Of a stretch of DNA of 64,000 nucleotides, positions 1 through 64,000 are shown in pieces. The DNA is taken from IMG/VR virus record IMGVR_UViG_3300021137_000001, positions 62,001-126,000 of that record. One strand, given 5' to 3'. The notes beneath the pieces were generated by a model. That model did no database searches and was not told the DNA's origin. It saw nothing but the letters and a program-made list of their open reading frames with translations. The position numbers were made by a program, and so were the translations under genes. Positions within the stretch are counted from its first letter, which is position 1. Each line of letters opens with the position of its first letter.

Positions 1-2
1 AC

Positions 3-1904
3 GCAATCACATTATCGTCGGGCAGTGTTACTTCGACACATACCGGTACTGAGAATCTTGGTAATTTTATATTCTTTAAAGATACTGTTAGAGTTGATAA
101 TGGAATGACAGTAATTACCAACCGTGGAACATTAAATATCGGTACTAATATGGAAATGCCCGGCGTTCCACAACATTTTCATATTGCCTTTGATGGTAGT
201 AATGGCACAGCCCCAACCAGTGACTTATTCTTAGGAGATGATTGGAATTATACAAAAATACCAGCAGGACGTAATGGAGTTATTATTGGTGCTGGTAACT
301 TAGGTGGCAACGCACAACAATGGAACTTTGGTATCGATGGCAATTTAACATTGCCTAACTCTGCTACCATTTCTGACCTTAAGGGTGGAGCAACAGCATT
401 TAGTTCTATAGGCGGCGTACAAATTAACACAGCAGCAGGTACTTGGCAATTTGGTGGTGATGGCAGTTTAACATTACCGGGTGGTGGTACAATCACTTCT
501 GCTCTTGGCTCGCCACAACAAGGACTTTGGTTAGGATGGAATGGACATAAATTATTACTGAACGATGACGGTCAATTTTGGACGGGCGGGGTTCAGCTAG
601 GCGGTAGTGGACACCCAGGTTATGTTGGGTCATATGGCAACATAACGCTAGATACCAATATTGGTGCTACTCCCGGCGATTCAAAATGGGTCTTTGGAAC
701 AGATGGTTTGCTAACATTCCCAGATGGACAACTAATTGGATCTCTAGAAGGCTCTGCTGGTATCTTTGGTCCAAACGGAACAGATTTTTTAATCAATACT
801 CGCTTTGATAACACAGGTTCTTATCAGGCGTGGACATTTGGCACCAATGGTATATTAACATTACCATTTGGTAGCACTATCAATGATACACCGTTAGCCC
901 CAGGTGCAGGCGGTAATGGCCAGGCTGTTGAGATCAAACCAGGCCGCGTCAGCCATAATAATCAACTATTAAGAATATATCCCACAGCTCCTAATCCAGA
1001 CGGCAATCACCTACACTTAACTTCAGGCGATCTCACAGACACTGATTTGTTCCTAGGCGATGACAATCAGTTTGTACAAATTGCTGTTGACGGTAAAGTT
1101 TGTATTGGTACTTATGGTACTGAAGGACATTTCTGGCAGTTTGGCACAGATGGTACAACTTCATTTCCTAACAATGCTATTACCACATCTAATACACCAT
1201 TAACAATACAAACTAAATTACCTGCTACATATGGTCCGTTTTACACAGCGTATTTTGAAAGTGGCAATGGCAGTGTAAACGGTGTTCATCCGGGAACTTA
1301 TGCTGGATATTTTAGTATTACTACTGTCAATATTAACAACGATGGAACATATTCAGTTAGTGGTTACCCAGCATCTATACAGAACGGAACTAATCCAACT
1401 TATACAATATCGGGTGTAGACTTAGGCGGTACTTCCCCTGCCAACGACTGCCTATTAACTGTTACCACAGTCGATGACATTATTACAAATGTAGTAGTAT
1501 CCGGTACTGCGCTTTTACCTAAATGGACCTTTGGCACAGATGGTTCGTTGACATTACCTGGTGCAATTATTACAACTGCAAACACTTCATCATATACCAG
1601 TACAACGGTTACTGTTGATATTACTGCATTAGTTAATAAATTAGTACCACAAGCAACAACAGGTGCCCCACATTATTATATTCCTCCAGGAACTGATGGA
1701 CAAATTATGTATCTTGTTCCGGCAAATATACATAATGACGGCAGTGAATCAACAACGATAAGTTTTGATAATGCTCGTTGGTCAAGTGGCGCAGGTCCAA
1801 TTTATATTAGTGAAGGCGCAAGGCCAAGTTGGCTTCCATTTGCAGCCGGTTCTGCTGTTGTAACAATCATATTCGCTAATGGTGCATGGAATCTTCCATA
1901 CTAG
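3..1904 (+). CDS. Tail fibre / receptor-binding-like protein with W-x-F-G-x-D-G-x-L-T-L-P repeats (5' truncated by window edge)
   Basis: Frame open from nt 3 into ORF 105..1904; about 7 copies of a WQFGTDGxLTLP-like motif; Gly/Thr/Asn-rich. Confidence 0.65.
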   Translation, partial: AITLSSGSVTSTHTGTENLGNFIFFKDTVRVDNGMTVITNRGTLNIGTNMEMPGVPQHFHIAFDGSNGTAPTSDLFLGDDWNYTKIPAGRNGVIIGAGNLGGNAQQWNFGIDGNLTLPNSATISDLKGGATAFSSIGGVQINTAAGTWQFGGDGSLTLPGGGTITSALGSPQQGLWLGWNGHKLLLNDDGQFWTGGVQLGGSGHPGYVGSYGNITLDTNIGATPGDSKWVFGTDGLLTFPDGQLIGSLEGSAGIFGPNGTDFLINTRFDNTGSYQAWTFGTNGILTLPFGSTINDTPLAPGAGGNGQAVEIKPGRVSHNNQLLRIYPTAPNPDGNHLHLTSGDLTDTDLFLGDDNQFVQIAVDGKVCIGTYGTEGHFWQFGTDGTTSFPNNAITTSNTPLTIQTKLPATYGPFYTAYFESGNGSVNGVHPGTYAGYFSITTVNINNDGTYSVSGYPASIQNGTNPTYTISGVDLGGTSPANDCLLTVTTVDDIITNVVVSGTALLPKWTFGTDGSLTLPGAIITTANTSSYTSTTVTVDITALVNKLVPQATTGAPHYYIPPGTDGQIMYLVPANIHNDGSESTTISFDNARWSSGAGPIYISEGARPSWLPFAAGSAVVTIIFANGAWNLPY

Positions 1905-1907
1905 AAC

Positions 1908-2621
1908 GTGATGCAACTATTTTTATATACCTTAATCGTAACACACATTACAATAGTGTGTGTTACGCTTTATCTACACCGTTGCCAAAGTCATAAAGGT
2001 GTTGAGTTCCATCCGGGGCTCGCACACTTTATGCGTTTTTGGTTGTGGATGACTACTGGTATGACTACTAAACAATGGGTAGCAGTACATCGCAAACATC
2101 ATCAATCGACTGACATTATCGGTGATCCACATAGTCCTCATATCTTTGGTATTATGACTGTTATGTTTACTGGTATGTTACTATATAATAACACTTGTAA
2201 AGATGCAACCTTTGTTATGAAATATGGTAAAGGTACACCCAAGGATTGGATCGAGCGTAAATTATACACAGCATATCCGAGACTTGGTCTATTACTAATG
2301 TTACTAATAGATTTAATATTATTTGGTCCTGTGGGTTTGGCAATATGGATTATACAAATATTATGGATACCTGTTGGTGCAGCTGCATTAATTAATGGAT
2401 TGGGTCATTGGGTCGGGTACCGCAATGGTGAAACTAACGATTACAGTCGTAACATTAGTCCAATTGGAATTATTGTAGCTGGCGAAGAATTACATAACAA
2501 TCATCACTTAAATCCAGCAAGTCCAAAGTTTAGTCGTAAGCCTTGGGAATTTGACATAGGCTGGATGTACATTACAATATTTAGATTTTTAGGTTTAGCA
2601 ACACTTAATCAAATCTCTTGA
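1908..2621 (+). CDS. Membrane fatty-acid (delta-9 type) desaturase
   Basis: Three His boxes HRCQSH, HRKHH, HNNHH; hydrophobic segments; C-terminal WEFDIGW. Confidence 0.9.
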   Translation: MMQLFLYTLIVTHITIVCVTLYLHRCQSHKGVEFHPGLAHFMRFWLWMTTGMTTKQWVAVHRKHHQSTDIIGDPHSPHIFGIMTVMFTGMLLYNNTCKDATFVMKYGKGTPKDWIERKLYTAYPRLGLLLMLLIDLILFGPVGLAIWIIQILWIPVGAAALINGLGHWVGYRNGETNDYSRNISPIGIIVAGEELHNNHHLNPASPKFSRKPWEFDIGWMYITIFRFLGLATLNQIS

Positions 2622-2646
2622 CTTAACCTGACAATTAGCATATAAT
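2618..2646 (+). promoter_or_regulatory. Sigma70-type promoter upstream of the primase locus
   Basis: TTGACT-N17-TATAAT. Confidence 0.75.
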
Positions 2647-2653
2647 ATAGTAT

Positions 2654-2710
2654 ATGCTGAATCTTATCTCCAACTATGTAAAAAATTGTTTCAATTGTAA
2701 GTTGACATAA
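2654..2710 (+). pseudogene. Orphan 5' remnant of primase (MLNLISNYVKNCFNCKLT*)
   Basis: MLNLISNY resembles the primase start MINQISDY at 3377; lies directly after the promoter and before the endonuclease. Confidence 0.55.
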
Positions 2711-2718
2711 ATACTTGT

Positions 2719-3396
2719 ATGGAAAAATACATTTATCTTATCACTTCACCATCATTGAAAGTTTACGTAGGTCAGTCAATGATATCAATCGAGAAAAAAA
2801 TTCATTCTTATCGAAAATCGGAAAGGTATGTTAATAAATTAACAGGCCGTAAGATTATTAACGCCATCAGAAAATATGGATGGGATAATATGAAGTTTGA
2901 GATAATTGAGTTGTCGGCTGAATGGACAAAAGCAACACTAAATGAACGAGAAATTTTTTGGATAGCATATTATGATTCAGTAAATATTGGATATAATATG
3001 ACAATTGGCGGAGACGGAGTTGATTCTAAATTAGCTGTACAGTTAGCAACAACACATCATGCAACGATGAGTGCAGAAAAGAAACAACAACGTAGAGATA
3101 ATTGTAGTAAAGGTCAGCTTATTCGATTCGAAAATACTCCAGAGTCTGTGCAAACTAAACAAAGAAAAAGTAATTCTCATAAAGGGATATACCTAATAGA
3201 GGCACCCGATGGCAGAACTTGGGAAACTAATATAGGATTAAAAGAGTTTGCTGAACAATACGGCACAGAATTGGATATTACTTATTGGCAGTTGTTTGGT
3301 GCTTATAGAAAATGTTATAATAATAGAATAGTAACTCGCAATAGAATAGATAATAATAAATGGAAGGTCACGCGAATTGATAAATCAGATATCTGA
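2719..3396 (+). mobile_element. Free-standing GIY-YIG homing endonuclease
   Basis: YIYLI...VYVGQS, REIFWI, GYNMTIGGDG; ATAAATA just upstream. Confidence 0.85.
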
Positions 3397-4372
3397 TTAC
3401 ACTATTGCTCTTTGGAAATCAAGAAAAACTAAAAGTAGTTCTGCTGGATGGATTTCTGGAAATGCGCCTTGTTGCATACACAATGGCGAAAGCGCAGATA
3501 CACGCGGCCGAGGTGGATTGATATACGCCGACAATAAATTAACTTGGCATTGCTTTAACTGTTCCTACAAAGCATCATACATACCGGGTCGCCCATTAAC
3601 ATTTAAGTTTCGTAAACTACTTGGTTGGCTAGGTGCAAGTGATGGTGAAGTTAAGCGTTTAGTAATCGAAGCAATTCGCATTAAAGACTTAGTTGGCCCA
3701 ACAGAACATAAAGAAGAAGTTAAAGAAGAGATTGTAATTAAGGCACGTACATTGCCCGATAACATACAATCATTCACTGAACTAACTACCTTACACCCAG
3801 CCGCAGAATATTGTTACGATAGAAAAATCGACTTAACAAAGTATAACTTTTATGTAACTGAAAGTAAACAACACTCATTATATAAACGTGTAATCATTCC
3901 GTGCTACTGGAAGAACAATGTAATTGGCTATACAGCACGTGCTTTTACCGATGATGTTAAGCCAAAGTATCATAACAACTACGAATCAAATTTTGTGTTT
4001 AACACAGACCAACAGCAACGTGATTGGAAGTTTGTTATTGTATGCGAAGGCCCATTTGACGCAATGGCAATAGATGGTGTTGCAGTATTAGGTAATGACA
4101 TTAGTGAAATACAAGCGGATATTATAGATAGCTTGGGTCGAGAAGTTATTGTTGTTGCTGATACTGATGTTAGTGGTGCTAAAACAATAGATGCGGCAAT
4201 TAAGTATGGCTGGAGTGTAAGTTTCCCGATCTGGCAAGAAGATGCTGACTGTAAAGATATCAGCGCAGCAGTAGTCAAGTACGGCAAACTGTTTGTGCTT
4301 AAAAGCATTATTGATGCTAAAGAAACGAGCAAATTAAAAATAGAATTACTACGAAAAAGAATGTATAATTAA
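3377..4372 (+). CDS. DNA primase (T4 gp61-like; Zn finger + TOPRIM)
   Basis: CC...HCFNC zinc motif, CEGPFDAM, DTD and KD TOPRIM motifs; upstream of helicase. Confidence 0.9.
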   Translation: MINQISDYTIALWKSRKTKSSSAGWISGNAPCCIHNGESADTRGRGGLIYADNKLTWHCFNCSYKASYIPGRPLTFKFRKLLGWLGASDGEVKRLVIEAIRIKDLVGPTEHKEEVKEEIVIKARTLPDNIQSFTELTTLHPAAEYCYDRKIDLTKYNFYVTESKQHSLYKRVIIPCYWKNNVIGYTARAFTDDVKPKYHNNYESNFVFNTDQQQRDWKFVIVCEGPFDAMAIDGVAVLGNDISEIQADIIDSLGREVIVVADTDVSGAKTIDAAIKYGWSVSFPIWQEDADCKDISAAVVKYGKLFVLKSIIDAKETSKLKIELLRKRMYN

Positions 4373-4376
4373 ACAT

Positions 4377-5144
4377 ATGGATAAGTTTACATTTGTTGGA
4401 TGCTCATTTACTGTCGGTGAAGGATTAGAATTTGAAAAAACTGATCCGACTAACTATACTAATATTGTGGTTAAAAAATATTCAGCCGAGGTACTTAATT
4501 TAGCCAAAAAAGGCAATAGTAACTATAATATTTTTATTACGGCATTGAATGAAATATTATTTAATACTCCTAATAAAATATTTATTCAATGGAGTGCGTT
4601 AAATAGGATGTGGCTATATCCAGGACCTGGCACAGAATTAACTGTATCGCATGCTATTAATAATGATTATACATATAGAGACATCGTTTATGCAAAAAAA
4701 GAGTTACAAAAATTTACAGATACATACCATATATTAAATCACGACTATAATAATTTACTAACATTGATTAATTATAGTAGTATATTAACTGAACTTAGTA
4801 AAAATAAAACACAATTAATTTTCATCAATGGATTGGTACCATGGACTAAAGAAATAACAACCTTAGATACATTACAGAATATGTCGAATAATCTAAGCAA
4901 ATATACAAAAGAAATATTAGAATTTGAGTCAAGATCAGATGATGAATTAATTGAATTCTTTACTACATTAAATACCGCAGTAACGGAGTTAAATAAAACA
5001 CTATGGGTTAATATGTTCGAATCAATGATAACTACACGGATTGATGTAGGAAATGATAATGCTCACCCAGGACCAAAAAGTCATGCGCTATATGCAGAGA
5101 TGATAATTAAATATTTAGAAGAGAACAATGGCAAAAGAATATAG
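4377..5144 (+). CDS. SGNH/GDSL-like hypothetical protein
   Basis: GCSFT near the N-terminus, GNSN, C-terminal DNAHPG (DxxH). Confidence 0.6.
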   Translation: MDKFTFVGCSFTVGEGLEFEKTDPTNYTNIVVKKYSAEVLNLAKKGNSNYNIFITALNEILFNTPNKIFIQWSALNRMWLYPGPGTELTVSHAINNDYTYRDIVYAKKELQKFTDTYHILNHDYNNLLTLINYSSILTELSKNKTQLIFINGLVPWTKEITTLDTLQNMSNNLSKYTKEILEFESRSDDELIEFFTTLNTAVTELNKTLWVNMFESMITTRIDVGNDNAHPGPKSHALYAEMIIKYLEENNGKRI

Positions 5145-6537
5145 TCCAGACCTACAACGTTTATTTTTAGAAATGATGTTACAAGATCCAGTGAGCTATA
5201 CCAGGGTAACAAACATCTACAACCCCGAAAACTTCGATAGAAGTCTACGTGATGCTGCTAAATTTATTAAACAACACAGCGATGACTACAGAACCCTGCC
5301 GACGATTGATCAAGTACAAGCAGTAACTACGGTCACACTCAAACACGTACCTGACTTAACAGCAGATCACTATAGTTGGTTTATGACAGAGTTTGAGGGC
5401 TTTACTAAACGACAAGAAATTGAACGTGCAATTCTTGCGGCTGCCGACTTACTTGAGAAGGGCGACTACGACCCAGTTGAGAAACTAATTAAAGACGCTG
5501 TACAAATCTCGCTGACTAAGGACTTAGGTACAGATTACTTTGCTGATCCGCATGGTCGAATCGACAAATACTTTAACAGTGGCGGGCAAGTAAGTACTGG
5601 GTGGCCGCAAATGGATAAGATACTTTACGGTGGCTTTAGTCGCGGTGAACTTAACATTTTTGCTGGCGGATCTGGTTCGGGTAAATCATTGGTTATGATG
5701 AACATTGCACTTAGTTGGTTGCAAATGGGACTTAGTGGTGTGTATGTAACACTTGAACTTAGTGAAGAACTATGTAGTCTACGTACAGATGCGATGCTTA
5801 CTGGTATGAGTACTAAGGACATTAGAAAAGATATTAGCACAACTGAACTTAAAGTTAAGATGGTGGGTAAGAAAGCAGGGCAATATCGTGTTAAAGGCTT
5901 TCCGGCACAAAGTACAGTAAATGACATACGTAGTTTTTTAAAGGAATATCAAATTCAGACTGGTAATAAAGTTGACTTTGTTATGGTAGATTACTTAGAC
6001 TTAGTAATGCCAGTGTCAATTAAAGTTAACCCAAATGATCAGTTTATTAAAGACAAATACGTAGCAGAAGAATTGCGTAACTTAGCAAAAGAACTTAATG
6101 TATTACTTGTAACAGCAAGTCAACTTAATCGTAGTGCAGTTGAAGAAATTGAGTTTGATCACAGTCACATTGCAGGTGGTATTAGTAAGATTAATACAGC
6201 AGATAACGTGTTTGGTATCTTTACTAGCAGAGCAATGAAAGAACGCGGTCGCTATCAGTTACAATGTATGAAGTCACGTAGCTCAACTGGTGTAGGACAT
6301 AAAGTAGACTTAGAATACAGTATTGAAACAATGCGTATTACAGATAACGGTGAAGAATCATCGGGTGATGGTAATGGCGCAAGCAGAAATGTAAATAATG
6401 TACTAAACAATATTAAGCCAAACTCAACAGTTAATAAAGACACTGGCGAAATTACAGACCATCCAAAAATTAATGCAACAGTGGACAGTAGCAAGCTAAA
6501 AAGTATGCTTGCTGGCTTGAAAAATTCCGCAAATTAA
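5128..6537 (+). CDS. Replicative DNA helicase (DnaB / T4 gp41-like)
   Basis: Walker A GGSGSGKS, LEL, VDYLDL, ASQLNR. Confidence 0.95.
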   Translation: MAKEYSPDLQRLFLEMMLQDPVSYTRVTNIYNPENFDRSLRDAAKFIKQHSDDYRTLPTIDQVQAVTTVTLKHVPDLTADHYSWFMTEFEGFTKRQEIERAILAAADLLEKGDYDPVEKLIKDAVQISLTKDLGTDYFADPHGRIDKYFNSGGQVSTGWPQMDKILYGGFSRGELNIFAGGSGSGKSLVMMNIALSWLQMGLSGVYVTLELSEELCSLRTDAMLTGMSTKDIRKDISTTELKVKMVGKKAGQYRVKGFPAQSTVNDIRSFLKEYQIQTGNKVDFVMVDYLDLVMPVSIKVNPNDQFIKDKYVAEELRNLAKELNVLLVTASQLNRSAVEEIEFDHSHIAGGISKINTADNVFGIFTSRAMKERGRYQLQCMKSRSSTGVGHKVDLEYSIETMRITDNGEESSGDGNGASRNVNNVLNNIKPNSTVNKDTGEITDHPKINATVDSSKLKSMLAGLKNSAN

Positions 6538-7131
6538 CTTATTTTTCTCGATTAAATTGCGAGCACGTCGGGCTGTTATTTCGATTCTAGCTTCGATACT
6601 AATTGGCCGTCGATTCCTTGCAGCAATTGACATATTTTGTTTTGCTTGGTCAGATTTCGGAATACGCAGTTTTTCTTTAGTTGATTCGCTACGTTTATTA
6701 CCTAATTGTCCAGCAGATATTTTTGCTTTAGTTTCCACTGAATGTAATCGTGACTCGTGTGTTCTTTGTTTTGCTTGAATAGATATTTTACGTTTTGTTT
6801 CTTCTGAACGGTTGGCTCCAAGATGCACTCCTTGTAGTTTTTGTTTAGTTGAATCTAACATGGCACGGCCAGATGCTCCGTCACCACCATCAGTCATATT
6901 ACGCAATATACCAGTGCCGATATCTTTTCTTCCATGATATGCGATTAATTTGCGTTCGAGTAACATAGATTCGCTTTCTGTTAGCTTATGTGCTATAATT
7001 TGTATTAATTGTTTATCTTTGGGGAGCTTGATTCTGCCATGGTCTATATAGGCTCGTCGTCCTTTTCCTTTACCAATGTAATACGGAGTTAAATCTTCTC
7101 TGAGGTATTGATAGACGTAATAAATATACAT
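6496..7131 (-). mobile_element. GIY-YIG-family homing endonuclease with NUMOD3-like repeats
   Basis: YYVYQYLR...PYYIGKG, LRNMTDGGDG, HSVETKAKIS. Confidence 0.85.
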
Positions 7132-7132
7132 G

Positions 7133-7186
7133 TTGACATAGTCCTTTATGTTAGGGCAGTTGGATATTGACGTATCGCGAACTGCA
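7133..7186 (+). ncRNA. Two-hairpin structured motif, copy 1 (antisense to the endonuclease leader)
   Basis: TGACATA/TATGTTA hairpin followed by GCAGTTG-GATA..TATC-GCG-AACTGC; homologous to 7500-7552. Confidence 0.55.
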
Positions 7187-7237
7187 TAATTTTATTTATC
7201 AATAAATACACTAACAGTGATACATTAAGGACTAATC

Positions 7238-7495
7238 TTGCAAAAGCGTACTCGTGGCATACTTCAGGAACTCGACGAACTCCTTCAGCATAAGGATAAG
7301 GCAAACCTCATTGAGAGCAGAGCCAATAACATCATTAATGGTGCTATCAACCTTATTAATCACATACGTGAAAACTATGATGCAGAACAAGCTGGTGAAT
7401 TAGAACGACGTCTGCTTAATGCAATTAAAGGACAAGACCCTGCAAAATTTGCACGTGGCATACGGAAACTAAAAGATGATTTGGACGATAAATAA
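7238..7495 (+). CDS. Conserved phage hypothetical protein
   Basis: TTG start with AAGGA SD after ATAAATA promoter. Confidence 0.7.
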   Translation: MQKRTRGILQELDELLQHKDKANLIESRANNIINGAINLINHIRENYDAEQAGELERRLLNAIKGQDPAKFARGIRKLKDDLDDK

Positions 7496-7499
7496 TAGT

Positions 7500-7552
7500 G
7501 TAGTTCGCGGAATTGACGTTCCCAACTACTCTAACGTCTTGGAGGACATCAG
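7500..7552 (-). ncRNA. Two-hairpin structured motif, copy 2 (antisense to the endonuclease leader)
   Basis: Minus strand CTGATGTC/GACGTTAG hairpin plus GTAGTTG-GGAA..TTCC-GCG-AACTAC; compensatory changes versus copy 1. Confidence 0.55.
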
Positions 7553-7553
7553 T

Positions 7554-8108
7554 ATGAATATTTATTACGTCTACGCATATCTTAGAAATAAAGACTCTAT
7601 TACTGCAATCGCAGGTACCCCATATTATATCGGCAAAGGAAAACACAATCGAAAATTAGCCAAACATAGTAATGCTCCTGTACCAACAGATCATTATTAT
7701 ATACACATGATAGCAGAAAGATTACGTGAACAAGAAGCGCACTTATTGGAAATTGAATTAATTACAAAATATGGCAGAAAAGATATAGGGACAGGAATAT
7801 TAAATAATAAAACAGCCGGCGGCGAGGGTTCGTCTGGTCGTATTTTGTCGGCAGATACTATAAGAAAAATGAGTAAACCAAAGTCTGAAGAAACTAAGAA
7901 AAAAATGTCAGCTTCACGTACAGGTAGAATATTTAGTGTTGAAACAAAAGCAAAAATGAAGGCTTCTGCGCTAGCAAGACCACCCAAATCAGAAGAGACT
8001 AGAAGAAAATTGTCAGTAGCAGGCACAGGTAAAACACGCTCAAACGAAACTAAAGAAAAAATGAAATTAGCACAACAGCAGAGATGGAATAATAACGATG
8101 AAGATTAA
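7554..8108 (+). mobile_element. GIY-YIG-family homing endonuclease with NUMOD3-like repeats
   Basis: MNIYYVYAYLR...PYYIGKG, LNNKTAGGEG, KSEETKKKMS repeats; start moved to the ATG after GGAGG. Confidence 0.85.
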
Positions 8109-8508
8109 TGAAATATTAGCTGAATCGGAACTTGATCAATTACTCGATCAACCCGAAGCAGACGAACCGCAGGAACCCGAAGCAGACGAATTCGGCCAGA
8201 AACCTACGCCAAAACTTGATAAAGCCACTAAATTTGCAAATGCTACCGCTGGCGCTATTGGGTCGGTATCTAAAGCAATAGCAAATGCACCTGGTAAAAG
8301 TTATGGTAGTTCATTTATTCAACCCGCTGCACAGTCGAGTAAAGTGCAATCAACACCAGTGACAGCACCAACAATTCAGCCAGGTGTAGTTGCACCAGAA
8401 AATGCAAAGTATCTTAGAACACTTGCAAATAATAAAGTTGCAACTAATCCAACCGGCACACCCGAAATTGATGCTGTACTTAGATCTGCAGGCATGTTAA
8501 AACCATAA
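8098..8508 (+). CDS. Putative virion/internal head protein (MKINEILAES leader)
   Basis: N-terminus identical to 8521; low complexity. Confidence 0.5.
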   Translation: MKINEILAESELDQLLDQPEADEPQEPEADEFGQKPTPKLDKATKFANATAGAIGSVSKAIANAPGKSYGSSFIQPAAQSSKVQSTPVTAPTIQPGVVAPENAKYLRTLANNKVATNPTGTPEIDAVLRSAGMLKP

Positions 8509-8520
8509 TAGAGAACATAT

Positions 8521-9108
8521 ATGAAAATTAATGAAATATTAGCAGAAAGTACTGTAGACGAAGGCTTTGTTGACTTTGCAAAAAAAGTAGGTGGTGCATT
8601 CTCAGCTGCAAAACAAGGATATCAAACATCACAGGTATCGAGACAGCAAGCAGATCAAACTACTAAAGTTGTTACTACTGCATTACAGAAATGGATTGCA
8701 ATTAATCAAAATATATTGGCATCAGGTCAACAATCTACACCAACACAAGCAGTACAATGGTATACTAACTTTTCTGGTAAAGCACCGACTGCACCGCCAG
8801 CAAACACAACAGATACAGTAATGAAACAATGGCTTGCAAAAGAGATTTCTAATTTTATGGCAATCCGTGCATTAGGACCAGCTGCAACTCCACCGGCACC
8901 AACTCGCACAGGGGGTAAGGTAGCAGGCAAAGTAAGTCAATCAGCAAGTGCTGTCAGACAACGTCAAGCACGTGCTAATAAAACAACAGTAACACCACAA
9001 CCGAAGGTAACACCACAGCCAACAATAGGTGGCCTAGGACCAAATGATCCTAGATATGCGGCATTAGCGGCTGCAACTAAAAATGCGTCAGCAACTCCAA
9101 CAGTTTAG
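8521..9108 (+). CDS. Putative virion/internal head protein (MKINEILAES leader)
   Basis: Shared leader; Ala/Thr/Gln/Pro-rich. Confidence 0.5.
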   Translation: MKINEILAESTVDEGFVDFAKKVGGAFSAAKQGYQTSQVSRQQADQTTKVVTTALQKWIAINQNILASGQQSTPTQAVQWYTNFSGKAPTAPPANTTDTVMKQWLAKEISNFMAIRALGPAATPPAPTRTGGKVAGKVSQSASAVRQRQARANKTTVTPQPKVTPQPTIGGLGPNDPRYAALAAATKNASATPTV

Positions 9109-9121
9109 ATATGGATATTAA

Positions 9122-9409
9122 ATGAAGTTATTTGAAATTAAAAAAGAAACACCAAAATGGTTACTTGCAGAATTAGGTATTCCGTTTGGTGATACAGCGC
9201 AACAAGCTGGACAACAAGCTGGACAACCAGCACAGCAAGCTGGCAGTACCGGTGTATTTAATAATCCACAGGCACTTGCAGCATCATTTGAACAATTTAT
9301 GTCTGCTGGTGGATCAGTTCCTTCTGCATTCCGTGGTGTGTTAAAAGATATTTTAAGCACAGCATTAAGTAAAGTAGAAAGCAAACAAGTTAAAGGCCGT
9401 AGAATTTAA
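9122..9409 (+). CDS. Hypothetical protein; first 17 aa paralogous to 10148
   Basis: MKLFEIKKETPKWLLAE vs MQLHEIQNKSPSWMLVE; QQAG tandem repeats. Confidence 0.6.
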   Translation: MKLFEIKKETPKWLLAELGIPFGDTAQQAGQQAGQPAQQAGSTGVFNNPQALAASFEQFMSAGGSVPSAFRGVLKDILSTALSKVESKQVKGRRI

Positions 9410-9468
9410 TCCTCTAAATGTTCTATCTATTGTGCTAATTAGATAAATAACTGTATAGGAGATTTTAT

Positions 9469-10173
9469 ATGTACGGTTTCATTTATCTAACAACTTGCAC
9501 TATTAACAATAAAAAATATATAGGATTATGTTCGCATGAATCTATACATAAAGAATTATATTTGGGCAGTGGCAAGATATTAAAAAATGCAGTTAAACGT
9601 TACGGTAAATCTAATTTTACTAGAGTGATATTAGAGGAATGTTCGAGCTGGCAAGAATTATCTGATGCCGAAATTAAATGGATTGCTTACTATAATGCAA
9701 CCACAAATACAGAATTTTACAATATTGACTCAGGCGGGTATGGTGGTGATCCTACTACTATTAAAGAAATTTGGAAAAATAGAACACAAGAACAAAAAGA
9801 TATTATCGGTGACAAAATATCCGCCACTAAGAAACGATTAGGATCAAGTAAAGGTAGTAAAAATTCGATGTACGGTAAACATACGGGTAAATTAGTACAG
9901 GCAGTATGGGATTCGCGCACTAACGAATATAAGAAAGAAATTGGTGCAAAAGTATCAGCTACACGAAAAGAAATGGGATCAGCAAAAGGTGCCAATAATC
10001 CAATGTATGGTAGAAGTGCTATAACTGAAAAAAATCTCAAATGGTATACTAATGGGATAGAAAATAAATACATTACAGAAGGTACACAATCAGATGGTTT
10101 TGTTCGCGGTCGAACTAATTTATCGGGCAACATAGGAAAACGAACAAATGCAACTGCACGAAATACAAAATAA
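9469..10173 (+). mobile_element. GIY-YIG (Seg-like) homing endonuclease
   Basis: GFIYLTT...KKYIG, YLGSG, FYNI; NPMYG repeats. Confidence 0.88.
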
Positions 10174-11395
10174 AAGTCCTAGTTGGATGTTAGTCGAATC
10201 AAAGGCATTATCAATGCATATAGAACACTTAGAAGATTTAATCTTTAATAGTGGCTATGTGGGTGCGCAAGCGGCATTAAACTACGTAGAAAGTTTACGT
10301 GCTATGTTAGCAGAAGGCACAGGAACAACTACACAGCTTACAGTTAAGTGGGACGGTGCCCCAGCAATTATCTGCGGGATTGACCCAAGTGATAGTAAAT
10401 TCTTTGTAGGTACTAAATCAGTATTTGCTAAAGGTGAGCCAAAACGTTGTAAAAATGCAGCAGACATTGAAAAATGGTATGCTCCACAACCAGAGCTTGC
10501 AGCAAAATTAACAGCAGCCTTGCATTATCTCCCTAAACTTGGAATTGGAGGAGTTATTCAAGGCGACTTAATGTTTACTCCGGGCGATGTAAGCACAGTA
10601 TCTATTAATGATGAAGATTGTTATGTGTTTACTCCAAACACAATTACGTATGCAGTACCAGTTGATAGCAACTTAGGTAAACGTATTGCAAAAGCTAAAC
10701 TTGGTATTATATTTCACACTAGCTACGAAGGCACTTCATTAGAAACAATGAAAGCAAACTACGGAGTAAACGTGGGTAGCTTGCATCAAACATCAGCAGT
10801 ATGGTTTGATGATGCAACATATAAAGATTACACTGGTATCGCAAGTTTAACACCGAGTGAAGATGCACAAATTAAACAGCAACTATTGTCTACACTAACT
10901 ACAATGGAAAAGATTGGGCAAGCTCGCTTTGACATTATACTAACTAACAAAGAGTTTGCTCGTAACATCAAGCCATTCATCAATCAAATGATTAGACAAG
11001 GCGAGCACGTTGGCGAACCAATGCAGTTCTTACAAAAGTTTATTGATCATACATCTGCTGAACTAATGAAAGATATTGAAACCTTATCGGGTGGTATTAG
11101 TGGACGTGCGGCACAAGGTCGTATTACTAAGATTAAAGAAAAAGAGCAATGGGTTGCTGATAATGCAAACAATTTGTTAGTTATACTTGCAACATACAAA
11201 AAAGTAATCGAACTTAAACACACGTTAATGCGCAAACTACAACAAGTAGAAAGTATCGGTACATTCCAAAAAACAAACGATGGATATAAAGTAACAACTC
11301 CAGAAGGCTTTGTTGCAATTGGGCACGATGGCGGAGCAATTAAGCTAGTTGATAGACTTGAATTTAGTCGTACTAACTTTGCTCGTAGTGCTTAA
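10148..11395 (+). CDS. Ligase-superfamily nucleotidyltransferase-like protein (DUF6267-like)
   Basis: Motif I KWDG, QGDL, motif IV EGFV, motif V K. Confidence 0.55.
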   Translation: MQLHEIQNKSPSWMLVESKALSMHIEHLEDLIFNSGYVGAQAALNYVESLRAMLAEGTGTTTQLTVKWDGAPAIICGIDPSDSKFFVGTKSVFAKGEPKRCKNAADIEKWYAPQPELAAKLTAALHYLPKLGIGGVIQGDLMFTPGDVSTVSINDEDCYVFTPNTITYAVPVDSNLGKRIAKAKLGIIFHTSYEGTSLETMKANYGVNVGSLHQTSAVWFDDATYKDYTGIASLTPSEDAQIKQQLLSTLTTMEKIGQARFDIILTNKEFARNIKPFINQMIRQGEHVGEPMQFLQKFIDHTSAELMKDIETLSGGISGRAAQGRITKIKEKEQWVADNANNLLVILATYKKVIELKHTLMRKLQQVESIGTFQKTNDGYKVTTPEGFVAIGHDGGAIKLVDRLEFSRTNFARSA

Positions 11396-11485
11396 AAACA
11401 GACACATTACAGTATAGAATTTTGCGCAGATGATAAATAAATGTATGCGCTTAAACACGCAAACTTTAAATTTAGGAGAAATATT

Positions 11486-11794
11486 ATGACTACACCAGCT
11501 CGCGTTAACGGTGGTGCTTTACCAGTAGTAACAACAGGTCGTTCATTACAAATGTTCACTGTTAGTTTAACAAGCGTTGAAACAGGCTATTCAGCTGTTG
11601 ACAGTGACTTTGAAAAATTAGTACGTGCTATCGAAACAATCGGTACAGTTGAAATCTTGGGTACACCAGCTGCAGGCGCATTCCGTGTTGCTATCTCTGG
11701 TTCACAAGTTACAGCAACATCAGGTACAGGTTCTTTACAAGGTATCTGTAATACAGCAGTTACAACTACTACAGTTGCTGACTTCGTATTTTAA
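11486..11794 (+). CDS. Small putative structural protein
   Basis: AGGAG SD before ATG 11486, late promoter upstream, strong codon bias, followed by a terminator. Confidence 0.6.
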   Translation: MTTPARVNGGALPVVTTGRSLQMFTVSLTSVETGYSAVDSDFEKLVRAIETIGTVEILGTPAAGAFRVAISGSQVTATSGTGSLQGICNTAVTTTTVADFVF

Positions 11795-11817
11795 TTTAAA
11801 ACATTAAAATGTAAACT

Positions 11818-11847
11818 AAAAAGGCAGTTTTATTACTGCCTTTTTTT
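11818..11847 (+). terminator. Intrinsic terminator
   Basis: AAAAAGGCAGT-loop-ACTGCCTTTTTTT. Confidence 0.85.
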
Positions 11848-11865
11848 ACGACTATAAATATTGCT

Positions 11866-12288
11866 ATGGAAGCATTATATCAGTATCGAGCATACACCCT
11901 AATAGATATAACCGAAACAAAAGTACTAGCACAATCAGTGGAACAACAGAAGCAACGCAATCAACAACGTAATTGGGAAACAATTAACCAGTTATTAAGT
12001 TTGCGAGCACAGTTAATAGAATTTAACTATCTGACTATGGTTTCTGCTGATGTTGCAGAGTATTCGTTTGGTATTAACTATGTAGGTACACATAACATCT
12101 GGGCATTTGACTTTGCAGTTGAACACGAAGATGTTTATGCACTTAATCACGACAAATTTGGAGTACTTAAAGATGATTTCAAAATTGCCCCAATCATACT
12201 TGGGCTAGACGAAACAGCTCACCCACCATTGCCACTGTTTTACGCTAGTGGCGCAGATAAAAATATCTACTTTAAAACACGTACTTAA
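11866..12288 (+). CDS. Conserved phage hypothetical protein
   Basis: ORF directly after TATAAATA. Confidence 0.65.
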   Translation: MEALYQYRAYTLIDITETKVLAQSVEQQKQRNQQRNWETINQLLSLRAQLIEFNYLTMVSADVAEYSFGINYVGTHNIWAFDFAVEHEDVYALNHDKFGVLKDDFKIAPIILGLDETAHPPLPLFYASGADKNIYFKTRT

Positions 12289-12404
12289 CATATTTCGATT
12301 GTAACTAAATATTAGTTAGATGCAACAACAATAATCATGGCACACATTAAGGCATAAACTAGGCTCAACGAATACGCATCGCTAAACTTAATTGGACAGC
12401 GACA

Positions 12405-12668
12405 ATGGCAAAACCTACAGAAATAGAGAAACAAAATCTAGAAGCTCATGTTGAACTGTGTGCCGTAAGGTATGGTAGTTTGGAAAATAAACTGGACAAT
12501 TTAGAACAGAGAATGGATAAACTCGAGTTACATCTTGTTGACATTAAAAATTCACTGGCTGATAGAGTTGCAGGTAGCGATAAGCAAACAATCAGCATAT
12601 TTACAACAATGATGGGTGTTGTACTAGCTGGACTTATTGGTTTTATTACACATGGTATGTTTAAGTAA
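12405..12668 (+). CDS. Coiled-coil protein with C-terminal transmembrane helix
   Basis: Heptad segment LENKLDNLEQRMDKLE; hydrophobic C-terminus. Confidence 0.6.
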   Translation: MAKPTEIEKQNLEAHVELCAVRYGSLENKLDNLEQRMDKLELHLVDIKNSLADRVAGSDKQTISIFTTMMGVVLAGLIGFITHGMFK

Positions 12669-12679
12669 TAAATACTTGT

Positions 12680-12889
12680 ATGAAAATTGTTGAACTCACA
12701 AGCAAGTTATTACTTGCGATAACAAACGAAGAAGCTGAATTACTAGAAAAATTCATCGGCGAAGATACTATTGCTAAACGTGATCTTAATGAACGCGAAC
12801 AATTAATTGCTGGTCAGCTTACTGTCAAAGACGTACTATTACGCACAAATGATTCCGGAAAACTCTATTACAAAAAACGTATTAACTGA
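12680..12889 (+). CDS. Hypothetical protein
   Basis: ORF after ATAAATA; MKIVEL leader. Confidence 0.6.
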   Translation: MKIVELTSKLLLAITNEEAELLEKFIGEDTIAKRDLNEREQLIAGQLTVKDVLLRTNDSGKLYYKKRIN

Positions 12890-13340
12890 AATCGACGTTG
12901 AAAAAATACGACGATTTACAGAAGCTGAACTTGCTAAACATAGTAAAGGTCCGCTTCCATTCTGCTATCAGCTGGGCGCAGACACACTAATCGTTGGTAA
13001 GTATAAAATAGTAAAGATAACAGATAAAAGCTGGCGTATAACTAAAGATAACGAACAAGTGTTTGACTTCTTTAATCGCAAAGATGCTATATTTTATTGC
13101 ATTGCGCTACATAAGAACAAGTATGATTTAGCACAAGAAGTACGCATTAATGATAACTTAATTGGCATACTTGAATTTGATGCTATACTGTACAGATACC
13201 GTTATAAGCAAGCACAAGAGAAGAATGATGATTGGAAAATTGCATTATATTCAAACAAATACACTGAAACAATGCTTAGAATTGAAGAGTCAAAGAAACA
13301 ATTAAAGAAGTCTATCGTTTTGATAAATAATATTAACTAA
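12807..13340 (+). CDS. Hypothetical protein (true start uncertain, probably downstream)
   Basis: ORF track; fills the operon gap. Confidence 0.55.
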   Translation: MLVSLLSKTYYYAQMIPENSITKNVLTEIDVEKIRRFTEAELAKHSKGPLPFCYQLGADTLIVGKYKIVKITDKSWRITKDNEQVFDFFNRKDAIFYCIALHKNKYDLAQEVRINDNLIGILEFDAILYRYRYKQAQEKNDDWKIALYSNKYTETMLRIEESKKQLKKSIVLINNIN

Positions 13341-13362
13341 TTGAATTCAGGAAGAACTAAAC

Positions 13363-14043
13363 ATGAAACTATCAGAAATGTCATCGACATCTGCAAAAAA
13401 AATTAATAAAGTATTGGAAAGTCGCTTCGGTTTTGCAATTGATTATGATTCATTGTCTATTGCTAAAGCACAACGCTTAGGCGAAACAATTTCATTAAAC
13501 TTAAACAAAATCCGTCATAGTGCAGATTTTCACACTGCGGAAACAAATCCACGTTATATGGAATTGTTAACAGTACAAGAAGGCATTAACACTTGGCTTA
13601 CTGAACAACATCAACAATTAAACGAAGGTGAAGTTGGTAATGCAGAAGTATTATTAGCTGCTAAAGACATGGTTGATAGTGTACAAGATACAATTGAAAA
13701 AGTTGGTAAAATGCAAAATGAACAACTTCCACAGTTGTTAGACAGCATCCGTGATCAAATTGGTTCACAACAAGCTGATGCATTTAAAAATGCTGTAGGT
13801 GCAACATTAGATCAACTAATGCAAAACTTACAATCTGCACGTGAAGGTGTTGACACTGGTGTACGTGTACTAAGCGGTGAACAAGTTGACCAGCCAATGG
13901 AATTAGGCGGCGAGCCAGCTATGGGTGCAGAGCTTCCTCCAGCTCCTGAATCAGATTTTGATACAGAAGAACCAGCTGATGGATTTGCAGCAACTGATGC
14001 TGCTGTCGGCGGAACTGAAACATTAGGTAGAGAATTGCGTTAA
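13363..14043 (+). CDS. Putative prohead core/scaffold-like protein
   Basis: Helical, acidic C-terminus, MKLSEM leader, LNE/LTE motifs, late promoter. Confidence 0.45.
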   Translation: MKLSEMSSTSAKKINKVLESRFGFAIDYDSLSIAKAQRLGETISLNLNKIRHSADFHTAETNPRYMELLTVQEGINTWLTEQHQQLNEGEVGNAEVLLAAKDMVDSVQDTIEKVGKMQNEQLPQLLDSIRDQIGSQQADAFKNAVGATLDQLMQNLQSAREGVDTGVRVLSGEQVDQPMELGGEPAMGAELPPAPESDFDTEEPADGFAATDAAVGGTETLGRELR

Positions 14044-14429
14044 TGCGTTTACGCGAATTTGCAAGTGATGCCGCAACTCCAGAGTCTAACTTAGTTACTG
14101 CTCTGGAATTATTGCGTCACCGTTCACAGGACAAATCAACTCCAGCAACAATTAGTACAAAAAGTCTTATTAATCTAGTATTAAACACAGACAAATCATT
14201 TAGCTATGATGCACTAGTTGATGCTAACGAAAACAATCCAGCAGTAAAAAATCTTATTAAAAGTTTTAATCGAGACCAAGTCATCCTTGCTCCATTAAAT
14301 GATGGCGAAGATTCAACAACTACTAACGTAGGCGATCAACAAGGGCAAGGCCAATTCCAAGCACCAGTCGACGATGTTAGTTCAATGGCAGCACGTGCCG
14401 CTAAATCACGTGGCGCCCCAATAGCATAA
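14043..14429 (+). CDS. Putative virion protein
   Basis: MRLREF leader; coupled to the upstream gene. Confidence 0.5.
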   Translation: MRLREFASDAATPESNLVTALELLRHRSQDKSTPATISTKSLINLVLNTDKSFSYDALVDANENNPAVKNLIKSFNRDQVILAPLNDGEDSTTTNVGDQQGQGQFQAPVDDVSSMAARAAKSRGAPIA

Positions 14430-14529
14430 TAATCAACGCATTGACATCACCACATAAATAGTGTAGTATATTAGTATACTATTGGAGATTAAACTCGCAG
14501 GCTTGTGCGCCAAGACACTAAATACATGT

Positions 14530-15117
14530 ATGAAAAACAAATACGGTATTATTAAAGCATGCTTATATTGTAAGAATGAGTTTGAAACTAAACCTCGTTT
14601 TTTAGAATATTGTTCTCAATCCTGTAAGAATCCTAATAACAGAGCAGGACATACGCCATGGAACAAAGGTGCTAAATTTACAGCGGAACAAAAAGCTAAA
14701 CAAAATACAAGTGGGCTTAAAAAAGGGTGGGGTTGGAATAAAGGTATTCCAAACGAAGCACAAAAACAAAAATGGACAGGCGAAGGTAACCCAAATTGGG
14801 ATGGTAAAGTTAATAATCAACGTCCTAAAAATTATGTAGATGATGAGTTTACTGCATATAAAAGAGAATGTAAGAAAGCAACATATCGTTCTTGGTATGC
14901 CATGAAGAAGGAAGGATTAGTGCCTGTATTAGGCAAAAGAAAAACAGATTGGCAAATGGATCATATTATTCCATTCAAACAAGGATTTGAATTAGGAATA
15001 GATCCTGCGATAATTGGTAGTAGAAAGAATTTAAGATTTATATTAGGTGAAGAAAATAGAAGTAAGTGGGATAAGTTTCAATCGGAAGATATAGTTAAAT
15101 CTATAATAGGAGAATAA
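14530..15117 (+). mobile_element. HNH homing endonuclease with Zn finger
   Basis: CLYC..YCSQSC, PWNKG repeats, MDHIIP...NLRFI...EN. Confidence 0.8.
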
Positions 15118-15118
15118 C

Positions 15119-15235
15119 ATGGCATATTCAGCAGCCGTTTTGGACCATTATGAAAATCCAAGAAATGTGGGATCTTTAGACAAGGAGAATGCGCAAGTTG
15201 GGACCGGAATCGTCGGTGCCCCAGCTTGCGGATGA
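15119..15235 (+). CDS. iscU: IscU N-terminal fragment (MAYSAAVLDHYENPRNVG...GAPACG*), missed by the ORF track
   Basis: AGGAG SD; canonical IscU start; in-frame TGA at 15233 right after Cys-Gly. Confidence 0.85.
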   Translation: MAYSAAVLDHYENPRNVGSLDKENAQVGTGIVGAPACG

Positions 15236-15510
15236 CAGGTGACGTCATGAAGTTACAAATTCAAGTCGAAGACGGTATTATAATTGATGCAAAGTTTAAA
15301 ACTTACGGATGCGGAAGTGCGATTGCTAGTTCGAGCCTCGTCACTGAACTGCTTAAGGGCATGTCGCTTGACCAAGCTCAAGAGATTAAGAATAGCGAGA
15401 TTGCTGAAGAACTTGCGTTACCGCCGGTAAAGATACACTGCAGCGTCCTGGCCGAGGACAGCATCCGTGCTGCAATAGCAGATTACAAAAAGAAAAATAA
15501 TCTAACATAG
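15232..15510 (+). CDS. iscU: IscU C-terminal fragment (MTGDVMKLQI...LPPVKIHC)
   Basis: GDVMKL, FKTYGCGSAIASSS, LPPVKIHCS; its ATG overlaps the upstream TGA (ATGA). Confidence 0.85.
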   Translation: MTGDVMKLQIQVEDGIIIDAKFKTYGCGSAIASSSLVTELLKGMSLDQAQEIKNSEIAEELALPPVKIHCSVLAEDSIRAAIADYKKKNNLT

Positions 15511-15536
15511 AGCAAATAACTTTGATAAATAAAGTT

Positions 15537-16295
15537 ATGAATAACCTTTGCCTATGCGGATGCGGTGTAAAATTAAGAAAAGATAATAGAACAGGTTATC
15601 AAAAAGGACACAAACCTTGTCCTATTTGCGGCACACTAGTAAAAGGATCGGGATTAGAATGTTGCTCCAAAGCATGTTCTGCCAAATTACATTGGCAACG
15701 ACATCCTGAAATGAAAGAAACCCGAAGTTGGAATGCCGCAAGAAACGCTGTTCGTGAATTGCACAGAGATAGTTGGCTTAAGAATTTATCTAATGCTTGT
15801 ATAGGAAGAAGTCCTTGGAACAAAGGCACAAAAAGTATGCAAGTGCCTTGGAACAAAGATCTACCCGCAGCACAACAACCTAGATTTAATGTTAAAAGTC
15901 CCGACGGGTGGTATGAAAAATATAAGAAGACTAATCTAAAAAAATACGGAGTAGAAAATCCAGGTATATTAGCCAAATCGTCACCGAGAAGCAAAAAAGA
16001 AAAGTTGTTAGAACAGTATTTGATTGATTATAAAATTAATCAGAGAATAGGGAATAACAAGCCAGACTATGTTAATGAAGATACTAAACATATAATTGAA
16101 GTTTATGGAGATTATTGGCATTGTAACCCGACCACATTTACAGCAGATTTCTACCATTCACAACTTAAAATGACCGCTAAAGAAAAATGGCAAAAAGATT
16201 TAGTTAGAAAGACAGAATTAGAATCCTTGGGATATACAGTTACTATTGTATGGGAAGGTGAATTAAAAGAGTTTATTAAAGGATTACAAAAATGA
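15537..16295 (+). mobile_element. Vsr/DUF559-like PD-(D/E)XK endonuclease with Zn fingers
   Basis: CLCGC, PWNK repeats, PDY...IIEVYGDYWH, GYTVTIVWE. Confidence 0.8.
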
Positions 16296-16615
16296 TTAGT
16301 TTAACTGAATTAGCCGCAGAGAAGATTAAGAAAAGCATTGATGCACGTGCTACAACAACGCTGGGTATTAAAGTTGGAGTTAAGACTGCTGGATGTAGTG
16401 GTATGAGTTATGTGCTTGAGTTTGTTGAACAACTAACAGCAGACGATATTGAATACAAATGTCACGGAGTTAGCATATTTACAACACCAAAAGACTTAGT
16501 CTACGTAGATGGTTTGCGTATGGACTGGCAACGTCAAGGACTTAACGAAGGCTTTGAGTTTATTAATCCAAATGAAGCAGGTAAATGTGGTTGCGGTGAG
16601 AGTTTTACAGTATGA
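16292..16615 (+). CDS. iscA: Iron-sulfur cluster assembly protein IscA
   Basis: GCSGMSY, FINPN, CGCGESF. Confidence 0.95.
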   Translation: MISLTELAAEKIKKSIDARATTTLGIKVGVKTAGCSGMSYVLEFVEQLTADDIEYKCHGVSIFTTPKDLVYVDGLRMDWQRQGLNEGFEFINPNEAGKCGCGESFTV

Positions 16616-16968
16616 AATTTCCAATAATCGAAATAGTAGATAGATACACTATTGCAATAGTTAAACACAAACAAACAAACGGCGCAAACCAAGAAGAACT
16701 TGATTTTTACATAGAACAAATGCAAGAAGTTAATTTAGATTTACAACATCAATTAATACTCGAATTAATTGCCCATCATGAATATGTTTGGTCATTGGAA
16801 GATGATTTTAAGAAAAATAGAGTCGATGGGTTACCCTTAGAGGAAATCGGCCGCATTGCAATAACAGTACGAGATCAGGGGTATAAACGTACTCATCTTA
16901 AGAATACACTTGCTAAACTATTAAATGATTCTGTTATCGAAATTAAACAAGATCATAGCAGTGAATAG
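16612..16968 (+). CDS. Hypothetical protein
   Basis: ATGA-coupled ORF. Confidence 0.65.
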   Translation: MKFPIIEIVDRYTIAIVKHKQTNGANQEELDFYIEQMQEVNLDLQHQLILELIAHHEYVWSLEDDFKKNRVDGLPLEEIGRIAITVRDQGYKRTHLKNTLAKLLNDSVIEIKQDHSSE

Positions 16969-17004
16969 CTTGACCTTTGCTATCTTATAGTATATACTAA
17001 TAGT

Positions 17005-17688
17005 ATGCTTATACAAAAATATGATTACACCCCCATTTCACGTCAATCCGTAGATGGAAAACGTCTTTACAGTTTGCCAGATGGCAGTAAAGTTCCTTCA
17101 GTAACAACAATTCTCGACAAGACAAAGTCCGCAGAAAGTAAAGCGGCACTTGATAATTGGCGAAAAGCTGTTGGTGAGAAAAAAGCCCAAGAGATTACTA
17201 CAGAAGCCGCCAACCGCGGAACACGTATGCACAAATGGTTGGAAGACTATGTGCGCAACAATCGTGACATGGGCGAGCCCGGCACTAACCCCTACAGTAT
17301 GCAAAGTCATAAGATGGCGCAGATAATTGTAGAACAGGGTTTAGCAAATGTAGATGAAATATGGGGCATCGAAGTGCCATTATACGTAGAAGGTCTGTAT
17401 GCTGGTACAACTGACGCTTGTGGCGTACACAAGGGCAAACCAGCCATTTTAGACTACAAACAGACCAATAAACCAAAGAAAACGGAGTGGGTTCAGGACT
17501 ATTTCCTCCAGTTATGTGCTTATGGACTAGCACACAACGAAACACACGGAACCGACATTAAACAAGGTGTTATTCTGATGTGCAGTCAGGACTTCCAATA
17601 TCAAACGTGGACAGTCGAAGGCGAAGAATGGGATATGTGGACAGAAAAATGGCTTCAGAGAGTGGAACAGTATTATAATCTTAGCTAA
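17005..17688 (+). CDS. PD-(D/E)XK exonuclease (Cas4/RecB-like)
   Basis: PSVTTIL, RGTRMH, AGTTD, ILDYKQ, QLCAY. Confidence 0.85.
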   Translation: MLIQKYDYTPISRQSVDGKRLYSLPDGSKVPSVTTILDKTKSAESKAALDNWRKAVGEKKAQEITTEAANRGTRMHKWLEDYVRNNRDMGEPGTNPYSMQSHKMAQIIVEQGLANVDEIWGIEVPLYVEGLYAGTTDACGVHKGKPAILDYKQTNKPKKTEWVQDYFLQLCAYGLAHNETHGTDIKQGVILMCSQDFQYQTWTVEGEEWDMWTEKWLQRVEQYYNLS

Positions 17689-17714
17689 ATATAAAATATA
17701 GACAGGATAATAAT

Positions 17715-18308
17715 ATGGCAGTTGTACAAATCTCCAAAATACAGTTACGTAGAGGACTGCAAGAAAACTTACCGCAATTAGCATCAGCTGAGATGGGCTG
17801 GTCGGTTGATCAATGCAGACTATTCATCGGTAATGGTACATTAGCAGAAGGTGCACCGTCAACTGGTGTAACCGAAGTACTTACTGCACAAAGCATATAT
17901 AATGAATTAGCTGCCATCACAATTTTACAAGGTAATGTTGCTAACCTCGAAGCAAACGTTACTACGTTACAATCTAACGTATCTAGCCTACAAGCAAACG
18001 CTGCAGTTCACTCATTAACATTCCTTGACAACCAACCAACTGCAACAAATACTGCAATAACACTTAACTCACTGACTTCAAATACATACGATTATACAAT
18101 CGTGCGCGGTACAACTTCTAGAGTTGGCACACTTAAAGTTACTGAACTATTAGGCACAGCGGTATTTGAAGATGACTACGTCGAAACAGCAAGTACTGGT
18201 GTGGTGCTGGGCTTTATAAGCAATGTTAATGCTGCAATAATGACATATACAACAACTAGTACTACTTTACCGGCAACATTCACTTATTACATAAAACCAT
18301 TTATTTAA
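17715..18308 (+). CDS. Putative virion/tail structural protein
   Basis: QLRRG..LPQLASAEMGW..LFIG N-terminal module typical of fibre-like proteins; short coiled coil. Confidence 0.55.
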   Translation: MAVVQISKIQLRRGLQENLPQLASAEMGWSVDQCRLFIGNGTLAEGAPSTGVTEVLTAQSIYNELAAITILQGNVANLEANVTTLQSNVSSLQANAAVHSLTFLDNQPTATNTAITLNSLTSNTYDYTIVRGTTSRVGTLKVTELLGTAVFEDDYVETASTGVVLGFISNVNAAIMTYTTTSTTLPATFTYYIKPFI

Positions 18309-18458
18309 TGAATACGAGCTTGCAAAAGTTCGCAATATCGTGTACACTATGTACTTGAGTGGGATATAAATTTCTACTAGCAGTCAAATAAAAAGTAAAT
18401 ACACAACAACAATCAACAATACAAATTTAGAGCAGTACTAAATTAAGAGGCAATCAAA

Positions 18459-20777
18459 TTGAGTATCATTCAAGTAATAAAACGTAGCGGTAGTCGTGCC
18501 CCACTTGCAGTAGAGAAATGGCAGGCACAGATTGCAAAGGTATGTGCTGGCATTGCAGATGTAAGTCAGTCAATGATTGAAATTAAAGCGCAACCACACT
18601 TTTATGATGGCATTAGCACACGAGAGATTGATGAAATCACTTTACGTGCTATCGTTGACTTAATTGACATCGAACATAATCCAGACATCGGACATACAAA
18701 CTATCAATACGTAGCAGGTAAACAGCGTTTATCGATGTTACGTAAAGACGTCTATGGTGATTACGAAGTTCCTCGCTTATATGAAATTGTTAAAACAAAC
18801 GTAGCAACGGGCTTGTATACAGCAGAGCTACTAGAGTGGTATACTGAAGCAGAATGGGATAAGATGGATGCGTTCATTGACCATACTAAAGACGAAGCAT
18901 ATAGTTACGCGGCGATTGCACAACTAATTGAAAAATATCTTGTACGTAATCGTGCAACACATCAAATTTACGAAACTCCGCAAGTGCGTTATATGGTAGC
19001 GGCCGCAACAGTATTTCACAAAGAAGAGCCAGCAACTGCTCGCTTGAAGTTTATTAAAGAGTATTACATTTGTGCAAGTGACAGCCTTTTCACCCTTGCA
19101 ACACCTGTCCTCGCCGGCCTAGGTACACCAACTAAACAGTTTAGTTCGTGTGTACTAATTAAAGCAGACGATGACTTAGATAGTATTTTTGCTTCTGGTG
19201 AGATGATGGCAAAGTACGCAAGTAAACGTGCTGGTATTGGTCTTGAGATTGGTCGTTTGCGTCCACAGGGCAGTCCGATACGCGGTGGTGAAATTATGCA
19301 CACAGGTATGATTCCATTCTTAAAGAAATGGTTTGGTGATTTGCGTAGTTGTTCACAAGGTGGCATACGTAACGCAAGTGCAACAGTATTCTACCCAATT
19401 TGGCATCACCAGTTTGATGATTTAATTGTACTTAAAAACAATCAAGGCACAGAAGAAACCCGTGTACGTCATATGGACTATGGTGTTGTATTGTCTGCAT
19501 TCTTTTGGAGACGTTTTAAAAATAAAGAAAACATTACATTCTTTGACCCAAATGAAGTACCTGAACTATACGAAGCATTTTACAGCAATACAGAATTATT
19601 TGAAGAACTTTATGTTAAGTATGAAAAACGTAAAGATTTGCGTACTAAAACAATGTCAGCTGAAGAAGTATTTAAAGGTGGCATACTAAAAGAACGTACG
19701 GACACAGGTCGTATCTATCTTGTGTTTATTGATAACGTTATGAAACAAGGACCATTTGATCCAGAATATCATACAATTTATCAGAGTAACTTATGTTGCG
19801 AGATTTTATTACCTACATTACCATTTAAACGCTTGGATGATGCTAGCGGTCGTATTGCACTATGTACACTTGGTAGTATTAATTGGGGATCGTTCCGCAA
19901 CCCAGAAGACATGCGTCGTGCTTGCCGTATCTTACAACGTAGCTTATGCAACATTTTGGATTATCAGGACTTCTTAAGCATACAAAGCAAACTAAGCAAT
20001 GATGAATTACAACCACTTGGCATCGGCATTACTAACTTAGCCTACTGGCATGCTAAACGTTCATTTAAATATGGCGAGAAAGATGCATTAGCAGAAGTTA
20101 AGAGTTGGATGGAACATCAGGCATTTTACTTAACAGAAGCAACAGTTGAACTGGCTAAAGAACGCGGCCCATGTTTAGATTCAGCAAAAACACGTTACGG
20201 TCAAGGACAGTTTCCTTGGGAGAATCGTGCAGATGGTGTTAATGAACTTGCTGACTTTACTCCAGAGCTTGATTGGGAAACGCTACGAGTTAACATGAAA
20301 CAATATGGTGTACGCAATTCAACACTAATGGCAATTGCGCCAGTTGAATCTAGTTCAGTAGTTATTAACAGCACTAACGGTATTGAAATGCCAATGAGTT
20401 TGATTAGTGTTAAAGAAAGTAAAGCTGGGTCATTTACGCAAGTTGTTCCGGAATATCATAAATTGAAAAATAAATATCAATTAATGTGGGAACAGAAAGA
20501 TTGCGATGCGTACTTAAAAACTGCAGCAGTACTTGCGGCTTATGTGGATCAGAGCATAAGTACTAATACATTCTATTCGCCGGCACACTTTCCAGACAGA
20601 AAAGTGCCATCGACATTAATTGCTAAGAATCTAATGCAGGCACATATTTGGGGTCTAAAGACCTTCTATTATAGCCTCGTGAATAAACAAGGTAGTAAGA
20701 TGACAGCAGAAGTGGCCCCGGAAATGGCACCAATAGATTATGATGACGAGGATGATTGTGCCGGATGTAAGCTCTAG
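18459..20777 (+). CDS. nrdA: Class Ia ribonucleotide reductase alpha subunit
   Basis: ATP cone (VIKRSG), SSC, SNLCCEI, LKTFYY, C-terminal CAGC. Confidence 0.97.
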   Translation: MSIIQVIKRSGSRAPLAVEKWQAQIAKVCAGIADVSQSMIEIKAQPHFYDGISTREIDEITLRAIVDLIDIEHNPDIGHTNYQYVAGKQRLSMLRKDVYGDYEVPRLYEIVKTNVATGLYTAELLEWYTEAEWDKMDAFIDHTKDEAYSYAAIAQLIEKYLVRNRATHQIYETPQVRYMVAAATVFHKEEPATARLKFIKEYYICASDSLFTLATPVLAGLGTPTKQFSSCVLIKADDDLDSIFASGEMMAKYASKRAGIGLEIGRLRPQGSPIRGGEIMHTGMIPFLKKWFGDLRSCSQGGIRNASATVFYPIWHHQFDDLIVLKNNQGTEETRVRHMDYGVVLSAFFWRRFKNKENITFFDPNEVPELYEAFYSNTELFEELYVKYEKRKDLRTKTMSAEEVFKGGILKERTDTGRIYLVFIDNVMKQGPFDPEYHTIYQSNLCCEILLPTLPFKRLDDASGRIALCTLGSINWGSFRNPEDMRRACRILQRSLCNILDYQDFLSIQSKLSNDELQPLGIGITNLAYWHAKRSFKYGEKDALAEVKSWMEHQAFYLTEATVELAKERGPCLDSAKTRYGQGQFPWENRADGVNELADFTPELDWETLRVNMKQYGVRNSTLMAIAPVESSSVVINSTNGIEMPMSLISVKESKAGSFTQVVPEYHKLKNKYQLMWEQKDCDAYLKTAAVLAAYVDQSISTNTFYSPAHFPDRKVPSTLIAKNLMQAHIWGLKTFYYSLVNKQGSKMTAEVAPEMAPIDYDDEDDCAGCKL

Positions 20778-20778
20778 T

Positions 20779-21387
20779 ATGAATAATATTCCTGCATATG
20801 TGTACTATATCAAACATATCCCGACAGGTAAATTCTATTATGGATCGAGATATAAACACATAATGAAAAATATTATTCCTGAGAAAGATTTATGGGTTAC
20901 TTATTTTAGTTCATCAAATGAAGTTGCTAAATTAATTAAAGATACGAGTAAAGAATCATTTGAATTTACAATAATTTATACTAATGAAGATACAGATAAA
21001 TGTTTTGAATATGAGCAATCTTTAATTAAGGAGTATATCAGTGATCCGCTATGTATTAATAAACGATATTTTGATTCTGTAAAAGGAGCAAAGGTATTTT
21101 CTATATTTGGTAAAACTTTATCTTCAAAAGGAAAACCAAAAAGTGAAGAAACAAAACAAAATATGTGTAAACCAAAAAGTGAAATGCACAAACAAAATAT
21201 CAGTAAGGCACAAAAGTTAAATGGCGGAAATGGCCCATCAAAACATAAAGAAGAATCGAAAATTAAAAACGGTAATACACACCGATTATTAAAACGAGAA
21301 AAAGTCACTTGCCCGCATTGTTGTAAAACAGGCGGAGCAATAGCAATGCCGCGTTGGCATTTTAATAACTGTAAGGAAAAACAATGA
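20779..21387 (+). mobile_element. GIY-YIG-like homing endonuclease between nrdA and nrdB
   Basis: AYVYYI...FYYGSR, YFSSS, KSEETK, CPHC...WHFNNC tail. Confidence 0.8.
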
Positions 21388-22484
21388 GTAAAGCACAGTA
21401 TGATTTAAGTAAGCCCACTAATTATTTAACACGATCGATGTTTCTAGACCCAGCTGGACCAGTAACGGTACAGAGATTTGAGGAAGTTAAATATCAGAAA
21501 ATTGCTAATTATGAGCAACAACAACGAGGATTTTTTTGGATACCTGAAGAGATTAGTCTGAGTAAAGATAGTAATGATTTTAAAGATGCCAGTGATGCTG
21601 TTAAACATATATTCACAAGTAACTTATTACGTCAAACAGCATTAGATAGCTTACAAGGCCGCGCACCAAATCAGGTGTTCGGCCCAGTTGTAAGTCTACC
21701 AGAGCTAGAGGCGTTAGTTTCGATCTGGTCGATGTTCGAAACTAACATTCATAGTAAGAGTTACAGTCACATCATTCGTAACATTTATAACGTGCCAAAA
21801 GATGTGTTTAATACAATTCATGACACAGCAGAGATTGTAGGAATGGCAAGTACAATCGGCGACTACTATGATAAGTTACACGTAATTAACTGTCAAGCTG
21901 AACTTGGCATCAAAGTTAGTGAAACAGATCACATTAAAGCAATTTGGTTAGCACTACACGCAAGTTATGGATTAGAGGCATTTCGCTTTATGGTTAGCTT
22001 TGCTACATCACTTGCTATGGTTGAGAACAAAATCTTTATGGGCAATGGCAACATTATTCAATTGATTTTACAAGATGAGTTATTACACAAAGAATGGACA
22101 GCTTTCTTAATCAATCAAGTAGTTAAAGAAGACCCACGCTTTGCCGCAATTAAAGCAGAGTGCGAAGCTGAAGTATATCAGATGTACTTAGACGTTATAC
22201 GCGAAGAGAAAGAGTGGGCTGATTATTTGTTCAAAATGGGTCCGGTTATTGGTCTAAACGCCAATATATTGAAGGATTTTGTTGATTATACAGCCGTAGA
22301 TGCACTAAAACAAATTGGTATACGTTACACTAGCCCTGCACCTAAATCAACACCGATTCCGTGGTTTAATAAACATACAGATACAAGTAAGAAACAAACA
22401 GCATTACAAGAGTCGGAAAGCACCAACTATGTATTAGGTATTATGTCTGATGAAATGAACTACAACGAATTACCAACATTATAA
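21384..22484 (+). CDS. nrdB: Ribonucleotide reductase beta subunit
   Basis: FWIPEE, ETNIHSKSY, EAFRF, DELLH di-iron ligands. Confidence 0.97.
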   Translation: MSKAQYDLSKPTNYLTRSMFLDPAGPVTVQRFEEVKYQKIANYEQQQRGFFWIPEEISLSKDSNDFKDASDAVKHIFTSNLLRQTALDSLQGRAPNQVFGPVVSLPELEALVSIWSMFETNIHSKSYSHIIRNIYNVPKDVFNTIHDTAEIVGMASTIGDYYDKLHVINCQAELGIKVSETDHIKAIWLALHASYGLEAFRFMVSFATSLAMVENKIFMGNGNIIQLILQDELLHKEWTAFLINQVVKEDPRFAAIKAECEAEVYQMYLDVIREEKEWADYLFKMGPVIGLNANILKDFVDYTAVDALKQIGIRYTSPAPKSTPIPWFNKHTDTSKKQTALQESESTNYVLGIMSDEMNYNELPTL

Positions 22485-22498
22485 TAAAAGGGGAAACG

Positions 22499-22762
22499 AT
22501 GTTAACTGTGTATTCAAAAGATTCATGCCCGTTCTGTGAGCAAGCAAAGAATCTACTAACAATAAAAAAAATAGCATTTGAAGTAATTAAGATTGATGAA
22601 AATGTAGAAGCACGTGAATTTATTATGAGTGAAGGGCATCGCACAGTACCGCAGATTTATCGAGATGGTAAACTGTTTGTGGCAGGTGGCTTTCAAGGCT
22701 TAAAAAAATTAACTAATGAACAATTAACAGAAATGACTGGAGAAACAATTGCTAGTAACTAA
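22499..22762 (+). CDS. Glutaredoxin
   Basis: CPFC, TVPQI, GGF. Confidence 0.92.
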   Translation: MLTVYSKDSCPFCEQAKNLLTIKKIAFEVIKIDENVEAREFIMSEGHRTVPQIYRDGKLFVAGGFQGLKKLTNEQLTEMTGETIASN

Positions 22763-23042
22763 CCGATACGACAAGGATACATTGGTATCATTTAAGCTAG
22801 TAAACGGCGATGAAGTTATTGCTAAAATTGTAGACGAAACTGCCGCTGAATTTGTAGTATCTAAACCAATGATTGTAGTACCAAGTCAACAAGGTATTGG
22901 CTTGATGCAAAGTCTATTTACATCTGAGTTAAATAAGAGTATACACCTGGATAAGCGTCATGTAATGTTGCATGCGCAAACAAGTAGCGAGTTAGTAAAT
23001 CATTATCTTGAAACTACCTCGGGGTTTACTATAGCAAGATAA
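22749..23042 (+). CDS. Small Sm-like-fold phage protein
   Basis: [12 protein letters not shown] motif; 3' end overlaps the antisense endonuclease. Confidence 0.5.
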
Positions 23043-23659
23043 TTTTTACAATTATCGCCGTGCCAACGAGAAAAACCCGGTTTACTAACAATTTTCTCAC
23101 AATGTTGACATAATACCTTAATATTATTTGGATTATTTTTACGGAAGGCATGACTATTATTCTTTTCCATAGTGGCCTTCCTTTTAGCTTTAACTAATTC
23201 CGAGTTTGGAGTAGTACCATTTTGGTCCATAGTTTCTTTTCGTTTTTGTTGTACTTCTGGTGAACCCATTGTGGTTCCATTTGCAATCATAGTCGTACGA
23301 CGTTTTTCCTCTATATATCTGCTGCCGGGCATGGTGCCGTTAGTTCGTTTAGTTTGTAATTGCAGTTGTATGGATGCGTAACTTCGTTTAGTACCAGATG
23401 GTCCTTCTCCACCATCTGTTCTATTGAGTAATATGCCTGTGTTAATATCTTTCCGTCCCCACCACCGGATTAATCGTCTTTCTAACGCAAACGCACCAAC
23501 TTCGGTTAAATTTGATTCTAATATTATAATTTTGGATTTATCTTTGGGTACCGAAAGACCTTTATGTTTTGCCCAAGCACGATTTTCCTTGCCTTTGCCG
23601 ATATAATACGGAGTTAAGTCAGAATTTCTTATGTATGCATAAATGTAATAAATATTCAT
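23003..23659 (-). mobile_element. GIY-YIG-family homing endonuclease
   Basis: YYIYAYIR...[27 protein letters not shown]. Confidence 0.85.
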
Positions 23660-23758
23660 AGTATGTTATCTTTGTATAAGTATTTACCTAATATCAAAAC
23701 ATACAGACAATAACAGGCATGATATTAGATTTATTAAAATTATTCTTTAGGATTTAGA

Positions 23759-25228
23759 ATGGCAGAACATGATATATCGCTGGTAACAGCCAAGTCAAGC
23801 AATACAGTAATTGAGAGTATGAAGGTTGCATTGGCCACGGCTTCTGCAGCAATTACTCCTGCCACATTAACTGCAATGGTTGGTATTAAAGAAGGTTCTG
23901 CTTTGGCACTTCCAAAAAGTGTAACTGATGCCATGACAATTCTAAACACACACAAAGGATATGCGAATGCAAATGTTGCCGGATGGATTGCTGGTATATC
24001 GGGCCCTACAGGCACGGCTAATGCTGCATTGGCAAATCTAACAACATTACAAGGTCAGATGGGATTTACCGGAAGTCCTGGCTCCGATAATCATGCGGCA
24101 TTTGGCGCTATCTTAAATCAAGCACAAGGTCATATCGGTGATTCGATTGAAATAAACAATGCAACTACATTTATGTCAAGCACATCATTTGAAGAAATGG
24201 GTGCTGGCATTACTAATATGAGTTCAATGGCAACACAAGGATTAGATGGTGCACTGGGCAGTTTAACAAATGCAGCAAGCGCATTTGAAGCCGCTGGTCC
24301 GGTATTTGATCTCAATAAGATATCAAGTCTTGGTTCTACTACTGGATTTGTTGATAAATTAAACAGCGTAAAATTAGGAAATGCAAGTGGTGTTAATGCC
24401 GCAATTGCAGCCGCTGGGCTCGATATGACTAATCCAGAACATGCGCCTGCAATTAGTAAAATTGTCGGGTCAATTAAAGATCCTGCAATTATAGCAACTA
24501 TTCAAGATCAATTAAAAATTAGCCCAGGCGGAGCAATTGGCAATCTAAATGACTTTACTAACCTTAGTAAGTTGGCACCAGCTGGTTCGGCTTTAGCAGC
24601 ATTACCAACAACAGGTATGCCGGATTTATCTGCAATGGCAAGCAAGTTTGGTGATATGGGTGCAAAATTTGCAAACCCAGCTGCTGCGGCAGGATTATTA
24701 AACGGAATACAAATACCAAGCGTACCAAACTTAAATTCATTTGCTCCTACATTGTCGGGATTAACATCTAGTTTATCTTCTAGTATAGCAAACATGACTG
24801 GCAAAGCATCTGGATTGTCTGCACTTAATGGTGCAAATGGTTTACCGAATATAACCGACTTCACACATGCAGTTAGCGGCGGCCCAGAATTATCTGCATT
24901 GGCTAATGTAGGCAATATTGGAATTACAGCAGATCATATTACTGCGCTTACTGATTCGATTACTAAGTCACAAGGGTTAATGGCAACAGCAGGAATTGAT
25001 ATCACGTCTCCGTTGCCATTGCCGAGTTTAGGAAGTGCAATGAGTTTTGCGACAAGTTTACATAAGTTTGGAGCAGATACATCTGGGTCAGGTATTTCTG
25101 ATGTACTTGGTGGAATGGCTAATCCTGGATCTGCATTTGGTGATTCAATCAAAGCAAGTTTGGCAGAAGGAAAAAATAAGGCACTAATGGCGGCACACGG
25201 CATTTCTCCACTAAAATTCGGTAGTTAG
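23759..25228 (+). CDS. Ala/Gly/Ser-rich putative tail/baseplate protein
   Basis: Composition only; 489 aa. Confidence 0.45.
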   Translation: MAEHDISLVTAKSSNTVIESMKVALATASAAITPATLTAMVGIKEGSALALPKSVTDAMTILNTHKGYANANVAGWIAGISGPTGTANAALANLTTLQGQMGFTGSPGSDNHAAFGAILNQAQGHIGDSIEINNATTFMSSTSFEEMGAGITNMSSMATQGLDGALGSLTNAASAFEAAGPVFDLNKISSLGSTTGFVDKLNSVKLGNASGVNAAIAAAGLDMTNPEHAPAISKIVGSIKDPAIIATIQDQLKISPGGAIGNLNDFTNLSKLAPAGSALAALPTTGMPDLSAMASKFGDMGAKFANPAAAAGLLNGIQIPSVPNLNSFAPTLSGLTSSLSSSIANMTGKASGLSALNGANGLPNITDFTHAVSGGPELSALANVGNIGITADHITALTDSITKSQGLMATAGIDITSPLPLPSLGSAMSFATSLHKFGADTSGSGISDVLGGMANPGSAFGDSIKASLAEGKNKALMAAHGISPLKFGS

Positions 25229-25230
25229 CA

Positions 25231-25887
25231 ATGATACTCGATCCCATTGCTGAATATATAATTATTTCAAAATGGGTAACGGCATTGATTGGCAAAAAAA
25301 TTACTCCTCACAATTTCGTTAAACGATTAGGTAAACATCTTAATAAACGACACAGCGTTAAAGTTAAATGCTTTAAAGATAACGATAGTAAACTTAACAA
25401 GGGCGACTTTACTTTCGGCGGCGAATACGACCCAAATTTAGACGAAGACGAAAGAAAACAATTCAAAGTTTATTTCTTAATTAATCATCCTAAAAAATCT
25501 ACCTGGTATGTTACTGAAGAAATGGTAAACAATATCATACTTGACTTAGTTGAAACACTAGTACACGAATACAGACATCAACATCAATACAGAAGCCGAC
25601 AGTTTATGTTAAACAGAGGTTATGTTAGTAAGCATAGAGATGTCGAAACGAAAAACAATCAAGAATATTTAGGTATGCCCGATGAAATAGATGCGTATGC
25701 GGCAAACATTGCGGCACGACTCTATATAAATAAAAGTGTTGTCCACCCAGATAACAGTGCAGACCTTGCATCATATTACACAGCATTTGGAGCGAATCAC
25801 CCAGTAACACGACTACTATTAAAGAAGATTGTACTACATATAAATTATCTAGAGAACAATAATAATGACAATGCAAATAGAAAGTAG
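25231..25887 (+). CDS. Putative zincin metallopeptidase
   Basis: HEYRH (HExxH) with downstream EIDAYA. Confidence 0.55.
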   Translation: MILDPIAEYIIISKWVTALIGKKITPHNFVKRLGKHLNKRHSVKVKCFKDNDSKLNKGDFTFGGEYDPNLDEDERKQFKVYFLINHPKKSTWYVTEEMVNNIILDLVETLVHEYRHQHQYRSRQFMLNRGYVSKHRDVETKNNQEYLGMPDEIDAYAANIAARLYINKSVVHPDNSADLASYYTAFGANHPVTRLLLKKIVLHINYLENNNNDNANRK

Positions 25888-26056
25888 TGCAGAAAATATT
25901 AAGTGTGATGATTATGTATTTGCTATTGACGCAAATGGAGTAGCACGATTTGTTATGCTACCCGAAGAGTGCAACGAAGTACACCCTAAGATTAAACAGA
26001 TATTTGACTTACTTGGCATAGATACTGCAATGCTTGTGAGTCATCGCTTGCAATAA
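25865..26056 (+). CDS. Hypothetical protein
   Basis: Short coupled ORF. Confidence 0.5.
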   Translation: MTMQIESSAENIKCDDYVFAIDANGVARFVMLPEECNEVHPKIKQIFDLLGIDTAMLVSHRLQ

Positions 26057-26332
26057 TTAAATTATCGCTTGTTCTCTAAAATCTGATTGAATATAATCGC
26101 TGTACTTTAGCAGAAACATTGTGTACAACATATCATCCCAAAAGTCCAAGCGCATAGTGTATTGCTTTGTCCATTCGGTTTCTTTCTCATCTTTATGTTG
26201 CCGTAGAGTAAAACCCAATTGTTCTCTTAATCGCCAGCTAATCATAACAGTAGTCCGACCATAGTCTTCGATGATTTGAGATTTTAGTTTGTCCCACTGC
26301 CGATTTGATAATGTAATTGTCTTTGCCATCAT
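26057..26332 (-). CDS. Small FLL(K/R)W-family protein
   Basis: LYTMFLLKYS motif; ATGA overlap. Confidence 0.65.
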   Translation of the reverse strand: MMAKTITLSNRQWDKLKSQIIEDYGRTTVMISWRLREQLGFTLRQHKDEKETEWTKQYTMRLDFWDDMLYTMFLLKYSDYIQSDFREQAII

Positions 26333-26568
26333 GCCCACCTCATTAAAAACATAGTATACGCTTGTTCATCTGGAAATACAATGTACTCCCATCGACCCCA
26401 TCCGGGATTACGTATTACATCACTTACTTTATAATCTTTCTGCCAGAATTCAATCATTTCAGTGAAATGGTAAGCATGACCAATCTCACCACTGTGACTG
26501 GCCACTAATGCCTTGTGCGCATGATCAAACGCTTTTCCCATGTCTTTGATACTAGCAATATAGGTCAT
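26329..26568 (-). CDS. Small FLL(K/R)W-family protein
   Basis: Ends FPDEQAYTMFLMRWA. Confidence 0.65.
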   Translation of the reverse strand: MTYIASIKDMGKAFDHAHKALVASHSGEIGHAYHFTEMIEFWQKDYKVSDVIRNPGWGRWEYIVFPDEQAYTMFLMRWA

Positions 26569-26801
26569 TCGATATACCATTCGATAAGTTTTAATACTTC
26601 TGTGCGATTTGTGCTGTTCCATAGTCGCATTGCATTGCTGTAACTAATATCACCACCTGACTCCATTATGTCAATAATATGCAGAAATGTATTACTAAAT
26701 GCTTGTCCAATTCGATAGTGCGGATTAGCAATAACTTGAAATAAGTATTGCTTCTCAAACTCCTCAAATTCTTCCATTGTTATGCTACTTTGTGAAGACA
26801 T
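26565..26801 (-). CDS. Hypothetical protein
   Basis: YRIGQAF motif; coupled ORF. Confidence 0.55.
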   Translation of the reverse strand: MSSQSSITMEEFEEFEKQYLFQVIANPHYRIGQAFSNTFLHIIDIMESGGDISYSNAMRLWNSTNRTEVLKLIEWYIE

Positions 26802-27903
26802 AAACACCCTCCCACTTCTCACGCCCTGCAACTTTTTCATTACCAACGCCGGGTCTAGTGTTTAGCATCATCTTAATTGTACCTTGATGTTTAAAGCCTA
26901 AGCTCTCAGCAGTAGCAATCCATCGTTCGCATACAGCATACTCTTTATTACCATATGATTTATAGTCTGCAATGTTAGTTGCAAACACACCATCACTGTT
27001 TAAACCTTTGTGTATGTTTCGCATAGTGGGCGCAACATAACCCTCGAACCATTCATCTAACGTAGTGTACCTAACCATACATTGTGTTGGCTCGTCGCTG
27101 TACTTCTCTAAGTTAAAGTATGGCGGACTACTAAATGCTAAGTCAACATCTGTTGGTTCGTATTCTTCACTTACTGATTGTGTAATCAGACCCTTGTTAC
27201 CCACAGCCTGTTCTATTAGCTCACTTAGGTATGTTAGATGCTGAACTGTTTCTGTGTTAGGGTCGATACATTGGTAGTTGTAACGCATATTGCTAGTCGT
27301 TATACCTAACATGCGTCCACCATAGCCCGCACTGTAGTCATAGACATTGCCCCATAGCACAGGACATAAGTGTTCTACTATAGCACGTGCATTAAGCGAC
27401 TTAAAGTTCTGTACATTCTCACCTGTTACTAACTCTAATGCTCTGCGTAATGCAGTTGGGCTGACTAAATTGTTACCTTCCCTGTATTCAAAGCATAAAT
27501 TGATTGCACGTTTTAATTTAGCATCACTTAGGAAGCGATCTTTTAAACTGTTACTGCCACGTCCTTTTGGTTCAGCAGTCATCATGTTTGGGAACAAAAA
27601 TCTATTAATACCTTGTCCTTGATTGTTACCTAAGTTGATAACATTATTCTTAACACTATTGGTTACAGTCTCAGACAAATCTTTAATAGCAGAGATCAAC
27701 CCAGCTTCTGTGTAATAAACAATCGGAGTAATGTTTATACTGCGATAGATGTCAAACACTTGCTGTATTGTGTCAACTGGATCTTTAACCCATTGTTCTT
27801 TAGTAAACGTGTCTAGTTTATCCTGTACTGATTCGTAGCAGGTAAACTGCGGTTGAGTTGCGTACTGCGCCACACCCCATATATTATGTAAATCTGTTAT
27901 CAT
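26785..27903 (-). CDS. SAM-dependent DNA amino-methyltransferase
   Basis: DYSAGYGGR (motif I) and FSSPPY (motif IV). Confidence 0.8.
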   Translation of the reverse strand: MITDLHNIWGVAQYATQPQFTCYESVQDKLDTFTKEQWVKDPVDTIQQVFDIYRSINITPIVYYTEAGLISAIKDLSETVTNSVKNNVINLGNNQGQGINRFLFPNMMTAEPKGRGSNSLKDRFLSDAKLKRAINLCFEYREGNNLVSPTALRRALELVTGENVQNFKSLNARAIVEHLCPVLWGNVYDYSAGYGGRMLGITTSNMRYNYQCIDPNTETVQHLTYLSELIEQAVGNKGLITQSVSEEYEPTDVDLAFSSPPYFNLEKYSDEPTQCMVRYTTLDEWFEGYVAPTMRNIHKGLNSDGVFATNIADYKSYGNKEYAVCERWIATAESLGFKHQGTIKMMLNTRPGVGNEKVAGREKWEGVYVFTK

Positions 27904-28157
27904 TCGCTAAACCTTAATAAAAATAGCATACGGTCTTTTTCTTCTTTAAAATAATACTTGCGGTCACTTGCTATCCATTTAGCATCGTCATACCACCAAC
28001 CGCCCGGTCCGAATGTTTGTGTAAGCCACGCATGATAATGATCAAACGTTGCCTTTGCTTCATAATGCGGCATAGTTGGTATAGTAACATAATCAGCAGG
28101 TTTTGCCCAATGATATTCCATTGTTTTATCATCATACCAAGTTGTTCCAGTTTCCAT
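27900..28157 (-). CDS. Small FLL(K/R)W-family protein
   Basis: Ends FKEEKDRMLFLLRFSE. Confidence 0.65.
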   Translation of the reverse strand: METGTTWYDDKTMEYHWAKPADYVTIPTMPHYEAKATFDHYHAWLTQTFGPGGWWYDDAKWIASDRKYYFKEEKDRMLFLLRFSE

Positions 28158-28405
28158 TATGCCCACCTCAATAATATCATCAGATACTTCTGTTCATCTA
28201 TTACTGTATGCCTATTATAAAATCCATTAACATCTAAGTGTATAGCCATCCCGTATGTATTGCGCATATAAAGTATAAAGTCCTTTGATAGTGCAAATCC
28301 ATTGGGTAGATTATTTTCCCTATTATAAATTCCTTTTATCCTGATAAGCCTAACCGCCATTTCACGGGTGAACCCACTTTTGCTTAATTTAGCCGTAGTT
28401 GCCAC
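28157..28405 (-). CDS. Small FLL(K/R)W-family protein
   Basis: Ends DEQKYLMILLRWA. Confidence 0.65.
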   Translation of the reverse strand: MATTAKLSKSGFTREMAVRLIRIKGIYNRENNLPNGFALSKDFILYMRNTYGMAIHLDVNGFYNRHTVIDEQKYLMILLRWA

Positions 28406-28608
28406 TATGCCCACTTCAATAAAAACATAGTAGCATCTTCTTCTGTGTCAAACGTAACAACGTAATCAACTAAGCCCATGTTATCTCCCACTTGTCCACG
28501 ATATACTTTATAAAACTGTTCGGAAGTAATGTTGTTGAGATAATTTCTATATTCTAACACACTTGCGGCTTTATGCACTGCACGATATGGGACAGTTATA
28601 GTAATCAT
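28405..28608 (-). CDS. Small FLL(K/R)W-family protein
   Basis: Ends FDTEEDATMFLLKWA. Confidence 0.65.
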   Translation of the reverse strand: MITITVPYRAVHKAASVLEYRNYLNNITSEQFYKVYRGQVGDNMGLVDYVVTFDTEEDATMFLLKWA

Positions 28609-28847
28609 TTCACCCACCGTAAAGTAAACATTAAAGCATGCTGTGGGTCGCGAAAGTTAGCTAAGGTGCAATCCCATCCCCAATTAAAATACCACTCACG
28701 CAAGTCACTTGGCAACTTAAATGTTTCGACACACCACTTGTATTCTGGCAGTTTCGTTAAGTCGCCGTCGACTAGATAGTTGTTACTGTTAATTAGTTTA
28801 ACACGTGTGTACTGTGGTATTCCTAATATATCTGGAGTCATAACCAT
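28605..28847 (-). CDS. Small FLL(K/R)W-family protein
   Basis: Ends FRDPQHALMFTLRWVK. Confidence 0.65.
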   Translation of the reverse strand: MVMTPDILGIPQYTRVKLINSNNYLVDGDLTKLPEYKWCVETFKLPSDLREWYFNWGWDCTLANFRDPQHALMFTLRWVK

Positions 28848-29087
28848 TTAACTGTGCTTGAGCAAGAAATAGGTCATGTATTCACGTGCTTCTTGCTCAC
28901 GTCTACCATCCCAATGCCACATATCATATGACATACGCTTGACACCTTTGCGCCCATCTAATTCTTCATTACAAGCGTCCAGTGCCGCGTCCCAACCGAT
29001 AAATTCTCGATACGTTGCATGCGCAACACCCAAGTCGTGTATGCGCATAACCCAGTGATTGTTTTCTTGCTCTAAAGTAATATTCAT
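28848..29087 (-). CDS. Small FLL(K/R)W-family protein
   Basis: Ends EAREYMTYFLLKHS; first gene after the promoter. Confidence 0.65.
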   Translation of the reverse strand: MNITLEQENNHWVMRIHDLGVAHATYREFIGWDAALDACNEELDGRKGVKRMSYDMWHWDGRREQEAREYMTYFLLKHS

Positions 29088-29093
29088 ACATAC

Positions 29094-29164
29094 ATTATAC
29101 ATTCTATAGAGCTAAAAGTCAAGTGGAAATACAGGTTGACTTTTCGGTTAAATGACTGTATAAT
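29094..29164. promoter_or_regulatory. Back-to-back divergent sigma70 (early) promoters
   Basis: Minus strand TTGACT-N17-TATAAT (29122-29094) and plus strand TTGACT-N17-TATAAT (29136-29164). Confidence 0.85.
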
Positions 29165-29195
29165 GTTTACATACACTAAAGCAACGGAGAATAAA

Positions 29196-29381
29196 ATGAA
29201 CAAACAACAACTAATTGAAAAACAAGTTACTGAAATGGTATGTAAGGCATTATTTGATTTGGAAAGTAAATTGGTTACTAAGTTTGACATTGAAAGTTTA
29301 GACGCTTACATTGATGGCGAAAAGTACAACAAGGTAATTGATAAAATGATTAAAATGTATATAACAGCGGCGGTGCAATAA
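29196..29381 (+). CDS. Small early hypothetical protein
   Basis: GGAG SD before ATG 29196. Confidence 0.65.
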   Translation: MNKQQLIEKQVTEMVCKALFDLESKLVTKFDIESLDAYIDGEKYNKVIDKMIKMYITAAVQ

Positions 29382-29596
29382 TGAACATTGAAGAAATGAT
29401 TATTGCAAATAATATTAATCAAGCAATGGATAACGACATTGAGGAAATGATTGATGAGCTGGCAACAATAACAAGCATTGGTGTTTGTAATACAATTGAT
29501 TGGTTGCAAGGTTTTAATTTTACTGATAACGAATTAGAAATGCTTGCTCACGCAGTTATGGTTATGCAACGTGAACGAGATATAGCTAACAAATAG
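29381..29596 (+). CDS. Small acidic early hypothetical protein
   Basis: TAATG-coupled ORF. Confidence 0.6.
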   Translation: MNIEEMIIANNINQAMDNDIEEMIDELATITSIGVCNTIDWLQGFNFTDNELEMLAHAVMVMQRERDIANK

Positions 29597-29659
29597 GTTG
29601 ACAAATGCAGTTTAAGACTGTATAATGTTACACATACACTAACAACAAGGAAGAATAAA

Positions 29660-29833
29660 ATGGCAGGCAAAGCAACTTCAGTTTACTTAACAGTTAGCTA
29701 TACAGGAACACATAAAACTGCCCTGCACAAAATGTTTTTCAATGCAACTGAAATGAATAAATTCACTGCAACAGATGAATTTAAAGAGAAGTATATGACA
29801 CCTGAATTTTATTTAACTAAAGAAGTTTACTAG
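29660..29833 (+). CDS. 57-aa early protein (MAGKATSVYL...TKEVY), not in the ORF track
   Basis: Own TTGACA-N17-TATAAT promoter and AAGGA SD. Confidence 0.7.
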   Translation: MAGKATSVYLTVSYTGTHKTALHKMFFNATEMNKFTATDEFKEKYMTPEFYLTKEVY

Positions 29834-29844
29834 GAGATAGCGTA

Positions 29845-30045
29845 ATGGTATCACAAAAATTTAAGTTATGGTATTTAGATGAAGACAAGAAAAAGCAATA
29901 TCTTGTACCAACTGCAATTAAATATGTACCCGGTGAAGATGTAACTAAGGCGTGTGTATTCGAAGGTGAAGTAGAAAAGATTCGGTGGTTGCTAGAAAAG
30001 AATCACAGTTATGTTAATCTTAGCGTAGATTTGATTGGAGCATAA
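29845..30045 (+). CDS. Hypothetical protein
   Basis: AGGAG SD. Confidence 0.6.
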   Translation: MVSQKFKLWYLDEDKKKQYLVPTAIKYVPGEDVTKACVFEGEVEKIRWLLEKNHSYVNLSVDLIGA

Positions 30046-30046
30046 A

Positions 30047-30256
30047 ATGGTTAATACACTTTATTCGCAACAACAGGCATTTGCTAAACGTAAGTTTGAC
30101 CCAACCAAGAAAGCAGACTTAGCAGTTTACAAAACGTTTATTACAACTGGCTCTTGGGGAGAAACACCCTGTCCATTTGAAGCAGAATGGCCATACTTAA
30201 CAATCCCTGGTATGTTGGCACATAAGATTTCAGAGTATGCAGTGCGTAATATTTAA
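30047..30256 (+). CDS. Hypothetical protein
   Basis: GGAG SD; followed by hairpin at 30278-30304. Confidence 0.6.
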   Translation: MVNTLYSQQQAFAKRKFDPTKKADLAVYKTFITTGSWGETPCPFEAEWPYLTIPGMLAHKISEYAVRNI

Positions 30257-30333
30257 TTAGATTTCTTTCACACTAACAAAAGGCTCTACGGGGCCTTTCA
30301 TTTTGACTATAAATATTGTATTAGGAAACAACA

Positions 30334-30609
30334 ATGGCATCATACTCACTAACTGCTACAAACATAAGTCAACAAAGCCCTGTACTTAAAAAGGGAGTGG
30401 TGATATTATATTCAGCAGTATCGGTTTACTTTATAGTTGGTGAAAATCCAGTAGTTGACCCAACCAAGTGCGCATTGTTACGTGCAGGTGAGAGTAGAGA
30501 AATGCGCTTTCCTGTTAAGTGTAGTAAGATTGCAGTGCAAGCAGTTGGCGCACACGGAGCAGTTACTATAACTGAACAAAGTGGCGGAGTAAAAGCTAGC
30601 TGTATATAG
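30334..30609 (+). CDS. Late hypothetical protein
   Basis: TATAAATA promoter, AGGA SD. Confidence 0.6.
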   Translation: MASYSLTATNISQQSPVLKKGVVILYSAVSVYFIVGENPVVDPTKCALLRAGESREMRFPVKCSKIAVQAVGAHGAVTITEQSGGVKASCI

Positions 30610-30642
30610 TATTATACGCTAAATATTACAAAGAGAACAATT

Positions 30643-31095
30643 ATGTCAGCAAACGGAATTTCAACATTAGCATCAAAACAGCTTAAACAAGAAGGCAAAC
30701 TTGCTATTGCAGAAGCTAAACGTCAAGCCACAACTGTAACTACAAGTGGAACAGGCAAAATTATTGCAGTTACTACATCGCCTGTAGTTAATGCAAATGT
30801 TTCTTTTGCTACTGCATTCTTAACTCAAGCAACTGTTGGTGCATTACTACAAACAACTGGTGCTGTTACTATTGGAACGATATCATCAATTCAATCCGAC
30901 ACACAGCTAACATTAACGGCAAATGCCGCAAGTAATCAAAGCACAATTGCATATAACTTCAATGCAGTTAACAATGGATACAGAACATTAAACACAGCAA
31001 ACATTGATATACTACCAACCAAATATTTTGGTAATGCTATAGTGGATAATATAATCGATGGTAATGTACTAATAACTGGGCGTCCGTGGCAATAA
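30643..31095 (+). CDS. Putative virion protein
   Basis: Thr/Ala-rich; TAAATA upstream; ends GRPW. Confidence 0.5.
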   Translation: MSANGISTLASKQLKQEGKLAIAEAKRQATTVTTSGTGKIIAVTTSPVVNANVSFATAFLTQATVGALLQTTGAVTIGTISSIQSDTQLTLTANAASNQSTIAYNFNAVNNGYRTLNTANIDILPTKYFGNAIVDNIIDGNVLITGRPWQ

Positions 31096-31160
31096 TTGCC
31101 AAAACAGTTGACGGCGGTTGCATTTGCTGTTACGCTGTATATTAACATAGAAACTAACTT

Positions 31161-31475
31161 ATGATATTTGGATTATTAATTCTCGCTGTTGCATTGTTTA
31201 TATCAGCGGTAGCAGCCTTTTACTCGATTGCAGGGCTTTCTGCAATATTTGCCGCGGCAGTAACGCCTATTATCATTATGGGCTTGGCATTAGAGATTGG
31301 TAAAATTGCTGCAACTGTTTGGTTGCACAAATATTGGCATCGTGTTGCTGTACAATTCAAACTATACCTTGTACCTGCTATATTAGTCTTAATGCTAATA
31401 ACATCAATGGGTATATTTGGATTCTTATCAAAAGCACACATGGACCAATCTGTGCCGGCCGGTACTTGGGCATAG
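31161..31475 (+). pseudogene. Truncated 5' paralog of the membrane protein at 36238
   Basis: Aligns with the first ~100 aa of 36238 (KIAATVWLHKYWHR, SMGIFG), then stops. Confidence 0.75.
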
Positions 31476-31562
31476 CAAGTTTACCTAACCAAAACTGTTG
31501 ACAAGTATAAACTACCAGCGTATAATTAATTTATCGCTGGTATTTTTATGAGATAAATAAAA

Positions 31563-31702
31563 ATGCAACGCCACTTATGATAGTGACGTCGGATTTAAAT
31601 TGACGCTTGGAATATTGATTCCTTTACTAATGTTAAAATATTAGAACGCCGACCGTAGGTATCTCCTAAAGAGTACTAGCAGAAAGAATGCTAGTATTTT
31701 CT
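31563..31702. ncRNA. Candidate multi-stem structured RNA with terminator-like hairpin
   Basis: GTCGG/CCGAC closing stem, GGAAT/ATTCC, CTAATGTT/AATATTAG, CGCCAC/GTGACG; then AGTACTAGCA/TGCTAGTATT. Confidence 0.45.
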
Positions 31703-31828
31703 TATCCAAAGTATTAGCATTCCTTTATTAATTCATTTATAATATACAGGACTATCAATTATAATAATTTTATTATTTGAGATTAACCACGAAATGAATA
31801 CAATTATTAATTTAAAGGAGAAGTAAAT

Positions 31829-33010
31829 ATGAAGAGAAATATTTTAAAAGCATTAGTGGCCGCAACTTTAGTATTATCGACTATGAATGCAATGGCAGAT
31901 AGTAATGCTGATTTAATTAATGCATTAGTAAATAAAGGAGTTTTGACTCCAGAAGAAGCAACACCCCTAACTAAAGAGCACATGAAGGAAACAAGCGATC
32001 TTAAAAAATCAATTACTGGTAGTATCGATGATCTTCCGATTAAATTCTATGGTACTATCAGAACATTTTTAGATCATGATTCTGCCAATGTGCCAACACA
32101 TCAACCAGATGCTAAAGTAAGCAATTGGATTAGTAAATTTGGTATTAGCTTCAAAGAGCCGATTACTGCAATTGGTGAAGGCTGGGTAGTTAACGGACAA
32201 TATGAAACTAGCTTCCAAAGTGATAATCCTAAATCAGCGGGAACATATATTGGTGATGTACAAAGTACCATTGGTATTGCTTCTAATTCCGTAGATAGTG
32301 CTGCTGAATATAAACTTGACATTGGCCGTAAACCAAATCTTGTTTGGTTGAATATTAGAGAGTTTGGTATTTTCAATGATGATCCTGCATCACCAATGGG
32401 AGAAATCCATGCTCGCCAAGGTATTTACATGAGTAACGGTATATATGCTCAATATAAACCTCAGTTTGTTCAAGGACTAACATTAAGCACAGATTATAGT
32501 CTAAGCGAAAAAGTCGGTACAAGTAATAAATATGCCGCGTCGGCAAGATATGAATGGGACAGATATATTATTTCTGGAATAAGATTTGATGATCATGCTG
32601 GTAACGAATCTAATTTAATTACTGGTGCAGTTAAAATACCCGAACTTAACTCTCGTGTTACTGCTATTTTCAGTGATGACAAACAATCTGGCGCTCCATT
32701 TGCAACAACCGGTTTAGTTACTAAAGGCTATAGTGCGCAATGGGCGTGGAATGCTATGACTAACGATACAGTATTAGTTGGGTATGGTCATAGAGATGAC
32801 GGTGTGAATGCATATACATTAGGCAACGATTACAAATTGAGTAAACGTGCAACAATACAACTACACTATCAACACGTAGAGTCTGATCGCCCAATAGTAT
32901 TCACTACAATGAATGATATTGGTCCATTGTTTGGTACTAACGGCGGCGCCGCAGCAGCAACGGGCACACGTAGAGATCAACTTGCTCTTGGATTAAAATT
33001 CGTATTTTAA
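31829..33010 (+). CDS. Gram-negative outer-membrane porin
   Basis: Signal peptide, LVNKGVLT N-terminal segment, amphipathic beta strands, C-terminal LGLKFVF. Confidence 0.8.
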   Translation: MKRNILKALVAATLVLSTMNAMADSNADLINALVNKGVLTPEEATPLTKEHMKETSDLKKSITGSIDDLPIKFYGTIRTFLDHDSANVPTHQPDAKVSNWISKFGISFKEPITAIGEGWVVNGQYETSFQSDNPKSAGTYIGDVQSTIGIASNSVDSAAEYKLDIGRKPNLVWLNIREFGIFNDDPASPMGEIHARQGIYMSNGIYAQYKPQFVQGLTLSTDYSLSEKVGTSNKYAASARYEWDRYIISGIRFDDHAGNESNLITGAVKIPELNSRVTAIFSDDKQSGAPFATTGLVTKGYSAQWAWNAMTNDTVLVGYGHRDDGVNAYTLGNDYKLSKRATIQLHYQHVESDRPIVFTTMNDIGPLFGTNGGAAAATGTRRDQLALGLKFVF

Positions 33011-33011
33011 T

Positions 33012-33737
33012 ATGTCTAGGCCACTAATATTTGTAGGTAGTCGGAATGATTTCCCTAATTTAGCATTAATAGCTGAACTTAGGGGAATTGAAGTCCTTGG
33101 AATATTAGATCATCACTATTATGGGAACACTGACACAATGTCGAACATTCCTGTAATAGGAGATGAACGCTGGCTATTGGATGTTAGTAATACACAAGCC
33201 CAAAAATGGTTGAAAACTTGCGATTTCTTTCCAGCTAATTGGTACGATGGTTCACAACCATTTAACAAGATTGATATGCTGAAACTAAGACTCGATAGAA
33301 TTAGTATACTCGAACAGTCGGGTGCAAATATTATCAATCTTATTCATCCTAATGCTAGTGTAGATGGTCTAAACAGCAAATACGCTATTAATTTTAAACT
33401 TGGCCGAGGAATTTTAATCGATGATATGTGTTGGATATCCATCAACAATACACAAATTGGTGATTACAGTCAAATTGCTATTGGGGTTGGTATCGGCCAT
33501 AATGCTATCATCGGTAAAAATGTAGCAGTGGCGCCGTGGGTCACCTTGCCGAGATGCAATATAGGCGATAATACAGTAATTGGAATGCATGCCAAAATTG
33601 ATGTCATTGCCGCTTATCGCCCTGGGACACTAACAATCGGTAGTGGTTCTACTGTATGGGCAAATGCATTAATTAGTAAAGATGTTCCAGACAATTCGAT
33701 ATATACTGACAAAGGCCGTATCTTTAAGAAAAGGTAA
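33012..33737 (+). CDS. NeuD/PglD-like hexapeptide-repeat acyltransferase
   Basis: NLIHP, IGHNAIIG, IGDNTVIG left-handed beta-helix repeats. Confidence 0.8.
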   Translation: MSRPLIFVGSRNDFPNLALIAELRGIEVLGILDHHYYGNTDTMSNIPVIGDERWLLDVSNTQAQKWLKTCDFFPANWYDGSQPFNKIDMLKLRLDRISILEQSGANIINLIHPNASVDGLNSKYAINFKLGRGILIDDMCWISINNTQIGDYSQIAIGVGIGHNAIIGKNVAVAPWVTLPRCNIGDNTVIGMHAKIDVIAAYRPGTLTIGSGSTVWANALISKDVPDNSIYTDKGRIFKKR

Positions 33738-33742
33738 TAATA

Positions 33743-35191
33743 ATGAATAATTTTTCTAAATTTCTTTCAAATAACTTTTTGGGTTATGAAAACAAAACAG
33801 CAATAGTAACAGATTCTGAAACCATCTCGTATATTGAGTTAAATCAACATAGCAGACAATTTGCTTCTACACTTAACGATTTAAATGTAGTTGCAGGCGA
33901 CCGAGTTATTATTATGCTCGAAGATTGCATCGAGTGGGTAGTTGCTTGGTTGGCAATCAATCAATTAGGTGCTGTACCAGTACATATAAGTAATAGATTA
34001 TCGACAGAACAACTACCCAATATATTAAAATCTAGTCAGGCAAAAGTAGTTATCTGTGATATTAATATAAAAACATTATCTGAGGTATTTGCAAATCAAC
34101 TCTGTTTAGGTAAAAGCGATATAATGAAAGACAATCAAACGCATAATGAATATTATGATTTTGCCGATGATGAAATTTGTTTCTGGGTACTAACGTCTGG
34201 CACAGGTGGTGCACAAAAAGTCATTGCACATAGACACGCCTCTATAAAACTTACTATAGATAAGATATCAAAGGCATATAAAATAGATAGCACCAGCATA
34301 TTATATTCAATACCTAAATTAAGTTTTATGTTTGGATTCTTTGATATGATGGCCGCACTAGCACAAAATGCCATTGAACATATATCTAATCAAATACCAA
34401 ATCCGGTAGCCATCCGCACAAGAGTGCGTGAATGCACAGCTACTCATTTATTCAGTGTACCTAGTATTTTAGCTATGATAGCAAGATCAACAAATGACCC
34501 ATCTGATGATTTGGCCTCTATTAAGATGTTATTGTGTGGTGGCGAATCGTTGCCGATTGCTGTCGCTACTGATTTTAAATCAAAATTCGGAGTTGATATA
34601 TTAGATGGACACGGCATGTCGGAGGTGCAACATATGGTTATATCGCAAACTCCTGATGATATAATGATGGGTACTATCGGTCGCCCTCTCGAAGGAGTTA
34701 AAATAGAAATCCGCAGACCTGAAGGTACACTATGCGACGTAGGCGAAGTGGGTGAATTATATATTAATGACCCAAGTATTGCATTATGTTATATCAATGA
34801 CTGGGGATTAACTAAAGATACTTTTGTTGGGCGTTGGCTAAAAACTAATGATCTTGCTTATATCAGATCAGATGGTTATTATGTTTTTAGCGCACGTTCC
34901 GGGGACATAGTAAAAATTAACGGTGAAAAAGTATCTTTAGTCGAAGTTGAGAATGTATTGCTAAAACATACTCAAGTCGAAGATTGTGTTATGCTTAAAT
35001 CATCTGATAAAGAAGGATTTACAAAATTAACAGCTCAAATTGTTCCAAAAAAAGATACTGATATATCTGCCGGAGCAATAAGAAAATATCTTAGAGAGAA
35101 TTTAGAATCATATAAAATTCCTAAGTATATTGAGTTTGTTTCTTCTATTAATAAAACAGTTACCGCTAAGAAGATACGGGTAAAAGTATAA
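33743..35191 (+). CDS. AMP-dependent acyl/aryl-CoA ligase
   Basis: TSGTGGAQK P-loop, GHGMSE, TND, KI A10 motif. Confidence 0.88.
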   Translation: MNNFSKFLSNNFLGYENKTAIVTDSETISYIELNQHSRQFASTLNDLNVVAGDRVIIMLEDCIEWVVAWLAINQLGAVPVHISNRLSTEQLPNILKSSQAKVVICDINIKTLSEVFANQLCLGKSDIMKDNQTHNEYYDFADDEICFWVLTSGTGGAQKVIAHRHASIKLTIDKISKAYKIDSTSILYSIPKLSFMFGFFDMMAALAQNAIEHISNQIPNPVAIRTRVRECTATHLFSVPSILAMIARSTNDPSDDLASIKMLLCGGESLPIAVATDFKSKFGVDILDGHGMSEVQHMVISQTPDDIMMGTIGRPLEGVKIEIRRPEGTLCDVGEVGELYINDPSIALCYINDWGLTKDTFVGRWLKTNDLAYIRSDGYYVFSARSGDIVKINGEKVSLVEVENVLLKHTQVEDCVMLKSSDKEGFTKLTAQIVPKKDTDISAGAIRKYLRENLESYKIPKYIEFVSSINKTVTAKKIRVKV

Positions 35192-35613
35192 TGAATATTA
35201 ATTGGAGCACAGATCATACCAAAGACAAATTGCCTTTTTCTTATGAAATAGTAGAAGTTATTGATAGCAAAAAGGTTAATATTAAAATTCATTTAACCGA
35301 CAAATGTATTAATCATTTTGGTATTCTACACGGTGGTATGCATGCGTTGATTATAGATGAAATTGGTATGACTACATTCCAAAAGATATTATATCCAAAT
35401 GACAATTATCTAACATCTAAACTGACAGTTGACTATATTAAACCGTCGAGAAATTTAGAATTATTGGGTGAGGTCGAACTGACAGAACTGACAGATACAG
35501 TGGGCAAAATAACAGTAACTCTAACAAGTACAAATGGAACCATTAGGAGTAAGGGTACTTTGGAATTTCAAGTTAGACAAAAATTTAAAATGGTTGACAA
35601 CGATAAACTATAG
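35191..35613 (+). CDS. PaaI-family hotdog thioesterase
   Basis: NHFGILHGG...IID motif. Confidence 0.88.
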   Translation: MNINWSTDHTKDKLPFSYEIVEVIDSKKVNIKIHLTDKCINHFGILHGGMHALIIDEIGMTTFQKILYPNDNYLTSKLTVDYIKPSRNLELLGEVELTELTDTVGKITVTLTSTNGTIRSKGTLEFQVRQKFKMVDNDKL

Positions 35614-35649
35614 TGTTATGCTTGTAGTTAACTCGATAAATACTTAACT

Positions 35650-36241
35650 ATGAAGAAAGCATGGCTATACATAACAACTAATCTGATCAACGGTAAAAAA
35701 TATATCGGACAGACTACAAGCACACGATCTAACTATGTTGGATCGGGCAATGCTATTATGGCCGCTATTAAAAAATATGGCAGAGAAAACTTTGTTCGTA
35801 CAAACATATTTGAGGGTGAATGGGAATTAGTGGATTTGCTTGAATATGAGTTCATTGAAAAATACGATGCGGTTAATTCGTTATTGTATTACAATCAAAA
35901 ACCTGGTGGACACACAGGCACACAGCGACATATCTAGAAAGATAATGAGTGAGAAAGCGACTGGTAGAAAAGCATCGGAAGAGTCAAAGCAACAACGCTC
36001 AACAAGAATGAAAGGTACAGGTAATCATTTTTTCAATAAAGCACATACAGAAGATAGTATTAACAAGATTAAAGAAAAACGAGCACAACAAGTAATCACC
36101 GAAGAATCTAATAAAAAACGATCAGAAAAAATTAAAAGTTTACCTAAATTTCAATGTACTAATTGTGGCGGATGGTATTTCAACAGAAATCTTATTCAAT
36201 ATCATAATGAAAAATGTAAAAAAGCAAGGATAATTCAATGA
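35650..36241 (+). pseudogene. Frameshifted GIY-YIG homing endonuclease
   Basis: Catalytic domain 35650-35937 (KKYIGQ, YVGSG) and NUMOD3/Zn tail in a different frame; shift near 35915-35925. Confidence 0.75.
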
Positions 36242-37842
36242 TATTTGCTATAATAATTTTATTAACCGCACTTCTGTTATCAAGTGTGGCTGCAGTTTAT
36301 TCTGTTACAGGATTAATTGCTATATTCCCGGGATCAGTATGGGCCATTATTATTATGGGTGGCACACTCGAAGTTTCAAAAATTGCCGCAACTGTTTGGT
36401 TGCACAAATATTGGCATAGAGCCACGATACAGTTCAAACTTTATCTAGTACCAGCTATTGTAGTATTAATGATTATAACTTCGATGGGTATTTTTGGATA
36501 TTTGTCGGCTTCTCATGTATCACAATCGGCATCAGTTACTGATATCACAGCACAAGTACAAATATTTGACGAAAAAATAACAACTGAACGTGCTAACATC
36601 GATGCAAACAAAAAAGCATTAACTCAAATGGATGCGCAAGTAGATCAATTACTTGGTCGTACAACTGATGACAAAGGTGCAACTAAAGCCGCACAATTAC
36701 GTAAGAGTCAATCAAAAGAACGCAAGGCATTACAAGATGATATTGCTAGATCACAAAAGAACATTGTAGCTATACAAGCAGAACGTACTCCGATTGCATC
36801 ACAAGCACGTAAGGCAACTGCCGATGTTGGACCAGTTTTATACATAGCGGCACTTATCTACGGCGACAATCCAGATGCTAACTTACTTGAACGTGCTGTA
36901 CGTTGGGTAATTATATTGCTAGTGTTTGTATTTGACCCACTTGCTATTGTATTAATACTTGCCGCAGACCAAACGTTTATATGGATAAAAGAAGATAAGC
37001 AAAAGAAGAAAGATGACGAGCCTGCATACGAAGCAGATGATAGTCCGTTAACTGATGAACAGATAGAAACTATTAAAGAAGCATCTGGAGTCGAACAAGA
37101 CCAAACTATGGGCCAAACATTGTTTGATACAGAAGAAGAGTTTTTCGCTCGCGGCAGAGAAATAGCAAAAGAATTAGACACACAATCATATATGGATAAG
37201 CCGTGGACGTGGATGAAAAATTCAGAAGGTCCAATTGGATTAGTTCCACAACAAGAAGAAATAACTACTGCCGACATCTCACCAGACGAACTATATGATT
37301 ATATAGACGAAGGACGTAAAGAAGATCCAGAAACAGATAGTGCTAAACAAGACTTAGATAATGCTATTGGTTTAATTGCAGAAATGCAGACTAAATTAGA
37401 TACATTGCAAGCAGAACATGATGCAAAACACGCAGAGCTCGAGCAGATTAAATCTGTTGATCCAGTTATGCTTAAAGATCATTTAGGCAATCCAATAACA
37501 TTATACTATCCACCAGCCCAACAGGTTACTGCACCAGATTTATCTATTAATGCTGAATTAACTGGTAATAGTGTTAATGCAGGGTTTGGTATAGCGTTTC
37601 CAAAAACTCCAGTTAAAGGTGATTTATACTTAAGAGTTGATTACTTACCGAGCAAACTATACAAGTGGAATGACATTAAATGGATTGATGTAGATAAAGC
37701 TACCGATATATATTCGTATGATAAAGAATACATTAAACACCTAGTAACTAAATTAGCATCGGGCGAATATGATCCCGAAGAGCTTACACTATCGGAACAA
37801 GAACAAATTCAAAAGTATGTAGATGACAGCAAACAAACTTAA
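36238..37842 (+). CDS. Multi-pass membrane protein with coiled coils
   Basis: Three N-terminal TM helices, coiled coil, VFDPLA TM segment, acidic tail. Confidence 0.75.
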   Translation: MIFAIIILLTALLLSSVAAVYSVTGLIAIFPGSVWAIIIMGGTLEVSKIAATVWLHKYWHRATIQFKLYLVPAIVVLMIITSMGIFGYLSASHVSQSASVTDITAQVQIFDEKITTERANIDANKKALTQMDAQVDQLLGRTTDDKGATKAAQLRKSQSKERKALQDDIARSQKNIVAIQAERTPIASQARKATADVGPVLYIAALIYGDNPDANLLERAVRWVIILLVFVFDPLAIVLILAADQTFIWIKEDKQKKKDDEPAYEADDSPLTDEQIETIKEASGVEQDQTMGQTLFDTEEEFFARGREIAKELDTQSYMDKPWTWMKNSEGPIGLVPQQEEITTADISPDELYDYIDEGRKEDPETDSAKQDLDNAIGLIAEMQTKLDTLQAEHDAKHAELEQIKSVDPVMLKDHLGNPITLYYPPAQQVTAPDLSINAELTGNSVNAGFGIAFPKTPVKGDLYLRVDYLPSKLYKWNDIKWIDVDKATDIYSYDKEYIKHLVTKLASGEYDPEELTLSEQEQIQKYVDDSKQT

Positions 37843-37895
37843 TTTAACCACTCGTAATAACACTTATAAATACTCAACAAGGAAGATTGTAATCA

Positions 37896-38132
37896 ATGGC
37901 AAATCATGAATCAATGGTAAAAGGCACTACAGTTTACGTTAAGAACGATAACGTAGAACAAGCAATGCGTAAGTTTAAAAAGAACATACAGGACAGTGGT
38001 CTAATCTTAGATCTACGTGCTCGTGAATCTTACGAAAAGCCAACACTTAAACGCAAACGTAAAGCGGCAGCGGCAAAACAACGTTGGAAAAAGAAATTAT
38101 CTAGCCAAATGCTTCCAGCAAAACTTTATTAA
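37896..38132 (+). CDS. rpsU: Ribosomal protein bS21
   Basis: AMRKFKK...RESYEKPTLKRKRKAAAAKQR. Confidence 0.9.
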   Translation: MANHESMVKGTTVYVKNDNVEQAMRKFKKNIQDSGLILDLRARESYEKPTLKRKRKAAAAKQRWKKKLSSQMLPAKLY

Positions 38133-38195
38133 GAATTAGTTGTCAAAATACTTGACAAATAATGTAATACCCTGTAGTATATAATAAATAGTAAC

Positions 38196-38253
38196 GTAGA
38201 TGCCTGATTAGGGTCTACGGCTATTACTTGCTTTTTAAAAGGAGAAATATATG
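38196..38253 (+). promoter_or_regulatory. ROSE-like RNA thermometer candidate in the dnaK 5' UTR
   Basis: GTAGA..TCTAC hairpin, then CTTGCT pairing with the SD AGGAG around a bulged G. Confidence 0.55.
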
Positions 38254-40167
38254 AGCAAAAATATCGTTCTAGGAATCGACCTCGGAACTACAAATAGTTG
38301 CGTCGCAATTTATGAAAATAACAAACCCCGTATAATTGAAAATAATGAAGGCGCACGTACTACACCATCAATCGTTGCTTATGGCGATGAGATTATTGTT
38401 GGCGCAAGTGCTAAACGTCAGTCAGTTACCAATCCAAAGAACACAATTTACGCAAGCAAACGACTTATTGGTCGCAAGTTTGACGAAGAAGCAGTACAAA
38501 AAGACATTGGCTTAATGCCATACAGTATCGTTAAGAACGTTAACGGTGATGCATGGGTAGAAGTTAACGGAGAGAAATTAGCACCTCCACAAATCTCAGC
38601 AGAAGTATTGCGCAAAATGAAATCAACCGCAGAAGACTATTTGGGTTATGCAGTAACGCAAGCAGTTATTACAGTACCAGCTTACTTCAATGATGCACAA
38701 CGTCAAGCAACTAAAGATGCAGGTCGTATTGCAGGCTTAGAAGTATTGCGTATTATTAACGAACCAACTGCAGCGGCATTAGCATTTGGTTGTGATAAAG
38801 GTGATAAAAAAGATCGCAAGATTGCTGTATATGACTTAGGTGGTGGTACATTTGACATTAGTATTATTGAAATTAGTGATGTAGATGGAGAGAAACAGTT
38901 TGAAGTACTTTCAACTAATGGCGATACATTCTTAGGTGGTGAAGACTTTGACCAACGTGTAATGGAATACTTAATCAGCGAGTTTAAGAAAGACTCTGGT
39001 ATTGATATTACTAAAGATATACTTGCACTACAACGCTTAAAAGAAGCCGCAGAGAAAGCAAAGATTGAGTTATCAAGCTCAACGCAAACAGAAGTAAATC
39101 TTCCATACATTACTGCTGACGCAACTGGTCCTAAGCATTTAGTTGTAAAACTTACCCGTGCTAAGTTCGAGAGTTTAGTTGAAGAACTAATTAAACGTTC
39201 AATTGATCCATGTAAGATTGCAGTTAAAGATTCTGGCATTAAAGTTAGCGACATTGATGATGTTATTCTTGTTGGCGGGCAAACACGTATGCCTAAAGTA
39301 CAAGAAGCTGTTGAAGCATTCTTTGGCAAAGCACCACGCAAAGACGTTAACCCAGATGAAGCAGTTGCAGTGGGTGCGGCAATTCAGGGTGCAGTGCTAG
39401 GTGGTGACAAAACAGACGTATTATTGCTTGATGTAACACCATTATCACTGGGAATTGAAACAATGGGTGGTATTATGACTAAGTTAATTAAGAAAAATAC
39501 AACTATCCCAACTAAAGCAAGCCAAACATTCTCTACAGCAGAGGATAATCAACCAGCTGTTACTGTTATGGTAGCACAAGGTGAGCGTGAATTTGTTAAA
39601 GACAACAAAGTACTTGGGCAGTTTAATTTAGAAGGTATCGCTCCAGCAATGCGCGGTGCTCCACAAATTGAAATTACACTAGACATTGATGCTAATGGTA
39701 TCTTAAAAGTAAGTGCTAAAGATAAAGCAACTGGCAAAGAAAACAAGATTACTATTAAAGCAAACAGTGGACTTACTGAAGCTGAAATTGAAGCAATGGT
39801 ACATGATGCAGAAGTTAATGCAGAAGCAGATACTAAGGCACGTGTAGTAGTCGAAGCAAAGAACGCGGCAGAAGCGCAAATCAATACAGTTAACAAAAAT
39901 CTTAAAGAACACGGCGATAAAATTACTGCTGAACAAAAGATTGAAATCGAAACTGCTATTACTGCGGCAGAAGCAACGTACACATCAGATGATGCAGAAG
40001 CAATTACTGCGGCAGTTGGTAAGGTATTTGAAGTTGCTAAACCATTGTTTGAAATTACTCAAGCACAAGAGTCGGCAACAGTTGAGCCAGGTGCGCAAAC
40101 AGAAACAGCGGCACAAGAAGGTGTTGTTGATGCAGAGTTTACGGAAGTTGATAAGGAGGCGAAATAA
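38251..40167 (+). CDS. dnaK: Hsp70 chaperone DnaK
   Basis: [32 protein letters not shown]. Confidence 0.98.
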
Positions 40168-40598
40168 TGCCAACAGTAGTGACCCCACCTGACATACGTA
40201 GATTTGCAGTAGGCTTTGAGAGTATTTTTATTAACTTAAATCGTACTGCTGGTACATTAAATGCAACTAACTATCCACCATACAATATTGTACGTTATAG
40301 TGAAACTGCATATACTGTTGAAATTGCAGTGGCTGGCTTTGCAGAAGATGAGCTCGATGTTGAAGTAATTAATCATGAGCTTGTTGTACACGGTGCAAGC
40401 AAGATAGTTGATGATCCAAATGTTGAATATATACATCGTGGCATTGCAACACGTAACTTTGTTCGTAGTTTTGCACTAGCAGAGAACGTTGAAGTAAAAG
40501 GTGCAGTTGTAAAGAATGGAATACTAACAGTAATGTTAGAGCATATCATTCCCGAAACTGCCAAGCCAAGAAAGGTTGCAATTTCCTTTCAACCGTAG
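40167..40598 (+). CDS. Small heat-shock protein (IbpA-like)
   Basis: YPPYNI, AVAGF, HRGIA, NGILTV. Confidence 0.93.
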   Translation: MPTVVTPPDIRRFAVGFESIFINLNRTAGTLNATNYPPYNIVRYSETAYTVEIAVAGFAEDELDVEVINHELVVHGASKIVDDPNVEYIHRGIATRNFVRSFALAENVEVKGAVVKNGILTVMLEHIIPETAKPRKVAISFQP

Positions 40599-40659
40599 TA
40601 TAATAGTATTAAGGGTAGCAGAAATGCTACCCTCCCATAACATAATAAAGAGAAAACAC

Positions 40660-40968
40660 ATGGCAAAAGCAATTGCAAAAGTTAAAACAACTCCAAACTT
40701 GGCTATTAAAGAGCCGAGTATGTACAAAGTCATTTACATTAATGATGATGTTACAACAATGGAATTTGTAATCGAAAGTTTGCTTGTGGTATTTGATATG
40801 GCGCATGATACAGCCACTGATATTACTATTACAATTCATAATGAAGGTAGTGCTGTTGTTGCGCTGTTACCGTATGAGATGGCAGAACAGAAAGGCGTCG
40901 AAGCAACACAACTTGCACGTGCATCTGGCTTCCCACTTGTAGTGAAATTAGAGGCTGACACAAAATGA
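40660..40968 (+). CDS. clpS: ClpS adaptor
   Basis: YKVIYINDDVTTMEFV, IHNEG, AEQK. Confidence 0.92.
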   Translation: MAKAIAKVKTTPNLAIKEPSMYKVIYINDDVTTMEFVIESLLVVFDMAHDTATDITITIHNEGSAVVALLPYEMAEQKGVEATQLARASGFPLVVKLEADTK

Positions 40969-41031
40969 TTAAGTCAGTTTAATAGGTTAAATTGACAGTA
41001 TGTGATAAATATCTATACAAGGGATATTTAT

Positions 41032-41721
41032 ATGTATACAGGATATATTTACATTACTACTAATTTAATTAACAGCCGAGCATATATTGGTAAAAAAAAT
41101 AAATCGACTTTAGATTATTCTTATTATGGATCTGGTACTGTTTTAAAGACAGCAATTAAAAAATATGGTAAAGAAAATTTTAATATCAAAGTATTATATT
41201 GGGCGCAATCAGTAGAAGAACTTGATCTTAAAGAAATCGAATTAATAGAATTATATAGTAAAACTGTTAATTTGTATAATATTGCTAAAGGTGGCACAGG
41301 TGGCGATACGCTAACTAATCACCCAGATCTAAAACAGATACGAGATAAGCAAATTATCGGACTAACGAATTGGCATCATAATATGTCCGAGGATGAAAGA
41401 TCCGAGCACGGAAAAAAAATAAGCAATGCAAAAAAGAATAAATCTAATGGGCACACTGGATTAACTCATAATGCTGCCACAAAAGAAAAAATGTCGCAAG
41501 CATCAAAAGATTATACTAAAACACCAGAATGGAAACTTGCTCATGCTGTTGCCGCTGCAAAACGAAAAAATGTTCCGTTGACAGCAAAATATAAATCTGT
41601 TATAATAGATAATATAGAATACGAATCAGTTGGGCATGCAATGATCGCATTAAATATAAAACATCGAGCAACATTTTATAAATTGATTAAACAACAAAAA
41701 CTACAGGTTGTATACAAATGA
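41032..41721 (+). mobile_element. GIY-YIG (Seg-like) homing endonuclease
   Basis: GYIYITTN...YIG, YYGSG, YNIAKGGTGG. Confidence 0.88.
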
Positions 41722-42176
41722 TTTTTAATAAAATTAAAGAATTAAAAGGGCTAGGACTTAAAATTGGCATAACCTTCTCGTCTTTCGATTTATTGCATGC
41801 GGGTCATATTGCTATGTTAAGCGAAGCAAAGAATCATTGCGATTACTTAATTGCCGGCTTACAAAATAATGCATCGTGGGATAGACCAGAGAAGAACGCA
41901 CCAATACAAAGTATTGTTGAACGACAAATACAACTTGCCGCAACACGTTATGTTGACGAAGTTGTAGTTTACAATACAGAAAGCGACCTCGAAGACATCT
42001 TACTAGCATTACCAATTGATGTACGTGTATTAGGTATTGAATACAGAGATAAAGAATTTACTGGACGCGATATTTGTATTGCTCGCGACATTGAATTAGT
42101 GTATAATAAACGTGATCACTCATTTAGTTCGAGCAGTTTACGTAAACGTATTGCAGAAGCGGAGAGTAAAAAATGA
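41718..42176 (+). CDS. Cytidylyltransferase (TagD-like)
   Basis: FDLLHAGH (HxGH), SSSSLR. Confidence 0.88.
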   Translation: MIFNKIKELKGLGLKIGITFSSFDLLHAGHIAMLSEAKNHCDYLIAGLQNNASWDRPEKNAPIQSIVERQIQLAATRYVDEVVVYNTESDLEDILLALPIDVRVLGIEYRDKEFTGRDICIARDIELVYNKRDHSFSSSSLRKRIAEAESKK

Positions 42177-42328
42177 TTTATTTTATAATGTGGGCTATAT
42201 TTGTTGCATTGTTTATATTGTTTATGATGGGCGCATCAAAGATTAATGGCGGCTGTTCAGGTTGCACTTGTGGCAAAGTACAAAAAGAACAATGTGAAGA
42301 AAAGAGTGAAGAAAAGAGTAAAGAATGA
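42173..42328 (+). CDS. Small Cys-rich membrane peptide, not in the ORF track
   Basis: TM helix then GGCSGCTCG; ATGA-coupled at both ends. Confidence 0.55.
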   Translation: MIYFIMWAIFVALFILFMMGASKINGGCSGCTCGKVQKEQCEEKSEEKSKE

Positions 42329-42516
42329 AGATAAGTGGAAATCTAATTGAAATAATTTCAGTTATATTACTAGTAGCGGCACTACTGTTTATGTATATCG
42401 ATCGTGATGAAACGAACACGGGGGTTGTGTATGACTGTAGACTTGCTGAGATTAGTGTAGATTATCCGCTAGCAGTTAAAGAACAATGTAGAAAACTATT
42501 GGAAGGTAAGAAATAA
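42325..42516 (+). CDS. Small membrane-anchored protein
   Basis: N-terminal TM helix, two Cys. Confidence 0.55.
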   Translation: MKISGNLIEIISVILLVAALLFMYIDRDETNTGVVYDCRLAEISVDYPLAVKEQCRKLLEGKK

Positions 42517-43055
42517 TGTCAGAAATTATGATGGATATCGAAACACTTAGCACACGTCCGGACGCTGTTATTTTAACAGTAGGCGCATGTAAGTTTGACC
42601 CGTACACACAAACAGAAACAACTGGTGACTTCTATCTTAGAATTAACGTAGATGAACAAGCACAACTTGGCAGACATATTGACGAAAACACAGTTGCATG
42701 GTGGGGTCAACAAGCCGCTGATGTACGTGATGAAGCACTAAGTGATAGTAACAGAGTAAGTCTCGAAGAGTTTACAGCACAGCTAAACAAGTTTATGGTA
42801 GGTGCAGGTAATATTTGGTGTCAAGGCCCGGTGTTTGATATTGTAATTCTTGAGAATTTATATCGTCAACTCGGCAAACCAGCACCGTGGTCATATTGGC
42901 AAGTACGTGATAGCAGAACACTATTTGGTACACACGGCGACCCACGCGAAAAAGGCAAAGCAGGTCTGCACAATGCGTTAGAAGATTGTAAATCACAGGC
43001 AGGTGCAGTACAGACAGTATACAAGAACTTAAATGTACAAAAACAATCACGATGA
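42516..43055 (+). CDS. DEDDh 3'-5' exonuclease (DexA-like)
   Basis: DIET, FD, RDSRT, HNALED. Confidence 0.88.
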   Translation: MSEIMMDIETLSTRPDAVILTVGACKFDPYTQTETTGDFYLRINVDEQAQLGRHIDENTVAWWGQQAADVRDEALSDSNRVSLEEFTAQLNKFMVGAGNIWCQGPVFDIVILENLYRQLGKPAPWSYWQVRDSRTLFGTHGDPREKGKAGLHNALEDCKSQAGAVQTVYKNLNVQKQSR

Positions 43056-43321
43056 ATGAATTAAATCGCGAAGCACTAGTTATATTACAAGAAGAATGTG
43101 CTGAAGTTATTCAAGCGACAAGTAAATGCTTTCGCTTTGGTTTAGACAATGCGCATAAGTCAGGTGCAACACAGCGAGCTAACTTAGAAATGGAAATTGG
43201 CGATATGTTGGCACTTGTTGATATTTTAGTTAATCAAGGTGTAGTTAATACTGCTAATATAAACACAGCTAAAGCAAACAAGATTGAAAAATTAAAGATA
43301 TGGTCATATTTATACGACTAA
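43052..43321 (+). CDS. MazG-like NTP pyrophosphohydrolase
   Basis: EECAEV...EIGD. Confidence 0.8.
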   Translation: MNELNREALVILQEECAEVIQATSKCFRFGLDNAHKSGATQRANLEMEIGDMLALVDILVNQGVVNTANINTAKANKIEKLKIWSYLYD

Positions 43322-43330
43322 AGGACAGTT

Positions 43331-43654
43331 ATGGAAATTATATTCGGACGTGAGAACGCAACTAAATTACGTGAGAAGTACACAGTATTAGATTTAGAAA
43401 CAGTTGAGAAAGATGGCGCAAGTATAGAAGTTTTTTGTTTGATTCCAGCTGATAAAATTAGTTTAGGCGACTTGCCTACGTTAGAACAATATACTAATCT
43501 ACATGCGGAATTTCTTGAAGGATATAAGAATAAGCATTATGATTACTGTCGCCAATGTATTACTTACTTAATGGGTAAGTTTTCTGGTGAAGTCGATACA
43601 TTTTATGAAGAAATACTACGCAGAATAAATGATATAGATCCACAAGAAGTTTAA
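43331..43654 (+). CDS. Hypothetical protein resembling the C-terminal tail of CHASE2-type cyclases
   Basis: Resemblance by eye only. Confidence 0.4.
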   Translation: MEIIFGRENATKLREKYTVLDLETVEKDGASIEVFCLIPADKISLGDLPTLEQYTNLHAEFLEGYKNKHYDYCRQCITYLMGKFSGEVDTFYEEILRRINDIDPQEV

Positions 43655-43722
43655 TTCAGAGCAAACTACTCAGTTAATTTTCACAGGCAACTTAGTAAAT
43701 AATATTACTAGGAGCCTAGCCA

Positions 43723-44181
43723 GTGAAAAAAACAATAATAATATTCACACTGCTTGTGGCAATACCCGCACAAGCCGCACCACTACCCGACTTTCAGTTC
43801 AAAAGTCCAAGTTTCAACGGCAACGGGTATGGCACCTACGTTCTAACTATACAGAACGAAGAATATACACGTGCGCAGGCAATACAACAGGCATTAGAAG
43901 CGGCTAAACAAGCGGCAGCCACTGCGGCCAGCAATACTCCACTTAATCAATTCTTAACTAACTTAGAATCACGTGTTCTGGCACAGGTAAGTCAAAACCT
44001 AGCTACAGCTATGTTTGCGGGTGGATCTAGTACCAGCGGCACCTTTAACTTCCAAGGCAATACTATATTCTGGCAAAACAATGGCAGTAATATTAGCCTA
44101 CAGGTCACAGACAACTTAGGTAATGTTACTACTATTAATGTTCCATTGGGTTCATTTAATCTAACGGGATCGACACCATAA
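43723..44181 (+). CDS. csgF: Curli assembly protein CsgF-like
   Basis: Signal peptide, FKSPSFNG, F..NLESR; adjacent to csgG. Confidence 0.8.
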   Translation: MKKTIIIFTLLVAIPAQAAPLPDFQFKSPSFNGNGYGTYVLTIQNEEYTRAQAIQQALEAAKQAAATAASNTPLNQFLTNLESRVLAQVSQNLATAMFAGGSSTSGTFNFQGNTIFWQNNGSNISLQVTDNLGNVTTINVPLGSFNLTGSTP

Positions 44182-44996
44182 TGAAACAACTATTGGTATT
44201 ATTATCATTATTGGCATTAACTGGCTGTGCCACTGTTCAGAAAGCTGGGTATGAGCACGAACCTGAATTGGCAAAAAACAAGATGGTAAAAGAGTTTGAT
44301 GCTATTCCAGCACCAGCAGGTCCAAAGATCACTGTAGCAGTCTACAGTTTCCAAGACAAAACAGGGCAACGTAAAAACTCACCTAACATAGCCAGCTTTA
44401 GCACTGCGGTTACACAAGGCGCCGAGCCGTTCTTAATCTCAGCACTACAAGAAGTAGGACATGGACAGTGGTTTGATGTTGTAGAACGTGTAAACGTAGA
44501 CAACTTGATTAAAGAACGCACTATTATTAAACAGATGCGTGACGCTTATGAAGGCACAGCGGCCAAACCATTGGTACCATTACAGTTTGCTGGTATCATT
44601 ATGGAAGGCGGTATTGTAGGCTACGATAGCAGCACAGAATCAGGCGGAATTGCTTATAAATGGTTGGGTATTGGACCACAAACACAGTATAGTAAGGACA
44701 TTGTAACAGTTAGTCTACGAGCAGTGAGTGTTAGCACAGGTAAGGTATTAACCACAGTAACAGTTACTAAGACAGTATATAGCACAGCAGACAGCGTGGC
44801 GGTACTTAAGTTCTTTAGAGGAGGCACATCAGCGTTTGAATTTGAAAGCGGCCTAACTATAAATGAACCCGGTACATTGGCAGTTAAAGCCACTGTTGAA
44901 GCGGCTGTGGTAGAGTTGATCCGTCAAGGTCAACAAAAAGGAATTTGGGACTACAAAGTCTCAGATAATAAGAGTCCGGAACAAACGGACCATTAA
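44181..44996 (+). CDS. csgG: Curli secretion channel lipoprotein CsgG
   Basis: Lipobox LTGC, AVYSFQDKTGQRK, STAVTQG, WFDVVER. Confidence 0.92.
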   Translation: MKQLLVLLSLLALTGCATVQKAGYEHEPELAKNKMVKEFDAIPAPAGPKITVAVYSFQDKTGQRKNSPNIASFSTAVTQGAEPFLISALQEVGHGQWFDVVERVNVDNLIKERTIIKQMRDAYEGTAAKPLVPLQFAGIIMEGGIVGYDSSTESGGIAYKWLGIGPQTQYSKDIVTVSLRAVSVSTGKVLTTVTVTKTVYSTADSVAVLKFFRGGTSAFEFESGLTINEPGTLAVKATVEAAVVELIRQGQQKGIWDYKVSDNKSPEQTDH

Positions 44997-45023
44997 GACC
45001 GTAAAGGTCAAGGAGTAAGACAA

Positions 45024-45863
45024 ATGAAAAAGTTAATAGGACTTTGGAGTTTAGCGTTAATGATGGTAGCTAACGTGGCCATTGCGGCGGACAATAGTAT
45101 CTATATTGACCAAAGCGGCAACACATCTAGTATTTCAGTTACACAAGATGGCGCAGGCAACGTAGTGCGTGGTATACAGGGCACAGGTAGTGATAATACT
45201 ACTCCAGCAACAATTTATGGTAACAGCAACACCGTTACAGTTCAACAGATTGGTACTGGTGATACATTGAGCTTTGGTATACAAACAACTGTAGGCACTG
45301 GCGTTGGTACACTAACTAATGGTGATACTTATCTATACACTGTAAATGGTAATAATGCCACAGCGGTTATTGATAGTAATAACAAAGGTACTGGAACAAG
45401 TGTCAGCAACTACTTAAGCGTAACACAAACTGGCAACAGTGCTAACTTAAATGCTAACATTTTAGGCAGTAATAACAGTATCACAGCCTCTACCGCAGGT
45501 GGTGATAGTAATAGTCTTGTAACAACTGTTAATGGTAACAGCAACTCACAAAATATTACTGTGTCGGGTGGTGGTAGCAATAGCATTACAGTTAACCAAG
45601 GCGTAGGTGGAAGTGCTTTATCAGGTGGTGCTACAGCAACAACTAACAACAACGGTGTAGTTACTCTATCAGTAACTGGCGCAAGCAACACAGTTGGTAT
45701 TAGTCAAACCAGTGCTGGCTTTGCGGACACTACTGTGGTCAGTCTAACTGGTAGCAGCAACGTAGCAAGTATCACACAAAATGCTGTCGCAGGTAACACA
45801 ACTGTAAACTTAACCAGTGTGGGATCAAGTAACCATTTTACAATTAACTCTAACGCACATTAA
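45024..45863 (+). CDS. Curlin-repeat secreted protein
   Basis: Signal peptide; IxQxGxxN repeats; Asn/Gly/Ser/Thr-rich. Confidence 0.8.
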   Translation: MKKLIGLWSLALMMVANVAIAADNSIYIDQSGNTSSISVTQDGAGNVVRGIQGTGSDNTTPATIYGNSNTVTVQQIGTGDTLSFGIQTTVGTGVGTLTNGDTYLYTVNGNNATAVIDSNNKGTGTSVSNYLSVTQTGNSANLNANILGSNNSITASTAGGDSNSLVTTVNGNSNSQNITVSGGGSNSITVNQGVGGSALSGGATATTNNNGVVTLSVTGASNTVGISQTSAGFADTTVVSLTGSSNVASITQNAVAGNTTVNLTSVGSSNHFTINSNAH

Positions 45864-45871
45864 GAGAGCTT

Positions 45872-47002
45872 GTGAAGATATGTCAATTAATACTAACCAT
45901 ACTGTTAGGGATTATGTCCTTGAACAGTATGGCTTCAATCGGTACGGTAACTGAACAAACTGCCGTTCCCGGCAACATCACACGATCAACTAAGACAGTA
46001 CCTGCGTCCAAGGGCACAGGGGTTGAAATGAACGACGCGGTTAATACCACTAAAGGTAAGGTGGGTATTACATTCCAAGATGACACACGTGTCGAGGTCA
46101 ATGAAAATAGCAAATTAGTCATCGATGACTTTGTCTACGACCCTAAACAAGGCACAGGCAAGTTGGCCATGAAGTTTGCTTCAGGCACAGTTCGTTACGC
46201 ATCGGGTGCTATAGCACACAGTAACCCTAATGCCGTGGCCTTAAACACCCCTAGCGCGACCATAGCAGTGCGCGGCACTGACTTTAGTGCTACAGTCGAC
46301 GAAGCTGGCGCAAGTACCATTATCCTACTGCCAAGTTGCCCTAAGAATTGGGTAGATATAGATCGCGACTGTAAAACAGGCGCAATTGAAGTCATGAATG
46401 AAGCAGGCAGTGTCCTACTTAATAAACCATTCCAGGGCACTAAAGTAGAATCGCGCAACATACCTCCAATGAAACCTGCTATATTAAACCTAAGTCTAGA
46501 TACTATTAATAATCTATTGATTGTTGATGTGCCTAGACAAATTGACCGAAGCAAAATAGAACAACAGCAGGCGCAGGCCAAAGAAGCAGGCAACATGCTG
46601 GATCAAAACTTCTTAAAACAAAACTTTTTAGAAAATGAATTTGACAAAGAAGGCCCAGTCTGGGATAACCCATTGGCACAACCACTACTACAACAATATT
46701 TCCTAGAGAATATTTTTAACATTCTAGCAGATCAATTACAACAAGAAACAGCGGCACTGTTACAGAATGTTCTAGCACCGCAGAATCAATTATTACCTGA
46801 CTATAAAAAATCCACAGGTGTAACAGTTCAACAAGATCCTACCATGGTTGAGCTATGTCGTCCAGATGGCGGCAGTAACATAGAATGTGTTAAGACACCG
46901 CATGATCAAAACTCAACGGTGTATATGACACAGGACAGTGTTACTATTAAGAATCGTATTAACACAGGTGGTAATACTATTATTACCCTAAAACAAAACT
47001 AA
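45872..47002 (+). CDS. FecR-domain secreted protein
   Basis: ITFQDDTRVEVNENS, TPSATIAVRGTDF. Confidence 0.85.
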   Translation: MKICQLILTILLGIMSLNSMASIGTVTEQTAVPGNITRSTKTVPASKGTGVEMNDAVNTTKGKVGITFQDDTRVEVNENSKLVIDDFVYDPKQGTGKLAMKFASGTVRYASGAIAHSNPNAVALNTPSATIAVRGTDFSATVDEAGASTIILLPSCPKNWVDIDRDCKTGAIEVMNEAGSVLLNKPFQGTKVESRNIPPMKPAILNLSLDTINNLLIVDVPRQIDRSKIEQQQAQAKEAGNMLDQNFLKQNFLENEFDKEGPVWDNPLAQPLLQQYFLENIFNILADQLQQETAALLQNVLAPQNQLLPDYKKSTGVTVQQDPTMVELCRPDGGSNIECVKTPHDQNSTVYMTQDSVTIKNRINTGGNTIITLKQN

Positions 47003-48438
47003 TGCGTAAATTTCTATTACTACTATTATTAGTCTGTAACGCGGCCTGGGCTGATATAACTCAGGAACACTTTAGTTTCGCACAGGTATTTGACGTTCAA
47101 TGGTATATCAGTGGCAGTACCTTAAATGCCAGTGGATTTAATTACTTGTATGCCAGCGTGGATGCCAGTGGTAATCAAAATGCTGCACGCTTAACATCTG
47201 GACAAACATCTGCCTATGCTGGGGCTGGTGACTACTTGGCCTTTTTTCACAGCTCAAACTATCCTGGAACCTACGGACTTGGTGTTTACAGTAGCAGTGG
47301 CACATTGGTGCGAGTGTTAGACTACACTGGTTCATTTGTGGCTCTAGCCAATGGTGCTATATTTTATAATGGTAATAATTCGTGGGGCACCTTGTTTACC
47401 ACAGCACAGGGCTATAACTATGGGCAAGGTGGATCCTGGACTATTACACAAAGTTATCCTAGCACATCCTATATGACCAGCTATACTCCGCCTAATACTA
47501 CTCCCTTGGCGGCAGGACAATCAGCACCTCCCGCTGTTACTGTAACCAGCAGAGTAAACTCAACAATTACCACAACAGCCACGAGTGGAGCAACTGTCTA
47601 CACATATAGTCAACCTATAACCACTACCTACTACAGTGACGGCTCACAGACAGTGGCCAACAACGGATCAGCAACATTAATCAGCACCACTGTCACTGGC
47701 ACCAGTGGCGGCATTACCACAGGGCAACAGGCTGACGTAACTGTATTCAACAATAACGTAATTAACGGCTCTAGCGTCTACATTCAACAAAGTGGCAACA
47801 ATGATAATATCAATATACAGCAGATTGGTACGCACAATCAAATTGGTGGTATTGGCTCACAGTTTGCTCAGATACAAAACGGCAATAATAACATTATTAT
47901 TAAGCAGGGTAATGGCAATGCTGGACAAAATGAAATCGACTTGAGTGTAGCGGGCGGTAGCAATACATTGACCATCACACAGGCCAATGACACTGCGGGT
48001 ATAAGTGCTGGCAGTAACTATCAACTGATAAATGTAAATGGAGTAGGCAATAACATAACCACCACACAGACCAACGATGGTGGGTTAGTTGGACACTTTG
48101 CTGAAATAAATGTCACTGGCAGCAGTGATACTGTTGGTCTAACACAGGCCAACAATGGACAAAAACAAGCATTTGTCACAGTAGTTGGCAATAACAACTC
48201 AGTTACAGCAAGTCAATCTGGTCTAGGACAGCACTATCTAAGCATTGGTGAGTCAGGCAATGGTAATAGTGCTACTGTTACACAAACAGGATCAACAGCC
48301 AATTCAGCAACTATAACGCTGATCAACGCTGGTTCACCAGCAAGTGTAAACTTAACACAGACTGGCGGACAAAGTTATAGTATAACCCAATCATGCGTGA
48401 CCAACTGCGGAACAGTAACAGTCAGACAGGGTAATTAA
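47002..48438 (+). CDS. Secreted protein with C-terminal curlin repeats
   Basis: Signal peptide; YIQQSGNND, QIGTHNQ, QTG repeats. Confidence 0.78.
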   Translation: MRKFLLLLLLVCNAAWADITQEHFSFAQVFDVQWYISGSTLNASGFNYLYASVDASGNQNAARLTSGQTSAYAGAGDYLAFFHSSNYPGTYGLGVYSSSGTLVRVLDYTGSFVALANGAIFYNGNNSWGTLFTTAQGYNYGQGGSWTITQSYPSTSYMTSYTPPNTTPLAAGQSAPPAVTVTSRVNSTITTTATSGATVYTYSQPITTTYYSDGSQTVANNGSATLISTTVTGTSGGITTGQQADVTVFNNNVINGSSVYIQQSGNNDNINIQQIGTHNQIGGIGSQFAQIQNGNNNIIIKQGNGNAGQNEIDLSVAGGSNTLTITQANDTAGISAGSNYQLINVNGVGNNITTTQTNDGGLVGHFAEINVTGSSDTVGLTQANNGQKQAFVTVVGNNNSVTASQSGLGQHYLSIGESGNGNSATVTQTGSTANSATITLINAGSPASVNLTQTGGQSYSITQSCVTNCGTVTVRQGN

Positions 48439-48510
48439 TCATATTGTAATCTAAATTGTAATCTGTTATTGATCAATATGTTATAAATATCTTACAAGGA
48501 GGACAACGTG

Positions 48511-48669
48511 ATGAAACAACGTAAATTAATTACCAAGTTATATCAGGCTTGTCTCGACCACGATACACAAACAATTAACGAACTACGTAAAAAAGAGTTT
48601 AAGAAAATTGTGAAACATAAGGCCGAAGGTAAGCCATTTGATAGCAAGTGGTCTGTAGTTAAGTTTTAA
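48511..48669 (+). CDS. 52-aa basic late protein, not in the ORF track
   Basis: TATAAATA promoter, AGGAGG SD, terminator downstream. Confidence 0.7.
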
Positions 48670-48679
48670 CTACGTCAAT

Positions 48680-48705
48680 AAAAAGCCCCAATTAAGGGGC
48701 TTTTT
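48680..48705. terminator. Bidirectional intrinsic terminator
   Basis: AAAAAGCCCC-AATTAA-GGGGCTTTTT. Confidence 0.85.
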
Positions 48706-48725
48706 GTTATGCGTATGTATCTGTT

Positions 48726-49166
48726 GTGATTGGCAATGTAGTTACAAGTGATAGCAATGCAGTTACTATAACACAACAAGGTACTGGTATTAAAACTGCT
48801 GGTGTTGAGATACAATCAGGCATCAACAATGGAGTAACTATCAATCAGGATGGTAGTGGTAATCACGTTTCTAATATACAGAACTTAAATGGTAGTGCTA
48901 ATAATATTACTGTTGGGCAAACAGGAGATGGTAATCATACATTTAATTTACTAGGCGGCATTGGTACTACTAACAGTGGTAACACAGTAACAGCAATACA
49001 AAGTGGCGGAACTGGTGCAGATAAAAACTTTACACTTAACATGAACGGAACGGGTGGTGCTAATGTAAATATTCAGCAGACTAATCCTACTCAAGCAAAC
49101 ACAGGTAATATGTCTATTACTTGTAACACTGGTAGTTGCGGTACATATAATTATACCAGACAATAA
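48726..49166 (+). pseudogene. Orphan C-terminal curlin fragment
   Basis: Curlin repeats and an ending (ITCNTGSCGTYNYTRQ) like 47002; no signal peptide or SD; frame closed upstream within the terminator. Confidence 0.6.
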
Positions 49167-49406
49167 ATACATTTATGTACACATGGCGCGAATATTTTAT
49201 TTTTACTGAAATTGTATTATTTTTCTTTCTGGTATTTGCCACGCCGTGGATAGAAAGGATAATACTGTGAGTTGGTATAAACATACTCCACATCCAAAGA
49301 ACCCTCCAGAACCACCCAGTCCATCCACCCCAAGCGTTAATTAACTTTCTGTAATATTACTGTAACATGAATATGCTTAAATAATAGTATAGCCGGGGGA
49401 TTAGTA

Positions 49407-50207
49407 GTGAATACAACAGTCACAAAATATAAAACGATCTGCATATCCGATTGTCATCTTGGCACTAAAGATGCGCAAGCAGACATACTCAACAACTTTC
49501 TTAAACATCATACTTGCGAAGACTTATTTTTAGTGGGTGATATTATTGATGGCTGGAAGATACAGCAAAACAAATGGCGTTGGAAACAAAGTCACACTAA
49601 CGTAATACGTAGACTACTTGGCTTTGCTAAACATGGAGTACGAGTTACATTTGTTACGGGCAATCACGATGAGTTTATTCGCCCATTTGTTGCGCATGGA
49701 TTAACATTTGACGGCATTTATGTATGCAATCAAGCAGAATACAGAAGTATAGATGGCAAATTGTTTTTAATAACACACGGTGATATGTTTGATGGTATTA
49801 CACGACTTGCTCCGTGGTTAAACTTCCTCGGCGACAAGGCATACGATGCTGTACTGTGGATTAATACACGCTTTAATTACCTCAGACATAGAATGGGATT
49901 TGGTTACTGGAGTCTTAGTAAGTACCTTAAACATAAAGTGAAGAAAGCGATTGATTTCGTGTTCAAATTTGAAGAAACCATTACCGATTACTGTGCAAAA
50001 CGTGGATTTGATGGCGTTATTTGCGGACATATACATACACCAGAGATTAAAACAATGCCGAATGGTATTATATACATGAATGACGGCGACTGGGTAGAAA
50101 CATGCAGTGCGCTAGTTGAACACTATGATGGACGATGGGAAATAATTTATTGGACAAAGGCAAGCGACAATGTGGATACTACTCCTGTTAGCCGTAAACG
50201 TAAGTGA
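49407..50207 (+). CDS. LpxH-like metallophosphoesterase
   Basis: SDCHLG, GDIID, GNHD, HGD, GHIH. Confidence 0.88.
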   Translation: MNTTVTKYKTICISDCHLGTKDAQADILNNFLKHHTCEDLFLVGDIIDGWKIQQNKWRWKQSHTNVIRRLLGFAKHGVRVTFVTGNHDEFIRPFVAHGLTFDGIYVCNQAEYRSIDGKLFLITHGDMFDGITRLAPWLNFLGDKAYDAVLWINTRFNYLRHRMGFGYWSLSKYLKHKVKKAIDFVFKFEETITDYCAKRGFDGVICGHIHTPEIKTMPNGIIYMNDGDWVETCSALVEHYDGRWEIIYWTKASDNVDTTPVSRKRK

Positions 50208-50343
50208 CCCAACAGATATACCGGGTCGAGCAACAATACAATTTCGTTCACAGCAAGAATGTGAACAAGCAAGAGCAACAGTAACAAGCTGGTTAAAATT
50301 TGAGTCTTTTAAGGTAACAACACAATGTCAAAAATCCTCATAG
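50170..50343 (+). CDS. Small secreted peptide (MWILLLLAV...QECEQA), not in the ORF track
   Basis: Hydrophobic N-terminus, two Cys; fills the operon gap. Confidence 0.55.
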   Translation: MWILLLLAVNVSDPTDIPGRATIQFRSQQECEQARATVTSWLKFESFKVTTQCQKSS

Positions 50344-51323
50344 TAACAGATAACTTACGGAGTCAGATTAATGGAGTCAACACAACCTACAAAAATATCG
50401 AACCGTATGCTTATCGTGATGGGTATAGTGTTGTTTATATTGATCCCGGGCAGTTCTCTTATATTGATAGCCCTGGTTATCCTGAAGTCAAACTTTCCTG
50501 GGCTTGGTCAATTGGCGAAAAGATTGAGAAGATACAGCCGGATTATATTCATATACAAACGGAAGGCCCACTTGGACTAGCGGCACGTTTATATTGTAAT
50601 CGACACAATTTAAAATACAATACAAGTTATCATACCAAGTTCCCAGAGTTCTTAAAGAAAATATATCACATACCAGAGTTTTTAACTTACGCATACGTGC
50701 GTTGGTTTCATAAAGATTCTTATAAAATACTAACAACAACACAAACAATGGTTAACGAACTTAAAGCACATGAATTCGTTGCTCCAATTACTTCGTGGAC
50801 ACGTGGAGTTGATAGAGATAACTTAAAGCCATCTATTGTACATGAAGAATATACAATTAAACCAACAGTACTTTACGCAGGACGAGTAAGCAAAGAGAAA
50901 GGACTTGAAGATTTATGCAAGTTACAAGCACACTATAATATTGAGATTGTAGGTGATGGTCCATTTAGAGAATATTTGTATCACACATACAAAGACGTTA
51001 AGTTTTTAGGGTATCAGTCTGGTGAAGAACTAGCCAACAGTTATACACGTGCCGATGTGTTTGCCTTTCCAAGTAGAACAGATACGTTTGGCATTGTTAT
51101 TATTGAAGCGTTAAGTTGCGGTACTCCGGTTGCGGGTTATCCGGTACCAGGACCAATCGATATACTTGAGCAAGGTGTCAATGGTTATATGAATAATGAT
51201 TTAATGGTGGCGATAGAATTATGCTTGCCACTAGATAGAGCAATAGTACAAAAATCAAGTTTAACTTGGACTTGGTTAAACTGTTGGAATGTGTTTAGAA
51301 ACAACTTGATTAAAACTAAATAG
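50325..51323 (+). CDS. GT4 glycosyltransferase
   Basis: YHTKFPE, GRVSKEK, DTFGIVIIEALSCGTPV. Confidence 0.92.
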   Translation: MSKILIVTDNLRSQINGVNTTYKNIEPYAYRDGYSVVYIDPGQFSYIDSPGYPEVKLSWAWSIGEKIEKIQPDYIHIQTEGPLGLAARLYCNRHNLKYNTSYHTKFPEFLKKIYHIPEFLTYAYVRWFHKDSYKILTTTQTMVNELKAHEFVAPITSWTRGVDRDNLKPSIVHEEYTIKPTVLYAGRVSKEKGLEDLCKLQAHYNIEIVGDGPFREYLYHTYKDVKFLGYQSGEELANSYTRADVFAFPSRTDTFGIVIIEALSCGTPVAGYPVPGPIDILEQGVNGYMNNDLMVAIELCLPLDRAIVQKSSLTWTWLNCWNVFRNNLIKTK

Positions 51324-51356
51324 TAGTATATAATGATATTATAGAAAAGGGTGTGT

Positions 51357-51380
51357 ATGAAGATTGGAATTATCGGATAA
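51357..51380 (+). pseudogene. Orphan start of the nucleotide-sugar dehydrogenase (MKIGIIG*)
   Basis: Rossmann-type start; GGAATTATCGG duplicated at 52155-52165. Confidence 0.75.
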
Positions 51381-51387
51381 ATACTTT

Positions 51388-52143
51388 ATGCATAATTCTT
51401 CTCAACCTTATACCTATCTTATTGGATGGAGCAAATATAAAAAATATTATTACGGAGTTAGGTACGCTAAAAATTGTTTACCAACTGATTTATGGATTAA
51501 ATATTTCACCTCATCATTGATTGTTGCATCGACCCGAGTAGAACTCGGCGAGCCGGATATTATACAAGTTCGAAAAATATTTGTAACTAAAGAACAAGCA
51601 AGAAACTGGGAAACAAAGGTATTGAAACGAATGAAGGTAGTTGTTAGCGAAATGTTTCTTAATAAGAATGATAGACCTGCGCCACCAATAAGTAATCGAC
51701 CTATGTCAGAATATAATAAGAAAAAATTATTAGAAGCTAAATTAGGCAAACCTAGATCTGAAGTAACTAAACAAAAAATTAAAGAAGCAAGAGTTAACCA
51801 AGATATGAATTGCCGACTGGGGCATATTGTATCAGTAGAAACAAGACAAAAAATTCGTGATGCAAATTTAGGTAAAACAATGTCAGCTGACACAAAAGAC
51901 AAAATTTCAGCAGGCAACAAAGGAAAACATTTTGATAAACGATCAGTAGAAACAAGACAAAAAATTCGTGATGCAAATTTAGGTAAAACAATGTCAGCTG
52001 ACACAAAAGACAAAATTTCAGCAGGCAACAAAGGGAAACCAAAACCAATCACACAATGCCCGCATTGTTTAAAATTTGGTGGAGTTTCACAAATGCAACA
52101 GTGGCATTTTAATAAATGTAAACTTTTTAAGAAGGAAGTATAA
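51388..52143 (+). mobile_element. GIY-YIG-like homing endonuclease with NUMOD3 repeats
   Basis: PYTYLIGW...YYYGVR, YFTSS, CPHC..WHFNKC. Confidence 0.82.
51831..52034 (+). repeat. Exact 93-bp direct repeat (period 111 nt) inside the endonuclease
   Basis: 51831-51923 equals 51942-52034. Confidence 0.9.
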
Positions 52144-52934
52144 TGGCAATTATCGGAATTATCGGGTTTGGGTATGTCGGTGGCGCAGTAGCAAGTAGCT
52201 ATGCTGAAGAGAAATTATTAATCAACGACCCTATTGTTCATCCAGCATCGTCAGTTAGTTACGCAACAATGATGAAAAAATGTCGTGCAATATTTGTATG
52301 TGTGCCAACTCCGGAATCAGAGGATGGCACTTGTAATATAAGCATTATGACATCAGTATTAAATGGATTAAAAGGTTACGATGGTTTAGTAATCTGCAAA
52401 TGTACTGCTCCTCCCGATATATATAAACAATTAGAACACGACTTAGATCTTAAACTTGTACATGTTCCAGAGTTTTTAACGCAAGCACGTGCAAATGATG
52501 ATTATATCAACCCACATAAAATAGTAGTTGGCTGTAAGAAAAAATTACGCGAAGAAGTTGCTGATGTGATAATGGCAAGTGCTGTTAACTTTGACAGAGA
52601 TAATATCGAATACTGTGATATTGCTACTGCAAGTTTCTTTAAGTACTTCGCTAACAATATGCTGGCTATCAAAGTTGTATTGAACAACGAGTTTTCTGTA
52701 TTAGCAGGTGCGATGGGTGTTAAGTGGGAAGATATTGCTAGCATAGCATCAACCGATTCGAGACTCGGTGACACACATTGGTCAGTACCGGGCCCAGACG
52801 GACAAGTTGGCTTTGGTGGTGCTTGCTTTCCAAAAGATACAGAAGCATTTGCAAAACTTGCGAAGCCACATAATGTAAAATTATCTGTGCTTAATGCCGC
52901 AATACTGGCTAATAAACTAATGCGTGACGAATAA
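52143..52934 (+). CDS. UDP-glucose/GDP-mannose dehydrogenase-like protein
   Basis: GFGYVG, CVPTP, PEFL, GFGGACFPKD. Confidence 0.9.
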   Translation: MAIIGIIGFGYVGGAVASSYAEEKLLINDPIVHPASSVSYATMMKKCRAIFVCVPTPESEDGTCNISIMTSVLNGLKGYDGLVICKCTAPPDIYKQLEHDLDLKLVHVPEFLTQARANDDYINPHKIVVGCKKKLREEVADVIMASAVNFDRDNIEYCDIATASFFKYFANNMLAIKVVLNNEFSVLAGAMGVKWEDIASIASTDSRLGDTHWSVPGPDGQVGFGGACFPKDTEAFAKLAKPHNVKLSVLNAAILANKLMRDE

Positions 52935-52962
52935 TAAATATAAGATAATTAAGAGAAACTCG

Positions 52963-54018
52963 ATGAACAAGATATTATTCGTACTCAAACGTAAAGACAA
53001 CTTTAACGCAGTTGTTGACTCGCACGTCGGGGTGTCGACTGGACTTTATAACTCTGCAAGTTTTATGAACAACATGCTTAACGATAGCGGAGTTGAAAGC
53101 AAGATGGTTGTTGTTCCAGATAACAACGCCATCGATAGAGAAGTAACAGCATATCGCCCAACACATGTAATCATCGAAGCACTTTGGGTAGTGCCAGAAA
53201 AGTTTATTATTCTAAGCAAACTCCACCCGACAGTAACATGGATTATTAGACTACATAGTGAAATGCCATTCTTAGCAGGTGAAGGTATGGCAATGGATTG
53301 GATTGGCGAATACGCAAGTTTTAAAAATATTGTTATTGCCGCCAACGCACCACGTATGTTAAGTGAAGTACGTTTCTTCTTGCAATGTAAGAATGGTTGG
53401 ACAGACGAGAAAACAAACAGCAAAGTAATTTATTTTCCTAATTATTATCCAACAGAGTTTGTACAAAAACCTTATATGGCCGCCGACAAAGAATTTATTG
53501 ACATTGGCTGCTTTGGTGCAGTCCGTCCGTTAAAGAATCATATGCTACAAGCATTTGCTTCACTTAAATTTGCAAATAAGATAGGTAAGAAATTACGCTT
53601 TCATATTAACTCTGGCAGATTAGAAATGAAAGGCGAACCAGTGTTAAACAACTTACGTGGACTGTTTCAACACTTAGCAGAAAAAGGTCATGTAGTTATC
53701 AGTCATGGTTGGACACATAGAGATGACTTCTTATTGCTATGTGCGCAGATGGATATTGGTATGCAAGTTAGTTTCTCTGAAACATTTAACATAGTTGGAG
53801 CTGACTTTATTAGTCAAGGTGTTCCGCTATTGGGAAGTAGTGAGATTCCGTGGTCGAGTAATACATTTAATAGTGACCCAACAAGTAGTGATGATATATT
53901 TCAGAAGTTAATGCTAACACATAACAATCCTGAGAAGAATATTATGCAACATCAGGGATTATTAACTAAGTATGTAAGTGAAACACAAGGTATATGGCAA
54001 GACTATTTTAAAGGGTAA
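52963..54018 (+). CDS. Glycosyltransferase-like protein (GT-B)
   Basis: GAVRPLKN, SETFNIVGAD. Confidence 0.65.
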   Translation: MNKILFVLKRKDNFNAVVDSHVGVSTGLYNSASFMNNMLNDSGVESKMVVVPDNNAIDREVTAYRPTHVIIEALWVVPEKFIILSKLHPTVTWIIRLHSEMPFLAGEGMAMDWIGEYASFKNIVIAANAPRMLSEVRFFLQCKNGWTDEKTNSKVIYFPNYYPTEFVQKPYMAADKEFIDIGCFGAVRPLKNHMLQAFASLKFANKIGKKLRFHINSGRLEMKGEPVLNNLRGLFQHLAEKGHVVISHGWTHRDDFLLLCAQMDIGMQVSFSETFNIVGADFISQGVPLLGSSEIPWSSNTFNSDPTSSDDIFQKLMLTHNNPEKNIMQHQGLLTKYVSETQGIWQDYFKG

Positions 54019-54022
54019 CAAA

Positions 54023-54241
54023 ATGAGCGTACATCACAAGAAACATCATGTAAAGATACACAAATGGATACACGGGATATTAGAAGTAGTACATCACAAT
54101 TTTGAATCATTGGAAGAAGCATTAGGATTTGCTGATGAACATTCTGCTAACAAAGAACATTCCGGACATCAAGTTAAAGTGTACAACGAAGATAACGAAT
54201 TAGTACATACTACTAACTGCTATCACGATACTTACGCATAA
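54023..54241 (+). CDS. His-rich small protein
   Basis: 72 aa, His-rich. Confidence 0.55.
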   Translation: MSVHHKKHHVKIHKWIHGILEVVHHNFESLEEALGFADEHSANKEHSGHQVKVYNEDNELVHTTNCYHDTYA

Positions 54242-54356
54242 ATTAGATGTCTTTAATGGTTTTACGTATGTTAAATGGTGGTTTTCGGTGCTACTATAGT
54301 TATAAGTACTAGTAACAACACAACGTTGTTTTAGACTTTTATCTAGGAGAATTATT

Positions 54357-54428
54357 ATGTGGACTACACCAGCAGTTACTGAAATGAGATTTGGTATGGA
54401 AATTTGTATGTATGTGATGAACAAATAA
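54357..54428 (+). CDS. pqqA: PQQ precursor peptide PqqA (MWTTPAVTEMRFGMEICMYVMNK), not in the ORF track
   Basis: W-x-x-P...R-F-G-x-E-x-x-x-Y pattern; AGGAG SD; own terminator. Confidence 0.88.
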   Translation: MWTTPAVTEMRFGMEICMYVMNK

Positions 54429-54446
54429 TTATTGTTCTAAGTATAG

Positions 54447-54470
54447 AAAAGACACTCCGGTGTCTTTTTT
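54447..54470 (+). terminator. Intrinsic terminator after pqqA
   Basis: AAAAGACAC-TCCG-GTGTCTTTTTT. Confidence 0.85.
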
Positions 54471-54546
54471 AATGGCTAAATAATCATTGACAGTAGAACA
54501 ATTTAGTGTTATAATAGTACTTTAAATAATAACTTAGGTACATATT

Positions 54547-54810
54547 ATGTCAAAAATAGCTTCAGTTGAGCAATACAATATCGATAACTGCGACGCAGTA
54601 TTTGATGGTAATCGATTCCAATTAATTTTAGCCGCAGGCGTTCGAGCGCATGAGATTGCAACAGCTCGTGTGACTGCATCACGTAATGCTGGCGCGACCG
54701 GAGTTCAAGTAAGGCATGATAATCTTGCTGTAGTTGCGGCACTACTTGAAGTTGACACTGGCAAGTTTGGTAAAGAGTATTTAAACAAAGTAGGCAAGAC
54801 AGGTAAGTAA
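54547..54810 (+). CDS. rpoZ: RNA polymerase omega subunit-like protein
   Basis: NRFQLILAAGVRAHEI...VVAALLEVDTG. Confidence 0.7.
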   Translation: MSKIASVEQYNIDNCDAVFDGNRFQLILAAGVRAHEIATARVTASRNAGATGVQVRHDNLAVVAALLEVDTGKFGKEYLNKVGKTGK

Positions 54811-54860
54811 CAATTTTATCCGGTTAAGGCATAAATACTCTACTAGGGGTGCTTTAACCA

Positions 54861-55280
54861 ATGACTAAAAAAGATAAGATTTATAAATGTTTAAATTGTG
54901 ATGCTATAATTCCGTTTAAAGGATATACATATACACACAAATACTGTAATAATAAATGTCAAAGTGAGTTAAGAGCAAAAGATGCGCTCGATAAACACAA
55001 AGTGGCATTTTTTGAAGGAAGTTGTAAAAGTAGGCCGAGAATTAGGCAGATACTTGCAGAAATTCGCGGATATAAATGTGAATGCTGTGGATTGTCGGAG
55101 TGGCAAGGTAATTCGATTGTGTTGCAAGTGGATCATATTAATGGTGATCCATATAATGACAATCCGGATAACTTGAGACTTATTTGTCCTAATTGTCATA
55201 GCCAAACCGATACATTTGCTGGAGCCAATAGAGGTAACGGTAGATGGAGTAAAGAAGGACTTGCAAGGTATTACAAGTAA
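54861..55280 (+). mobile_element. HNH endonuclease upstream of tRNAs
   Basis: CECC, LQVDHING, NLRLICPNCH. Confidence 0.88.
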
Positions 55281-55293
55281 TTTAATTTTAATT

Positions 55294-55369
55294 GGGTCGA
55301 TAACTCACTCGGCGAGAGTACTGTGCTCATAACGCAGAAGGCAGGGATCATAACCCTGGCGACCCACCA
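55294..55369 (+). tRNA. tRNA-Met/Ile2 (CAT) with atypical T-loop
   Basis: Cloverleaf, loop CTCATAA, CCA; T-loop ATCATAA. Confidence 0.75.
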
Positions 55370-55374
55370 ACAAA

Positions 55375-55452
55375 GCGTCCGTAGCTCATCTGGACTAGAG
55401 CATGGGATTTCTACTCCCAGGGTAGCTGGTTCGAATCCAGCCGGGCGCACCA
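55375..55452 (+). tRNA. tRNA-Arg (TCT)
   Basis: TGGGA-TTTCTAC-TCCCA, GGTTCGAATCC, CCA. Confidence 0.92.
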
Positions 55453-55473
55453 CTTTTTATATAAGGAAACACA

Positions 55474-55665
55474 ATGAGAACAAAGTCAGAATTTGATATT
55501 GCAATGGAAGAATTTTTAGCCAACGGTGGCGAAGTAAAACAAATAGCACGTGGCGTACAAAGTGAAACAGCAACAACAAACTTCTGGGGCGCACCAAAGA
55601 AAAAAGCCGCAGTAGAAGCAGTAAATGAGTTAGGCGCAACAGGTATTGACGTAATAGAAGAATAA
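55474..55665 (+). CDS. Small hypothetical protein
   Basis: AAGGA SD; EEFLANGGEVKQI motif. Confidence 0.65.
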   Translation: MRTKSEFDIAMEEFLANGGEVKQIARGVQSETATTNFWGAPKKKAAVEAVNELGATGIDVIEE

Positions 55666-55722
55666 TAATATCAGTTCAAAAATAAAATATAAATATATTA
55701 GTAATAATGGAGGTAACTCGAC

Positions 55723-56370
55723 TTGCACAATCCTGTAGAAAAACCAACTTGGTTATATAAACCTATCGATGATATCCCTGAATTGAATAAAATTCAAAAG
55801 GAATGTTTTCGAATCTATTCGGCTGTAAAGAAAGATATATGCAAAGATGTTGGCTGGGCCATTGCTGGAATAGAATTAGATATAATGAAAAAACTTGCAC
55901 CAAATTATATTAATTTTTTAAAAAAATTAGGGTTATACGAGATTTATGCCGGTACAGCATTTTCTGCTAGTATAGGGATACAAAAATATCCTTGTCCTGT
56001 ACACGTTGATTGTAAAGACTGGCGCCAATTACCATTTTCACTTAATATACCAGTTGTTGGATGTGAGGATAGTTATACTGTTTTTTATGATGTTGATGAA
56101 TCATCCGATCCTGCAAACGCATTACCAGATACATGGGATAATAATTATATGAAAATGAATAAAATTGAAGGAGTGGTCGGATATTCCGAAAAAACAGCAA
56201 AAGAAATTGGCAGAATGCCTGCTACCCAACCTGCATTTGTAAACATTGGTATTCCTCACCGCCCTGTGACAAATCATACTAATCTAAGATTAGTTATGTT
56301 ATCGAGATTTACACCTGACATATTTGATTATGTAAATAATGACATATTTAAAACTAAATTATCAGAATAA
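55723..56370 (+). CDS. Putative 2OG-Fe(II)/cupin-like protein
   Basis: HVD...SLNIP...H pattern. Confidence 0.5.
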   Translation: MHNPVEKPTWLYKPIDDIPELNKIQKECFRIYSAVKKDICKDVGWAIAGIELDIMKKLAPNYINFLKKLGLYEIYAGTAFSASIGIQKYPCPVHVDCKDWRQLPFSLNIPVVGCEDSYTVFYDVDESSDPANALPDTWDNNYMKMNKIEGVVGYSEKTAKEIGRMPATQPAFVNIGIPHRPVTNHTNLRLVMLSRFTPDIFDYVNNDIFKTKLSE

Positions 56371-56411
56371 TACCAGTTCAAAAATAAATGATAAATAATT
56401 AGATAAAGTGC

Positions 56412-56440
56412 TTGACAAGAGTATAAATAGAATATATAAT
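56412..56440 (+). promoter_or_regulatory. Promoter of the tRNA array (sigma70 with nested late box)
   Basis: TTGACA-N17-TATAAT with TATAAATA inside the spacer. Confidence 0.85.
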
Positions 56441-56474
56441 AGTTGTATAAGTTAATAAGGAAGTGAGAAAACAA

Positions 56475-56600
56475 ATGTTCAAATCGTTACATCAGTTTAA
56501 GATATCAACACTCGTGCAGTTATGCGGCGTGTCTTCTTATTGGTCAGCGATTGAGATGAATACGAGTGATCGCGCACCGAATAGAAAGGGTTTAAGTTAA
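56475..56600 (+). CDS. Putative attenuator leader peptide (41 aa, all 20 amino acids)
   Basis: MFKSLHQFKISTLVQLCGVSSYWSAIEMNTSDRAPNRKGLS*; last codons form the antiterminator 5' arm. Confidence 0.65.
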   Translation: MFKSLHQFKISTLVQLCGVSSYWSAIEMNTSDRAPNRKGLS

Positions 56601-56661
56601 CGTTTATTATTATATATGAATTTTTACTTAAACCTTAGAATTAAAAACTCTAAGGTTTTTT
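56587..56661 (+). terminator. Antiterminator/terminator switch ahead of the tRNA array
   Basis: 56587-56597 pairs with 56626-56636; alternative terminator CCTTAGA/TCTAAGG plus T6. Confidence 0.75.
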
Positions 56662-56775
56662 GCTTTTAGCAGTAAGTGTTTTGGAAACGAGGTCCATAAC
56701 TAAACACTATAAAGATTGTAAGTTGAACGGGCGGAACTAGGGATGAAGCACCTTGTGTGGTGTGAAAAATCTAGC

Positions 56776-56856
56776 ATAATAAAGTACATTAATCGGCAAC
56801 TAGGTCCCACGCAATGTGGATTATGTCAGAGGCGAGTAATTAGTGTGCTTTATTAT
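56776..56856 (+). ncRNA. Long-stem small RNA unit 1
   Basis: 18-bp closing stem with two G-U pairs. Confidence 0.5.
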
Positions 56857-56900
56857 ACGCATTCACATGAGTGCGGTACACAATTTGTAGTGCATTTTGT

Positions 56901-56975
56901 CAGGGTATAGCTCAGCCTGGCCAGAGTCCTCGGTTTGGAACCGAGTTGTCGTAAGTTCGAATCTTACTACCCTGA
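56901..56975 (+). tRNA. tRNA-Pro (TGG), no encoded CCA
   Basis: CTCGG-TTTGGAA-CCGAG; acceptor stem extended by a flanking inverted repeat. Confidence 0.88.
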
Positions 56976-57080
56976 CAAAATGCATTACTTAAAAAGAGGT
57001 TAACACATACGGTAATTGGTAGTATAATAGCTACTTGAAGTTAAGTAATACGCTCTTTAACAGTTTGGAAGTTTTACAAT

Positions 57081-57153
57081 ATCGCATTCATCTAGTGGCC
57101 TAAGATACTGCCCTTTCACGGCAGGTACACGGATTCGAATTCCGTATGCGATA
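57081..57153 (+). tRNA. tRNA-Glu (TTC), no encoded CCA
   Basis: CTGCC-CTTTCAC-GGCAG; ATCGCAT/ATGCGAT acceptor. Confidence 0.88.
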
Positions 57154-57182
57154 CACATAGTAAATTTTGTATAAATACAAGT

Positions 57183-57794
57183 ATGACATATTACTACTTG
57201 TATCAAATCACTAATTTAGTGAATGCAAAAATTTACGTTGGAGTACATAAAACGAAATCATTAGATGACGGATATATGGGCTCTGGAAAAATTATTCAAT
57301 GTGCAATTAAAAAACACGGAATTGATAATTTTAAAAAAGACATACTTGAGACTTTTGACACATCAGAAGCTATGTATGCACGTGAGAAAGAAATAGTAAC
57401 AGATCAGTTTCTGTTACGCGAAGATACCTATAACTTACGTAGAGGCGGAACTGGCGGATTTGATTATATAAACAAGCAACCATGGGTGCATACTACAAAC
57501 AGGATAATAGGAGATATAAAGAAAAGTAAAACATTAAAAGGTAGACGCCCTTCTGAAAATACGTTAATAGCAGTAAGGTTAATGCATCAAGACGGAAGAG
57601 TAAAGTATGATACGTTTACTGGTAAACAGCATACCATCGAAACTAAACAAAAAATGTCAATTGCGAAAAAAGGAAAAGGATGCAATCAGCATAACAGTCA
57701 ATTCGGTACTATATGGATAACGGATGGTATAAGTAACAAAAAAATAAAGAAAGATGTTACTATTCCAGAAGGATGGAATAGAGGTAGAAGTTAA
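57183..57794 (+). mobile_element. GIY-YIG (SegB-like) homing endonuclease in the tRNA array
   Basis: YLYQITN...IYVGVH, YMGSG, YNLRRGG. Confidence 0.88.
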
Positions 57795-57798
57795 GACC

Positions 57799-57904
57799 AT
57801 ATTAAAACATATTTGACCAAGTCGGTGTTCCTTGATGCTAGGATTAGAGCGGACAGCAGTCCGCGAGATGTAGTTGCGATATTACAGCAAGTGTGTTTTA
57901 ATAT
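57799..57904 (+). ncRNA. Long-stem small RNA unit 2
   Basis: 17-bp closing stem with G-U pairs; internal GCGGAC/GTCCGC hairpin. Confidence 0.5.
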
Positions 57905-57915
57905 AGTAAGTCTAT

Positions 57916-57989
57916 TGGCTCATGGTGTAGTGGTAGCACAACAGGTTTTGATCCTGTTAGTTGTAGTTCGATTCTACATGGGCCTGCCA
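57916..57989 (+). tRNA. tRNA-Gln (TTG)
   Basis: ACAGG-TTTTGAT-CCTGT, CCA. Confidence 0.9.
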
Positions 57990-58058
57990 AGTTTTAATGG
58001 AGTGGAAATACCATACTATCAGTCCGTTATGTATAAATACATATATAGGAGAACTGAT

Positions 58059-58457
58059 ATGTTTAAGAACAGTAAGAAACAAGGTGACGCTGGATTAGGG
58101 CAAGCAATAGCATATTTTACAATGAAAGGATATGATGTTGCGTTGCCACTAACAGATAGCGCAGACTGGGATATGATTGTTGAGATAGATGGTGAACTTA
58201 AAAGAGTCCAAGTTAAAACATCTAAACAACTATCTAAAACGGGTATAATGATGTTTAATGCTAATGTAAATGGCGGCAACATGTCATTTAATAAAAAACC
58301 TAAACTTATACCAGAACAACAATGGGATTTATTGTTCTTACATCACTTAGTGACAAATAAGCAAGCATTGATTCCTAAAGAAGCACTAACTACAAAAGGT
58401 CAAGTGAACTTAGGTAGTAGTCAATGTAAGTATAAAGATTTTATGATTAATGGATGA
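58059..58457 (+). mobile_element. PD-(D/E)XK endonuclease (I-Ssp6803I-like family)
   Basis: KQGD..., WDMIVE..RVQVKT; AGGAG SD; stop overlaps tRNA-Tyr. Confidence 0.75.
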
Positions 58458-58537
58458 GCGGCGCAGTTGGAGAGGCGCGGGAGACTGTAAATCTCTTTTC
58501 CCTGAATGAGTAGGTTCGAATCTTACCTCATCCACCA
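58452..58537 (+). tRNA. tRNA-Tyr (GTA)
   Basis: GGAGA-CTGTAAA-TCTCT, long variable arm, CCA. Confidence 0.9.
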
Positions 58538-58542
58538 ATTTA

Positions 58543-58619
58543 GTTGTGTCGTCGGTTCGAAGCCAACCTGTAATCAAGCGAAATAGCAGTTACAGTAGTT
58601 TACTTGGTAAAACAACAAC
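58543..58619 (+). ncRNA. Circularly permuted, anticodon-less tRNA-like element
   Basis: T-arm and 3' acceptor strand precede the 5' acceptor strand and D-arm; ends pair GTTGT/ACAAC. Confidence 0.65.
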
Positions 58620-58651
58620 AATTTTTGTAGTAAATTTAATAGGAGCAACAC

Positions 58652-58672
58652 ATGAAGCGAGTTAAACTTTAG
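58652..58672 (+). CDS. Mini-ORF MKRVKL* upstream of tRNA-Lys
   Basis: AGGAG SD 6 nt before ATG; AAG and AAA codons. Confidence 0.65.
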   Translation: MKRVKL

Positions 58673-58743
58673 TGTCGTCTTTAATCCCATTGTACTGTAT
58701 TAAAGGTAACGGCACGTTAAATCTTTAATACAGTACAATGGGA
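58672..58743 (+). promoter_or_regulatory. Two-state RNA switch overlapping the tRNA-Lys 5' end
   Basis: Perfect 21-bp inverted repeat 58685-58705/58723-58743 versus alternative 58672-58685/58699-58715. Confidence 0.7.
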
Positions 58744-58815
58744 GTATGGTGAAATTGGTTATCACATGGGACTTTTAATCCTTCGTTCAGAGTTCAAGTC
58801 TCTGTGCTCCTACCA
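58740..58815 (+). tRNA. tRNA-Lys (TTT)
   Basis: Loop CTTTTAA; weak anticodon stem TGGGA/TCCTT; CCA. Confidence 0.85.
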
Positions 58816-58922
58816 TAAGAAAGTACATTGCTAACGCCTCTGAGAAGGGTTCCGGTAGTCCTGTATCAATTAATAGCTAAGTCAGCAGATGGGTTCGCTG
58901 AATGTAGTGTACTTCCTTATGG
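58813..58922 (+). ncRNA. Long-stem small RNA unit 3
   Basis: About 18-bp closing stem beginning at the tRNA-Lys CCA. Confidence 0.5.
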
Positions 58923-58929
58923 TTTCAAT

Positions 58930-59004
58930 GTTGTTTATAGTGTAGCGATAACACCCCATCCTGTGAAGATGGTATCACGAGTTTGAACCTCGTTAGACAA
59001 CCCA
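58930..59004 (+). tRNA. tRNA-His (GTG)
   Basis: G-1:C73, CCATC-CTGTGAA-GATGG, CCA. Confidence 0.88.
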
Positions 59005-59062
59005 ACTTTTAATATGGCTTCCGTCCGTAGAATACTGCTTGCAGTCGGCCCGGAAGTTCTTT

Positions 59063-59137
59063 GGCCGATTCGTATAATGATCATTACACGGGATTGTCTA
59101 TCCTGCTATGAGAGTTTGATTCTCTCATCGGTCGCCA
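59063..59137 (+). tRNA. tRNA-Asp (GTC)
   Basis: CGGGA-TTGTCTA-TCCTG, G73, CCA. Confidence 0.88.
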
Positions 59138-59200
59138 AGTTTTAAAATAATAGTTGACAGTGTGTATTAGAACTGTTACACTATGTAGATAGTAACAAAT

Positions 59201-59329
59201 AAGTATTTGGAAGAAAGTCGCAACTTAATGTATTCGTGGGAAGGAGAGTGCGACATCCCGTCCGAAAGAGTAGGTGATGCTACGGTGTAACTCCGTCATT
59301 TGAATTACTGTATGATTCTGCACATACTT
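59201..59329 (+). ncRNA. Candidate structured RNA after an internal promoter
   Basis: AAGTAT/ATACTT closure, GTCGCA/TGCGAC, possible GGGA/TCCC pseudoknot, ACGG/CCGT hairpin. Confidence 0.4.
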
Positions 59330-59360
59330 AACAGGCATGTATTTGCCGCAGAACTTATAT

Positions 59361-59435
59361 CGCGGAGTGGGGAAGTGGCAACCCGGAAGGCTCATAACCT
59401 TTAGATCGGCAGTTCGAATCTGTCCTCCGCAACCA
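59361..59435 (+). tRNA. Initiator tRNA-fMet (CAT)
   Basis: C1xA72 mismatch, CTCATAA loop, CCA. Confidence 0.88.
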
Positions 59436-59440
59436 GTAAT

Positions 59441-59515
59441 GCCGCCTTAGCTCATTTGGTAGAGCAACGCACTTGTAATGCGTAGGCGCCCAGTTCGAAC
59501 CCGGGAGGCGGACCA
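59441..59515 (+). tRNA. tRNA-Thr (TGT), acceptor 3' strand one nt short
   Basis: ACGCA-CTTGTAA-TGCGT; ends AGGCGGACCA. Confidence 0.8.
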
Positions 59516-59523
59516 ATTTTAAT

Positions 59524-59597
59524 GCGGCTATGATGTAATGGTAACCTAAAACTTTGCCAAAGTTTAATCGCGAGTTCGATTCTCGCTAGCCGCTCCA
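59524..59597 (+). tRNA. tRNA-Gly (GCC)
   Basis: AAACT-TTGCCAA-AGTTT, U73, CCA. Confidence 0.9.
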
Positions 59598-59661
59598 AAT
59601 TTTGCTTGACAAAATGTCAAAACGAATGTATAATACACTTAATTAAAAAAAGGAGGCTGAC

Positions 59662-60054
59662 ATGTACTACGATGAAGTAAAGTTTGAAGAATTAAAAGGT
59701 AAGGTATTAGTTAGTGCAACAGTCTCTGACTATAAAGATGAAATGAAGTTTGTAACAACAGACGGCGAAATATATACTTTGTATCACGCACAAGATTGTT
59801 GTGAATCAGTGGAAATTGAATCTATCGTTGGTGACTTAGCTGATTTAGTTGGCGAAGAAATCTTAATGGCAGAAGAAGCACAAAACTTATTTGACTTGAT
59901 TAAATCTGCAGGAGTCGAAGAAGAAGATGAATACGGTTCACACACTTGGACATTTTACAAACTAGCAACTCGCAAAGGGTACGTTGACATCAGATGGTAT
60001 GGTTCGAGCAACGGGTACTATTCAGAGGAAGTTTCTTTTAAAAGAGAGAAATAA
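59662..60054 (+). CDS. Conserved phage hypothetical protein
   Basis: HAQDCCESV, WTFYKL, SNGYYSE; sigma70 promoter and AGGAGG SD. Confidence 0.75.
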   Translation: MYYDEVKFEELKGKVLVSATVSDYKDEMKFVTTDGEIYTLYHAQDCCESVEIESIVGDLADLVGEEILMAEEAQNLFDLIKSAGVEEEDEYGSHTWTFYKLATRKGYVDIRWYGSSNGYYSEEVSFKREK

Positions 60055-60055
60055 T

Positions 60056-60217
60056 ATGACTTCTAAAAAACCACAGTGGGTTAAAGATAAAGAAGCACTG
60101 CAAACTGCGCCCCCAGAGACAATTATTATAATTGGCAAAATGGGCGCAGATGGTGTTATTAACGGTCGGCTACCGAGCGGTGAAATCTATCATCGCAATA
60201 AAAGGCAACATAGATAA
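60056..60217 (+). CDS. Hypothetical protein
   Basis: Short ORF in operon. Confidence 0.5.
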   Translation: MTSKKPQWVKDKEALQTAPPETIIIIGKMGADGVINGRLPSGEIYHRNKRQHR

Positions 60218-60588
60218 TGGACTTTACAATTGACCCAGAGTACTTAACAAGTGTAACTATTCGCGATGAGTGGAACACGTATACACGTAATGGTCGTGTA
60301 CCTACAGCAGAAGAACTTATTTTAATTATTCAAGGCAAGGGTGAGTGCTCGACTACTAGTTCAGCCGACCACCCAGAGTTTGCTAAGTTACGTGAGGAAC
60401 TAGGTTTGCTACGTTATATTCATATACAGCGTAGTTGGTGGAATGGCGATAGTGTATTAAAACCATTCACACTTAACGGAAGAAAGTTTAAGGTAGGAGC
60501 ACAGTTTAGCAGTGGTAGTGCAATGGGTACACACCTTATTGTACGTGCTAAACACCCAGAATATTATAAGGATGAATATGATGATTAA
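60217..60588 (+). CDS. Hypothetical protein
   Basis: Coupled ORF. Confidence 0.65.
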   Translation: MDFTIDPEYLTSVTIRDEWNTYTRNGRVPTAEELILIIQGKGECSTTSSADHPEFAKLREELGLLRYIHIQRSWWNGDSVLKPFTLNGRKFKVGAQFSSGSAMGTHLIVRAKHPEYYKDEYDD

Positions 60589-61066
60589 ACCATGGATTGA
60601 AAACGTTAGTATGAAAGACGTACAAGTAGGCGAGCACTTTGATGCTGGCACTAACTCTATGCTTATTCAAATCGTTGACCCTATTACTCTTTTTCCAACA
60701 CCAAAGTTTGCATTTAAAGAAGTGCATCAGTTTAAGTTTTTAGATGCAGAAGATACTGACGTTGCAGAGTACGGCGAAGAGCCATTGATTAGCGATCAGC
60801 AAGCAGAAGCAATTTTACAGTTGCTACAACGTGCGCTAGCCGACAATATGAACATTGTTGTACATTGTCACGCTGGTTTATGTCGTAGTGGTGCAGTAGT
60901 AGAAATTGGTGTTATGATGGGCTTTAGAGATACTGAAAAGTTTCGCAGTCCTAACCTACGTGTTAAACACAAACTAATGAAATTGCTTGGGCTAACACAT
61001 AACCCAGATGAGCAACACAACTGGCGTGATGATTATAGACATCACTTAACTAAAAGCAATATGTAA
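60578..61066 (+). CDS. Protein-tyrosine/dual-specificity phosphatase-like protein
   Basis: VHCHAGLCRS (CX5R). Confidence 0.85.
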   Translation: MMIKPWIENVSMKDVQVGEHFDAGTNSMLIQIVDPITLFPTPKFAFKEVHQFKFLDAEDTDVAEYGEEPLISDQQAEAILQLLQRALADNMNIVVHCHAGLCRSGAVVEIGVMMGFRDTEKFRSPNLRVKHKLMKLLGLTHNPDEQHNWRDDYRHHLTKSNM

Positions 61067-61077
61067 AGGAGTAGTAC

Positions 61078-61272
61078 ATGATTAAGTTATCCCCAACGGG
61101 TAAGATATCCAAAAATGCTAACAAAGAACTTTGTCTTAACACCGAGTTCAAAGTTAGCATTGATGTACGTAATGTAACGTACGATAACATTGATGAAAAG
61201 ATTGCTGAGCTTATTGCAGAGGCACACAAAGTCAAACAAGTACTCGAACAAAACATAGTAACATCAAATTAA
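61078..61272 (+). CDS. Hypothetical protein
   Basis: AAGGAG SD. Confidence 0.6.
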   Translation: MIKLSPTGKISKNANKELCLNTEFKVSIDVRNVTYDNIDEKIAELIAEAHKVKQVLEQNIVTSN

Positions 61273-61280
61273 AAGAATAC

Positions 61281-61356
61281 GCAACCTTAGCTCATCTGGT
61301 AGAGCACCTGCTTGAAGCGCAGGGTGTGTTTGGTTCAAGTCCAAGAGGTTGCACCA
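61281..61356 (+). tRNA. tRNA-Phe (GAA)
   Basis: CCTGC-TTGAAGC-GCAGG, CCA. Confidence 0.9.
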
Positions 61357-61383
61357 AACAGTAAATACATAAAAGGGCAGTAT

Positions 61384-61878
61384 ATGAAAAAACTGAATTT
61401 CGATGAAGTAAGTGAATTTATCAATGCACAAAGTGATGAAACTAAAATCTACATTGGCGGTGATAGCACACGCTTTCGTAAGAATGGTGTATGGCATGCA
61501 GAATACACTATGGCAATTGTAGTACACATTGATGGCAAACATGGTTGTAAAATCTTTGGCGAAAGCTCAACTGAAATTGATTACGACCAAAAACGTAATC
61601 GCCCAAGTATGCGTCTAATGAATGAAGTGTACAAAATTAGTGAACTATACTTAAAACTACACGAAGTATTAGAAGGGCGTGATGTTGCTGTACACTTAGA
61701 TATTAACCCAAACGAAGCACACGGTTCAAGCTGTGTTGTGTCACAAGCAATAGGCTACATTCGTGGTACTTGCAACGTTATCCCAATGGTTAAACCTCAT
61801 GCGTGGGCTGCATCGTATTGTGCGGACCGCTTGAAGGAAGTTATGGCAATGCAGGAAAATCAACGCAAAATAGCCTAA
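61384..61878 (+). CDS. RNase H-like YkuK/DUF458 protein
   Basis: IYIGGDS, RLMNEV, VHLDIN, KP..AAS..AD. Confidence 0.78.
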   Translation: MKKLNFDEVSEFINAQSDETKIYIGGDSTRFRKNGVWHAEYTMAIVVHIDGKHGCKIFGESSTEIDYDQKRNRPSMRLMNEVYKISELYLKLHEVLEGRDVAVHLDINPNEAHGSSCVVSQAIGYIRGTCNVIPMVKPHAWAASYCADRLKEVMAMQENQRKIA

Positions 61879-61993
61879 AGTGCTGTGTTATTTGTTGATA
61901 AAGTTCTTGACTTTGCACCACTGATTATGCTATAATACATTTTTATATAGTTGTTATTAAACATTTTATTTCTCTTAAAGGATACTTTTATTT

Positions 61994-62896
61994 ATGCTTA
62001 GACTCTGTATTGCATCAGATATACATTTGGAGTTTGGTAGCATTGAATTAACCAATACCTCTAATGCTGACGTGCTAATCTTAGCTGGCGATATATGTGT
62101 TGCTCGTGACATTGAATTAGCTGGCAAGAATATGTACAGCAATCGTAAACGTGCTGATCGTTATATTGAATTCTTTCAGCAGGTAAGTCGTGCGTTCCCT
62201 AAAGTTATTTACGTAGTGGGCAATCACGAGCACTATGATGGTGATGTTAAGTACACAAACGGCATTCTTAAACGTGCATTAGCAGAGTTTGAAAACATTC
62301 ATATACTTGAAAAAGAAACATTGGAACTTGGTGACGTTACATTTATCGGTGCTACTATGTGGACTGATATGAATGGGGGCGATCCACTTACACTAGCGGG
62401 CATTAAAAATGCAATGAATGACTTTAGGTGCATTGATAACAGCAACAACATGGTTCAACGTAAAGTCCCATTATACGATGAAGGTGGTGAATTTAATAGT
62501 GTACGTAATGTTATTGGGTTTAAGTTTAAAGAAGAAGCAAGCAAGTTTACACCAACTGATGCTATGGATGATCACAAGCAGGCAATAGATTATATCAATC
62601 ATGTTGTTACTAATGATACAACTAAGAAATATGTAGTTGTGGGACATCACGCACCAAGTATGCAAAGCTGTGCTGATAGATTTCGTGGCGACAGGATTAT
62701 GAACGGCGGGTTCTATACAGAGCTCGGTGACTTTATGGCATACCGCCCTCAGATTGCCTGCTGGATTCACGGTCACACTCACGATCCATACGATTATGTC
62801 ATTGGGGAAACACGTGTTGTATGTAATCCACGTGGTTATATTGGATACGAAGCACAAGCAGTTGATTTTGAGTTAAAATACATAGATGTTGCATAA
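61994..62896 (+). CDS. Calcineurin-like metallophosphoesterase
   Basis: SDIHLE, AGD, GNHE, HHAP, HGHTH, NPRGY. Confidence 0.9.
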   Translation: MLRLCIASDIHLEFGSIELTNTSNADVLILAGDICVARDIELAGKNMYSNRKRADRYIEFFQQVSRAFPKVIYVVGNHEHYDGDVKYTNGILKRALAEFENIHILEKETLELGDVTFIGATMWTDMNGGDPLTLAGIKNAMNDFRCIDNSNNMVQRKVPLYDEGGEFNSVRNVIGFKFKEEASKFTPTDAMDDHKQAIDYINHVVTNDTTKKYVVVGHHAPSMQSCADRFRGDRIMNGGFYTELGDFMAYRPQIACWIHGHTHDPYDYVIGETRVVCNPRGYIGYEAQAVDFELKYIDVA

Positions 62897-63030
62897 AAAC
62901 AACACTTTTATTATTTTTATATCAAAAAACAACAAAAAGATTGACAGGGTTGATAAATACATATACACTATACACTATACAAATACTATAACTTATAGTG
63001 TATCAATTATTAATTAAGGAACTAAATCAA

Positions 63031-63624
63031 ATGAGTAAAATTTTATTAGCATTAGTATTAGCAGCATCAGTATTAACAGCATCAGTGGCACAAGCTGATG
63101 AATCAACATCGGTATCAGGTACATTTGATGTTAAAGACAAACAACATTCACCATTAAATCATGAAGTATTTGGCTTAAACGTCGGACACAACTTCGGTAA
63201 CACATGGTCAGTTGAAGGTCGTATGGAAGATGAACGTGTTGTAGGTAACGGCGGGTCACACGAAGGCCTTGTTCAACTTAAAGTAAACAAAGACATTGGT
63301 ACTTGGTATGGTTTCACTCCATATGCAGGTGTTGCAATTGGTGAGAAATCTAAATCAACAACTAACTTTGCTTACTATGTAGCAGAAGTTGGCGCAAAAT
63401 ATGTAGTAACTCCAAGTTTAACATTAAATGTACAAGAACGTTTACGTACACCATTTAATGAAAACTTTGATAGTCATACTGGTTATAACTACAAAACATG
63501 GGAAACACAAATTGGTGCAAAATACGCAATTAACAAAAACAACATTGTTGGGGTTAAGTATGCAGTTGAGCGCGGTGATTCAACATACAATACAACTGGT
63601 GGGAGCTATACATACAAGTTCTAA
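63031..63624 (+). CDS. Outer-membrane beta-barrel protein
   Basis: Signal peptide, amphipathic strands, C-terminal YTYKF. Confidence 0.78.
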   Translation: MSKILLALVLAASVLTASVAQADESTSVSGTFDVKDKQHSPLNHEVFGLNVGHNFGNTWSVEGRMEDERVVGNGGSHEGLVQLKVNKDIGTWYGFTPYAGVAIGEKSKSTTNFAYYVAEVGAKYVVTPSLTLNVQERLRTPFNENFDSHTGYNYKTWETQIGAKYAINKNNIVGVKYAVERGDSTYNTTGGSYTYKF

Positions 63625-63635
63625 TTTGAACTAAT

Positions 63636-63660
63636 AAAAAGGCACTTTGGTGCCTTTTTT
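63636..63660 (+). terminator. Intrinsic terminator
   Basis: AAAAAGGCAC-TTTG-GTGCCTTTTTT. Confidence 0.85.
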
Positions 63661-63696
63661 GTTGACTTTATTTTCTGTGTGCTATATACTAGTACT

Positions 63697-64000
63697 ATGA
63701 TTAAAAAATTTGTACTCTCACCGTGGACAGCGTTACTCACGTTAGTCCTTATTATCGCTGTTAAAAATGCAGACTTTACATTTGTCGAAAGCGTAAAACT
63801 ACGTTACTTTGATACATTAATTACACACGAACCCGTACAAAACTCTGGTGTACATACAGTAAACATTGATGAAGCAACACTAAACAAATATGGGCAATGG
63901 CCATTTAGTCGAGACATATATGCAAAACTAATTGAAGATACATTTGCACATGGTGCAGGATTGGTTGTGTTTAATGTTATGATGCCAGAGAAAGATCGCT
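63697..64000 (+). CDS. CHASE2-domain protein, probably an adenylate/guanylate cyclase (3' truncated)
   Basis: N-terminal TM, VNIDEATLNKYGQWPFSR, VFNVMMPEKDR. Confidence 0.8.
   Translation, partial: MIKKFVLSPWTALLTLVLIIAVKNADFTFVESVKLRYFDTLITHEPVQNSGVHTVNIDEATLNKYGQWPFSRDIYAKLIEDTFAHGAGLVVFNVMMPEKDR

What the first reader, a model, noticed from the sequence alone, without database searches (positions are those of the whole stretch)
58543..58619. Circularly permuted tRNA mimic with no anticodon loop
Seen, in order: GTTGT, GTC, T-arm (GTCGG-TTCGAAG-CCAAC), acceptor 3' strand CTGTAAT, a linker, acceptor 5' strand GTTACAG, TA, D-arm (GTTT-ACTTGGTA-AAAC), A, ACAAC. The 3' half precedes the 5' half, the acceptor stem is capped by a loop, and the RNA opens where the anticodon loop should be. 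Known: permuted tRNA genes occur in some algae and archaea; I do not know of them in phage. Inference: an unchargeable L-shaped decoy for tRNA-binding defence nucleases or sensors, or a processing element. It sits between tRNA-Tyr and the Lys switch.
Basis: partly seen in the sequence, partly recalled or inferred. Interest (0 to 1): 0.78.

Follow-up and report, generated by a model that had tools for sequence, protein, structure and literature searches.

The report
Anticodon-less, permuted tRNA-shaped RNA module
A freshwater jumbo phage carries, inside its tRNA gene cluster, a 77-base module that has every part of a tRNA except the anticodon loop, in swapped order. The layout matches the tRNA-like domain of bacterial Y RNAs, but there is no Y-RNA protein partner, and close relatives of the phage do without it.

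Summary
Window 58543-58619 (+) reads: closing-stem strand, 3-nt variable region, T-arm, acceptor 3' strand, 14-nt cap, acceptor 5' strand, U8-A9, D-arm, A26, closing-stem strand. When the halves are swapped and any anticodon loop is added, ARAGORN calls a tRNA. It does so for 0 of 20,000 random genomic 77-mers and 0 of 20,000 shuffles.

The layout is not unprecedented. It is the topology of the tRNA-like domain of bacterial/phage YrlA Y RNAs, which is also the best Rfam hit (26-31 bits, gathering score 69). The module is not a YrlA member: it has no Ro-binding motif and the phage has no TROVE/Rsr gene. It is also not a decodable permuted tRNA or a tmRNA.

It is a single-copy accessory element. 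Near-identical copies lie in at least four different left-hand contexts in freshwater metagenomes and metatranscriptome contigs. It is precisely absent from two relatives, which have an empty site. Between two genomes whose nearby spacers are only 61-78% identical, the module is 98.7% identical, like the real tRNAs.

Best reading (about 0.5): a constrained, co-transcribed tRNA mimic that tRNA enzymes handle (RNase P at the capped 7-bp acceptor), serving as a processing or decoy element. Main rival (about 0.28): a young, neutral rearrangement relic in a cluster full of homing endonucleases.

The parts
58543..58547 (+). Closing-stem 5' strand GTTGT (equivalent to tRNA positions 39-43, the anticodon-stem 3' strand)
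   Evidence: Pairs with ACAAC at 58615-58619. ARAGORN draws it as the anticodon stem after the swap. A shifted register using the overlapping ACAAC at 58612-58616 is also possible.
58548..58550 (+). Short variable region GTC (3 nt; 4 nt in the register Rfam uses)
   Evidence: the YrlA alignment places UGUC here.
58551..58567 (+). T-arm GTCGG-TTCGAAG-CCAAC. It has a C.A mismatch at 58553/58565 in this copy and is a perfect GTTGG/CCAAC stem in L083 and L085.
   Evidence: Thermodynamic stem probability is 0.34 here and 0.99 in L083.
58568..58574 (+). Acceptor 3' strand CTGTAAT
   Evidence: Forms 7 bp (one G.U) with 58589-58595; helix probability 0.98.
58575..58588 (+). 14-nt loop capping the acceptor stem. 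C58575 is at the discriminator position and no CCA is encoded.
58589..58595 (+). Acceptor 5' strand GTTACAG. The predicted RNase P site is between A58588 and G58589 (inference).
   Evidence: The inference rests on the precedent of M. smegmatis YrlA, whose 7-bp acceptor is cut by RNase P (PMC4201824).
58596..58614 (+). U8-A9, the D-arm GTTT-ACTTGGTA-AAAC (with A14, G18-G19, A21), and A26
   Evidence: The low thermodynamic probability of the D stem is matched by several genuine tRNAs of the same cluster.
58615..58619 (+). Closing-stem 3' strand ACAAC (tRNA positions 27-31). Position 58615 is G in other copies, which keeps the pair as G.U.
   Evidence: A58615G in all four runs laid.
58540..58622 (+). 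The 83-nt stretch that is present here and precisely absent from relatives L006/L089 and L088. A short CAAT(TT) repeat sits at both borders.
   Evidence: Alignment A1, L088, repeat D5.
58452..58537 (+). tRNA-Tyr(GTA) with encoded CCA, 5 nt upstream of the module. This is the left neighbour that differs between genomes.
58620..58681 (+). Conserved spacer directly downstream, with an AGGAG Shine-Dalgarno site and the 6-codon mini-ORF MKRVKL (58653-58673). It is also present in genomes that lack the module.
58740..58815 (+). tRNA-Lys(TTT), the right neighbour. It is 100% identical in L083.

Best explanation
The element is a stand-alone tRNA-shaped RNA module. It has the T-arm, a loop-capped 7-bp acceptor stem and the D-arm, and a 5-bp helix closes it where the anticodon arm would be. 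This is the same circular permutation as the tRNA-like domain of YrlA Y RNAs. It is a single-copy, dispensable accessory insertion in the Tyr-Lys spacer of the tRNA operon of a small clade of uncultured freshwater jumbo phages. Shown: the structure, the single copy, the presence/absence pattern, and the tRNA-level sequence conservation. Inferred: it is co-transcribed with tRNA-Tyr and tRNA-Lys and folds into an L-shape with a normal elbow, so host tRNA enzymes treat it as a tRNA. RNase P would cut 5' of G58589, as it cuts the 7-bp acceptor of M. smegmatis YrlA. The 14-nt cap would then be trimmed, and Psi55, D and CCA enzymes may act. The product would be a closed or two-piece tRNA body without an anticodon that cannot decode. 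Its likely use is tRNA mimicry. Either it is a built-in RNase P cleavage and stability cassette that separates tRNA-Tyr from the conserved leader/tRNA-Lys unit, or it is a sponge for proteins that recognise the tRNA elbow or acceptor.
For: Structure: (0/20,000 random and 0/20,000 shuffled controls). Topology: the best Rfam hit is YrlA over the full model, 25.9 bits here and 31.0 bits in L083, against 13.4 bits (partial model) for a real tRNA-dimer junction. Precedent: YrlA modules are RNase P, TruB, DusA and CCA-enzyme substrates (PMC4201824). Constraint: between the window and L083 the module differs at 1 of 77 positions (97.6% when the 5-nt leader is counted) and tRNA-Lys is 100% identical, while the hairpin between them is 67% identical, the Lys-His spacer 61% and the Asp-Met spacer 78%. 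The only two variable sites are in stems, and one keeps its pair (A-U to G.U). Persistence: near-identical copies sit behind at least four different left flanks, namely the window/X12 tRNA-Tyr, another tRNA-Tyr variant in X21, an unrelated 105-nt piece in L083/L085, and another flank in X20/X25. RNA libraries: contigs spanning the module occur in three metatranscriptome runs from two studies. The strand and consensus loops fit only the + strand, which is the strand of all 13 tRNAs.
Against: Two relatives with the same Tyr-spacer-Lys order lack it precisely, with the junction CCA-GTTTTGTAGT, so it is not essential. The window copy carries a pair-breaking C.A in the T-stem. All known copies are at least 98.7% identical, so there is no covariation and the conservation could reflect recent spread by gene conversion. 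Contigs in RNA libraries do not prove transcription or a stable small RNA (caveat). No partner or processing protein is encoded by the phage: no TROVE, RtcB, Rnl1, Rnl2 or CCA-adding enzyme. In longer contexts, thermodynamic folding does not favour the closing stem or D-arm, although genuine tRNAs of the cluster behave the same way. The module has been found only in one narrow clade.
Confidence: 0.5

Rival explanations
1. It is a neutral by-product of tRNA-gene rearrangement. For example, two tandem copies of a tRNA lost their outer halves, or double-strand breaks and gene conversion by the many homing endonucleases of this cluster joined a 3' half to a 5' half. It may still fold and be cut, but it does nothing for the phage and simply has not had time to decay.
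For: The cluster is crowded with homing endonuclease genes (GIY-YIG, PD-(D/E)XK, HNH, NUMOD3). It has lost about half the tRNAs of its relatives (13 against 22-26). Tandem same-isotype tRNAs exist in relatives. The module is an indel with short direct repeats at its borders. Relatives live without it. The window copy has a T-stem mismatch. In L083 and X20/X25 a second copy of the closing-stem strand ([G/A]CAAC plus a 12-nt loop) lies just upstream, as a truncated first tRNA copy would leave.
Against: No parent tRNA was found. The best similarity to 353 tRNAs of related loci is only generic, and the exact halves occur nowhere else in IMG/VR or in the genome collection. The apparent similarity of the flanks to degenerate further copies is not better than shuffles. 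Both breakpoints would have to fall at the anticodon loop. The module is conserved like real tRNAs while adjacent spacers are 61-78% identical. It has survived at least four independent replacements of its left neighbour.
Confidence: 0.28
2. It is a genuine Y RNA of the YrlA kind that the phage supplies to the host's Rsr (Ro60)/PNPase machinery.
For: YrlA is the best Rfam match, with full-length model alignment. The domain order is the same. Some jumbo phages do carry TROVE proteins with tRNA-like partners (PMC7824862; PMC4201824).
Against: The scores are 26-31 bits against a gathering score of 69. The Ro-binding 5' strand motif GNCGAAN0-1G is absent, and the would-be terminal helix is only a few A-U pairs. 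In the window its 5' strand is the 3' end of tRNA-Tyr. There is no TROVE gene in this complete genome or in five relatives' records. The nearly invariant YrlA T- and D-stem sequences are not shared (alignment).
Confidence: 0.07
3. It is a true circularly permuted tRNA gene. The transcript ends are joined and the acceptor cap is removed, giving a working tRNA as in Cyanidioschyzon merolae.
For: The 3' half precedes the 5' half with a short linker, and the body passes ARAGORN once an anticodon loop is supplied.
Against: The natural flanks supply no canonical 7-nt loop (no U33), and ARAGORN finds nothing with them. The left flank differs between copies, so no fixed anticodon exists. There is no RtcB, Rnl1 or Rnl2 in the phage. 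No bulge-helix-bulge splicing system is known in bacteria (own knowledge).
Confidence: 0.03
4. It matters at the DNA level only, as a homing-endonuclease target mimic or recombination hotspot that marks the border of the exchangeable tRNA-Tyr cassette.
For: Recombination breakpoints fall repeatedly at its 5' border. A PD-(D/E)XK homing endonuclease gene abuts tRNA-Tyr.
Against: This does not explain why all RNA-level tRNA features (G.U pair, T- and D-loop consensus, four helices) are kept on the tRNA strand. No cleavage-site information is available.
Confidence: 0.07

Closest known systems
tRNA-like domain of YrlA-type bacterial/phage Y RNAs (Rfam RF02553; Chen et al. 2014, PMC4201824)
   Same: The order and topology are identical: helix strand, short V region, T-arm, loop-capped acceptor-like stem, UA, D-arm, helix strand. 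The T-loop and D-loop tertiary nucleotides are kept. The 7-bp acceptor matches the M. smegmatis YrlA that RNase P cuts. YrlA is the best Rfam hit.
   Different: The score is far below the family threshold. There is no Ro-binding helix or motif, no rsr/TROVE gene nearby or anywhere in the genome, and the T- and D-stem sequences differ. The module is embedded in a tRNA operon 5 nt after a tRNA rather than being a separate gene.
Circularly permuted tRNA genes (Cyanidioschyzon merolae, Thermofilum; own knowledge; reviewed in PMC4090602)
   Same: The 3' half is encoded upstream of the 5' half on one strand, and the acceptor strands are joined by a short intervening sequence.
   Different: Those genes reconstitute a full anticodon loop through a circular intermediate made by splicing endonuclease and ligase. 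Here there is no loop, the flanks vary, and that machinery is not evident.
Two-piece tmRNA from permuted ssrA genes (alpha-proteobacteria, cyanobacteria; own knowledge)
   Same: This is a bacterial precedent for a permuted tRNA-like domain whose capped acceptor is opened by RNase P and 3' trimming, leaving two base-paired pieces.
   Different: The module has no tag reading frame, pseudoknots or G3.U70 alanine identity, and it has a full D-arm. ARAGORN's tmRNA search (which includes permuted forms) finds nothing.
tRNA-like processing elements (mascRNA of MALAT1, gammaherpesvirus 68 tRNA-like/miRNA units; PMC8457004, PMC4337559 as listed)
   Same: These are non-decoding tRNA shapes embedded in longer transcripts and used to recruit RNase P and RNase Z as cleavage signals.
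   Different: They are in the normal, unpermuted order with free acceptor ends, and they are eukaryotic or animal-virus systems.

Membership tests
YrlA / Y RNA-like (RF02553) | Reaches the family's curated covariance-model score (69 bits) | tested here: not met
   25.9 bits in the window and 31.0 bits in L083.
YrlA / Y RNA-like (RF02553) | tRNA-like domain in the order T-arm, capped acceptor-like stem-loop, D-arm, closed by a helix | tested here: met
YrlA / Y RNA-like (RF02553) | Ro60/Rsr-binding module: a long terminal helix with the GNCGAAN0-1G motif in its 5' strand | tested here: not met
   There is no such motif in either context. The model's terminal helix aligns with many non-pairs or deletions, and in the window the 5' side is the end of tRNA-Tyr.
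YrlA / Y RNA-like (RF02553) | Encoded next to an rsr (TROVE) gene | tested here: not met
   There is no PF05731 match in the complete 329-kb genome or in five relatives' records. The host genome is unknown.
Permuted tRNA gene | 3' half upstream of the 5' half, with acceptor strands complementary across a short linker | tested here: met
Permuted tRNA gene | Joining the transcript ends recreates a canonical 7-nt anticodon loop | tested here: not met
   ARAGORN finds nothing with the natural flanks, and the left flank differs among copies.
Permuted tRNA gene | End-joining machinery is available (splicing endonuclease/ligase, or RtcB/Rnl) | tested here: inconclusive
   None is encoded in the phage. 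The host is unknown.
Canonical tRNA (RF00005) | Cloverleaf in native order with an anticodon arm | tested here: not met
   There is no tRNA call at 58543-58619 by ARAGORN or by Rfam, even at E<=10.
Two-piece (permuted) tmRNA | Tag reading frame, pseudoknots and alanine identity (G3.U70) | tested here: not met
   ARAGORN's tmRNA search is negative. The acceptor has U3-A70.

The most novel reading that the evidence does not exclude
This is a new class of Rsr-independent tRNA mimic carried by phages. It is a YrlA-like permuted tRNA body, lodged in the phage's own tRNA operon, that is selected as an anti-defence or host-takeover RNA. It might titrate a host factor or toxin that docks on the tRNA elbow or acceptor. 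Alternatively, after RNase P opening and CCA addition, it might serve as a two-piece substrate trap for acceptor-end-modifying toxins. It would be exchanged among phages as a small cassette.
Probability: 0.17. Interest if true: 0.75.

Novelty: new variant of a known kind. Interest (0 to 1): 0.45.

Why it matters
Phage tRNA clusters are now read mainly as counter-measures to tRNA-cleaving defences. A conserved, non-decoding tRNA body inside such a cluster would add an RNA-mimicry layer to that picture. It would also show that the YrlA-type permuted tRNA fold can work, or at least persist, without Ro60/Rsr, whose tRNA-like partner still has no assigned function. In practice, the module is a compact, testable candidate for an RNase P 'punctuation' cassette. 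If it is instead only a relic, it is a clean natural example of how permuted tRNA genes can arise in a cluster full of homing endonucleases.

Tried and rejected
(1) Close DNA relatives in the isolate phage collection: none. A distant search found only the tRNA-Tyr and tRNA-Lys genes.

(2) Parent tRNA: comparison with 353 tRNAs from 82 loci gave only generic D- and T-arm similarity. The exact halves occur nowhere else in IMG/VR, and the degenerate pattern has no hit in 185,579 prokaryote genomes.

(3) More family members: my own permuted-tRNA scanner and covariance model R1 over 1.18 Mb of related loci and five whole records found only the three near-identical copies. Every other hit, at 26.5 bits or less, was a tRNA-tRNA junction. 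The metagenome hits L086 and L087 were also tRNA dimers.

(4) The idea that the flanks are degenerate further copies of the halves (tandem-repeat origin): by eye there are shared short words (GTGTCGTC, AAGCGA, ACAGTAG), but local alignments are no better than shuffles. Dropped as evidence.

(5) Y RNA with a phage Rsr: there is no TROVE gene.

(6) Ligation-matured permuted tRNA: there is no RtcB, Rnl1 or Rnl2 and no usable loop.

(7) Own promoter or terminator: none is adjacent.

(8) Coding: only chance ORFs of 39 aa or fewer overlap the element.

(9) Third left-flank context (X20/X25): not retrievable from IMG/VR.

(10) The 130-aa neighbour protein used to fetch relatives turned out to be widespread in unrelated phages. 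Only L006-L009, L083, L085 and L088 count as close relatives.

Full report
**What is there.** The window belongs to a complete 329,321-bp virus record with direct terminal repeats and 37% G+C, from freshwater lake samples. All 13 of its tRNA genes lie on the + strand between 55294 and 61356. The T-stem has one C.A mismatch and the acceptor has one G.U pair. The nucleotides that build the tRNA core and elbow are all present: U8, A14, G18-G19, A21, G53-C61 and T54-T55-C56-R57-A58.

**More than chance.** In its native order the element is invisible to ARAGORN and to the Rfam tRNA model, even at E<=10.
- After swapping the halves and adding any 7-nt anticodon loop, ARAGORN calls a 74-nt tRNA.
- The same swap on 20,000 random genomic 77-mers and on 20,000 shuffles of the element gave no calls.
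- Sliding the swap through the whole cluster gave calls only at 58541-58543.
- Using the natural flanks as the loop gives nothing, so the lack of an anticodon loop is real.
- Thermodynamic folding supports the acceptor hairpin strongly (0.98) and the T-arm moderately (0.34 here, 0.99 in the L083 copy).
- The D-arm and closing stem are weak. Several genuine tRNAs of the same cluster are equally weak by this measure, so this does not count against a tRNA-like fold.

**What it resembles.** A permissive Rfam scan gave one relevant sub-threshold family, YrlA (Y RNA-like, RF02553).
- The alignment covers the full model, with 25.9 bits in the window and 31.0 bits for the L083 copy.
- A true tRNA-dimer junction in the same cluster scores only 13.4 bits, over part of the model.
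- Chen et al. 2014 (PMC4201824) describe the YrlA tRNA-like domain as this arrangement: T-arm, capped acceptor-like stem-loop, D-arm. They found it in more than 250 bacterial and phage species.
- They showed modification by TruB and DusA. [quoted passage not shown]
- The permuted, anticodon-less tRNA shape is therefore a known kind of RNA.

**Why it is not a YrlA member.**
- The score is far below the 69-bit threshold.
- The Ro-binding GNCGAAN0-1G strand and the long terminal helix are missing. In the window the 5' flank is simply the end of tRNA-Tyr.
- Neither this complete genome nor five relatives' records encode a TROVE protein.

**Why it is not a permuted tRNA gene or a tmRNA.**
- It is not a decodable permuted tRNA gene: there is no reconstitutable loop, the left flank varies, and the phage has no RtcB, Rnl1 or Rnl2.
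- It is not a two-piece tmRNA.

**Distribution.** Exact or degenerate pattern scans, a covariance model (R1) and my own scanner found the module only as near-identical copies.
- Identical fragments of the same phage: L001-L005.
- Two metagenome contigs, L083 and L085. In these the T-stem is a perfect GTTGG/CCAAC.
- Contigs of one DNA run (X12) and three metatranscriptome runs from two studies (X20, X25, X21). All four carry A58615G, which keeps the closing pair as G.U.
- The module is single-copy in its own genome.

**The left neighbour differs among copies.**
- Window and X12: a tRNA-Tyr followed by 5 nt.
- X21: the same junction, but a different tRNA-Tyr body, of the type seen in L091-L093.
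- L083 and L085: a degenerate tRNA-Tyr (27.8 bits) followed by an unrelated 105-nt piece.
- X20 and X25: yet another flank.

**The right neighbour is always the same.** It is a conserved spacer containing a Shine-Dalgarno site and the mini-ORF MKR[V/G]KL, then a hairpin, then tRNA-Lys.

**Empty sites.** Two relatives with the same Tyr-spacer-Lys order, L006/L089 and L088, lack the module precisely. Their junction is CCA-GTTTTGTAGT. In L083 the extra 184 nt are bounded by a TTTTGT direct repeat. In the window a CAAT(TT) repeat bounds the 83-nt difference. I cannot tell insertion from microhomology deletion.

**Evidence for constraint.** Aligning the window with L083 segment by segment gives these identities:

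| Segment | Identity |
|---|---|
| Module plus 5-nt leader | 97.6% (module alone: 1 of 77 differs) |
| Spacer with mini-ORF | 96.8% |
| Hairpin between spacer and tRNA-Lys | 67% |
| tRNA-Lys | 100% |
| Lys-His spacer | 61% |
| tRNA-His | 54% (a different gene) |
| tRNA-Asp | 89% |
| Asp-Met spacer | 78% |
| tRNA-Met | 96% |

The module is thus conserved like the working tRNAs, while unconstrained neighbours have diverged by 20-40%. It has also survived several replacements of the sequence immediately to its left. This is the main argument for function. The caveat is that homing endonucleases (GIY-YIG, PD-(D/E)XK, HNH, NUMOD3) make this cluster a mosaic. Patches of high identity can therefore also come from recent gene conversion. 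With only two variable sites there is no covariation test.

**Likely mechanism (inferred).** No promoter or terminator is adjacent, so the module should be transcribed with tRNA-Tyr and tRNA-Lys.
- A 7-bp acceptor stacked on a T-arm is the RNase P recognition unit, so cleavage is predicted 5' of G58589.
- The 14-nt cap would then be trimmed. No CCA is encoded, whereas the neighbouring tRNAs do encode it.
- The transcript would be severed between tRNA-Tyr and the leader/tRNA-Lys unit. The two products would stay paired through 12 bp and carry structured ends.
- Whether the benefit is processing or stability, or titration of a factor that binds the tRNA elbow or acceptor, cannot be decided here.
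- A module without an anticodon loop is a poor decoy for anticodon nucleases.

**Rivals.**
- A young neutral relic of tRNA rearrangement is the serious alternative. It fits the endonuclease-rich context, the loss of half the tRNAs relative to relatives (13 against 22-26), the dispensability, the window's T-stem mismatch, and the extra [G/A]CAAC strand upstream in L083 and X20/X25.
- Against the relic reading: no parent tRNA was found, the flanks show no significant homology to further copies, both breakpoints sit at the anticodon loop, and the conservation pattern argues for constraint.
- A true Y RNA acting with a host Rsr, a ligation-matured permuted tRNA, and a purely DNA-level role each get low probability, for the reasons given above.

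**Verdict.** The module is a new variant of a known kind: a YrlA-type permuted tRNA mimic without the Ro module, inside a phage tRNA operon. Its function is unproven. Interest is moderate.

Noticed in passing
window 58620-58746: Directly downstream lies a spacer that is 97-100% conserved, also in genomes without the module. It has an AGGAG Shine-Dalgarno site and a 6-codon mini-ORF (ATG 58653 to TAG 58673, MKRVKL, or MKRGKL in L006/L083) with two Lys codons. After it come two mutually exclusive structures. One is a hairpin pairing GUGUC...GGCAC and UCUUUAAUC...GAUUAAGG. The other is a 24-bp hairpin (58682-58705 with 58723-58746) that swallows the first 7 nt of tRNA-Lys. The arms differ between genomes while the loop GGCACGUUAAA is kept. 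It looks like a leader-peptide or attenuator-type control, or an RNase III site, for tRNA-Lys maturation.
   Followed up: partly
window 51364-58457: The tRNA cluster is crowded with homing-endonuclease-type ORFs: NUMOD3 (51364-52143), HNH (54861-55280), GIY-YIG/SegE-like (57183-57794) and PD-(D/E)XK PF11645 (58059-58457, its stop overlapping the start of tRNA-Tyr). This phage keeps 13 tRNAs, whereas close relatives have 22-26.
   Followed up: partly
window 58568-58595 against 58484-58496: The module's acceptor 3' strand CUGUAAU matches the anticodon loop of the adjacent tRNA-Tyr (CUGUAAA) at 6 of 7 positions. Its 5' strand GUUACAG, which contains the Tyr codon UAC, is therefore complementary to that loop (inverted repeat I2). 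By my rough estimate, a match of this size to one of the 13 tRNA loops is not rare by chance (about 0.2). Even so, the module always follows a tRNA-Tyr.
   Followed up: no
L085 263-387 (- strand): In this contig a further structured insertion of about 100 nt sits immediately after the module (ACAACAATTT | insertion | AAATTTAATAGG). It has no counterpart in the other loci. The Tyr-Lys spacer seems to be a hotspot for small insertions.
   Followed up: partly
L083 706-786; L091-L093: The tRNA-Tyr slot to the left of the module holds very different tRNA-Tyr versions in different genomes. One is below the Rfam threshold and missed by ARAGORN (27.8 bits, L083). Another is a type with an odd T-arm, GATGG-ATCGTTA-CCATC (L091-L093). 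This suggests cassette-like replacement of this gene.
   Followed up: no
window 58546-58553 and 58672-58679: The 8-mer GTGTCGTC occurs both at the start of the module and at the start of the downstream switch hairpin, where GUGUC pairs with GGCAC. It could allow cross-talk, but the chance expectation is about 0.1.
   Followed up: no
window 59662-60054: The 130-aa ORF just after the tRNA cluster belongs to a hypothetical-protein family that is conserved at 50-59% identity. It occurs in Bacillus SPO1-like phages and in Pseudomonas, Xanthomonas, Escherichia and many other phages (159 records). Its function is unknown.
   Followed up: no

What the first reader, a model, noticed from the sequence alone, without database searches (positions are those of the whole stretch)
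58641..58815. Lysine-codon mini-ORF coupled to an RNA switch that sequesters tRNA-Lys(UUU)
Seen: AGGAG followed by ATG AAG CGA GTT AAA CTT TAG (MKRVKL, both Lys codons), then two mutually exclusive helices. Helix A is a perfect 21-bp stem (58685-58705/58723-58743) whose 3' arm includes the first four nt (GGGA) of tRNA-Lys. Helix B pairs GTGTCGT-CTTTAAT (58672-85) with ATTAAAG-gta-ACGGCAC (58699-715) and starts at the stop codon. Inference: a ribosome reaching the stop blocks B, so A forms and hides the tRNA 5' end (blocking RNase P or creating an RNase III substrate). Stalling at Lys2 lets B form and frees the tRNA. Known: tRNA-Lys(UUU) is targeted by PrrC and PARIS/AriB, and phage tRNA-Lys can rescue infection. 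This would be cognate-codon feedback acting on tRNA maturation rather than termination.
Basis: partly seen in the sequence, partly recalled or inferred. Interest (0 to 1): 0.9.

Follow-up and report, generated by a model that had tools for sequence, protein, structure and literature searches.

The report
Lysine-codon leader switch before phage tRNA-Lys
A tiny, translated six-codon gene with two lysine codons sits in front of a phage lysine-tRNA gene and is wired to two competing RNA hairpins, one of which hides the start of the tRNA; the same module recurs in at least 185 uncultured phage contigs, always before tRNA-Lys, and looks like a previously undescribed way for a tRNA to regulate its own production.

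Summary
It also turns out to be one member of a large, undescribed family.

**In the window.** AGGAG-N6-ATG, the ORF MKRVKL-TAG, helix B and the perfect 21-bp helix A overlapping nt 1-4 of tRNA-Lys(UUU) are all present.

**Family.** Pattern scans found the module in 185 viral and metagenome loci (105 distinct leaders). It always lies upstream of tRNA-Lys, either UUU alone or a CUU+UUU tandem.

**The mini-ORF.** In a set collected without any constraint on the ORF (98 sequences):
- every member has an SD-ATG mini-ORF of 6-9 codons;
- all length changes are in frame, and Arg and Lys codons change synonymously;
- Lys is invariant at codon 2, and AAA is invariant exactly two codons before a TAG whose G starts helix B.

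**The helices.** Helix B and the helix that sequesters the tRNA 5' end both covary, and they share nucleotides (three-way covariation).

**Not found elsewhere.** There is no Rfam family, no cultured phage, no bacterial genome and no paper.

**Interpretation.** Three things remain inferred:
- the direction (Lys-tRNA shortage leads to helix B, a free tRNA 5' end and maturation);
- the RNase P step;
- the link to anticodon nucleases.

The window's own copy is atypical, because helix A is about 24 kcal/mol stronger than helix B.

The parts
58641..58645 (+). Shine-Dalgarno sequence AGGAG, 6 nt before the ATG
   Evidence: An SD-like motif 4-9 nt before the ATG is found in 86 of 98 unconstrained homologs. 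The conserved block starts just upstream of it, while the flanks further upstream are unrelated.
58652..58672 (+). Leader mini-ORF ATG AAG CGA GTT AAA CTT TAG (MKRVKL*)
   Evidence: The family has 46 distinct ORF sequences encoding 24 peptides, with consensus M-K-R-x(1-4)-K-x-stop. Length changes are in frame.
58655..58657 (+). Lys codon 2 (AAG)
   Evidence: Lys at codon 2 of the core ORF in all 98 unconstrained homologs. Of the 92 whose ORF starts directly at this ATG, 83 have AAA and 9 have AAG, a synonymous change. The other 6 have an extra in-frame ATG upstream and carry the MKR core internally.
58664..58666 (+). Lys codon AAA, two codons before the stop (the invariant sensor position)
   Evidence: AAA at position -2 from the stop in 98/98 unconstrained homologs; the codon after it varies freely.
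58672..58685 (+). Segment 1: 5' arm of helix B, starting at the G of the stop codon
   Evidence: Helix B is 94-96% paired and has 4-6 pairs with compensatory changes.
58699..58715 (+). Segment 2b: 3' arm of helix B (ATTAAAG..ACGGCAC). Its first 7 nt are also the top of the helix A 5' arm.
   Evidence: GGCAC is invariant in all homologs.
58685..58705 (+). Helix A 5' arm
   Evidence: Perfect 21-bp inverted repeat. It is kept as an imperfect 17-20-bp hairpin in the related lineages.
58711..58721 (+). Conserved motif GGCAC-GTTAAA. GGCAC closes helix B. G(T/A)(T/A)AAA is an A-rich linker, which lies in the loop of helix A in this window.
   Evidence: GGCACGTTAAA is invariant in the 7 window-lineage variants. 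Across the wider family, GGCAC and the downstream AAA are invariant in the alignments while the bases between them vary, e.g. GGCACGTAAAA, GGCACAGTAAA.
58723..58743 (+). Helix A 3' arm; its last four bases (58740-58743, GGGA) are nt 1-4 of the tRNA
   Evidence: In all 17 UUU-direct homologs, 3-6 of the first 6 tRNA nt pair with upstream leader sequence in the predicted fold: helix A in 15, a short local helix in L134 and L150, where helix B is the MFE.
58740..58815 (+). tRNA-Lys(UUU), CCA encoded, G1-U72
   Evidence: ARAGORN; Rfam RF00005 at 58.7 bits.

Best explanation
This is a leader-peptide (ribosome-position) RNA switch that controls the 5' maturation of a phage tRNA-Lys. It appears to be built so that the supply of Lys-tRNA(UUU) feeds back on production of tRNA-Lys.

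**Shown by sequence and comparison**
1. A strong SD and ATG open a 6-9-codon ORF. It evolves like a translated ORF and always contains Lys at codon 2 and AAA two codons before a TAG.
2. The G of that TAG is the first base of helix B (segment 1 pairing with segment 2b).
3. Segment 2 can instead pair with the sequence spanning the leader/tRNA junction. This is helix A in the window and helix T plus a small hairpin in most relatives. It buries the RNase P site and the first 3-4 nt of the acceptor stem.
4. Both helices covary and compete for the same nucleotides.
5. The module occurs only before tRNA-Lys genes. In 34 of 96 evaluable members it sits directly behind a strong sigma70-like promoter match (at least 10/12; many are a perfect 12/12).

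**Inferred**
- A ribosome that reaches the stop codon covers about 13-15 nt downstream of its P site. That is the outer part of helix B and some of its inner part.
- This frees segment 2 to trap the tRNA 5' end as it is transcribed, so folding and RNase P cleavage are blocked or delayed.
- When Lys-tRNA(UUU) is scarce, ribosomes stop at codon 2 (which also blocks the ribosome binding site) or at the AAA at -2. That is the last position from which helix B is still left intact.
- Helix B then holds segment 2, the tRNA 5' end stays free, and tRNA-Lys is matured.
- A plausible trigger is depletion of host tRNA-Lys(UUU) by anticodon nucleases.

In the window's own copy helix A has grown to a perfect 21 bp. 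Here the off state is strongly favoured and the decision would have to be kinetic.
For: **Window anatomy:**

**Family**
- 185 loci, 105 distinct leaders, 46 distinct ORF sequences.
- A covariance model built from 40 CUU-class leaders alone hits window 58636-58747 at 47.6 bits, E 1.5e-8.

**Unbiased test of the ORF**
- A first hairpin-anchored pattern with no ORF constraint found 4 divergent homologs. All have SD+MKRGK-x-TAG, with AAG<->AAA at codon 2.
- A second structure-anchored pattern gave 98 unique homologs. All have an in-frame ATG..TAG ORF whose core is 6-9 codons.
- Codon -2 is AAA in 98/98.
- Codon 3 is Arg through three synonymous codons (CGT 59, CGA 28, CGC 3).
- The last codon is free (Arg, Leu, Ser, Pro, Ile).

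**Specificity**
- The downstream genes are a tRNA-Lys(CUU)+tRNA-Lys(UUU) tandem in 92/98, tRNA-Lys(CUU) alone in 5/98 and tRNA-Lys(UUU) alone in 1/98.
- SD-mini-ORFs precede 123/244 tRNA-Lys leaders, against 1-6% of leaders for every other tRNA type. None of the others is recurrent.

**Helix B**
- 94.0% (A3) and 95.9% (A4) of cells paired, against 22-57% when partners are slid.
- 29 and 25 cells with changes on both sides.
- Covariation score exceeded by 0/500 shuffles.

**Junction helix**
- 83.4% paired, 22 cells changed on both sides, 0/500 shuffles.
- Cognate versus permuted duplex energies: 0/5000 for helix B, for 2b:junction (CUU class) and for 2a:tail (UUU class).

**Three-way covariation:** columns 43/71/106 are C-G-C in 22 sequences and U-A-U in 12.

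**Masking segment 1 in silico:** the mean number of the first six tRNA nt paired to the leader rises from 0.09 to 3.24 in 97 sequences.

**Promoters:** at least 10/12 sigma70 matches end 20-30 nt before the ATG in 34/96 members.

**Literature:** stable structure next to the cleavage site, and pairing of the leader with nucleotides near it, lower RNase P kcat/Km (PMC10731613). tRNA-Lys is the target of PARIS AriB, and phage tRNA-Lys rescues infection (PMC11464382 and PMC12409363).
Against: - No experiment exists and no cultured phage carries the element.
- In the window, helix A (-34.8) is about 24 kcal/mol more stable than helix B (-11). It can nucleate on the 13-nt loop of B. B is the MFE only until about 58730 is transcribed, so B may protect the tRNA end only briefly.
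- In the majority (CUU) class the opposite holds. B plus a folded tRNA is more stable than the junction helix, so sequestration would be transient unless precursors are degraded.
- In 97/98 unconstrained members (92 tandems plus 5 with CUU alone) the tRNA directly controlled is tRNA-Lys(CUU). It does not read the AAA sensor codons.
- Arg at codon 3 is also conserved at the amino-acid level. A pure Lys sensor does not explain this.
- Lys at codon 2 is common at bacterial and phage gene starts (4 of the 13 longer ORFs listed begin MK). From memory, not checked here: a basic residue at -2 has been reported to favour efficient termination.
- The shuffle controls do not remove shared ancestry.
- Part of the family was collected with ORF-containing patterns. 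Those sequences were not used for the ORF statistics.
Confidence: 0.55

Rival explanations
1. The switch reports general translation activity (ribosome traffic on the leader) rather than Lys-tRNA specifically. The Lys and Arg codons would be kept because AAA after AUG and basic residues near the stop give efficient initiation and termination of a very short ORF.
For: Arg at codon 3 is conserved through three synonymous codons, and the last codon is Arg in 57/98. Neither is explained by Lys sensing. MK starts are common among the longer ORFs of this window.
Against: - The element is found only before tRNA-Lys genes.
- The -2 codon is AAA in 98/98 and never AAG. This is stricter than an amino-acid preference, and AAA is the codon read only by tRNA-Lys(UUU).
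- No comparable leader precedes any other tRNA among about 3,000 leaders.
Confidence: 0.15
2. Helix A is simply a processing or stability element: an RNase III site that separates the tRNA from the upstream mRNA, or a 3' hairpin that protects the upstream fragment after RNase P cleavage. The mini-ORF would not regulate anything.
For: - The window's stem is a perfect 21 bp (24 nt at 96%), the size of an RNase III substrate.
- A second 21-bp leader/trailer stem flanks tRNA-Pro in the same cluster.
- RNase III takes part in T4 tRNA maturation (PMC4810235).
- The tRNAs are co-transcribed with ORFs.
Against: - In most of the family the equivalent structure is only 7-8 bp plus a 3-6-bp hairpin, too short for RNase III.
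- This reading does not explain the invariant ORF, its fixed register with helix B, or the three-way covariation.
Confidence: 0.12
3. The leader controls transcription into the tRNA-Lys genes (Rho-dependent termination or pausing released by the leading ribosome) rather than tRNA processing.
For: The layout is a promoter, then a leader ORF, then alternative helices, as in classical attenuators. The linker after helix B is single-stranded and A-rich.
Against: - No hairpin followed by a U-run is present after either helix.
- The alternative helix covaries specifically with the first nucleotides of the tRNA itself. That covariation points to the tRNA 5' end as the target.
Confidence: 0.1
4. The product matters: a basic micro-peptide (MKRxGKR) has a function of its own.
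For: K, R and K are conserved at the amino-acid level.
Against: - The peptide is only 6-9 residues, and the middle and last residues vary freely.
- The stop is locked to an RNA helix, and the link to tRNA-Lys is exclusive.
Confidence: 0.03

Closest known systems
Leader-peptide transcription attenuators of amino-acid operons (trp, his, leu, thr, pheA, ilv)
   Same: A short translated leader ORF carries codons for the regulated amino acid. Ribosome position chooses between overlapping helices (1:2 versus 2:3). The leader often lies directly behind the promoter.
   Different: The output is not an intrinsic terminator, since no U-tract is present. The third partner is the tRNA's own acceptor 5' strand and RNase P site. 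The regulated gene is the tRNA that reads the sensor codon, not a biosynthetic operon. The ORF is far shorter (6-9 codons). The key codon sits just before the helix instead of inside segment 1.
Translational attenuation (ermC, cat, cmlA leaders)
   Same: A ribosome stalled in a mini-ORF remodels a downstream hairpin after transcription.
   Different: Those hairpins hide a ribosome binding site and respond to an antibiotic. Here the hairpin hides a tRNA 5' end, and the presumed signal is the supply of a tRNA.
T-box riboswitches
   Same: A cis-acting RNA couples the state of one particular tRNA to expression of a gene of the same amino-acid system.
   Different: T-boxes bind the tRNA directly through a specifier codon and the T-box sequence, without translation. 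No T-box match was found, and this leader is translated.
Inhibitory 5'-leader structures in pre-tRNAs (RNase P specificity)
   Same: Pairing of leader nucleotides with the cleavage-site region lowers RNase P efficiency (PMC10731613).
   Different: The known cases are static context effects. Here the inhibitory pairing competes with a conserved alternative helix that is coupled to an ORF.
RNase III-assisted maturation of phage T4 tRNAs, and rRNA processing stems
   Same: A long perfect duplex lies next to a stable RNA in a polycistronic phage transcript. This applies to the window copy only.
   Different: Most family members lack a duplex long enough for RNase III. No RNase III determinants were tested.
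Phage lambda bar minigenes
   Same: A phage SD plus very short ORF whose translation interacts with the pool of one tRNA.
   Different: From memory, not checked here: bar minigenes act in trans by peptidyl-tRNA drop-off and are not linked to a tRNA gene or to alternative helices.

Membership tests
Leader-peptide transcription attenuator (trp type) | Translated leader ORF enriched in codons of the regulated amino acid | tested here: met
   Two Lys codons in 5 sense codons after the ATG. Both are invariant in 98 unconstrained homologs, and length variation is in frame.
Leader-peptide transcription attenuator (trp type) | Overlapping, mutually exclusive helices selected by ribosome position | tested here: met
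   Helix B and the junction helix (A) share nucleotides and both covary. Masking segment 1 switches the predicted fold. Ribosome dependence itself is inferred.
Leader-peptide transcription attenuator (trp type) | Intrinsic terminator (GC-rich hairpin followed by a U-tract) as the regulated structure | tested here: not met
   Helix A is followed by GUAUGGUG. No terminator-like site falls in 58600-58830, and none follows the junction helix in relatives.
T-box riboswitch | Stem I specifier loop and conserved T-box sequence; matches Rfam T-box models | tested here: not met
   Rfam 15 E-value scans of the window tRNA region and of three related loci give only tRNA hits and sub-threshold noise over the leader.
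Translational attenuation (erm/cat type) | The regulated hairpin sequesters the SD/start of a downstream protein gene | tested here: not met
   The sequestered sequence is the 5' end of a tRNA. No ORF start lies in or after the hairpin.
RNase III processing stem | About 20 bp or more of near-continuous dsRNA | tested here: inconclusive
   Met in the window (21-24 bp). Not met in close relatives with internal loops (11+7 bp) or in the CUU class (7-8 bp + 3-6 bp). Cleavage was not testable.
RNase P substrate with inhibitory leader structure | Leader nucleotides pair with the cleavage-site region and compete with the acceptor stem | tested here: met
   Helix A pairs positions -17..+4 of the pre-tRNA. 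With helix A enforced the fold is -51.7 kcal/mol, against -43.3 with the acceptor stem enforced. The junction helix covers about -4..+4 in relatives. The effect on cleavage was not testable.

The most novel reading that the evidence does not exclude
This is the first case of a tRNA gene that regulates itself through translation. A phage leader ORF would use AAA codons to measure usable tRNA-Lys(UUU). When the host pool collapses, for instance after attack by an anticodon nuclease such as PrrC or PARIS AriB, it would release the phage's own tRNA-Lys precursor for RNase P maturation. That would make it an inducible counter-defence and homeostasis circuit acting at the level of tRNA processing, widespread in large uncultured phages.
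Probability: 0.45. Interest if true: 0.95.

Novelty: new variant of a known kind. Interest (0 to 1): 0.88.

Why it matters
Ribosome-mediated attenuation is textbook biology. As far as I could find, though, it has never been seen controlling a tRNA gene, nor acting by hiding a tRNA 5' end from maturation instead of forming a terminator or masking a ribosome binding site.

If it works as inferred, it closes a direct loop between the usable amount of one tRNA and its own production. It is carried by phages, and it concerns the tRNA that several bacterial immune nucleases destroy. That would change how phage tRNA arrays are viewed, from a constitutive codon supplement to regulated counter-defence.

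It would also give a compact, portable sensor of tRNA-Lys(UUU) status. It makes the long-standing question 'why do phages carry tRNAs?' experimentally approachable for one tRNA.

The family is large and diverse enough (105 distinct leaders) for immediate covariation-guided mutagenesis.

Tried and rejected
- **Chance or one-off hairpin.** Rejected: the family has 185 loci, and the covariance model hits this site.
- **Intrinsic terminator on either strand.** No U-run is present.
- **Known RNA family.** Rfam 15 gives nothing over the leader. The mir-239 and YrlA hits are sub-threshold noise.
- **Leader as a decayed tRNA gene, or duplicate of tRNA-Lys.** No convincing cloverleaf register was found. 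The similarity of CTTTAATCC to the anticodon loop is short and not conserved in relatives.
- **AGGAGCA pairing with the tRNA 3' acceptor strand TGCTCCT (seen in the MFE) as an 'extended acceptor'.** Most of the match follows from SD AGGAG resembling the tRNA's GGGAG. It drops to 5 bp with the other tRNA body, so it was not pursued.
- **RNase III as the general mechanism.** The helices are too short in most members.
- **A general design of cognate mini-ORFs before other tRNAs.** None was found among 245 leaders, then about 3,000. The recurrent 'MQRIANP' ORFs are artefacts lying inside tRNA-Cys genes.
- **Recent horizontal transfer alone as the cause of the high conservation among close relatives (A1).** Superseded by the divergent homologs.
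- **Cultured phages and bacterial genomes.** No leader match in 50,697 phage records (one search was a poorly chosen query and is uninformative). The three pattern hits in genome contigs are chance matches without an ORF. Four of the eight metagenome hits of the 19-mer were chance matches.
- **Column-wise pair counting of the upper part of helix A in the UUU class.** Not feasible because of indels in the MAFFT alignment. Per-sequence folds and permutation of partners were used instead.
- **Literature.** Six full-text searches found no description of such a leader.

Full report
**1. What is in the window**

- AGGAG lies at 58641-45, followed by a 6-nt spacer.
- The ORF is ATG AAG CGA GTT AAA CTT TAG (58652-58672).
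- 58685-58705 and 58723-58743 form a perfect 21-bp inverted repeat with a 17-nt loop. It extends to 24 nt at 96%.
- Neither arm occurs elsewhere in the 64 kb.
- The 3' arm ends in GGGA, the first four bases of tRNA-Lys(UUU) at 58740-58815.
- Helix B (58672-85 with 58699-715) begins at the G of the stop codon.

Energetics:
- Helix B is the predicted MFE of the growing transcript until about 58730 (-11.8 kcal/mol).
- Helix A is -34.8 kcal/mol once complete.
- With the whole precursor, the fold with helix A intact is 8 kcal/mol better than the one with an intact acceptor stem. Such numbers are unreliable for tRNAs.

The SD-ATG is unlikely to be accidental. AGGAG-N4-9-ATG occurs 14 times on the coding strand. 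The other 13 all open longer ORFs (23-638 codons), and it occurs once on the opposite strand.

**2. Context**

The window comes from a 329-kb viral contig.
- It encodes DnaB, class I RNR and a DnaK homologue, and has no close cultured relative.
- The tRNA-Lys gene sits in a 13-tRNA cluster on the + strand.
- The cluster is interspersed with HNH, GIY-YIG and PD-(D/E)XK endonuclease-like ORFs.
- It contains several perfect sigma70 promoters, so tRNAs and ORFs share transcripts.

**3. Close relatives**

Exact-word scans found six IMG/VR loci and three metagenome contigs with the leader.
- Between these lineages the neighbouring tRNA-Tyr and tRNA-His and the spacers differ by 10-30%.
- The block from about 10 nt upstream of the SD to the start of the hairpin is almost invariant.
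- The hairpin exists in three versions, all still pairing with GGGA.
- Two unrelated tRNA-Lys(UUU) bodies are found behind the same leader in mosaic combinations.
- This argued for function but had little power, because only one substitution (Val to Gly) fell in the ORF.

**4. Distant relatives and the unbiased ORF test**

A first pattern was anchored only on the hairpin base and loop, with no ORF constraint. It found four much more divergent homologs.
- All have an SD, a six-codon ORF MKRGK-x and a TAG followed by TGTC.
- Codon 2 changes synonymously between AAG and AAA.
- All precede a tRNA-Lys(UUU).

An ORF-anchored pattern then retrieved 75 loci.
- Most of them carry a tandem tRNA-Lys(CUU)+tRNA-Lys(UUU) behind the leader.

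Among 98 unique true homologs:
- Every one has an ATG-to-TAG ORF whose core is 6, 7, 8 or 9 codons, so every length change is in frame.
- Lys is at codon 2 of the core ORF. Of the 92 ORFs starting directly at this ATG, 83 have AAA and 9 have AAG.
- Arg is at codon 3, through CGT, CGA and CGC.
- The last codon varies freely.
- AAA lies exactly two codons before the TAG in 98/98.
- The downstream genes are the Lys tandem in 92, tRNA-Lys(CUU) alone in 5 and tRNA-Lys(UUU) alone in 1.

In total 185 loci carry the element, with 105 distinct leaders and 46 distinct ORF sequences encoding 24 peptides.

Other results on the family:
- A covariance model built from 40 tandem-class leaders only finds one significant site in the window: 58636-58747, 47.6 bits, E 1.5e-8.
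- Among about 3,000 distinct tRNA leaders in these loci, SD-mini-ORFs precede half of the tRNA-Lys leaders and 1-6% of any other type. None of the others recurs.
- The loci were collected through this element, so the enrichment itself is by design. The absence of analogues at other tRNAs is the informative part.

**5. The two helices are real and compete**

Helix B:
- It is 94% paired in the 40 tandem-class leaders and 96% in the 17 UUU-direct leaders. Slid partners give 22-57%.
- It has 4 and 6 pairs with compensatory changes respectively.
- The covariation score is exceeded by 0 of 500 shuffles.

In the tandem class, the 3' arm of helix B can instead pair with the leader/tRNA junction.
- Variants of the 3' arm are AGGGTTGG, TGGATGG, AAGGTTG and GGGTG.
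- The matching junctions are CCAACCCT, CCATCCA, CAACCTT and CACCC, including the first 3-4 nt of the tRNA.
- This pairing is 83% paired, with 22 cells changed on both sides and 0/500 shuffles.

Further support:
- The same middle nucleotide covaries with both partners: C-G-C in 22 sequences and U-A-U in 12.
- Cognate arms bind better than arms swapped between sequences, in 0 of 5000 permutations. This holds for helix B, for 2b:junction (tandem class) and for the loop of B with the tail (UUU-direct class).
- With segment 1 present, folding the tandem-class leaders gives helix B plus a small hairpin and a free tRNA 5' end (0.09 of the first six nt paired).
- Removing segment 1, as a ribosome at the stop would, gives the junction helix enclosing the small hairpin (3.24 nt paired; 97 sequences).
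- In the UUU-direct class, to which the window belongs, the sequestering structure is a longer hairpin (helix A, -20 to -35 kcal/mol). It is usually more stable than B (-10 to -21).
- In 34 of 96 members, a sigma70 promoter with at least 10/12 matches ends 20-30 nt before the ATG. The mini-ORF is then the first feature of the transcript.

**6. Mechanism**

Shown:
- A translated-looking mini-ORF with invariant Lys codons.
- A fixed register between the -2 AAA, the stop and helix B.
- Two covarying, mutually exclusive helices, one of which buries the RNase P site and the acceptor 5' strand.
- Exclusive linkage to tRNA-Lys.

Established knowledge:
- A ribosome shields roughly 13-15 nt downstream of the first base of its P-site codon (toeprint at about +16; recalled from memory).
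- Structure at or next to the cleavage site impairs RNase P (PMC10731613).

Inference from the register:
- With the stop codon in the A site, the ribosome covers GTGTC and part of the inner stem of B.
- With AAA(-2) in the A site, its edge only reaches the first base or so of B.
- With Lys2 in the A site, B is untouched and the ribosome binding site is blocked.
- Smooth translation therefore opens B and lets segment 2 capture the tRNA 5' end.
- Stalling for lack of Lys-tRNA(UUU) keeps B, frees the tRNA and allows maturation.

The refinement is that the invariant sensor is the AAA at -2. AAA, unlike AAG, is read only by tRNA-Lys(UUU), the species attacked by PrrC and by PARIS AriB.

**7. Weak points**
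- Direction and output are untested.
- The window's helix A outweighs B by about 24 kcal/mol and can invade B from its loop. This copy may be largely 'off', may rely on kinetics, or may have drifted toward RNase III processing.
- In the tandem class the equilibrium favours B plus a folded tRNA, so sequestration would be transient.
- The conserved Arg is unexplained.
- The shuffle controls do not correct for phylogeny.

**8. Known or new**
- No Rfam 15 family matches.
- No cultured phage and no bacterial or archaeal genome carries it.
- Six literature searches found no description.
- It works like a leader-peptide attenuator but fails that family's defining terminator test. Its target, a tRNA 5' end, is new.
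- I file it as a new variant of a known kind, with a substantial chance that it deserves to be called a new regulatory principle.

Noticed in passing
window 56887-56907 and 56968-56988: A 21-nt leader/trailer inverted repeat (95%) extends the acceptor stem of tRNA-Pro(UGG) 56901-56976. The predicted duplex is -34.6 kcal/mol. It resembles an rRNA-type processing stem around a tRNA, and this tRNA lacks an encoded CCA.
   Followed up: partly
window 58538-58624: An 87-nt insert lies between tRNA-Tyr and the Lys leader.
- It is absent in L003, L005 and L010, and present in L087.
- It contains a T-arm-like GTCGGTTCGAAGCCAAC.
- It contains a near-repeat of the leader's TTTAGTGTCGTC.
- It gives a weak sub-threshold YrlA (Y RNA-like) hit of 25.9 bits, against a gathering score of 69.

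It is probably a tRNA remnant.
   Followed up: partly
window 54861-55280, 57183-57794, 58059-58457: HNH, GIY-YIG/SegE-like and PD-(D/E)XK endonuclease-like ORFs are interspersed among the tRNA genes. The mosaic combinations of leader, hairpin type and tRNA-Lys body among relatives fit frequent recombination here.
   Followed up: partly
window 38251-40167: The phage encodes a full-length DnaK/Hsp70 homologue. It is about 66% identical to bacterial DnaK and 52-60% identical to copies in Lak and other huge phages.
   Followed up: no
window 56412-56440 and 59606-59634: Two perfect TTGACA-17-TATAAT promoters (12/12) lie inside the tRNA region. Further sites score 11/12 at 57000-57028 and 61907-61936.
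   Followed up: no
window 60512-61066, 61312-61878, 61994-62896: A dual-specificity phosphatase-like ORF, an RNase H-like ORF (PF04308) and a calcineurin-like metallophosphoesterase lie next to the tRNA cluster. They could be RNA-end healing or processing functions.
   Followed up: no
window tRNA flanks, e.g. 59005-59017, 59138-59150, 59515-59523: A recurring TTTTAAT-like motif directly follows the CCA end or precedes many tRNAs of the cluster. It may be a shared processing signal.
   Followed up: no
L095:2504-2595 and L097:7725-7810: The tRNA-Lys(UUU) behind these two leaders seems to carry an unusually long variable region for a Lys tRNA.
   Followed up: no
L155:2095-2300: This is one family member in which the mini-ORF and the 5' half of helix B are followed by unrelated sequence and an ORF instead of a tRNA. 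The leader appears to be interrupted by an insertion.
   Followed up: no
L105:1499-1567 and similar: One common type of the tRNA-Lys(CUU) behind the leader scores only 30.7 bits with the Rfam tRNA model (threshold 29). Its D arm is atypical.
   Followed up: no
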